Shown here: one piece after another, positions 1 to 26,273 of the stretch
How positions within the stretch are numbered: position 1 is the stretch's first letter
Layout of the letters: each line of letters begins with the position of its first letter
From: Candidatus Bathyarchaeia archaeon
GTDB taxonomy: Archaea; Thermoproteota; Bathyarchaeia; Bathyarchaeales; Bathycorpusculaceae
Assembly: GCA_049512935.1 (NCBI GenBank)
Contig: JBEKWR010000027.1
Coordinates: 1 to 26,273, forward strand
Reading direction: 5' to 3'
DNA: 26,273 nt
The notes under the pieces: model-generated
What the model was told of the DNA's origin: nothing
Databases searched by the model: none
The model's input: the letters and a program-made list of their open reading frames with translations, nothing else
Position numbers and translations under genes: made by a program

Positions 1-1145
<1,145 letters not shown>

Positions 1146-1192
1146 CAAGAGCTAGCTATCGATGACAAAGCGGCAAGCCAACCGGCGCACGC

Positions 1193-1298
1193 TCAGCAAC
1201 CGCAGAAACTGTAGACGACGCTCAAAAGCTAGTCGGGGCAGGATTCGAATACGTTTGCAGCTTCGGCGAAGTCAAGCTATTCATGGGGACGAAAATAA
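1193..1298 (+). pseudogene. Probable remnant of the extreme C-terminus of an archaeal tyrosine integrase
   Basis: Translates as SATAETVDDAQKLVGAGFEYVCSFGEVKLF, then shifts frame to ...RK* (TAA 1296-1298). Resembles the 'A.T..EA.KL.EAGFEYV.....KLFRKRK*' tail I recall from Bathyarchaeia integrases. It has no start codon and lies 33 bp from a tRNA 3' end. Confidence 0.6.
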
Positions 1299-1331
1299 TT
1301 CGATACATCACCAATGGCGCCACTGGAAATG

Positions 1332-1410
1332 TGGTGGGGCCGCTGGGATTTGAACCCAGGATCGCTTGCGCCCCAGGCAAGTATCCTAATCCATGCTAGA
1401 CGACGGCCCC
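1332..1410 (-). tRNA. tRNA-Pro(GGG), CCA encoded
   Basis: Reverse complement is GGGGCCG...CTTGC-CT-GGG-GC-GCAAG...GGGTTCAAATCCC-AG-CGGCCCC-A-CCA, a complete cloverleaf. Confidence 0.97.
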
Positions 1411-1741
1411 GCTTTTTATTCGCTTAGGGTACAGTGGAATTGCCGCCTGAGGCTTATTTCCTTTTCTTGAACCAGCTCAAGTGTTACTCCATTTCTGCGC
1501 CTTTTTATAAGTCTAATGCTTGCCGCCGCAAAGGTCGACGCGGATTCGGGTCACAGCGACAGCCCCATTCAAGCGCTCCATGCGCCCATTTCAGGTTAGC
1601 CAACCAAAAACAAAAAGCGACGTCTACAGAACGGCAATCAGGATTAAAAATTCATAAGCCTTTACTTTAATGTCCTCAATTTAGTTTTTGTCTCCCCGAA
1701 TATGGGTTACAGGTTGCCCGCTGGGAAACGAAAAAAGCAAG

Positions 1742-2161
1742 TTGTCGGATAAAAAATTGGACAAAAAAAACCAATCCAAGAAGTTCGAAGAGGTGCTGAC
1801 GGACTCGATAGACGAAGCCTTTTCAGTCTTGGGAGAACCCGTAAAAAACACAATTTACTACAGCCTGGAGCATAAATTCCTGATTACAAAACAGGCCATT
1901 CCCTTCAGAATTGAAGATTTCTCGGAGGCTCTTGAACGGATTTTCGGTTTAGGCGCCAAGCACCTTGAACTCTTAATCATGAAGAACCTGTACGTTAAAG
2001 TCAACTGTTCATACAAGTGGGAAGGCCCAGATTGGCTTGTTCCCGACTTGACTTTTAAGAAATACGTTGAACTGATAAGAATTGGCTACGAAGAGGAAGA
2101 AAGAATCGGAACCGTTGAGGTCTTAGTGGATGCAGGGGAACGACAAGAGCAACGAACGTAA
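1742..2161 (+). CDS. Conserved archaeal protein, DUF3227/NitrOD5-like, associated with signal transduction
   Basis: IDEAFSVLGEPVKNTIYYSLEHKF...IEDFSEALERIFGLGAKHLE pattern; overlaps the kinase gene. Start is uncertain (TTG at 1688, 1742 or 1757). Confidence 0.6.
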   Translation: MSDKKLDKKNQSKKFEEVLTDSIDEAFSVLGEPVKNTIYYSLEHKFLITKQAIPFRIEDFSEALERIFGLGAKHLELLIMKNLYVKVNCSYKWEGPDWLVPDLTFKKYVELIRIGYEEEERIGTVEVLVDAGERQEQRT

Positions 2162-4862
2162 TAACGCAGCCTTAGCGTTGATGGATCTTATTCCTGACCC
2201 AGTTGTAATTATTGACGCTGAAAGAAAAATTGTAGCTGCAAATAGAAATTTCGGAAAATATGCAGGCTGTACATCTGAAGAATTCGTCGGAGAAAACTTT
2301 CTTGAACTAAGCTTCTTCGGAAAAAGAGAGAGATCGATTTTACAAAAAAACCTGAAAAAGCGGCTAGACGGTTCTGTTGTTCCTGCCTACGAAGTAAAAA
2401 TTAAAACTGAAAATGGAGATTCTAAATTCTTAGAATTGCAAGGGAACAAAATCGAGTACGAGGGAAGAATCTGTGACCTTGTAATTTTTCACGATGTTAC
2501 TGAGAGGTCGAATCATCAAAAAAAGCTGAGGCAAAAGCTTCTTAAGAGCGAAGAAAAATTCAGCGGAATAACGAATTCGATAAGAGATGCTATAATCTTA
2601 GTAGACAAAGAAGCCAAGGTAACTTATTGGAATCCTGCTGCTGAAAAAACGTTTGGCTACACAAGTGAAGAAACGACTGGCAAATACTTGCATGAACTGG
2701 TTGTTCCCAAAGCAATGTGCAAGGAAGGAAAAGAGCGAATTGATGCGAGCGTAAAAATATTCGGCCAGACTGGCATGGGGTATTTCACTGTTGGGAACAT
2801 TGAAGTAATCGGATGTCGAAAGGATGGCAGCGAATTTCCCGCCCAATTAACCGTATCGCCAATAAAGTTAGGCGGAAAATGGAATGCAGTCGGCGTAGTA
2901 AAAGATATCACCCAGAGAAAAAGAGAAGAGCAGAAACTTGGAGAAGCGGAACAACGTTACCACGCGTTATTTAATCAAGCGCCGTTGGGGATTTTGATCA
3001 TTGATCCAGAAACAACCGCCTTTGTTGAATTCAACGATGTTGCCCACACGCAACTGGGTTACACCCGAGAGGAATTCAAAAAACTTACTATTCACGACAT
3101 TACGGCTGAAGAAGACAAGGATTTAGTAAGAAGACGAATGGTGGAGATTTTAAGGAACGGCGGTGGGGAATTTGAGACCAAGCATCGCACTAAGAACGGT
3201 AATATCAGAAACACGCTGATAAACGCTTTAACAATCCAGTTAGCAGGCAAAACGTTTGTCCACGGTGTTTTTCATGACATAACCGAAATGCGAACAATGC
3301 AAGATGAGTTAATGAAAAGCGAGACGCAGTACCGTCAACTGGTCGAGCATGCGCAAGAAGGCATATGGGCTTTAAACGATGACATGACCACTTTATTTGT
3401 CAATCCGCGCATTACCCAAATGTTAGGATATACACAAAGCGAAATGGTGGGCAAAAGCTTATTTGAATTTGTGAAGAAGGGCGAAACCGAGGAAGCGAAA
3501 AAATTTTTAGCGCAATTCAAGCGGGGCGTCGATGGCGCATTTGAGTATGCTTTCCCCCGCAAAGATGGAACGTATGTTAATACAAGCATAGCCGCATCGA
3601 CCATTACAGATGACAACGGACAGCTAATAGGAACTCTTGCCTTGGTGGCAGACATTACTGAACGCAAGAAAATGCAAGATGCCCTGAACCAAGAGCGGGA
3701 AATGCTTGAAAACATGGCGGCAAGCATGGACGCGGGTCTCACACTTATTGGCAGAGACTTTCATGTCCTATGGGCTAACCAACTGCTGAAACAAGTTACA
3801 GGTGGTGAGCTGGAAAACAAGCTGTGCTACTCCATTTATGACCAGTCAAACCGAATTTGCCCAGATTGCGGCGTACGAAAAGTCTTTGAAAACGGCGTCC
3901 CAGTTGATCGGCATGACTACAACTTCAAATTTAACGGACGTGACGAGTGGGTAGAGCTTATCGTTACCCCCGTGAAGGACAAGGACGGAAAAGTTGTTGC
4001 TGCACTGGAACTTGCTGTGAACATAACTGAAAGGAAGCGACTGCAAAACAAAATAGCCGACTACTCTCAGCGGCTTGAAGAACTGGTTCAAAAAAGAACT
4101 GAGCAATTAAAGCAAACGCAGGCTGAACTGGTAAAGTCTGAGCGGCTTGCAGCTATCGGTGAGTTAGCAGGCATGGTCGGGCACGACTTACGGAACCCAT
4201 TGTCTGGAATTAAGAATTCTGCGTATTTCTTGAAGAAGAAGGGATCTGGAATCTCGCCTGATCAAGCCAAGGAGATGCTTGAGATAATCGAGAAATGCGT
4301 GGATTACTCCAACAAGATAGTGAACGACCTTTTAGATTACTCAAGGGACATACTTTTAGACCTGCAAGAGTTTTCCCCGAAGCAGTTGATGCATGAATCT
4401 TTAGCTATGATTCAAGTGCCTGAAAACGTAAAAATCGTAAACAACTTGTTGAGCGACCAAAAGTTGAAGGCTGACGCTGACAAAATAAAAAGGGTTTTTG
4501 TAAACCTGATAAAGAACGCGATTGACGCAATGCCGAACGGGGGAAAGCTAACGATTGACGGCGAAGCAAGAGGCAACTTTGAAATCACTTTCACGGACAC
4601 CGGCATAGGAATCAGCGACGAAGTCTTGCCGAAACTTTTCTCCCCCTTATTTACTACTAAAGCGAAGGGGATGGGTTTCGGCTTAGCAATCTGCAAACGC
4701 ATCGTTGAAGCCCACGGTGGAACAATAGTGGTTAAAACAGTCAAGAACCAAGGAACCGCCTTTACGGTTACATTGCCTTTTGAACCAACATTTGAAACTG
4801 GAGGTGAAAAAATTTGGGTAAACATGCCAGAATCCTCATTGTCGACGACGACGAAAACATAA
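2130..4862 (+). CDS. Cytoplasmic multi-PAS sensor histidine kinase
   Basis: About five PAS/PAC repeats ending in DVTE/DITQ/DITE/DITE/NITE. H-box GHDLRNPL, N-box NLIKNAIDA, G1 DTGIGI, F-box FTTK, G2 GMGFGL. No transmembrane helix. Confidence 0.95.
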   Translation: MQGNDKSNERNNAALALMDLIPDPVVIIDAERKIVAANRNFGKYAGCTSEEFVGENFLELSFFGKRERSILQKNLKKRLDGSVVPAYEVKIKTENGDSKFLELQGNKIEYEGRICDLVIFHDVTERSNHQKKLRQKLLKSEEKFSGITNSIRDAIILVDKEAKVTYWNPAAEKTFGYTSEETTGKYLHELVVPKAMCKEGKERIDASVKIFGQTGMGYFTVGNIEVIGCRKDGSEFPAQLTVSPIKLGGKWNAVGVVKDITQRKREEQKLGEAEQRYHALFNQAPLGILIIDPETTAFVEFNDVAHTQLGYTREEFKKLTIHDITAEEDKDLVRRRMVEILRNGGGEFETKHRTKNGNIRNTLINALTIQLAGKTFVHGVFHDITEMRTMQDELMKSETQYRQLVEHAQEGIWALNDDMTTLFVNPRITQMLGYTQSEMVGKSLFEFVKKGETEEAKKFLAQFKRGVDGAFEYAFPRKDGTYVNTSIAASTITDDNGQLIGTLALVADITERKKMQDALNQEREMLENMAASMDAGLTLIGRDFHVLWANQLLKQVTGGELENKLCYSIYDQSNRICPDCGVRKVFENGVPVDRHDYNFKFNGRDEWVELIVTPVKDKDGKVVAALELAVNITERKRLQNKIADYSQRLEELVQKRTEQLKQTQAELVKSERLAAIGELAGMVGHDLRNPLSGIKNSAYFLKKKGSGISPDQAKEMLEIIEKCVDYSNKIVNDLLDYSRDILLDLQEFSPKQLMHESLAMIQVPENVKIVNNLLSDQKLKADADKIKRVFVNLIKNAIDAMPNGGKLTIDGEARGNFEITFTDTGIGISDEVLPKLFSPLFTTKAKGMGFGLAICKRIVEAHGGTIVVKTVKNQGTAFTVTLPFEPTFETGGEKIWVNMPESSLSTTTKT

Positions 4863-5266
4863 GAAACACCATGAAAGCAATTCTTGAAGACGAAGGATAC
4901 GTTGTTGACACGGCGGTCAACGGCAGCGAGGCAATCCGAAAAACGCAGGAAGCAGCCTTTAACGTTGCGCTATTAGACATTCGGCTGCCAGATATGGAAG
5001 GCGTTGAACTGCTCAGACTGATTAATGATGGCGTTCCGAGAATGCGCAAAATCATGGTGACGGGTTACCCCTCGATGCAGAATGCGATTGCTGCCTTAAA
5101 CAAGAATGCGGATGCGTACCTGATAAAACCCGTTGACGTCGAAAACCTTCTGACAACTGTTAAAAACCAGTTGCAGCTGCAAGAAGGCGAAAGAGAGTTC
5201 AGCGAGGAAAGGGTGTCGGAATTCATCGAAAGCAGAGTCAAAGAACTGTCAATAATCCGCCCTTAA
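4814..5266 (+). CDS. Response regulator receiver protein with a short C-terminal helix
   Basis: ILIVDDD, LLDIRLPD (phospho-Asp), MVTG and KP motifs. GGAGGTGA SD precedes the TTG start. Overlaps the kinase 3' end by 49 nt. Confidence 0.95.
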   Translation: MGKHARILIVDDDENIRNTMKAILEDEGYVVDTAVNGSEAIRKTQEAAFNVALLDIRLPDMEGVELLRLINDGVPRMRKIMVTGYPSMQNAIAALNKNADAYLIKPVDVENLLTTVKNQLQLQEGEREFSEERVSEFIESRVKELSIIRP

Positions 5267-5435
5267 GACGCCGAAGAACCCTTTTTTTCTTCAATGCCCA
5301 GCCTTAACGCCGCGTTTTGTTGTTGCTAACACACAATCACGCATGTTAATTAGGAGGTTTTCCAGCCAATTTCTTAGGAGAAAAAATGCTTGCCAAACAG
5401 CGTTCATTTTTTCATGTTTTTTGGAGGTGACCGCT

Positions 5436-5600
5436 TTGGCTATTGACAAAAAGAAGGGCGACTTCACTGTTCAGCAGAGAAAGAAGAAAAGCGAAATAAT
5501 CGAAGAAAACCATCATCAAGTCAATGTGCCTCTTGACGTTGGCGACGAAGAAAAAAAGGCTTTGGAGCAAACAGGCGAAGACGCCACTTCAGGATGGTAA
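5436..5600 (+). CDS. Small charged hypothetical protein, 54 aa (MAIDKKKG...EDATSGW)
   Basis: Strong SD GGAGGTGA at 5423-5430, 5 nt before an in-frame TTG. Confidence 0.55.
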   Translation: MAIDKKKGDFTVQQRKKKSEIIEENHHQVNVPLDVGDEEKKALEQTGEDATSGW

Positions 5601-5735
5601 AACGATTAACGTTCCGTTTTGTGAACAGAGCAATGACAGGGTTTGAGCCCAGCATTTAACCTGTGAAGACCTGTTAACTTTGAAACGTAAATCTTTTATT
5701 TGCATCACCCTAGTAATAAACAGTGGGGTAAGCAT

Positions 5736-5996
5736 TTGGTTGAAGAATCAGTAATCGAGATTGGTCACATAACGCATTTCTTCTCGAAAATCGGGGTGGC
5801 AGTCGTGGAGTTAACTTCACCCTTAGCCGTCGGAGACCGCATACTCGTCAAGGGACCCTTAACGGATTTCGAGCAAACCGTCGACTCAATGCAAATAGAC
5901 CGCAAAGCCATCACACGCGCTGAAGGCGGACAAAGCATCGGGTTAAAACTGGTTCAACTCGCGAGAGAAAAAGACACGGTTTACAAGAAACTTTAA
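5736..5996 (+). CDS. Translation elongation factor-like beta-barrel protein (EF-Tu domain II / U32 C-terminal-like)
   Basis: IGHITHFFSKIGVAVVEL...VGDRI...FEQTVDSMQID...GQSIGLK...VYK. TTG start after GGGGTA chosen over the start at 5700. Confidence 0.8.
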   Translation: MVEESVIEIGHITHFFSKIGVAVVELTSPLAVGDRILVKGPLTDFEQTVDSMQIDRKAITRAEGGQSIGLKLVQLAREKDTVYKKL

Positions 5997-6018
5997 GCGG
6001 TCTTTGCCTAACGCGAGT

Positions 6019-7143
6019 TTAAGCGGCGCCAGTGGAGGCATCGACGATGCGCTTGATTTCAGCGTTCAAAGCCTCAGGCAACCCCAAAATTCCCACGTCC
6101 ATGAAGCCCCGAATTATCAGGGAGACAGCCTGATCCCTTGAGAGACGCCGAGTCATTAAGTAAGTGATTTCTTTTTCGCTGATCTTTCCAACCGCGGCTT
6201 CATGCGTTATCTCAACACCCTTCTTCCTCGCGATTAACTCGGGAATAGACTGCATGAACGATTTGTCATCCATTAGCAAGCCACGGCACTCCAGATGTCC
6301 CTTGCAATCGCTGCTGTCGCCTTCTATCATGCCGCGGATGAACATTTTGGAGCCCTCGCGAGCTATGGCGCGGCTTATCATCTCCGCCTTGCTGCCCCTT
6401 CCGCTTAGAACCGCTTTTGAGCCGATGTCCAGCTGCGAGTTCGCTTGACCGTAGAGTATGCTGTTGAAGCTTACACGTGAATCTTCACCCGTGCAGTAAC
6501 CGACTGGGTACATTTGTATATCGCGGACTGGACGCATGCAAACGTAGTTGGAGACGAAAGTTGCCCTATCATCAATTTGCGCGGCGCTTCTGGGACGGAC
6601 CAGCGTGTTTTCGCTCCACTGGTGAATCATCGTGAAGTTTAACATTGCCTCTTTCTTCACGTAGATCTCGGAAATGCCCAGGTGAGAAGCCTGAGGAACA
6701 GATGAGTGCTGAACGCAGCTGGTTATGATGTGCGATTTTGAGCCTTCCTCAGCGATGATTATGTTGTGGACCCGCTGCTCCAGATTCTTCTGCGTAATCA
6801 TCAGGCATGACTGCAATGGAAAAGTCAACTCAGCACCGGGAAGTATGCGCATGAAGTAGCCGCCGCTGTAGTCCTCCGCAACCTTCTTGGTGAACTCGTC
6901 CTTGTCCTTGCTTACAACCTTCCACATGTAATCTTGTAGCCAAGAGTACTTCTTCAACGCGGCTTTAACGTCCATAAGCTCCAGTTTGCCTTCATAAGCC
7001 TCGTTTACACTTGCAGCGACGGTTTCCTGGTTCAGGTGCATAAAGGTGCCTGCGCGGTTTCGCCCCTCTGAATCCATACCTGCTTTCTCGGCTTCTTCAA
7101 GAATCTTATGCGGAACTTTGGTCAGGTCACTTTCTCGGTTCAC
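6019..7143 (-). CDS. sufB: SufB/SufD-family Fe-S assembly scaffold (SmsB type)
   Basis: FPLQSC, QRVHNIIIAEEGS, GHLECRGL, ITHEAAVGKI, LIIRGFM motifs; overlaps sufC. Confidence 0.92.
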   Translation of the reverse strand: MNRESDLTKVPHKILEEAEKAGMDSEGRNRAGTFMHLNQETVAASVNEAYEGKLELMDVKAALKKYSWLQDYMWKVVSKDKDEFTKKVAEDYSGGYFMRILPGAELTFPLQSCLMITQKNLEQRVHNIIIAEEGSKSHIITSCVQHSSVPQASHLGISEIYVKKEAMLNFTMIHQWSENTLVRPRSAAQIDDRATFVSNYVCMRPVRDIQMYPVGYCTGEDSRVSFNSILYGQANSQLDIGSKAVLSGRGSKAEMISRAIAREGSKMFIRGMIEGDSSDCKGHLECRGLLMDDKSFMQSIPELIARKKGVEITHEAAVGKISEKEITYLMTRRLSRDQAVSLIIRGFMDVGILGLPEALNAEIKRIVDASTGAA

Positions 7144-7894
7144 TTGTCCATCCCTCGCGCGGTCTCTTCCTGCAGGAAACGCATTCTTCGTACCCCATCT
7201 TCTTGATGTCCTCGTAAATCTTCATCGGATGCGTGTAGCAGTGGAACTGCCCATCAAGAAGTATGCAGCCGTAAGTGGCTTTTATGTACTCTAAAATGTC
7301 TCCTTTATGAGTAATAATCAACGATGAACCTCCCGAGTTCTCAACGTACCGTTCAATTTCGCTCGCGATCAAACGCAGACTCTCCACGTCCACGCCCGAG
7401 TCGGGTTCATCCAGAAGCATCAGGTTAGGCTTCATAAAAATCAACTGAAGAATCTCAGAACGCTTCCTCTCTCCGCCGCTAAACCCCACGTTGACGTCGC
7501 GGTTCAAGAAACCATCCAGCTTGAAAGCCTCAATTTGCTTCATTTCCTCAGCCGAAAACTCGTCAGTTACAGTTTTGCCAAGGCACAGCTTCAGCAGGTC
7601 CGCAAGTTTAACGCCTGTCACTTCGGGCGGATTCTGAAAGCTCACAACAATGCCAAGCCGCGCCCTTTCATCAATCCCCTTGCCTGTGATGTCGACGCCT
7701 CTGAATAGTATCTTGCCTGAAACAACCTCGTAGCCAGGCAGCCCCATAAGAGTGCTGATAAGCGTGGTTTTTCCTGAACCGTTCGGGCCGAAAAGAATGT
7801 GGCTTGTAGCTTCCTTAAGGCTGAAACTCACGTTTTTGATAATTAGTTTGCCTTCAACCTTGACGGATAAGTCTTTTACTTCAAGCATGTCCAT
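7127..7894 (-). CDS. sufC: SufC-like ABC ATPase (SmsC type)
   Basis: Walker A GPNGSGKT, FSGGERKRSE, LDEPDSGVD, and a C-terminal CxxC (EECVSC). Confidence 0.93.
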   Translation of the reverse strand: MDMLEVKDLSVKVEGKLIIKNVSFSLKEATSHILFGPNGSGKTTLISTLMGLPGYEVVSGKILFRGVDITGKGIDERARLGIVVSFQNPPEVTGVKLADLLKLCLGKTVTDEFSAEEMKQIEAFKLDGFLNRDVNVGFSGGERKRSEILQLIFMKPNLMLLDEPDSGVDVESLRLIASEIERYVENSGGSSLIITHKGDILEYIKATYGCILLDGQFHCYTHPMKIYEDIKKMGYEECVSCRKRPREGWTSEPRK

Positions 7895-8041
7895 GCTTAA
7901 CCAAGAAGCGCTAATTTAAAGATAAACCTTATGACTCCAAAAAAGCAAAACAGGGGACAACGTAAACAACGGCACGCTCCGCAGCTAAACAAAATTTTTC
8001 TTGCCCTTTGCAGGTTCGGGATTTAAAGCAAGATTGTAAAA

Positions 8042-9172
8042 TCACGGTATTATTTCGCAGCCGTTGTACTTGATAAAGTCAAAATCCGTCAGGCTTATCT
8101 TCCCGTTCTGGATCAGCCGCCGCATCCTTGGAATTTCAGCCTCAACATCCACCGCAAGCGCCGCCACCGTTTCGCACACTTTACCATACTGCTCGTCGCT
8201 CCACCGCTTAGTAATGTTGGCGTAAAGGCATCGTCCCCCGCAGACCCCCAAGATTTCGCAGTTCACGCATGGCGGCTGGTCAACAAAGATTCTTTTTATA
8301 GCCAGCGGGTCAGCGTCGGCGATGTTGCCCAAATAGTACTTTTTCATACCCCACATCGTCGGGCAAGGAATGATGTAGCCGTCAGTTTGAACCGCATAGT
8401 TCACCCAGCCGCCGCCGCAACGCATCAGACAATTTTTTTCCTCGTGCAAAAGCGAGTCGGCAACGCCCAGCAGAGGGTAAAGCTTCAAAACGAAGCCTTT
8501 CTCCTCCATCTGGTCAACCCAGAACCGCGCGAGCTTTTTCACTCCTGGAATGTAGCTGCTTTTTGTCCACTCCTCAAAGTTTCGTCTCTTGTAGTCGTTT
8601 CCCCAGAAACCCGCGTTCAACTGCCAATGCACCGAAGAGAAGGAAAATTCGTCGTTGTCAAGAAGCCAACGGACCTGCTTGTAGATGTCGGTATGCTCCA
8701 TAACCGTCATTCGGGCAATCAGTTCGCCTTTGAACCCGTTTCGCGTGATGAGTTTGAGGTTGTCGATGACTTTGCGAAACGTGCCTTTCCCACGGTAGTA
8801 GTCGGCTAACGCTTCTTCGCCGTCGATGGACACCAGGATCGTGTGGAAGCGGTTGACGTATTTCGGCTCCAACTTGTCAAGAAGCAGCCCGTTCGTCTGA
8901 ATCATGAAAAGCTTGGGTGAAACCTTATCCATGATCTGCTTGACCTTGTCGACGCCGAGGAGGGGTTCGCCGCCGTAAAAGGTCAAGACGCAATCAGGGT
9001 CTTTTCGGCAAAACCTGTCCAGCAACTCCACGTCATAGCTGATTTTTTTAGGAAGCGCGTATTCAACCTCTATATCGTCGCCGAAGTCCTCGTCGAAATC
9101 ATCCAAGGACTCGCCGAAACAGTAGCGACACTGCAAGTTACATTCGGTTGTCACTATCACGTGGAAGAACAT
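8042..9172 (-). CDS. Radical SAM/SPASM protein, AF0577/TIGR04084-like (putative peptide-modifying)
   Basis: CNLQCRYC, FYGGEPLL, QTNG, VSIDG, and SPASM cysteines RCGGG..IIPCP..CVNC..GVCGGRCLY..C. Confidence 0.88.
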   Translation of the reverse strand: MFFHVIVTTECNLQCRYCFGESLDDFDEDFGDDIEVEYALPKKISYDVELLDRFCRKDPDCVLTFYGGEPLLGVDKVKQIMDKVSPKLFMIQTNGLLLDKLEPKYVNRFHTILVSIDGEEALADYYRGKGTFRKVIDNLKLITRNGFKGELIARMTVMEHTDIYKQVRWLLDNDEFSFSSVHWQLNAGFWGNDYKRRNFEEWTKSSYIPGVKKLARFWVDQMEEKGFVLKLYPLLGVADSLLHEEKNCLMRCGGGWVNYAVQTDGYIIPCPTMWGMKKYYLGNIADADPLAIKRIFVDQPPCVNCEILGVCGGRCLYANITKRWSDEQYGKVCETVAALAVDVEAEIPRMRRLIQNGKISLTDFDFIKYNGCEIIP

Positions 9173-9196
9173 GCACCCTTGAGAATGCAGTCATCC

Positions 9197-10534
9197 TTAA
9201 TAGTATTTTTCCGCGAGCTTGCTGGCTTTATCGTACCCTGGCGGCTTTTCAGTTTCTCCATCGTTTTCTTTGCCGCCTAACTCAACCTTCTCAGCACGTA
9301 TGATGTTTTTCTTGTCCGCTTCTTTTTTAGCCTGCTTAAGCGCCTTTTCAGCATAACTCTTCAGGTCTCTGTCCTTCAGGGTTTTTTCAGACAAAGTCTC
9401 TGGAGCATAAACTAAGGGTAAAACGGCCAAAAACAGGAAAAAACCCGTAAACGAAAACAGCGCGTACGGAGAAACACTCGAGGCCACGTAGTTACTCAAA
9501 GACAACTCTAAGAATTTTGAAATGAAAAAGGGCAATACTCCAATTGCGTAATATTTTTCACTTTTTGAATCATTACTCAGGTCGCCCCATATTAAAACAA
9601 CGAACATAACGTAGAAAATACCCCACGCTAAGCCATCTGCCACTGTGTAGAAATACCAACTGGCCATGTCTTTCGGATACAACCCTAAGACAGAGTAGCC
9701 GACTCCTATCAACACAAATCCTGCGATGGCAACGCGTTTTCGTCCCAGATAATCTATTAGAAAACCGCTAGCCACTGCGAATACTCCGATGATGGCTCCC
9801 TCCATCGTTTGTAAGATGTTGATTTGGTTGGCCCCAAGAACAGTATCCTGCACTGGAATACTGAGATAATTGACTAAACAAAACATAAGCCAAGGGATTA
9901 GGTACAGAATGAAAGATCTTTGCTTTAGAATTCCTGAAAATGAGACTTCCGTGGTTTTGGGTTTTTCAGAATTTTCAGTTGCGAATTTCTGAAAAGGCAA
10001 GGCTGCTAAACCGAATAGTCTCCAAACCACTAGAATTAGCACGGTGACCAAGATCCCACCGCTGTTGATTAAAGCCAGTAAGACGGTTCCGACGCATGTT
10101 AAAAATATTATTAAGCCACTGTACCGTCCGCGAACTTTAATTTCGGTTAGCTTTATGAAATTATTCATGCAACTTGGGATGCCTAAACCGAGGGATATTC
10201 CAAACAGCACCGCGACTAACATGGTAATGGGTATTTCAGCAAAATTCAAACTTAATAAAAACAGAGGGGATATTATTCCCAGAGCGACCCAGATTGCAAG
10301 AAAAGATTTTATTTGGATTTTTTTTACAAGCAGACTGCCTGCTACTAAAGAAATCATCACTGCAGAGAAATGAATAGCCCATATTTCCGTTTGGAGGAAG
10401 CCTGTTGCAACGCTGTTTATGGTGGTTTCTAAGAGTTTTGACGCTGAGAAATACCATATAAGGACATTGATAATTAAGAATGTGCTTTGTAGTATAAGCT
10501 TCCGATCATTTGGAAAATTTTTGGCTAAGTGCAT
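9197..10534 (-). CDS. MFS-fold membrane protein with a charged C-terminal tail
   Basis: About 12 hydrophobic helices, motif A (DYLGRKR) in the second half, PET motif after the last helix, and a Lys/Glu-rich tail. Confidence 0.88.
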   Translation of the reverse strand: MHLAKNFPNDRKLILQSTFLIINVLIWYFSASKLLETTINSVATGFLQTEIWAIHFSAVMISLVAGSLLVKKIQIKSFLAIWVALGIISPLFLLSLNFAEIPITMLVAVLFGISLGLGIPSCMNNFIKLTEIKVRGRYSGLIIFLTCVGTVLLALINSGGILVTVLILVVWRLFGLAALPFQKFATENSEKPKTTEVSFSGILKQRSFILYLIPWLMFCLVNYLSIPVQDTVLGANQINILQTMEGAIIGVFAVASGFLIDYLGRKRVAIAGFVLIGVGYSVLGLYPKDMASWYFYTVADGLAWGIFYVMFVVLIWGDLSNDSKSEKYYAIGVLPFFISKFLELSLSNYVASSVSPYALFSFTGFFLFLAVLPLVYAPETLSEKTLKDRDLKSYAEKALKQAKKEADKKNIIRAEKVELGGKENDGETEKPPGYDKASKLAEKYY

Positions 10535-10662
10535 GTTTTAACACTGTGTATTTTATCGTACGAGTTTCATGGAATAATCATTTTACCACTATTGACTTTC
10601 AGGTCAAGATAAGGTTTAAGGAGCGAAAAACTGTATTTTGGATAAGCAAACAAGCAGGCTAC

Positions 10663-10678
10663 CGCAAACCTTTTAAAG
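10663..10678 (+). promoter_or_regulatory. Archaeal BRE + TATA promoter for the short peptide gene
   Basis: CGCAAA-CC-TTTTAAAG. Predicts a transcription start near 10700, just before the GGAGG SD at 10702-10706. Confidence 0.6.
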
Positions 10679-10714
10679 AATATATGTTCAACATAAATAC
10701 AGGAGGAAAGGAGT

Positions 10715-10756
10715 ACGAAAAAGCCATTAAAGCCAATCAGAAGTTACTGGTGGTAA
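10715..10756 (+). CDS. Candidate Trp-terminated precursor peptide (M)KKPLKPIRSYWW with an ACG start
   Basis: ACG AAA AAG CCA TTA AAG CCA ATC AGA AGT TAC TGG TGG TAA. GGAGG lies 8 nt upstream, with a promoter before it and T-tracts after it. Adjacent to a ComQ-like enzyme. Confidence 0.65.
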   Translation, partial: TKKPLKPIRSYWW

Positions 10757-10766
10757 ATAAGAAACA

Positions 10767-10785
10767 TTTTCTTATCTTTTCTTTT
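10767..10785 (+). terminator. Archaeal oligo-T terminator after the peptide ORF
   Basis: TTTTCTTATCTTTTCTTTT starting 11 nt after the TAA. Confidence 0.5.
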
Positions 10786-10795
10786 ATATGTTTAG

Positions 10796-11788
10796 CTAGT
10801 TTGTTAAACCCTGTAAGGAAGACTCTAACAGGGTTACAAAATCGTGATTTTCATTAATCCATATTAAGTTTTGAATGGCGGTATTCACTGACAAACGCAT
10901 ATCGGCTGCGAGTTTTTGAACGGGCTTGGCGTTGGTAACTAAATCAAGTATTTCTTTTAGGTCGCCCTCGGTTGTTCTGGGCTTCTTGAGCAAACTCATC
11001 ACTTTTCTGGCTAATGTCTCGTCCTGGAAGGCGTACAAGATGGGAAGCGGTAAGCATTCATTCTTGAACCTATTGGTTAACTCTTCAAGCTCAAACATAT
11101 CAATAAACTCGTCTCTAACAGTCATCAAAACGCCCAACGTCTTCCCGAATTGCCTTAAACTTTCTATCTGTTCAACAGTGCCATTCCCAATTATGCCGCC
11201 CACCTGCGCTGACGCCGCCGCAATTGACACCTTCAATTCGATGAGCCCTAGATAATCTTCTGGTTTCAGATCCGAAATTCCCTTCAGGCAGGTCTCTTTT
11301 GCTTCGGCACTGCCAATATCAAAGAGCGCCTGCGTAATAAGCGTCTGAATCGCATGTTTTTTACCGCTTGGAAAAGCTTCGCACGCTTTGCTCAGCAAAT
11401 GCATGCCCTTAATCCAAAGCACGTCGCTGGCGATTATCGCGATTTCTTTTCCGAATTTTCCGAAAACTGTAGGTTTAGAATCTTTTGTTAACGAGATGTC
11501 AATTATGTCATCATGGATGTCTGCTGCTCCAGCAAGCAACGATAAAGACGCGCCAACCTCCACCGTTTCATTGGAATCTCCGCCTACAGCTTCACAAGCC
11601 ATTGAAAGAAGGGTAGGGTGGGAGGCGTCAAACCAAAACTCCATCATAAAATAACGTAATGCTTCTTGAAGCGTCTCAGACTTAAACTGCTCTTCCACAA
11701 CGGCTTGCCTGGCTAACTGCATCGCTTCTTTTGACCGTGCGATCAGGATGGCTTTTACTTGCTCCATTAATTTTTCGTCAGTTGACAT
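10796..11788 (-). CDS. Polyprenyl synthetase-family (class I isoprenoid fold) protein with degenerate motifs, ComQ-like
   Basis: FARM is intact (HDDIID). The second motif is RDEFID. GKRLRP is replaced by ASHP, RRG by KDS, and KT by KV. Confidence 0.88.
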   Translation of the reverse strand: MSTDEKLMEQVKAILIARSKEAMQLARQAVVEEQFKSETLQEALRYFMMEFWFDASHPTLLSMACEAVGGDSNETVEVGASLSLLAGAADIHDDIIDISLTKDSKPTVFGKFGKEIAIIASDVLWIKGMHLLSKACEAFPSGKKHAIQTLITQALFDIGSAEAKETCLKGISDLKPEDYLGLIELKVSIAAASAQVGGIIGNGTVEQIESLRQFGKTLGVLMTVRDEFIDMFELEELTNRFKNECLPLPILYAFQDETLARKVMSLLKKPRTTEGDLKEILDLVTNAKPVQKLAADMRLSVNTAIQNLIWINENHDFVTLLESSLQGLTN

Positions 11789-12062
11789 TTGGAATCACTA
11801 ACCGTTAGAATGTCTGTGTATTTGTCTTTTTAGGTAAACACCGTCAAGTGGACAGCTGCAAAAATCAGCAGTTGGATCCGAGTTTTCAATGTTTTACACT
11901 TGCTTTCAGTTCCTTTAACCTTTATAGTGGTTATAACTGCATAATTTATCAATTTCACCTAGAATTACTGCCCAAAATCAAAACAAGCAAGCGCAAAGTT
12001 TTGTTTTAGATGAACAACCAACAAAACAGGCTGAAAAAACCAACAGGCTTGTTTCTCGAATG

Positions 12063-12746
12063 CTACGGCGCTGCCGTCGGCGCAGTTTTCAGAATTAAGG
12101 CGTCATAAATCACTCTGGCAACTGCCAGCGACCCGTCACTGTCAGGGTGAACTCCGTCTGGGAAATACGCCGAGTGGCTCAACATGGGATTGTAGACGTC
12201 GATCAGCGACGCGCCCGTCTCGTTTGCCACCTGTGCAATGTCGGGGATTATGTTCTGCACGAAGTACTGCCCACTCAACCCCGCCGTGTTGTTGAAAATC
12301 GGCGGCGGTTCCGCAATCCAAACCTTCGGTTTGCTCGAAAGCCCTTGGAACGCCGAGACAAGCTGAACATAGTCGCTGATGAAAACCGCGTTTGACTCGT
12401 TAAGGGCTGGATTCGCGTCATTAGTTCCCAGCATGATAATCACGATCTGAGGGTTAAACCGTTTGGCGACATGATATGCAGGAGTGGTCATGTACGGGTT
12501 GTCTGACTTGAGGAAAACCGTTGCTCCGTTAATGCCGAAGTTTCCGACCACATAGTTAGACCCAAGCATAAGCCACAGGTCAACTGGGTAAGCGGTTCCG
12601 CAGGTCAAGCTGTCCCCAAGGCATGCTACCCGAATGGGACTGGTTTGGCTATGGTCAGCGCCTATTTGCAGTGTGTAGGTTTCAAAGCCTAACAAAGCGA
12701 TTAGAACGATGATTCCAAGCGCTAACAGCTTCATCTTGCGATTCAT
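12063..12746 (-). CDS. Membrane-anchored or secreted SGNH/GDSL hydrolase
   Basis: N-terminal basic plus hydrophobic segment, then GDSLT, FGING, LGTND and DGVHP blocks. ATG 12746 is the preferred start. Confidence 0.92.
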   Translation of the reverse strand: MNRKMKLLALGIIVLIALLGFETYTLQIGADHSQTSPIRVACLGDSLTCGTAYPVDLWLMLGSNYVVGNFGINGATVFLKSDNPYMTTPAYHVAKRFNPQIVIIMLGTNDANPALNESNAVFISDYVQLVSAFQGLSSKPKVWIAEPPPIFNNTAGLSGQYFVQNIIPDIAQVANETGASLIDVYNPMLSHSAYFPDGVHPDSDGSLAVARVIYDALILKTAPTAAP

Positions 12747-12975
12747 GCTTTTCCCCGAGATACTGCTACTCTTAGCGGATGCTAGAATAAAACATTTTAT
12801 TGCAAAGCGCACTATCAACGTGGTTTGAACCTTCGAGCAGAATTGGCTTTTCTGATTTTACTCGTTGAGGCGCCGCTTTTTTGAAACTGGAGCCATCATA
12901 AGCGAGATTTATATGTGGATGACTCGCATGTATAAGCAACAAGTCATGCTGCATTTAAGCGGTTAAGGGTAGGGC

Positions 12976-13896
12976 GTGTCAAGTATTTCAAAGAAAGAGC
13001 CGTCGTTAGCGTTCGGTGGACAAGCATTAATCGAGGGAATAATGATACGCTCCCGAAAACACGTGGTTTGCTGCGTAAGGAACCCTAAAAACGAAATCGT
13101 GTCTGACATAAAACAGATAACTCCCATTTCCGAAAAGTACAGGGTTTTAGGATGGCCATTTCTCAGAGGCACCGTGAACATGATTGAAAACCTCTGCCTT
13201 GGCTTTAAAGGCATAATGTTTTCTGCAGACACAGCCTTTGAAATTGAAGGCGAAGCGGGCAAAGAGCCAGAAAAAATAGAGTTTGGCGGGGCGGAGATCG
13301 CCATTCTGGTTGCCGCGCTTGTGGGTATCACCGCGGTTTTCTTTCTGGTTCCGTTCCTTTTGTCCACTTGGCTTGGATTAACTGGTTTGGTATTCAACTT
13401 GGTTGAGGCTGTCACGCGCCTCAGCATGTTTGTTGCCTACTTATCCGCTATCTCGCTGTGGGGACAGTACAAGCGGGTGCTGATGTACCATGGCGCGGAA
13501 CACAAAGCCATACATGCCCATGAAGCAGGCGTGCCCATGGATGTTGAACACGTAAAACGCTTTTCAAGGTTGCACCCCAGATGCGGCACAAGCTTCCTCT
13601 TCATAGTCGTGATAATCAGCATAGTCCTGTTCACGGTAATGCCTAACCTGGGCTTCACAATTGACCTCGCCTACCGCGTGCTCCTAATCCCAGTCATCGC
13701 AGGAATCTCCTACGAGCTGCTACGGTTAAGCGGCAAATACAAAAACTCACCCATCACAAGAGTCCTGGTTTCTCCAGGGTTGGCGTTTCAACACCTAACC
13801 ACGAAAGAACCGACCGACGACATGCTGGAAGTCTCAATCAAAGCAGTCACAGAAGTAAACAGGCTGGTCTGCTCAACCCTACAAGATAAAATGTGA
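12976..13896 (+). CDS. DUF1385 family membrane protein (predicted metal-dependent)
   Basis: GGQALIEG, YHGAEHK, HPRCGTSF and QHLTTKEP motifs. Confidence 0.92.
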   Translation: MSSISKKEPSLAFGGQALIEGIMIRSRKHVVCCVRNPKNEIVSDIKQITPISEKYRVLGWPFLRGTVNMIENLCLGFKGIMFSADTAFEIEGEAGKEPEKIEFGGAEIAILVAALVGITAVFFLVPFLLSTWLGLTGLVFNLVEAVTRLSMFVAYLSAISLWGQYKRVLMYHGAEHKAIHAHEAGVPMDVEHVKRFSRLHPRCGTSFLFIVVIISIVLFTVMPNLGFTIDLAYRVLLIPVIAGISYELLRLSGKYKNSPITRVLVSPGLAFQHLTTKEPTDDMLEVSIKAVTEVNRLVCSTLQDKM

Positions 13897-13916
13897 CGGG
13901 TCAATTTAGACATTGA

Positions 13917-14027
13917 TTTTTAAATTTACTCATTGAACGAAAAAAGATTTCCTGCTCGATGTTTGGTTCAAACCCCAAACTCTCTTCTTTCACCGAAGAA
14001 GACATGGCTAAGTTTGATGAGCTGTAG
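13917..14027 (+). pseudogene. Probable C-terminal fragment of an archaeal VapB-type antitoxin
   Basis: FLNLLIERKKISCSMFGSNPKLSSFTEEDMAKFDEL*, preceded by an in-frame stop. The SMFG..P....F.EED tail recalls archaeal antitoxins (family recalled, not searched). Confidence 0.45.
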
Positions 14028-14044
14028 TAAAGCTGTGAATAATC

Positions 14045-14087
14045 TGGTGCAGAAAGCGTGATTTGAACCCACGAACCTCTGCAGGAT
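14045..14087 (-). repeat. Degenerate direct-repeat copy of the tRNA-Leu 3' end (att-like)
   Basis: 35 of 43 positions identical, without gaps, to 14846-14888, including CCA and the T-arm. Confidence 0.85.
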
Positions 14088-14149
14088 GCGTTCAGTTTTC
14101 TTAGTTAGCAAAAGGGTAAAGCTCAAGAATTCTTTCGCCTAGGGACATT

Positions 14150-14557
14150 CTAGGTAGCTTCAAATATTATTTCCAGGTCTTGTTCAGCGAAGGTTATTTT
14201 GAAATGTGGAAATACGTCTGTTCTACCAAGCAGTCGTGGTACTTCGTCTGAGTCTGCGAATGCAGCTTTCACATCTAAAACTGTGCCGCCGATTTTCATT
14301 TTGATGGCATGAACGTAAGCAGGAATAAGGATTCTTCCAACCCCGATTATTGGGTGGTATTCACCTTGATTGAGGCTAAGCCCTAAAAATTCAGCGTCGC
14401 CTCTAGTGAAAAGCGATATATCTGCGCCGCTGTCAGCATAGACCTTAAAACCACGCCATTCTTTCTGTGTTGAGTAAAGAAAAATTGTTACTTTTGGCCT
14501 ATAAATTATCCTTGACCCAACAGATTCAGGTACATATCGGAAAACATACCGTGTCAA
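14150..14557 (-). CDS. Retropepsin-like aspartyl protease
   Basis: YRPKV, ADSGADIS catalytic motif and LLGRTDVF. TTG start overlaps the upstream stop (TTGA). Confidence 0.88.
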   Translation of the reverse strand: MTRYVFRYVPESVGSRIIYRPKVTIFLYSTQKEWRGFKVYADSGADISLFTRGDAEFLGLSLNQGEYHPIIGVGRILIPAYVHAIKMKIGGTVLDVKAAFADSDEVPRLLGRTDVFPHFKITFAEQDLEIIFEAT

Positions 14558-14766
14558 AGAATAAGTACGTCCGCTGCTTGAATGTAATCTATTACTATTT
14601 CTTCAGCTTTCGCTTCGGGGCATTTTCTTCGAGCCTTTCCAAACGCTTCGCCCGAGGTTTTTCCGTCCGCAATTATTTTGCCCTTGTATATCGCTACGTT
14701 TTTTCCATTATATTTTTTGTATTCCTCTGCTGTTATCTGAAGCGCTTCAAATGTTTTTTCAGGCAA
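14554..14766 (-). CDS. DUF5678-like small protein
   Basis: KYNGKNVAIYKGKIIADGKT..EA..KA..K.P pattern; translationally coupled to the aspartyl protease. Confidence 0.8.
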   Translation of the reverse strand: MPEKTFEALQITAEEYKKYNGKNVAIYKGKIIADGKTSGEAFGKARRKCPEAKAEEIVIDYIQAADVLIL

Positions 14767-14845
14767 TCCTTGACACCTGTTAGGTTAATGTAGATATCCA
14801 CGTATTAAATTTTCGCGATAAATAATTGTTATGTTGGCTTAGTTT

Positions 14846-14933
14846 TGGTGCAGGGGGTGGGATTCGAACCCACGAACCTCTAGAGGATAGGCTCCTGAAG
14901 CCTACGCCTTTGACCAGGCTCGGCGACCCCTGC
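14846..14933 (-). tRNA. tRNA-Leu(CAG), CCA encoded
   Basis: GCAGGGG...TAGGC-TT-CAG-GA-GCCTA, long variable arm CCTCTAGAGG, GTGGGTTCGAATCCCAC, CCCCTGC-A-CCA. Confidence 0.97.
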
Positions 14934-14959
14934 ACACTTTCTGCTGTGGATTTGCGGAG

Positions 14960-15033
14960 GGCCGGGGCAGGGATTTGAACCCTGGCAAAAGGCTCCACAG
15001 GCCTCTAGGCTACCAAGCTACCTCACCCCGGCC
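14960..15033 (-). tRNA. tRNA-His(GTG), G-1 genomically encoded, CCA not encoded
   Basis: G-GCCGGGG...GAGGC-CT-GTG-GA-GCCTT...CAGGGTTCAAATCCCTG-CCCCGGC-C73. Lies just upstream of tRNA-Leu and is likely co-transcribed. Confidence 0.95.
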
Positions 15034-15179
15034 GCGCTGGCTGAACCCAGCCGTTTTTCCTGCTTGGGTGAAACATCTACGTTTTCAGTGCCATATTAAC
15101 TTGTCTTTTTGGCGGCGGGGTTTAGGGGTCGAGCGCTGCATGTTTTGGGTGGGTGGTTCTTTGACGTGGGCGTTGCGGG

Positions 15180-15365
15180 CAGGTATAAATTGGTTGATAC
15201 CTGAAAAAATCGGCGAAATGCCTGTTTTCCCGCTAGACAAGCACGTTTCTTTGAGCTTGATTTTTGCTCTAAATCAAAAAAGCAACATAAAACCAACCCC
15301 AAACTGGGGCAGCCTACCGAGGAAGGCGGTCTAGTATTTACGTTGGAATCCCATCACAAATATGG
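15180..15365 (+). repeat. 186-bp inverted repeat, copy 1
   Basis: Reverse complement of 20181-20366. The first 109 bp are identical; the next 77 bp align without gaps with 20 mismatches (manual count). Confidence 0.95.
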
Positions 15366-15464
15366 CTCCTCATCAATCTTCCAAAGCCCCCCCGAATTCT
15401 TGAGTCGCTGAGCAACTATGTTTAATTCCATGTTTTTTCGTTACGTACCCTTGAGGCTGATTGG

Positions 15465-16091
15465 ATGGTTGATGCTTGGCGGGAACCGTACCACGTCGTC
15501 ATCGAAGTTGAAAACAGGCAGTGCAAGATGGTTAAGAGGCTTGCCGCGCTCGGGTTCGAGCATCTCAAAGTTGTTGACGTGCGCAGTTCAAGCAGCGGGT
15601 CAGTTCGGCACCTGATGGACGTCGGCGAAGAACAAGCGCATAAGGTCCCAAGGGAACTCGCCGCCAAAGGACACGCGAAAGGAAAATCCACGGTGTGGCT
15701 TGAAAGCGAAGGCTGCGAAGTCTGCAACACCATCCTGAGCCACGACGCCTTCCTGGTCAGCGGCAAGGGCATGCAGGGCAACATCATCACCTACAGCTTC
15801 ATGGTGCCAACGTTCGAAGCGTACAAGGGCATAATCAGCGACCTGGAGGGGGCAGGTCACAGCGTAAACGTCCTCAAACTAGGCAAGTTCGAGCGGCAGA
15901 CAGACGTTTTGACGGAGAATCAGGAGAAGATCTTTTGGCTGGCGCTGAAAAGCGGCTTCTTCGATTACCCAAGGCAGGTTGGCATGGCTGAGCTCGCCGC
16001 CAAGCTCGGCATAAGCCCGGCAACGCTTTCTGAGGTTATCCGCAGGGGAACAAGAAGGCTGCTGCAGCACTACTTCAAAAAAGAACTCTAA
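15465..16091 (+). CDS. HTH_10 (bacterio-opsin activator-type) transcriptional regulator
   Basis: C-terminal LTENQEKI..LA...GFFDYPR...ELA.KLGIS.ATLSE.IRRG motif. Confidence 0.9.
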   Translation: MVDAWREPYHVVIEVENRQCKMVKRLAALGFEHLKVVDVRSSSSGSVRHLMDVGEEQAHKVPRELAAKGHAKGKSTVWLESEGCEVCNTILSHDAFLVSGKGMQGNIITYSFMVPTFEAYKGIISDLEGAGHSVNVLKLGKFERQTDVLTENQEKIFWLALKSGFFDYPRQVGMAELAAKLGISPATLSEVIRRGTRRLLQHYFKKEL

Positions 16092-16143
16092 ACAAACCCA
16101 AACCCGCCCCCGAGAAACCTCACTCGCCCATAACTGACAATAC

Positions 16144-16293
16144 AGTCAACATGGAGTCAACATTGAAAGTCGCAACCCGCCCATCCGAAAGTCGCAACCC
16201 TCAAACGCCTTCAAACCCCAACCCAAAAAAGCAATCAGAAACGCAAACTGCCAAGGCGGAAAGTCGCAACTTTCCTGTAGCAAAAGTCGCAAC
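16144..16293 (+). repeat. Short direct-repeat cluster: 4x AAAGTCGCAAC plus 2x AGTCAACAT
   Basis: AAAGTCGCAAC at 16166, 16188, 16260 and 16283; AGTCAACAT at 16144 and 16155. Confidence 0.85.
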
Positions 16294-16504
16294 TTAAAAA
16301 ACTAGACAAAAACCAACATGGAAAACCCGAAAACCGCTAAAAACCAAAAAACCCCGTGAATCGATAAACCATAAATATTATTAGATAGGTTGCGCCTAAA
16401 TTACATCAAACTAATAGAAAATTAGAATCTCATCATTGCGAGAAAACGCTCGCTTTATGTGATTAACAAATAATCAAAAATAAATCATCAGGAAGTGCAT
16501 ATTT

Positions 16505-17671
16505 ACGGGAGCATCCCAAACATTCACGATTAAGTACGTTGTACTTGCAAGATTCGAAATAGAAGGCGTCGTAGAAAAACCCGACGTAATAGGCGCAGTT
16601 TTCGGACAAACAGAAGGACTTTTCGGACCCGAACTCGACCTAAGAGAACTACAAAAAACAGGACGCATAGGCAGAATAGAAATCGACCTACACTCAAAAA
16701 ACGACCACACCACAGGCTCAATAACCATCCCCACAAGCCTAGACCGCGTCTCAACAGCACTAATAGCCGCAAGCATAGAAAGCATCAACCGAGTCGGACC
16801 ATGCCAAGCCAAAGTCAGCCTCGAAAAAATCGAAGACATACGCGAAGCACGCCGAAAAATCATAATCGACCGAGCCAAAGAAATCCTCCATAAATGGAAC
16901 ATCGAATCCATGCCAAGCGTCGAAGACGTCTACAAAGAAATCAGCGACACCATGAAAGTCGGCAAAGTCGAAAAATACGGCCCAGAAGACCTACCAGCAG
17001 GACCAGGACTAGACGCAGCAAAAGAAATCATAGTCGTAGAAGGACGAGCAGACATAATTAACCTGATGCGCTGCGGAATCTTCAACACCGTCGCGTTGGA
17101 AGGCGCAAAGGTTCCAGAGTCAATAAAGAAGCTGACAAAAGAAAAAATAGCCACTGCACTTCTTGACGGAGACCGAGGAGGCGACCTAATACTGAAAGAG
17201 CTGCTTCAGGTCACAAGCATAAAATTCGTCGGGCGCGCCCCAAGAGGAAAAGAAATCGAAGAATGCAACTGCAAAGAAGTCAACGAAGCAATAGAAAACA
17301 AAGTTCCAATTTCAGAAGTTTCAGGCAAACCGCAACCGCCGCCTAAAAAGATTCCTGAACACGTCAAAGTTGAAGTGCCAGAACCAGTGGGTCAAGCAGC
17401 TAAAGCCTTGCTGGGCACGCTTGAAGCCGTTCTGCTGAACGAGAAGCTCGAGTTAGTTGAGCGCTTGCCAGTCAGCCAGTTAGCCGAGAAACTTCAGCAA
17501 GTAACAGGCGTTGACACCGTGGTCTTCGACGGCATCATAACGCAGAGAATTGTCGACATCGCAGGAGAGAAAAACATCAGGCGCATAGTTGCGTCCCGAA
17601 TCTCCGAAGCCGTGAAGCCAGCTTTGAACGTTGAACTGGTAACTTTCCAAGACGCCGTTCCCCAAGCCTAA
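16505..17671 (+). CDS. dnaG: Archaeal DnaG (TOPRIM, exosome-associated), full length with a probable ACG start
   Basis: The frame is open upstream of the ORF-track ATG at 16910 and encodes the conserved N-terminus KYVVLARFEIEGVVEKPDVIGAVFGQTEGL...LRELQKTGRIGRI. TOPRIM motifs VVEGRAD and DGDRGG are present. Confidence 0.93.
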   Translation, partial: TGASQTFTIKYVVLARFEIEGVVEKPDVIGAVFGQTEGLFGPELDLRELQKTGRIGRIEIDLHSKNDHTTGSITIPTSLDRVSTALIAASIESINRVGPCQAKVSLEKIEDIREARRKIIIDRAKEILHKWNIESMPSVEDVYKEISDTMKVGKVEKYGPEDLPAGPGLDAAKEIIVVEGRADIINLMRCGIFNTVALEGAKVPESIKKLTKEKIATALLDGDRGGDLILKELLQVTSIKFVGRAPRGKEIEECNCKEVNEAIENKVPISEVSGKPQPPPKKIPEHVKVEVPEPVGQAAKALLGTLEAVLLNEKLELVERLPVSQLAEKLQQVTGVDTVVFDGIITQRIVDIAGEKNIRRIVASRISEAVKPALNVELVTFQDAVPQA

Positions 17672-20049
17672 ACATAATCCATTAGACTCTTGACGGCTTT
17701 CACTTCTTTCTTTTCCATCAACAGTTCTTTCTCAGCGACTCCGAAAAACGCCAGCACACGAGCCGCAGCAGGAACCACCTGGTTAGTCACGTAGTAATCA
17801 ACATCTACTTCATCGTAATTGGCGAAAACGTAAGGCTTCACACGACTGTAAAGCCGACCCTTACCGCTGAGCACAACGTAGCCCACTTTGTCGCCGCCCG
17901 TCAGGCGCCACCCTTTCTCCTTAAGAATTTTCGCTGCTTCCACATGCGGAGCCTTCACCGCGTACTGCTCAGGCGGTTTGGTCAGTGTCTTCCATATTAT
18001 CAGGTCACGAAAGGGAACCCGTCTCTGCTTAAGCTCAGCCACCATTTCGCTCACGTAATCAACGGCTTTCTCAACTGACTGCTCTCTAAGGATTATTTCA
18101 AGCACGTTTTCCTGAACATCCTTAGCCACCTGCGCCCAGTCTCCGCGAATAACCTCCAGACCCACGATGTCCAAACTGCCATTAACCCTCAAACCAGCAT
18201 ACCGCTTTTTAGCCTCAGTGAAAAAAATCCGCTTGTAAACCTTGCTGACCTCCACTTCAAGACCTAAGTCTTTGCCGATCTTTTCTTTCAAATCAAGAAT
18301 TTTCTTGGCATCGTTAGTCAAGAATAGGCTGTCGGTGTCGCCGTAAATGATTGTCAAGCCTTCAGCTTCGGCTAGACGGGTAGCTGTTAAAATGGTGTAT
18401 CTACCCCATGCTGAAGCTGCTTCGGCGACTGGTTTAATGTACCATCTGGCGCCAATCCATCCTGCGTAGCCGTAAGCTGCGTTTGTAATGATTTTTACGG
18501 CTTTCTGCCTTGCATCCAAAACGCTGTATTCAGCTGTCGCCGGATTCAAATCCTTCATCTGCCCGCGTATTTGGCTCCTGACCTGTATCAGAAAAGTCAA
18601 TGCTTCTTTGTAGAATCCAGGAGGCTCCTTTCGGAATTTATGGTTCACTTCAGGTGCCTCATAGACTCCGCCTTCCGGCTCAGGTTCGCCTGGTGGAACG
18701 TACGTGTCAGGGGAAAGGTTGTACCTTATCATGATGTTGGGGTACATAGACTTGAAATCCAACACGGCTATGTCATCGTGCAAGCCCGGCTTCGGCTTAA
18801 GCACTAAGCCGCCAACGTAAGGATGATAAGGCTGCTCAACCCGTCTGGGCACAAGTTCGCCGATTTTTCGTGTCTGCTTAATCAGGAACGATTCGACCCT
18901 GAAACCCACCGCCGCCGTCATAACGTGGTCAACCGGCAAACTGACTAAGCTGGAAAGCTGCACCGCGAAATCCAGCAGCAGCATGGCGGACCCGTGAATT
19001 TTGCGTGCGTTGTTCAGGCTGAACTGTTTGAGCAGCTCCCTCTTCTGCGGGTCATCCCAGTAATCGGCAAATTCAACGTCTTCAATTTCAACCCTAGAAA
19101 CATCTTTGGCAACGTCAAGGTATTCAGTCAGGTTGGCGAGGGTTTGGACTTTAACTTCGGGGAAAACATCCATGAAGTCGGCGAGGTCCACGTTAGCCAC
19201 GCCTGTGAAGGAAACGTGACCGTAAACGCTGGTGTGCGGCTCCTTCTTTGCGCGGTCAACATCAAATGTCCTCTGGAGTTGGTGGCTGCGCTTTGTCAAG
19301 TAATCCCAGTACTCTTTGTTGCCGCCGAAGCTCAAGATGACGTCGGGGTCAAACTTGCACGCGTAGTCAACGAACCGTTGAATTACGGGTTTATCGTCTT
19401 TGTTGTCGTCCGCTAAGAACTGCTTTTCTTCGCCGTTGCTGGCAACAGTGGATATTATTACGACTGGGTTCCTGTCGGGTTTAGGCGATCCCTCACGGCT
19501 GTAACTGACCATTGAGAAACTCAAGGTTCGCAGTGTGGGTTTTTCAACTTTGTCAAGTTGCCGTGGAATCGAGCGAGCAGCATAAACCCTGTCGACTCTT
19601 ACGTCAGGACCAGTTCGCTCTTCCTCCGTATCCACTTCAAGCCACGTAGAAGGGGCAATTTCGTTGTCGATGAGGTACTGCGTTGGGATGCGAATGTCAT
19701 CTTCGAGGCATTCCTTTACGGCTTCGAGCCCTCGAAGTTGCCGTGCAAGCTTCCCAGTTTCAGTTGCAGCTTTGCAGTAGACTTTGATTGCCTGCACGGG
19801 TTTTCCGAAGAAGCGGCGTTGGCAAGCTTCCGTTTTTATTATCGAAGACGGGTAGGCGTCCAAGATTTCTTTCGCAGCTAGCGATGGGTCTTGCCCTTCT
19901 TTGAGCACGGCGTAGAAATAGGCAGCGAAGTTTCTGTCAATAACGAGCACTCGGTTTTCGTTCGCGTCAATTCCCCAAAGCCACAGTTCAACGGGTTTTC
20001 CCTCGTCGATTTTTGGGTTAATGTCCAGCAGCCAGAACCGAAGTTTCAT
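17668..20049 (-). CDS. polB: Family B DNA polymerase (PolB3-like) with a degenerate 3'-5' exonuclease
   Basis: DFKSMYP, KIITNAAYGYAGW, YGDTDS and KKRY motifs. MKLRFWLLD start chosen; 20061 and 20076 are alternatives. Its stop overlaps the convergent dnaG stop. Confidence 0.95.
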   Translation of the reverse strand: MKLRFWLLDINPKIDEGKPVELWLWGIDANENRVLVIDRNFAAYFYAVLKEGQDPSLAAKEILDAYPSSIIKTEACQRRFFGKPVQAIKVYCKAATETGKLARQLRGLEAVKECLEDDIRIPTQYLIDNEIAPSTWLEVDTEEERTGPDVRVDRVYAARSIPRQLDKVEKPTLRTLSFSMVSYSREGSPKPDRNPVVIISTVASNGEEKQFLADDNKDDKPVIQRFVDYACKFDPDVILSFGGNKEYWDYLTKRSHQLQRTFDVDRAKKEPHTSVYGHVSFTGVANVDLADFMDVFPEVKVQTLANLTEYLDVAKDVSRVEIEDVEFADYWDDPQKRELLKQFSLNNARKIHGSAMLLLDFAVQLSSLVSLPVDHVMTAAVGFRVESFLIKQTRKIGELVPRRVEQPYHPYVGGLVLKPKPGLHDDIAVLDFKSMYPNIMIRYNLSPDTYVPPGEPEPEGGVYEAPEVNHKFRKEPPGFYKEALTFLIQVRSQIRGQMKDLNPATAEYSVLDARQKAVKIITNAAYGYAGWIGARWYIKPVAEAASAWGRYTILTATRLAEAEGLTIIYGDTDSLFLTNDAKKILDLKEKIGKDLGLEVEVSKVYKRIFFTEAKKRYAGLRVNGSLDIVGLEVIRGDWAQVAKDVQENVLEIILREQSVEKAVDYVSEMVAELKQRRVPFRDLIIWKTLTKPPEQYAVKAPHVEAAKILKEKGWRLTGGDKVGYVVLSGKGRLYSRVKPYVFANYDEVDVDYYVTNQVVPAAARVLAFFGVAEKELLMEKKEVKAVKSLMDYV

Positions 20050-20180
20050 CGCAAACGCCATTACAAGAAAGAGCATTTTAATCCTTTAAACTTTCAACGT
20101 GACGGGCAAGCTGACGTTTGAGCACGTTGCGTTTTTGATTCGTGAAAGAGTTACTTTTAAGAAGCGGCTGACGAGTTGAC

Positions 20181-20366
20181 CCATATTTGTGATTGTTTTT
20201 TGATGTAAATAATAGACCCTCTCCCACGGTAGGCTGTTCCAGCTTGGGGCGTTTTTCATGTTGCTTTTTTGATTTAGAGCAAAAATCAAGCTCAAAGAAA
20301 CGTGCTTGTCTAGCGGGAAAACAGGCATTTCGCCGATTTTTTCAGGTATCAACCAATTTATACCTG
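20181..20366 (-). repeat. 186-bp inverted repeat, copy 2
   Basis: Reverse complement of 15180-15365. Confidence 0.95.
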
Positions 20367-20471
20367 ATTTAAAAAATAAACAATCAAAATTGTGCTAATC
20401 ATTTTCTTTAGTGCTAAGTTGAGTCAACTTCTCTTGACTTAACCCTTCAGCGTCTTACGCACGCAGGCTGT

Positions 20472-21404
20472 CTATTTTTCTTTGATCGCGATGCCCCTTA
20501 TTTCCGCGATTATCAGGTAGAAGGCAGCGAGCCCCTTCCATCGACCCCACCGCAGCGCGATTTCCCTTGCTTCAGAAGCATTGATTGGTTTTCCACCGCA
20601 ATAGTAAGTTGAGATTACTCGTCTAATCCCCAGGTCGTCTGCGGGCAACATGTCAAGCCTCTGCATCCCCCGAAGCATGGTCAACTCAGCCGTCCAAACC
20701 CCGATGCCCCTTACCGCGTCAAGCTTCCTGACGATTTCATCCGCGTTTTCTTGGCTTTTTAAACCTTCAAGATCCAACTTTCCAGCCACAATCAACTCTG
20801 CCGCACCATGTATGTACTCGGCTTTGCGCCTGCTTAACCCAACCCGCTGGATTTCCTCCACGCTGGCGACCGCAATGATCTGCGGCGTCGGAAAAGCGAA
20901 GTAGGTTTCGTCGCCAATGTCGAGGCGCTCGCCAAATTTTTTTATTAGCTTTTCTTCCAGGGCGATTGCAACCTTGATTGAGATTTGCTGCTCAATGATG
21001 GAGTCAACGAGGGATTCGAAAACAGTTGGGGTTGTCGGGTTCTTCAGTCCGTACAGCTGCTTGGCGATCCCACTCATTACGCGGTCACCATTGATGTTTC
21101 TGTAAAAAGAGCAAAGATCAAAGTCCAAATTGAAAATGAATCGGACCGCTTCTTCCGCTTTTTGCTTGTCACCCGAGGTTAAGGAGTTGTTTGCTCTCAA
21201 CTGAACGGCTAATTTTGGCTGTTCAGTGGTTCCGACGGATGATACCTCGGCGAGGATAAGATGATCATTGAGTTTGAGGATTAATCTAAAAATGCCGTCT
21301 TGAAAGGTTCGGATTTGTTCATCGCCGTTTCTAAATATTTGAGCGGTCAAATCGAAATTGAAAGGTGCTGCTGCCTCAACTTGCAATGATTCGGTAAATG
21401 CCAT
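20472..21404 (-). CDS. alkA: DNA-3-methyladenine glycosylase II (HhH-GPD)
   Basis: FESLVDSIIEQQIS, FPTP, GLSRRKAEY, HhH VRGIGVWTAE and LPADDLG motifs. Confidence 0.92.
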   Translation of the reverse strand: MAFTESLQVEAAAPFNFDLTAQIFRNGDEQIRTFQDGIFRLILKLNDHLILAEVSSVGTTEQPKLAVQLRANNSLTSGDKQKAEEAVRFIFNLDFDLCSFYRNINGDRVMSGIAKQLYGLKNPTTPTVFESLVDSIIEQQISIKVAIALEEKLIKKFGERLDIGDETYFAFPTPQIIAVASVEEIQRVGLSRRKAEYIHGAAELIVAGKLDLEGLKSQENADEIVRKLDAVRGIGVWTAELTMLRGMQRLDMLPADDLGIRRVISTYYCGGKPINASEAREIALRWGRWKGLAAFYLIIAEIRGIAIKEK

Positions 21405-21503
21405 CTTGTCTCAACTGGAGCATTGGCTTTAATGCGGCTTTTGTGATATTAAAGATTTTTAACCTTAAACCTGCATTGTAAGCAACGAAAGGCAGGGTTA
21501 AAC

Positions 21504-22178
21504 ATGCGTTTGGTTGTGCGTTTAGGCGGCTCAGTGGTCGCTTCTCCAGTCAACACGGAACTGTTGGGCAAATACGCTGACCTGATAAAAGCAGTGAAAG
21601 CCAAGGGTCACGAGGTCGCCGTTGTCGTCGGCGGCGGCGCATTGGCGCGAGAATTCATCGGGATCGCGAAAGAACTGGGGTTGGATATGGAGGCGCAGGA
21701 TGAGATTGCGATTTCGGTTTCACGTTTGTACGCTCAGCTTTTCCTCAAAAGGCTCGGTGAAGCGGGCAGCAGCAAAGTGGCAATAACCCTTGATGACGCC
21801 GTGCAATGTCTCAGCGAGGGACGGGTTGTTGTGATGGGCGGGTTGAAGCCTGGAATCACCACAGACGCGGTCGCCGCGCTAGTTGCTGAACGTTTAAACG
21901 CGGACTTGCTGGTTAAAGGCACAGACCAGGAAGGCGTCTACGACAAGGACCCGCGGAAGCACGCGGACGCGGTGAAGCTTGACACTTTGTCGTTTGAGGA
22001 TTTGCCGAAGATTTTCAAAGGCAGCACTCACAAGGCGGGGATACACCAAATCATCGACCCCGAAGCCATCAAAGTTCTAAAACGCCACCGTGTCAAGCTT
22101 ATTGTCGTTAACGGCTTTAAACCTGAGAACATTTTGGCTGCCGTAAATGGCGAAAAAGTTGGAACAGTGATTAGTTAA
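21504..22178 (+). CDS. pyrH: Uridylate kinase
   Basis: LGGSV, VVVGGG..AR, PGITTDAVAA, GVYDKDP and terminal GT motifs. Confidence 0.94.
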   Translation: MRLVVRLGGSVVASPVNTELLGKYADLIKAVKAKGHEVAVVVGGGALAREFIGIAKELGLDMEAQDEIAISVSRLYAQLFLKRLGEAGSSKVAITLDDAVQCLSEGRVVVMGGLKPGITTDAVAALVAERLNADLLVKGTDQEGVYDKDPRKHADAVKLDTLSFEDLPKIFKGSTHKAGIHQIIDPEAIKVLKRHRVKLIVVNGFKPENILAAVNGEKVGTVIS

Positions 22179-22196
22179 GCTTAGGAAGGGCAAAGC

Positions 22197-22418
22197 TTGG
22201 AAAAACGTGAAAAGTTAGAAAAATCAAAACGCGATTCGGATAAAATAAGAAATTTGCCAGAATGGCAAGAAAATCAATTGACGGAAAGGCAAAGGAAGAG
22301 AATGAAGAAAGGGGTCGAGGGGTTGCTAAGCCTTCGATCAGAAGTGACAGAAAAATGGAAGGATCCGCCTGGGGTAGTAGAGGAAATTCGAAGGAGCAGG
22401 CGACACGACCGAGAATAA
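22197..22418 (+). CDS. Small basic hypothetical protein with an antitoxin-like C-terminus
   Basis: AGGAAGGG precedes the TTG start; ends ...KWKDPPGVVEEIRRSRRHDRE. Confidence 0.4.
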   Translation: MEKREKLEKSKRDSDKIRNLPEWQENQLTERQRKRMKKGVEGLLSLRSEVTEKWKDPPGVVEEIRRSRRHDRE

Positions 22419-22654
22419 CTTCTTCCAAGCCAAGAAAATCATATGCGCGCAAACTCGAATGAGTTCGCAATGGAAACTTTTGCGGTAGTCACTTTTCTGG
22501 CTGAACGATTCAATTCGGCTTTCTCAACGTCGAATTTGGGTTGATAATTCCAGCCGTGATAACGATCATCTGCGTGGTTCTTTCGTGGCGGTACCTGAAC
22601 AAATAAATACATGATTCGGTTAAGCAACGGAAACGCGTGAAGAGGAAAAAAGCT

Positions 22655-23344
22655 ATGACAGCACTAGTTGAAGCGGTAGACCTGAAGAAAACGTACATGC
22701 TTGGAAAAGTCCCAGTTGAAGCCGTCCGCGGAGTAAACATGACAGTCGAAGCCGGCGACTTCGTCTCCATACTTGGACCTTCAGGAAGCGGCAAATCAAC
22801 CATGCTGAACCTGATCGGCGCCTTAGACAAGCCAACAGCGGGAAAGCTGCTGATCGACGGCGTCGACATCTCAAAACTCAACGATAACCAACTAACCGAC
22901 TTGCGCAGGCGGATCGGGTTTGTTTTCCAATTTTTCAATTTGATTCCCAGATTAACCGCGTTGGGCAACGTTGAATTGGCTATGTCTATTGCGGATGTCA
23001 GCAGGTCTGAACGAAGGCAGAGAGCTGTAGAGCTGCTTGAGACTGTAGGGTTGAAAGACAGAGTAAACCACAAGCCCGCTGAATTAAGCGGTGGGCAACA
23101 GCAACGCGTCGCGATTGCAAGGGCGCTTGCGAACAACCCGAAGTTCCTTCTGCTGGATGAGCCGACTGGCAACATTGATTCGAAAACGGCAAGCGAAGTT
23201 GTAGGGTTGCTGAAGAAGCTTAACGTTGAAAATCATGTCAGCATCATCATGGTTACTCATGACCAGCATCTTGCGCGAGAAGCAAACAGGACTTTGCAGA
23301 TGTTTGACGGGTTATTATCGTCTGAAGTGGTGAATCAGCAATGA
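22655..23344 (+). CDS. ABC transporter ATPase, LolD/MacB type
   Basis: GPSGSGKST, IGFVFQFFNL, LSGGQQQRVAIARAL, DEPTGN and VTHD. ATG 22655 preferred over GTG 22637. Confidence 0.95.
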   Translation: MTALVEAVDLKKTYMLGKVPVEAVRGVNMTVEAGDFVSILGPSGSGKSTMLNLIGALDKPTAGKLLIDGVDISKLNDNQLTDLRRRIGFVFQFFNLIPRLTALGNVELAMSIADVSRSERRQRAVELLETVGLKDRVNHKPAELSGGQQQRVAIARALANNPKFLLLDEPTGNIDSKTASEVVGLLKKLNVENHVSIIMVTHDQHLAREANRTLQMFDGLLSSEVVNQQ

Positions 23345-24678
23345 AAACGTACGATATTTTAGGTTACTCTTATAGCGCAATAAAACTCCGCAAGCTCCGT
23401 GCAGCATTAACCACGTTGGGCGTAATTATAGGCATCGCCGCCATCGTTGCTTTGCTGTCCATTACTCAGGGTTTGCAGGTAAGCATAACTAATGATCTTA
23501 ACCGAGGCTTGTCTGCGAACACGTTAATTGTTGTTCCAGGCAGCAACGATTTAGGCGGCATCGGCGGCGGAGCTGGAAGCGGTGCAGGGGGCGGCCTAGG
23601 CGCCCGAAGTGGATCCGGATCGGGCTTAGGCTTGGGTTCTGGCGCAGCAAGCTCAGGCTTCGCGTTATACGTTAACTACACCAGTGAAATCGACGCACTG
23701 TCACCTGAGATAAACTCGTCAACCGCAGTTATAGAGAGAACTGGGTACGTGAACGCTGACGGCTTGAACAGTTCCGTCACCATTTACGGTGTAGACTTCA
23801 GCCAGTACGCCCAGCAGTACCCGACCACTTTTGTCGCAGCATCAGGAACCGTACCGACTAACCCAGGCAACAACGACATAGTGGTCGGTACAAGAGTGAG
23901 TGATCCAAGAGAAAACGGAACAGAGCTCTTCAGCGCGGGCGACAACGTGGGCATCGTTTGGACTAACGCTACCACGCTACCCGTAGCAAACGAAACTTAC
24001 ACGGCGCAGGTTTCTGGGATTCTTCAAAAAGTCGGCGGATTCGGCTTAGCCGGACCATCAGATACAGGCGTTTACATGCCTCTGAGTCAAGCTGAGAGCT
24101 TTTTTGGAACCAACCAGTGTGACATGATAATAGTTCAACTTAAAAACAGCAATAACGCAACAATCACCGATGTTTCTAAAGCTATAACTGACTATTTCGG
24201 CGGTCAAGTTACCGTTATATCTTCAACGGCGGTGCTGAGTCTGCTTTCAACCATTTTTGGCACAATCCAGTTGTTCCTTGGCGGGATAGCTGCTATCTCC
24301 CTGTTGGTAGCGGGCATCGGAATAATGAACATAATGATAGTTTCACTGATTGAACGCACGCGTGAAATTGGGATACTCAAAGCTTTAGGAATGAAAAGCA
24401 GAACCGTGCTGTCGATTTTCCTCGGCGAATCAGCAATCATCGGCTTAATCGGGGCGTTCGCTGGCATACTTTCAGGGTGGATCTTAGCAAACGTTGTTGC
24501 AGGACTGTTAGGGTCAGGAGCATTCGGAGGCACTGGCTTCAAAGTGACACCTTTACTGACTCCAGAAGTGTTCTTAGGTTCCTTAGCTTTCGGCATAGGA
24601 ATCAGCGTAATATTCGCCCTTTACCCAGCGTGGCGCGCATCCAAACTGAAGCCCGTCGAGGCTTTAAGATACGAGTGA
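23341..24678 (+). CDS. ABC transporter permease, MacB/FtsX type
   Basis: LRAALTTLGVIIGI, large extracellular loop, GIMNIMIVSLIERTREIGILKALG and PVEALRYE. Confidence 0.95.
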   Translation: MKTYDILGYSYSAIKLRKLRAALTTLGVIIGIAAIVALLSITQGLQVSITNDLNRGLSANTLIVVPGSNDLGGIGGGAGSGAGGGLGARSGSGSGLGLGSGAASSGFALYVNYTSEIDALSPEINSSTAVIERTGYVNADGLNSSVTIYGVDFSQYAQQYPTTFVAASGTVPTNPGNNDIVVGTRVSDPRENGTELFSAGDNVGIVWTNATTLPVANETYTAQVSGILQKVGGFGLAGPSDTGVYMPLSQAESFFGTNQCDMIIVQLKNSNNATITDVSKAITDYFGGQVTVISSTAVLSLLSTIFGTIQLFLGGIAAISLLVAGIGIMNIMIVSLIERTREIGILKALGMKSRTVLSIFLGESAIIGLIGAFAGILSGWILANVVAGLLGSGAFGGTGFKVTPLLTPEVFLGSLAFGIGISVIFALYPAWRASKLKPVEALRYE

Positions 24679-24708
24679 CAATAGCAACTAGCAGAGGCGT
24701 TTTCACCT

Positions 24709-25152
24709 GTGAAGCGGTTGTACCCTGATCAGCCAGTCGTAGGAGTCGGCGCAGTAATAATCAAACAGGGAAAAATCGCGCTGATAAAGAGGGGAAACGA
24801 GCCAAGCAGGGGCAAGTGGACGATTCCAGGCGGCTTAGTGGAGCTCGCTGAAAGCCCTGAGCAGGCAGTTATCCGCGAGGCTAAAGAGGAAACAGGACTT
24901 AGCGTTGACAGCCCCCTCTTGATTGACGTGGTCAGCAACGTTGACTATGACGAGTCGGGCAAGGTAAAATACCATTACGTCATCATCGACTACCTTGTGC
25001 ATGTAAAAGCTGGGACAGCTGAGGCGGCAAGCGACGCCGTGGAGCTGCGGTGGGTGCCGTTTGAAGAAGTCGAAGGCTACGATTTGACGGCGTCTTTTCG
25101 CCTTTTCTTCAGGAATAACAGGACAAAAATGGAAAAAGCTAATTTTCTTTAA
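24709..25152 (+). CDS. Nudix hydrolase
   Basis: Nudix box PGGLVELAESPEQAVIREAKEETGL. Confidence 0.93.
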   Translation: MKRLYPDQPVVGVGAVIIKQGKIALIKRGNEPSRGKWTIPGGLVELAESPEQAVIREAKEETGLSVDSPLLIDVVSNVDYDESGKVKYHYVIIDYLVHVKAGTAEAASDAVELRWVPFEEVEGYDLTASFRLFFRNNRTKMEKANFL

Positions 25153-25215
25153 AATCTCGAAAGAATTGGCTAAGATAAAGGCGGCTGTAATCTTGTTATT
25201 AGAATAGCCAACACA

Positions 25216-26273
25216 CTAGTTTTGCCTCGGCTCTCGCAGGAGGTAAAGTAGCCAAATTGAACTGACTAAGCATGCGCTGGCCATGAGGAATGTTATGCCG
25301 AAGTTTAGGTAAAATGATGTAAACCCTGAGATTAACGAGCCCGCCATAGTGGCAATCCCTACTAGTGCACTGTAAACGCCCAGAGAAGATCCTTGGCTGT
25401 TGCCTCCGAGGGTGTTAAAAACCATGGTGTTAGACGCTGTGTAATATATGGAAAATGCGAACCCGCTTGCGAGAGAGTAGAAAATCAAGGCTGGAATCGC
25501 GTACCAGCTGCCAGACACGAAATAAAAGGAAACGCCCAGCAACGCGTAACCTACGCTTCTGAAGGTGAGCCCAAAAATCGATGCTCCAATCAGTGAGGTC
25601 TTTTCGGCGTAGGATCCAGCGTACTGAAATGAAAAAATTTGAATAATGTTCACTATTGTTATAATGAAAAAAATTGTGAGGTTCGAAATTTTGTTTGCTG
25701 TCAATGATGGAATAATCGATGTGTTGAAGAGGCCAGCTGCGACCCAAAACATAAAGATGGAAAAATACAAAATTGGCACATTTCTGGTGAGGTCATATTT
25801 CAGTGCTCTTAATACTCTTTTGAAATCAGATAATCTTGGAATTCGAAAGAAAATGATAGGAATTCTTTGAAGTCTGTCGTAAAAGCTGTGTTTGTTTTGA
25901 ATTATCATTTGGCGCTCAAAAACAAAGGAAGGCTCTTTAATCATAAGCACAGACAAGACCGCCGATGCTATTGAGAAAATGGCCAGAGGAATTACAAGGT
26001 AACTGAGAAGAAGAAAAGATGCCCAGACTGTGCCTAGAATCAACCCTGCAGTCTGCCCGATGCTTGAAAGCATGGAAAACCACGCGAATGCGCTGCTCCA
26101 CTTCTGCTTTGGGTTTGTTTCCATGACGAGCAGGTTAAGAGGTGTAGTGACAGCGGTTGTCACGAACGAGAACAAAGCATACAGCAATGTAACGTAATAT
26201 AGGGTGCCTGCGAACAGAAACAGGAGAATAATTGCAGCTGTCGCCAAGTAGCCTGCAATAATTATAGCCCTCC
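25216..26273 (-). CDS. MFS transporter, 5'-truncated at the window edge
   Basis: Multiple hydrophobic helices. The frame stays open to the window end (..RAIIIAGYLATAA). Confidence 0.85.
   Translation of the reverse strand, partial: RAIIIAGYLATAAIILLFLFAGTLYYVTLLYALFSFVTTAVTTPLNLLVMETNPKQKWSSAFAWFSMLSSIGQTAGLILGTVWASFLLLSYLVIPLAIFSIASAVLSVLMIKEPSFVFERQMIIQNKHSFYDRLQRIPIIFFRIPRLSDFKRVLRALKYDLTRNVPILYFSIFMFWVAAGLFNTSIIPSLTANKISNLTIFFIITIVNIIQIFSFQYAGSYAEKTSLIGASIFGLTFRSVGYALLGVSFYFVSGSWYAIPALIFYSLASGFAFSIYYTASNTMVFNTLGGNSQGSSLGVYSALVGIATMAGSLISGFTSFYLNFGITFLMASACLVSSIWLLYLLREPRQN

Follow-up and report, generated by a model that had tools for sequence, protein, structure and literature searches.

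A conserved mini-gene beside a prenyl-synthase-like enzyme and an MFS protein in Bathyarchaeia: a candidate archaeal prenylated-peptide system

Results

The stretch of Candidatus Bathyarchaeia DNA analysed here (the window; 26,273 nucleotides, contig JBEKWR010000027.1) carries an unannotated mini-ORF at 10715–10756 on the + strand which, judged from its sequence and that of its relatives, is a genuine and conserved small gene that codes for protein. This mini-gene co-occurs with the genes on either side of it, one encoding a polyprenyl-synthetase-like (PPS-like) protein and the other a membrane protein of the Major facilitator superfamily (MFS). In our preferred reading, to which we assign a probability of about 0.5, the locus is a ComQ/ComX-like system whose product, a prenylated mini-peptide, would be exported by the MFS protein.

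Both neighbouring genes lie on the − strand and the mini-ORF is antisense to both. The MFS gene (9197–10534) is transcribed divergently from the mini-ORF, as a first-pass annotation of this DNA had said, and the PPS-like gene (10796–11788) convergently; across the family, 28 of 140 mini-ORFs overlap the 3′ end of the PPS-like gene. Such a convergent, sometimes overlapping layout would also suit antisense regulation. The 445-aa product of 9197–10534, which is proposed to export or flip the finished peptide, is an MFS member both by its PF07690 score (50.7 bits against a cut-off of 33.4) and by its fold, an Atlas structure search having returned MFS clusters with TM values of 0.70–0.84. Downstream of the PPS-like gene, on the same strand, an MFS-like gene occurs at 106 of the 126 loci from Bathyarchaeia genomes and at 59 of the 72 from metagenomes, bearing out the expectation that similar MFS genes would accompany the homologues, and an MFS-like gene is downstream at 5 of 10 out-of-class loci. 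The MFS gene follows the PPS-like gene in all eight extended loci. None of those eight has a counterpart of the PAS histidine kinase found in the window (2130–4862), and no histidine kinase is linked.

The first-pass annotation had placed an unannotated mini transcription unit between the MFS and polyprenyl-synthetase genes, and each of its elements is present there. The promoter is a BRE/TATA sequence, CGCAAACCTTTTAAAG, at 10663–10678 (+), and can be aligned with promoters from 25 further loci. A promoter profile seeded with those 25 loci, the window being left out of the seed, gave a single significant match in the 2.3-Mb genome, at 10664–10701 (+), with an E-value of 1.2e-4; the next best was 4.8. 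Between the TATA box upstream and the Shine-Dalgarno (SD) site and predicted transcription start downstream lies an inverted repeat that the first-pass annotation did not list, ATATATGTT c AACATAAAT at 10680–10698, with arms at 10680–10688 and 10690–10698. The palindrome is conserved in the promoter alignment, the core shared with other loci being TGTnnnACA, and we regard it as a candidate operator. The SD region, GGAGGAAAGGAG, spans 10702–10713 (+), with the predicted GGAGG at 10702–10706, and SD-like sequences also precede the homologous ORFs. Directly after the mini-ORF stop codon, and within the 39 nt separating that codon from the stop of the convergent PPS-like gene, is a terminator-like hairpin (10757–10785, +) with perfect 8-nt arms at 10757–10764 and 10768–10775; the T-tracts already noted in the first pass occupy 10767–10785. 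Predicted RNA structure was weak (mean z-score −0.61), and an Rfam scan returned three tRNAs, none inside the module, and nothing else.

The mini-ORF, the proposed precursor peptide, reads (ACG)TKKPLKPIRSYWW* and comprises 13 codons plus a stop, as follows: ACG AAA AAG CCA TTA AAG CCA ATC AGA AGT TAC TGG TGG TAA. It was identified by reading the frame and by homologous ORFs beside other PPS-like genes. The basic, Pro-containing front and the YWW end that had been described for it are borne out by these codons. The coordinates, frame and stop of the earlier proposal also stand, and its initiating Met does not: from the preceding TAA the frame runs IQEERSTKKPLKPIRSYWW* and contains no ATG, GTG or TTG, so the residue given as the first Met corresponds to the ACG codon. 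This ACG is 8 nt beyond the end of the first GGAGG. In the closest relative, L142, a GTG start follows an identical SD site, and an ACG start is found in 4 of 138 distinct peptides. We infer that translation in the window would initiate at ACG.

The unit of TATA box, palindrome, SD site and a short ORF of 8–23 codons recurs at other loci, on the strand opposite the PPS-like gene and just before the MFS gene. A strict a priori rule, which put the check proposed in the first pass into practice, asked for an SD-led ORF beside homologues, 8–30 aa long and with a Trp among its final 4 residues. Such ORFs were found at 66 of the 126 Bathyarchaeia genome loci, whereas 20 dinucleotide shuffles gave 3.35 on average (maximum 8) and the sense strand gave 4; the Trp-ending mini-ORFs that had been predicted beside homologues are there, far in excess of the 3.35 expected. 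Requiring a promoter-profile match and an SD site gave a mini-ORF at 72/126 genome and 66/72 metagenome loci, and at 63/106 and 58/59, respectively, of those with an MFS gene. With a relaxed motif, defined post hoc after inspection of the data, the loci with an MFS gene gave 94/106 in genomes (15.4 expected from shuffles) and 56/59 in metagenomes (9.7 expected).

Of 10 loci retrieved from outside the class, 6, in Ca. Methanosuratincola (a second class of the same phylum), also carry the mini-ORF. In 4 of these 6 loci the mini-ORFs are tandem pairs (for example, MKNYNPTPVRLWVPG twice); RiPP precursor genes are often tandem-duplicated. An MFS-like gene is downstream at five of the six, and the sixth locus ends at a contig end. 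No mini-ORF was found in distant PPS-like clades that have no MFS gene (L082–L084, L224–L226, L230). Four related genomes lack the PPS-like gene: in three of them the MFS homologue is missing too, and the fourth has an MFS gene and no mini-ORF. Since the trio is found in two archaeal groups, it may be the first archaeal lipid-tagged-peptide system.

The encoded peptides share an anatomy of polybasic head, conserved Pro-(I/V/M)-Arg motif and short variable aromatic tail, usually with Trp. The ORFs are 7–23 codons long (median 16; a single form, L138, has 29) and specify no long leader, and the mean net charge of the peptides is +5.07. Trp is within the last 4 residues of 107 of the 138 distinct peptides and absent from that stretch in the other 31; mapped onto the enzyme tree, its presence or absence has switched at least 11 times. 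In some tails aromatic residues are lacking altogether (...KPMRLRAI, ...KPLRILAV, ...VPVRVLP). Codon entropies at positions 1/2/3 are 0.37/0.33/1.77 bits for the Pro, 1.26/0.72/1.89 bits for the I/V and 0.98/0/1.17 bits for the Arg. At the level of sequence, this distribution of entropy over the codon positions shows that the amino acids of the mini-ORF are under selection in two archaeal classes.

The PPS-like protein, the proposed peptide prenyltransferase, has 330 aa of divergent sequence. Its PF00348 score (75.2 bits against a gathering cut-off of 27) is one expected of a chain-elongating trans-isoprenyl diphosphate synthase (trans-IDS), and it lacks the IPP-site motifs and the equivalog score of one: it reached none of the NCBIfam equivalog cut-offs (best 101 bits against 468), and no ComQ model was among the 15 NCBIfam families that matched it. 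The AF2 model (pLDDT 94.2) is an all-alpha trans-IDS fold, for which the top Foldseek matches were trans-IDS enzymes with TM up to 0.85. In the fold search ordinary GGPP synthases ranked above Ord1, an all-alpha indole prenyltransferase of Streptomyces; in the PDB sequence search the best match was the canonical archaeal GGPP synthase 1wy0 (E = 1.2e-22) and the second best Ord1 (9V4G-J; E = 2e-17, 24% identity).

The first-pass claim that the enzyme has DDxxD and lacks IPP-binding residues held up on comparison with 1wy0 and with the canonical paralogue in the same genome (C1:16132-17088), which has all the IPP-site motifs. In the window enzyme the first Asp-rich motif is kept as DDIID and the second acidic motif reads RDEFID, whereas GGKRWRP, RRG, KTG, FQ and GKRT are missing; by alignment, it is an enzyme that has lost its IPP-site motifs and retains DDxxD. 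Across the family, D93, D94 and D97 are conserved in 205/205 members, and the second motif is [DE][DE]xxD, with D230 in 202/205, D125/E52/N19 at position 226 and E107/D98 at position 227. Position 222 is M/I/L, and at position 223, ahead of the second motif, the five most frequent residues (T69/I57/S18/N14/A14) do not include Gln. The former GKRxR site is now W52-x-D54-x-x-H/R57, and RRG, FQ and GKxT are lost. The family conserves W52/D54 and E244-C-L-P-L-P where the IPP site used to be, and this replacement implies a new acceptor.

Discussion

The closest known parallel is ComQ/ComX of Bacillus (comQXPA). There too, an IDS-fold DDxxD enzyme that carries out no IPP condensation is encoded beside a peptide gene with a near-C-terminal Trp. 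The archaeal module diverges much faster than its neighbour, identities being 40–58% for the PPS-like and 30–56% for the MFS protein compared with 77–82% for the adjacent rSAM gene, which is reminiscent of comQXP polymorphism. The archaeal module shares with the ComQ family the trans-IDS fold, DDxxD and an adjacent short peptide with a near-C-terminal Trp, although this Trp is not universal. It differs in its archaeal host, in a precursor of 7–23 aa with no long leader (the ComX precursor has about 55 aa), in a second motif that is [DE][DE]xxD rather than the NDxxx pseudo-motif, in the missing Gln upstream of that motif, in having no linked histidine kinase, response regulator or other two-component receptor (comP/comA; palP), in its constant MFS partner, and in a peptide gene placed on the opposite strand under its own promoter. 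The locus may work like ComQ/ComX, yet it lacks several of the features that would place it in the ComQ/ComX family. It may also be a RiPP locus in the generic sense, with a putatively modified peptide: the candidate precursor gene adjoins the enzyme gene, the head is conserved and the tail variable, and some loci have tandem copies.

Peptide prenylation by IDS-fold enzymes has so far been described in bacteria only (ComQ, PalQ, ChrPC, StheQ). ComQ/ComX, PalQ/PalX and StheQ/StheX each consist of such an enzyme and a peptide encoded next door, which is prenylated at a near-C-terminal Trp. The characterised Trp prenyltransferases have a pseudo-SARM (NDxxx) and no second metal site (StheQ preprint), and they recognise Trp through a conserved Gln shortly before this motif (review; Q216 in Ord1). 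PalQ/PalX of Paenibacillus alvei and StheQ/StheX of Sphaerobacter thermophilus, which were compared with the archaeal enzyme by description only, resemble the present case as IDS-superfamily peptide prenyltransferases found by gene adjacency, and the Trp that they modify is C-terminal or penultimate. In PalX the core begins after T72 and reads DNVRRFFW, with Arg followed by aromatics and a Trp end, like the archaeal peptides. In contrast to the archaeal module both pairs are bacterial, PalX has an NHLP leader, StheX is 69 aa long, and a histidine kinase adjoins PalQ.

Ord1 resembles the window enzyme in its fold, the lack of a GKRxRP motif, an hDDIID motif and an Arg ahead of the second acidic motif. 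It differs in that its substrate is free indole, RR is retained after the first motif, Tyr215/Gln216 stand where the window family has M/T, and its second motif is a pseudo-SARM, DDxxA, with no second metal, whereas the window family has the full acidic motif. The canonical archaeal GGPP synthases (1wy0 and the paralogue) are the best sequence and structure match (TM 0.85), with the same fold and first Asp-rich motif; unlike them, the window protein has none of the basic IPP-site motifs. A literature search turned up no archaeal equivalent of a ComQ/ComX-like system, in keeping with the first-pass remark that none is described, and an archaeal RiPP survey makes no mention of prenyl, polyprenyl, tryptophan, ComQ or Bathyarchae.

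In the prenylated-peptide reading, three genes form the module: those for a PPS-like enzyme without an IPP site and for an MFS membrane protein and, on the opposite strand, the mini-gene with a promoter of its own. With its two acidic motifs and Mg2+ the enzyme would bind an allylic prenyl diphosphate, and it would recognise the peptide by the basic/Pro-x-Arg segment of the latter, with the peptide tail taking the place of IPP as acceptor. The prenyl group would be transferred to an aromatic residue, usually Trp, and the MFS protein would export or flip the resulting cationic lipopeptide, which may be a signal or a membrane-active compound. That the peptide is the substrate of the enzyme, that the chemistry is prenyl transfer and that the MFS protein is the exporter are putative assignments. 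The interpretation offered in the first pass is supported by the conserved mini-gene, the loss of the IPP-site motifs and the likeness to Ord1; on the other side, Trp is not universal, a ComQ-type second motif and Gln are missing, the precursors are short and no kinase is linked. Counting against the prenylated-peptide reading are the acidic second motif, the missing Gln, the Trp-less tails, the ACG start and the ranking of GGPP synthases above Ord1.

The peptide could instead be made and act unmodified: being short, cationic and rich in Trp and Arg, it might be membrane-active, or it might partner or regulate the MFS protein or the enzyme. The MFS protein would then transport a non-peptide isoprenoid made by the enzyme. 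The high net charge and aromatic tails, which recall Arg/Trp-rich antimicrobial peptides, fit this account, as do the tails that offer no nucleophilic aromatic residue and the presence of both acidic motifs, as in enzymes that only ionise a prenyl diphosphate. It nevertheless leaves the strict three-way linkage and the joint loss of mini-ORF and PPS-like gene unexplained; a conserved head, variable tail and tandem copies suit a precursor better, and the W52/D54 and E244-C-L-P-L-P residues at the former IPP site imply a new acceptor. We consider it rather unlikely.

We judge it improbable that the mini-unit is regulatory, an antisense transcript or arrest-type leader peptide through which the PPS-like and MFS genes are controlled, with no function for the peptide as a product. 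Its convergence with the PPS-like gene, the overlapping ORFs and a strongly conserved promoter with an operator-like palindrome would agree with such a role, and Trp-containing leader peptides exist (trpL, TnaC). Against it, no gene lies downstream in the direction of the mini-ORF, the hairpin and T-tracts come directly after the window stop codon, amino acids are under selection in two classes, ORFs are duplicated in tandem, predicted RNA structure is weak and the only Rfam hits are tRNAs outside the module.

The least probable account is that the window copy (with L004–L006) is a decaying relic, its ATG/GTG changed to ACG and the ORF untranslated in this lineage while the family functions elsewhere: the frame without a standard start, the rarity of ACG and the GTG of L142 speak for it, but the 13-codon frame is kept in three deeply diverged lineages (their PPS-like proteins share 55–58% identity with that of the window; L004 is closely related to L005), codon differences are synonymous or conservative (CCA/CCT, ATC/ATT, AAG/AGG), the intergenic flanks are unalignable, with a 1-nt indel just upstream in L006 that shifts the upstream frame, and the SD site and promoter are intact.

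A broader proposal, which we hold tentatively and at somewhat less than even odds, is that Bathyarchaeia and Methanomethylicia (Ca. Methanosuratincola) make an unrecognised class of ribosomal mini-lipopeptides, in which the aromatic tail is lipidated by a repurposed isoprenyl-diphosphate-synthase paralogue and the product, released by a dedicated MFS exporter, is a diffusible signal (an archaeal pheromone) or a membrane-active compound, with an ACG start in the window's lineage. The precursor would then rank with the shortest put forward for a RiPP, and very short natural substrates would be added to those known for peptide lipidation.

Gene callers miss this conserved gene family of about 16 codons, and the conserved ACG at the ORF start in one lineage would be a test case for non-canonical archaeal initiation. 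Methanosuratincola strains have reportedly been brought into culture; genomes of this group carry the module, and culture would make the hypothesis directly testable. If the prenylated-peptide reading is right, this would be the first archaeal prenylated peptide. It would also represent a new route from a lipid-synthesis enzyme to a peptide-modifying enzyme, new because the second Asp-rich motif is kept and there is no Gln, and would give these largely uncultured lineages, which abound in sediments, a candidate peptide signal.

Layout of the locus

The SufB, SufC, radical SAM/SPASM (rSAM), MFS and polyprenyl-synthetase-like (PPS-like) genes form a head-to-tail series on the − strand of the window. 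The rSAM gene (8042–9172, −; TIGR04084, 303.8 bits) lies directly downstream of the MFS-fold gene (9197–10534, −; PF07690, 50.7 bits), which is separated from the PPS-like gene (10796–11788, −; PF00348, 75.2 bits) by a gap of 261 nt that carries the elements of a mini-gene on the + strand. The first-pass annotation had placed a promoter, a GGAGG site, a short frame and T-tracts in this gap, and each was found where it had been reported: BRE/TATA CGCAAACCTTTTAAAG at 10663–10678, GGAGG at 10702–10706, a 13-codon mini-ORF at 10715–10756 that reads IQEERSTKKPLKPIRSYWW and ends TAC TGG TGG TAA, and T-tracts at 10767–10785 (all +). An inverted-repeat search detected a palindrome between the TATA box and the Shine–Dalgarno (SD) site, with arms at 10680–10688 and 10690–10698, and a perfect 8-nt hairpin directly 3′ of the mini-ORF stop codon.

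Recurrence of the three-gene module

The PPS-like family was present in 110 of 201 sampled genomes of the order (E ≤ 1e−30), in 59/301 genomes of a sample of the class and in 54/401 of a sample of the phylum; the named relatives of the window protein are Bathyarchaeota/Bathyarchaeia MAGs. Distinct PPS-like genes were gathered from the sampled genomes (127) and from metagenome contigs (78). Among loci whose downstream sequence extended for 200 nt or more, the next gene on the same strand was MFS-like at 106 of 126 genome loci and 59 of 72 metagenome loci, with a median of 235 nt between the PPS-like stop codon and the start of the MFS match.

A short antisense ORF was evident by eye in the first ten intergenic regions. 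In a strict test, we counted antisense, SD-led ATG/GTG/TTG ORFs of 8–30 aa that have Trp among their 4 final residues and a stop falling −40 to +60 nt from the PPS-like stop. Such an ORF was found at 66 of 126 loci, whereas 20 dinucleotide shuffles averaged 3.35, with 8 at most, and the sense strand gave 4. The Trp-ending mini-ORFs which the first-pass annotation had proposed to look for beside homologues do recur. A promoter-plus-SD pipeline called the mini-ORF at 72/126 genome loci and 66/72 metagenome loci, and inspection made it visible in most of the pipeline-negative ones. A relaxed motif, set after the data were seen, occurred at 94/106 (genome) and 56/59 (metagenome) MFS-linked loci, with 15.4 and 9.7 in the respective shuffles. 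A loose rule that accepted every basic ORF close to the PPS-like stop could not tell real loci (124/126) from shuffled ones (107).

Outside the class, the PPS-like family was found in 19/32 genomes of the family-level Ca. Methanosuratincola group; of the 10 out-of-class loci fetched, 5 had an MFS-like gene after it. In Methanosuratincola, antisense mini-ORFs sharing the same core lie in the gap; MKNYNPTPVRLWVPG occurs twice in tandem at locus L221, tandem copies are likewise seen at L222, L223 and L227, and L228 and L229 have one copy each. Four GC-rich loci of other groups (L224–L226, L230) lacked both the MFS gene and the mini-ORF, as did L082–L084, from another order of the class. Of four related genomes without the PPS-like gene, three had no MFS homologue and the fourth retained an MFS gene, beside the rSAM gene, that no mini-ORF precedes. 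These shared absences indicate that the three genes of the module travel together. The mini-gene is confirmed as a conserved, unannotated small gene of a three-gene module found in two archaeal classes.

The encoded peptide

Codon entropies were calculated from 133 distinct ORF sequences anchored on a conserved Arg. At codon positions 1, 2 and 3, they were 0.37, 0.33 and 1.77 bits for a Pro codon (Pro in 123/133), 1.26, 0.72 and 1.89 bits for the I/V/T/M codon after it, and 0.98, 0 and 1.17 bits for the Arg codon, reflecting conservation at the amino-acid rather than the nucleotide level. Judged by this codon pattern, the mini-ORF is protein-coding.

The 142 pipeline ORFs include two that look like miscalls (L065, L187); these are still among the 138 distinct peptides described next and were left out of the 140-ORF overlap count and the 140-tip tree. 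Start codons were ATG (104), TTG (21), GTG (9) and ACG (4), peptide length was 7–23 residues (median 16), and the mean net charge was +5.07. Trp was present within the last 4 residues in 107/138 peptides, and Trp, Tyr or Phe within the last 6 in 131/138. The peptides can do without Trp, as the tails ...KPMRLYGI, ...KPMRLRAI and ...VPVRVLP show, and its presence or absence changed at least 11 times on the 140-tip enzyme tree, compared with about 25 times when labels were shuffled (ten values listed). The combination of a conserved basic and Pro-x-Arg head with a variable tail is typical of RiPP precursors, and the tandem copies agree with this reading. An unmodified cationic peptide, present alongside an unrelated isoprenoid product, is a possible though doubtful alternative, with the high charge and the tails devoid of aromatic residues on its side and the precursor-like anatomy against it.

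At 28 of 140 loci (e.g. L064, L060, L012 and L094) the final codons of the mini-ORF and of the convergent PPS-like gene overlap, over as much as 32 nt, so both strands are coding at the overlap. A leader-bearing form was seen at L138 alone (G050:C37), where an antisense 29-codon ORF with a TTG start ends ...ETFPVRWWNYIP before its stop and the MFS gene is 740 nt away. In the second module at L035 (G012:C10), the mini-ORF lying antisense in the gap that follows the PPS-like gene (5888–6769) is broken by one extra A, reading ATG AAA AAA CCC TAA and then, in the other frame, ...NPKLIRSAGWPGI up to a stop. The extra base in this A-run may reflect faulty sequencing, decay of the copy or slippage.

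Promoter and regulation

Twenty-five clear loci align as a single promoter, consisting of ACAAAGC-TTATAAG, a gap of ~6 nt, TGTnnnACA, nAATACA, and then the SD site and start codon. A profile built without the window's sequence gave one significant match in the window's genome, at 10664–10701 (+; E = 1.2e−4, runner-up E = 4.8), and this search found no other promoter or mini-gene copy there. In many promoters, e.g. those of L046, L052, L053 and L066, the TATA box has a second TGTnnnACA palindrome immediately on its upstream side and is thus flanked by two such sites. As a sequence feature, these paired sites point to a dedicated DNA-binding regulator, which would be encoded outside the module.

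A structured small RNA as the mini-gene product was unsupported: tRNAs were the sole Rfam matches, with none in the mini-gene region, and the mean MFE z-score, for 80 of the 142 mini-transcripts, was −0.61, reflecting little predicted structure. The antisense placement could also suit a regulatory antisense or leader unit, which we consider unlikely given conservation at the amino-acid level.

Start codon of the window's copy

The first-pass annotation had read the right frame but had begun it with Met, whereas there is no ATG, GTG or TTG in frame and the first codon after a TAA is ACG. This start is shared by the window, L004, L005 and L006 alone. These last three loci, of which L004 and L005 are closely related, encode PPS-like proteins with 55–58% identity to that of the window. 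The 13-codon frame is common to the ACG copies, which differ by synonymous or conservative changes (CCA/CCT, ATC/ATT, AAG/AGG), and the DNA past the stop codon is unalignable among them. At L006, a 1-nt indel just upstream of the ORF alters the upstream frame, making a translation start further upstream impossible. In the closest metagenomic relative, L142 (54% identity), GTG takes the start position behind the same SD site, and the ORF is (M)QKPVRPIRMIWW. From these comparisons we infer that the window's mini-ORF initiates at ACG; that this copy is a start-less, non-translated relic is very unlikely with the same frame kept in the other ACG copies.

Genes outside the module

The rSAM gene adjoins the module in 5 of 8 extended loci, all from one genus. 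Two genomes that lack the PPS-like gene also carry the rSAM gene; it lies elsewhere in the genome in G040 and G026, and no copy was found in G030, where the module is present. Its identity across related loci is 77–82%, versus 30–58% for the module genes. Because it occurs independently of the module, the rSAM gene was placed outside it, and its limited linkage led us to reject it as the peptide maturase. Two further genes lie within a few kb, a multi-PAS histidine kinase (2130–4862, +) and a small retropepsin-like aspartyl protease (14150–14557, −). The kinase was rejected as a ComP-like receptor, being conserved in 0/8 extended loci.

Three PPS-like loci without an MFS neighbour (L016, L069 and L111) share, in place of the mini-gene, a conserved stretch of ~60 nt beginning ...GAGAGCTTA(A/G)CCAAGCTT... 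This stretch, which may represent an RNA or a repeat not yet catalogued, had no Rfam match at gathering thresholds; tRNAs lie near it in L016 and L111.

The PPS-like enzyme

The window's genome (2.3 Mb, 49 contigs) contains two PF00348 genes, a canonical paralogue on another contig (217 bits) and the window gene, a weak match. Where the paralogue has GGKRWRP, DDIEDASELRRGKP, GQAMD, KTG, FQMQDDILD and GKRT, the window protein has FDAS--HP, DDIIDISLTKDSKP, SAEAKE, KVS, MTVRDEFID and NECL, and alignment with PDB 1wy0 gave the same pattern. Both comparisons bear out the earlier reading of an enzyme that retains the allylic-site motif but has lost the IPP-site residues. Across the 205 family members, D93, D94 and D97 are invariant, K102 (204), T107 (205), D230 (202) and R240 (203) are near-invariant, and the second motif is [DE][DE]xxD. 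Conserved residues specific to the family are W52 (165), D54 (142), H57 or R57 (177), E165 (202) and E244-C-L-P-L-P. The Methanosuratincola proteins, 34% identical to the window's, have the hallmarks W-x-D replacing GKR, DDIVD, RDDIND and E-S-LPLP. A 329-aa protein encoded upstream of the PPS-like gene in that group is not a second such enzyme (hhalign probability 0.2).

The best structural matches of an AF2 model of the window protein (pLDDT 94.2) were ordinary trans-IDS enzymes (1wy0, TM 0.85). Ord1 (PDB 9V4G-J), an indole prenyltransferase, ranked 7–8 in the structure search yet had the highest identity, 24%, and was the second-best PDB match by sequence. The conserved Trp and acidic residues in place of basic IPP-site ones fit an enzyme that would still ionise an allylic diphosphate and would probably take a different, possibly cationic, acceptor.

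Some loci among L008/L037 (G030:C13), L054, L195, L203, L208, L209 and L216 have two tandem PPS-like genes before a single mini-ORF and MFS gene. In some metagenomic proteins of ~500 aa (among P0064, P0077 and P0099), half a PPS-like domain is fused to a whole one, with no new domain. These arrangements suggest duplication and perhaps hetero-oligomers.

Comparison with known systems and proposed mechanism

ComQ, PalQ, ChrPC and StheQ have the IDS fold and attach prenyl groups to Trp in peptides whose genes adjoin their own. According to a 2026 review, all characterised members target Trp and have in common a Gln before a degenerate second motif (literature consulted: bioRxiv 10.64898/2026.08.29.745113, PMC10853753, PMC13290415, PMC12510300, PMC12144867, PMC13731918). 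The archaeal module resembles these systems in enzyme type, in adjacency and in Trp near the C-terminus, and the PalX core DNVRRFFW has the same pattern of Arg then aromatic residues as the archaeal peptides. Unlike ComQ systems, however, its PPS-like enzyme has an intact second motif and no Gln, its precursor has no long leader, and no histidine kinase is linked to it; unlike the targets of characterised Trp prenyltransferases, its peptides do not all have Trp. The module thus resembles the ComQ/ComX-like system proposed in the first-pass annotation in its logic but does not qualify as a member of the ComQ group. No archaeal counterpart was found in the literature searched; a list of archaeal BGCs (Supplementary Data 1 of PMC12144867) could hold such loci as 'terpene'.

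The most likely mechanism, to which we assign a probability of about 0.5, is that the PPS-like enzyme would prenylate the tail of the mini-gene peptide and the MFS protein would export the product.

Follow-up and report, generated by a model that had tools for sequence, protein, structure and literature searches.

Members of a Bathyarchaeial protein family that databases name GGPP synthase are probably peptide prenyltransferases that work like ComQ, PalQ and StheQ, an assessment that takes two possible acceptor residues, Trp and Arg, together. The member described here lies in a 26,273-nt stretch of a Candidatus Bathyarchaeia archaeon contig, hereafter the window, and is linked to a peptide gene of only 13 codons. 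The family would be an archaeal counterpart to the bacterial peptide prenyltransferases. Its minimal precursor escapes gene callers, and its hosts are widespread, mostly uncultured sediment archaea. No description of a Bathyarchaeial prenylated-peptide system or of an archaeal prenyl peptide pheromone was found in the literature searched, which lay mostly outside subscription journals. Prenylated ribosomal peptides in archaea, possibly acting as density signals, and non-Trp prenylation by the IDS fold are thereby opened to test.

The enzyme and its altered motifs

The enzyme gene and its motif regions are as follows.

10796..11788, minus strand: trans-IDS-fold prenyltransferase gene, 330 aa, ATG start (motifs, domain match and model)
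11615..11635, minus strand: remodelled IBM-1, W52-F-D54-A-S-H57-P58 for GKRxRP (alignment to 1wy0 and 82-row alignment)
11483..11521, minus strand: D90, the FARM (D93, D94, D97) and K102 (82-row alignment)
11057..11125, minus strand: SARM region M222-D230 (T223 for Gln; DEFID) and a shortened loop with E236, R240 and E244 (alignments)

The protein carries a Pfam polyprenyl_synt domain (75 bits) and scores far under the cut-offs of all NCBIfam IDS equivalogs, the best being IdsA at 101 versus 468 bits. Its AlphaFold2 model (pLDDT 94, alignment depth 45 sequences) has the all-helical IDS fold and best matches archaeal GGPP synthases (1wy0, TM 0.85; G. acetivorans 5jfq, Z 31.3, rmsd 2.3, 302 aligned). 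An archaeal short-chain IDS/GGPP synthase was also the top sequence match in a profile search (E 1e-34). Ord1 was the second-best PDB sequence match, at 23-24% identity, and the inactive small subunits 3kra_B and 5xn6_C appeared low among the PDB matches. Judged by best hits, which give no root, the enzyme likely descends from an archaeal GGPP synthase. Motif registers were set by alignment to P. horikoshii GGPPS 1wy0, and roles of pocket residues were assigned from alignments.

A protein search returned 1662 matches, 298 of them representatives at E <=1e-30, and both figures may include canonical synthases. Scanning of genomes confirmed 127 relatives, of which the best 80, together with the window, make up the 81 loci to which all locus counts below refer, and their 82 proteins include tandem copies. 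A distant set of 100 rows combined 99 full-length sequences from 150 listed representatives with the window protein. Of the best 80 loci, 78 are labelled Bathyarchaeia; the other two are contigs of 3.5-5 kb that are probably misbinned. Atlas clusters of the family are 73-88% archaeal, and the plasmid collection held no match to the enzyme. Also present are versions about 500 aa long in which part of the enzyme is duplicated at the N-terminus (P0064, P0077, P0099 and P0121), and a 557-aa version with an unassigned extension (L017:9314-10987).

The expressions of PMC10108439 Table 1 for IBM-1 to -4, IBM-6 and the SARM were run on the 82 proteins. The window protein matches no strict IPP-motif expression, and none of the 82 matches those for IBM-1, IBM-2, IBM-4, the C-terminal IBM-6 or the SARM; the strict IBM-3 pattern occurs in two, in neither case behind the FARM. 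Since, these displaced hits aside, none of the 82 and at most one of the 100 distant rows matches any strict expression, the losses are a trait of a Bathyarchaeial family and not of a decayed copy. The initial annotation had held that the IPP-binding site was lost, and every published motif tested does fail in the window protein and its 81 aligned relatives. As that annotation also stated, GGKRxRP is altered, with F53-D54-A55-S56-H57-P58 in the GKRxRP register, and the RRG after the FARM has given way to DDIIDISLTKDSKPT, with RR[GN] behind the FARM in none of the 82. In IBM-1, W52 is present in 71 of the 82 proteins, Asp or Asn at position 54 in 75 and H57 in 78; among the 100 distant rows, 44 have Arg at position 57, which speaks against total loss. 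Not all of the claimed losses are complete. The first Arg of RR is replaced by an invariant Lys (K102, 82/82), and the reported change of KT to KV is correct (K186-V187) but leaves the Lys itself in place (K186, 81/82). Changes missed earlier are those in IBM-2, where S83 and A86 occupy the Glu and His positions, the loss of the pre-SARM Gln, and that of the C-terminal Arg, absent from all 82 proteins.

The FARM was rightly described as intact: its DDxxD acids D93, D94 and D97 are invariant, as are S99, K102, T107, E165, E236, R240, P247 and P249 (all 82/82), and HDDxxD is present in 81 of the 82. Near-invariant are K186, D230 and E244 (the latter two 79/82). For the SARM, the sequence R225-D226-E227-F228-I229-D230 was read correctly, but the change is a mild one (DExxD), and an argument from it has little force: an Arg ahead of DD occurs in the canonical motif, and the protein keeps D-E-x-x-D. 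Three SARM acids remain in the window protein; across the family the first SARM Asp is D in 43, E in 24 and N in 10 of 82. A likeness to ComQ by way of a 'degenerate SARM' therefore carries little weight, DExxD not being the NDxxx pseudo-SARM and the Trp-recognising Gln being missing: the pre-SARM position is T223 here, and Gln is not among its common states in the 82 rows. New in the family, besides this loss, are D/N54 and H57, which occupy the Lys and Arg positions of IBM-1, and an Asp three residues upstream of the FARM (D90, 81/82), the same offset as D82 of StheQ.

In FPPS structures, contacts to the donor diphosphate come from the Lys of the GK loop, the Lys of KT and the first Arg behind the FARM. 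PMC10108439 lists the same positions among IPP contacts. In an alignment to HepT, R240 falls next to the GK-loop Lys, and E244 coincides with the Asp that follows. From these alignments, R240 and K102 could partly compensate for lost IPP contacts, and invariant R240, near-invariant R225 and H57 are candidate compensating basic residues.

The peptide gene and its surroundings

The enzyme-MFS gap, mostly 140-400 nt across loci, holds a short ORF on the strand opposite both genes. This and the neighbouring features are as follows.

10715..10756, plus strand: 13-codon precursor peptide gene, ACG start, unannotated, TKKPLKPIRSYWW (sequence, motif rule, coding signature)
10702..10713, plus strand: Shine-Dalgarno-like GGAGG/GGAG before the ACG (sequence, sister-locus alignment)
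10685..10693, no strand assigned: palindrome TGTTCAACA, a candidate operator between the TATA box and the inferred transcription start (recurrence at promoters)
10663..10678, plus strand: BRE (CGCAAAC) and TATA box (TTTTAAAG) of the peptide gene (sequence, spacing conserved across loci)
9197..10534, minus strand: MFS transporter gene, divergent from the peptide gene; candidate exporter (domain match, neighbourhood)
8042..9172, minus strand: TIGR04084 radical SAM/SPASM protein gene, directly behind the MFS gene (304 bits, cut-off 225)

TKKPLKPIRSYWW has a basic N-terminus, P-I-R and a C-terminal WW, its first residue being Met if ACG initiates. Under a fixed rule, a motif ORF was found behind 69 of 81 enzyme genes (opposite strand, 1), compared with a mean of 0.32 and a maximum of 3 in shuffles (60 rounds) and with 8 of 814 windows placed behind other genes. 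Because the rule comes from these same loci, the count is post hoc; the controls were run under the identical rule. Curation gave 80 peptides, 78 of them unique, of 12-21 aa and with net charges of +3 to +9. The set omits L056, which lies at a contig end, the second L004 enzyme, where the candidate ORF ends after four codons in a frameshift-rich assembly, and L031, whose matching peptide was recognised only by eye. Trp is last or penultimate in 61 of the 78 unique peptides (mean 13, maximum 23 in 2000 permutations); it is penultimate in 37, last in 24, present anywhere in 64 and absent from 14. P-[IVMFLA]-R occurs in 68 of 78 (mean 5.5, maximum 14 in 2000 permutations), P-x-K in only one. All six Arg codons are used at the conserved Arg, a residue whose '78/78' occurrence holds by construction, Arg being the alignment anchor. 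In 24 of 25 disjoint gene pairs (one was skipped for unequal length), differences at codon positions 1/2/3 number 73/50/123, and 70 of 166 changed codons are synonymous (42%) versus 21% for random single changes.

The peptide also moves with its enzyme. In five rearranged loci, with the order protease-peptide-MFS divergent from the enzyme, the peptide gene relocates with the MFS gene across the enzyme gene and the peptide still ends in WW, now at a distance of 12-14 residues from the Arg; in L009, enzyme, MFS and peptide genes are each present twice, the radical SAM gene once. Peptide types track the enzyme tree (a quick, unrooted IQ-TREE without ComQ or a canonical outgroup, whose group table leaves out unlabelled rows). 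The 14 Trp-less peptides all belong to one 17-row clade, with three changes on the tree, and enzymes 75-78% identical pair with Trp-ending versus Ile/Val-ending peptides (L071 versus L075 and L077). The peptides of L064, L076 and L079 contain no Trp, Tyr, Ser or Thr beyond the Arg. The residue at FARM -4 is F/L in 13 of 14 Trp-less systems versus A/G in 59 of 65 Trp systems; this covariation rests on one clade and therefore does not demonstrate co-evolution. From these sequence comparisons, the TKKPLKPIRSYWW ORF likely encodes the enzyme's acceptor.

Other candidates for the gap were set aside. An overlapping 115-aa ORF (10510-10857, plus strand) has an internal ATG that falls inside the palindrome and is not conserved in sister loci, and a second motif ORF (L036:9752-9793) lies inside leuS and was taken as chance. 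No known structured RNA was found in the gap, Rfam yielding just three tRNAs.

An MFS gene is present in 79 of 81 loci (best 80 of 127 plus the window), is downstream of 75 of 82 enzymes, and relocates and duplicates together with the enzyme and peptide genes. The TIGR04084 radical SAM gene, whose product is a putative peptide modifier, occurs in 63 of 81 loci and directly follows the MFS gene in 60 of the 63. It is a frequent, dispensable neighbour: the idea of an obligatory tailoring enzyme finds no support, given its absence from 18 of 81 loci (some at contig ends), including the five rearranged WW loci, and given the tandem loci, which have two enzymes and one radical SAM gene. Nothing relevant on TIGR04084 appeared among the literature matches listed. 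leuS is found in 30 of 81 loci and kinase-like ORFs in 14, at variable positions; the partners that do keep a fixed place are the genes for the peptide and the MFS protein. In L045 and L065, a GNAT acetyltransferase-like gene comes after the MFS gene. In L042, L053, L061, L078 and L080, a trypsin-family protease gene, whose product has a signal-peptide-like N-terminus, overlaps or abuts the peptide-gene start. Trypsin-type cleavage after Arg goes with Asp189 at S1; cutting after the conserved Arg by the neighbouring protease in these five loci was rejected, S1 being Gly, not Asp, in the four of them where the motif could be parsed.

The BRE and TATA box are named after the established elements of archaeal promoters. 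TGT-N3-ACA precedes 68 of 80 peptide genes versus 26 of 816 other genes, along with 1 of 81 enzyme genes and 18 of 56 PadR genes. A slightly relaxed palindrome is found in 27 of 29 PadR promoter regions versus 22 of 218 other gaps, the windows compared being of unequal length. PadR genes are present in 34 of 81 loci, with none inside the window. The placement of the palindrome between TATA box and start would suit a repressor, and PadR proteins bind hydrophobic ligands. A second palindrome, upstream of the TATA box, is seen in L058, L062-L064, L071, L072, L074, L075, L077 and L079, loci of the clade that holds the Trp-less peptides.

The peptide frame contains no ATG, GTG or TTG, and a TAA stands six codons upstream of the ACG, which aligns with ATG in sister loci such as L003. 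Among 80 peptide genes, ATG starts number 60, TTG 9, ACG 8 and GTG 3; the ACG starts fall in three separate parts of the tree and need at least five changes. A second case is dnaG (16505-17671, plus strand), whose frame opens with ACG at 16505 behind a purine-rich, Shine-Dalgarno-like site. No ATG, GTG or TTG covers its N-terminal 135 residues, the first ATG lying after them, and read from the ACG the protein gives a full NCBIfam match (459 versus a cut-off of 300 bits). Of 120 DnaG homologues, compared as proteins so that the ACG itself is shown for the window's dnaG only, 81 could be parsed at the start position, with Met exactly there in 17, Thr in 63 and one truncated; upstream extensions of the 63 are inconsistent. 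Among the other 39, 38 are called from later starts and one has Met at the same site. These alignments suggest ACG initiation across many Bathyarchaeia, and dnaG lends independent support to the ACG start of the peptide gene. Taken together, the two genes point to a non-standard initiation codon in the lineage; a literature search on ACG starts in archaea gave nothing relevant among the matches listed.

Several further features of the window were recorded. Positions 16001-17000, the dnaG region, have an AT skew of +0.43, the coding strand being very T-poor. A 189-nt inverted repeat pair (15180-15368 and 20178-20366; 89% complementary, no Rfam match) flanks genes for an HTH_10 regulator, dnaG and a family B polymerase, and is possibly a small mobile or regulatory repeat. 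At 14045-14888, the end of tRNA-Leu recurs 801 nt from the tRNA as a decayed 43-nt copy (81%), and the two enclose a DUF5678 gene and a retropepsin-like protease gene, an arrangement that looks like an integration scar.

Proposed reaction and rival explanations

The initial annotation had inferred prenyl transfer to a non-IPP acceptor and an erroneous GGPPS label. Family-wide loss of IPP motifs, the retained donor side and the co-travelling short peptide gene argue for both. In the reaction we propose, an allylic diphosphate and Mg2+ would be bound through the FARM, K102, K186, E165, D230, R240 and E244, and the small A88 and A89 (-5/-4 before the FARM) suggest a long donor such as FPP or GGPP. 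The basic 13-mer would dock in the former IPP site, where acidic or neutral residues (D54, D90, E162) have replaced basic ones, with P-I-R as the recognition element. The carbocation would then alkylate Trp at the final or next-to-final position, as happens with ComQ, StheQ and PalQ. In the weakest steps of the scheme, the lipopeptide would exit through the MFS transporter and a PadR-type regulator at the palindrome would control peptide output; such control suggests a feedback or cell-density signal.

We give the C-terminal Trp, last or penultimate, an even chance of being the acceptor. The terminal WW here, its retention in rearranged loci when the Arg moves away, and the precedent of the characterised trans-IDS-like peptide prenyltransferases, which all use Trp, argue for it; the missing pre-SARM Gln, the 14 of 78 peptides without Trp and the similar enzymes serving both peptide types argue against it. 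For these reasons we considered a rival in which the enzyme prenylates the Arg guanidine of P-hydrophobic-R (or the peptide terminus) and the C-terminal aromatics bind membrane or receptor. The near-exclusive use of Arg over Lys behind the hydrophobic residue, through all six codons, is consistent with it, as are the three peptides with no Trp, Tyr, Ser or Thr after the Arg, and a pocket that has lost Gln and gained acidic D90, D/N54 and E162 would suit a cation. Cyanobactin enzymes of a different fold are known to prenylate Arg (PMC10853753), but no trans-IDS enzyme is reported to do so in PMC13290415; if true here, it would be a reaction not reported for this fold. The universality of the Arg follows from its use as anchor, the Trp-less peptides of a single clade with bulkier FARM -4 may be a derived variant, and the rearranged clade keeps WW far from the Arg. 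On balance the Arg reading is unlikely, though worth keeping in view, and both chemistries may occur within the family.

Readings without a modified peptide fare worse. An IDS-derived terpene synthase or small-molecule prenyltransferase, whose product the MFS protein would export while the peptide, instead of being the substrate, would act as a co-regulated signal or regulator, is improbable. IPP-motif loss including Lys-to-Asp in IBM-1 does mark insect IDS-type terpene synthases (PMC10108439), Ord1 ranks second among the PDB sequence matches, and 5 of 81 loci (L051, L055, L065, L066 and L076) have a geranylgeranyl-reductase-family gene within or next to the module, although such genes would also fit reduction of an attached chain. 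Yet every enzyme copy retains its own peptide through duplication and rearrangement, with types following the enzyme tree; the pocket gains are mostly acidic, not aromatic, W52 apart; and Tyr215/Gln216 of Ord1 are not conserved (M222/T223). Poorer still are the prospects of a non-catalytic peptide- or isoprenoid-binding protein, whether sensor or subunit of a heteromeric synthase. The variable first SARM Asp (43/82) and the inactive small subunits among the PDB matches, low as they rank, would agree with it; invariance of the FARM, K102, E165, E236 and R240 stands against it, as does the finding that no canonical IDS partner clusters with the family among ORFs called in the 81 loci. Moreover, StheQ is functional with metal at the FARM alone (bioRxiv 10.64898/2026.08.29.745113). 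That the protein is an ordinary GGPP or polyprenyl diphosphate synthase with compensating basic residues is scarcely credible. Its database names, its closest solved relatives and the conserved basic H57, R225 and R240 speak for this annotation; the failed motif expressions and the low equivalog score speak against it. In addition, two different family members lie on separate contigs in five assemblies, tandem copies occur at two loci, and the frequent neighbour clusters of the 81 loci comprise peptide and MFS genes with no mevalonate or ether-lipid gene. Genes of this family should not be counted as membrane-lipid genes.

A bolder variant of the peptide prenyltransferase reading, which we think of as a long shot, is a Bathyarchaeial autoinducer circuit of archaeal origin. 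A GGPPS offshoot would prenylate the Arg guanidine of the 12-21-residue peptide, the MFS protein would export it, PadR repressors would read it at the palindrome, ACG, TTG and GTG starts would throttle basal output, and the variable C-termini would be signal dialects.

Comparison with known systems

PMC13290415 describes trans-IDS-like peptide prenyltransferases in bacteria only, all acting on Trp. With ComQ/ComX of Bacillus and StheQ/StheX of Sphaerobacter, the present system shares the trans-IDS fold, the intact FARM and a neighbouring short gene whose product carries Trp at its C-terminal end or close to it. The Trp modified by StheQ is the second one counted from the C-terminus, and an Asp that lines the StheQ acceptor pocket, D82 (bioRxiv 10.64898/2026.08.29.745113), has D90 at the corresponding offset here. 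By the same paper, the ComQ family (IPR033965) is defined by the pseudo-SARM NDxxx, whereas the sequence here is DExxD, with Asn first in 10 of 82, and the pre-SARM Gln is absent. This Gln is tied to Trp/indole recognition in ComQ-like enzymes, PalQ and Ord1 (PMC13290415, PMC10853753 and PMC12510300). The precursor is 12-21 aa long and convergent with the enzyme gene, compared with 69 aa and a downstream tandem gene for StheX. MFS and PadR genes take the place of the ComP/ComA pair, the host is an archaeon, and the kinase and response-regulator arrangement of comQXPA was not seen in the 81 loci. Among the protein's NCBIfam and Pfam matches, none was to a model named ComQ.

PalQ/PalX of Paenibacillus alvei (PMC10853753) likewise combines an IDS-superfamily enzyme misannotated as isoprenoid synthase with a core that has basic residues ahead of a C-terminal Trp. 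The Trp that PalQ modifies must be terminal, and PalQ has the conserved Q197. In the present system the Gln is absent, and Trp more often precedes the final residue than occupies that position, or is missing altogether. The PalX cluster has an NHLP leader and a histidine kinase, and no NHLP domain is found here. An adjacent short Trp-bearing precursor gene, as with ComQ, StheQ, PalQ and ChrPC, is thus present, but the Gln is not. Because the pseudo-SARM, the Gln and the QXPA context all fail, we do not file the enzyme in the ComQ or PalQ families.

Ord1/XiaM (PDB 9V4G; PMC12510300) has a similarly altered IBM-1 and an Arg before the SARM acids, but it retains RR behind the FARM as well as the catalytic Gln216/Asp219, and its substrate is free indole; its acceptor-site residues Tyr215, Gln216 and Asp219 correspond to M222, T223 and D226 here. 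The insect IDS-type terpene synthases of PMC10108439 share the disrupted IBMs, including Lys-to-Asp in IBM-1, but are FPPS- or GGPPS-derived and eukaryotic, with no acceptor and no peptide partner. The best match in both sequence and structure is to archaeal short-chain IDS/GGPPS (1wy0, 5jfq), from which the present enzyme differs in the loss of the tested IPP-binding motifs, a shortened post-SARM loop and a linked peptide gene.
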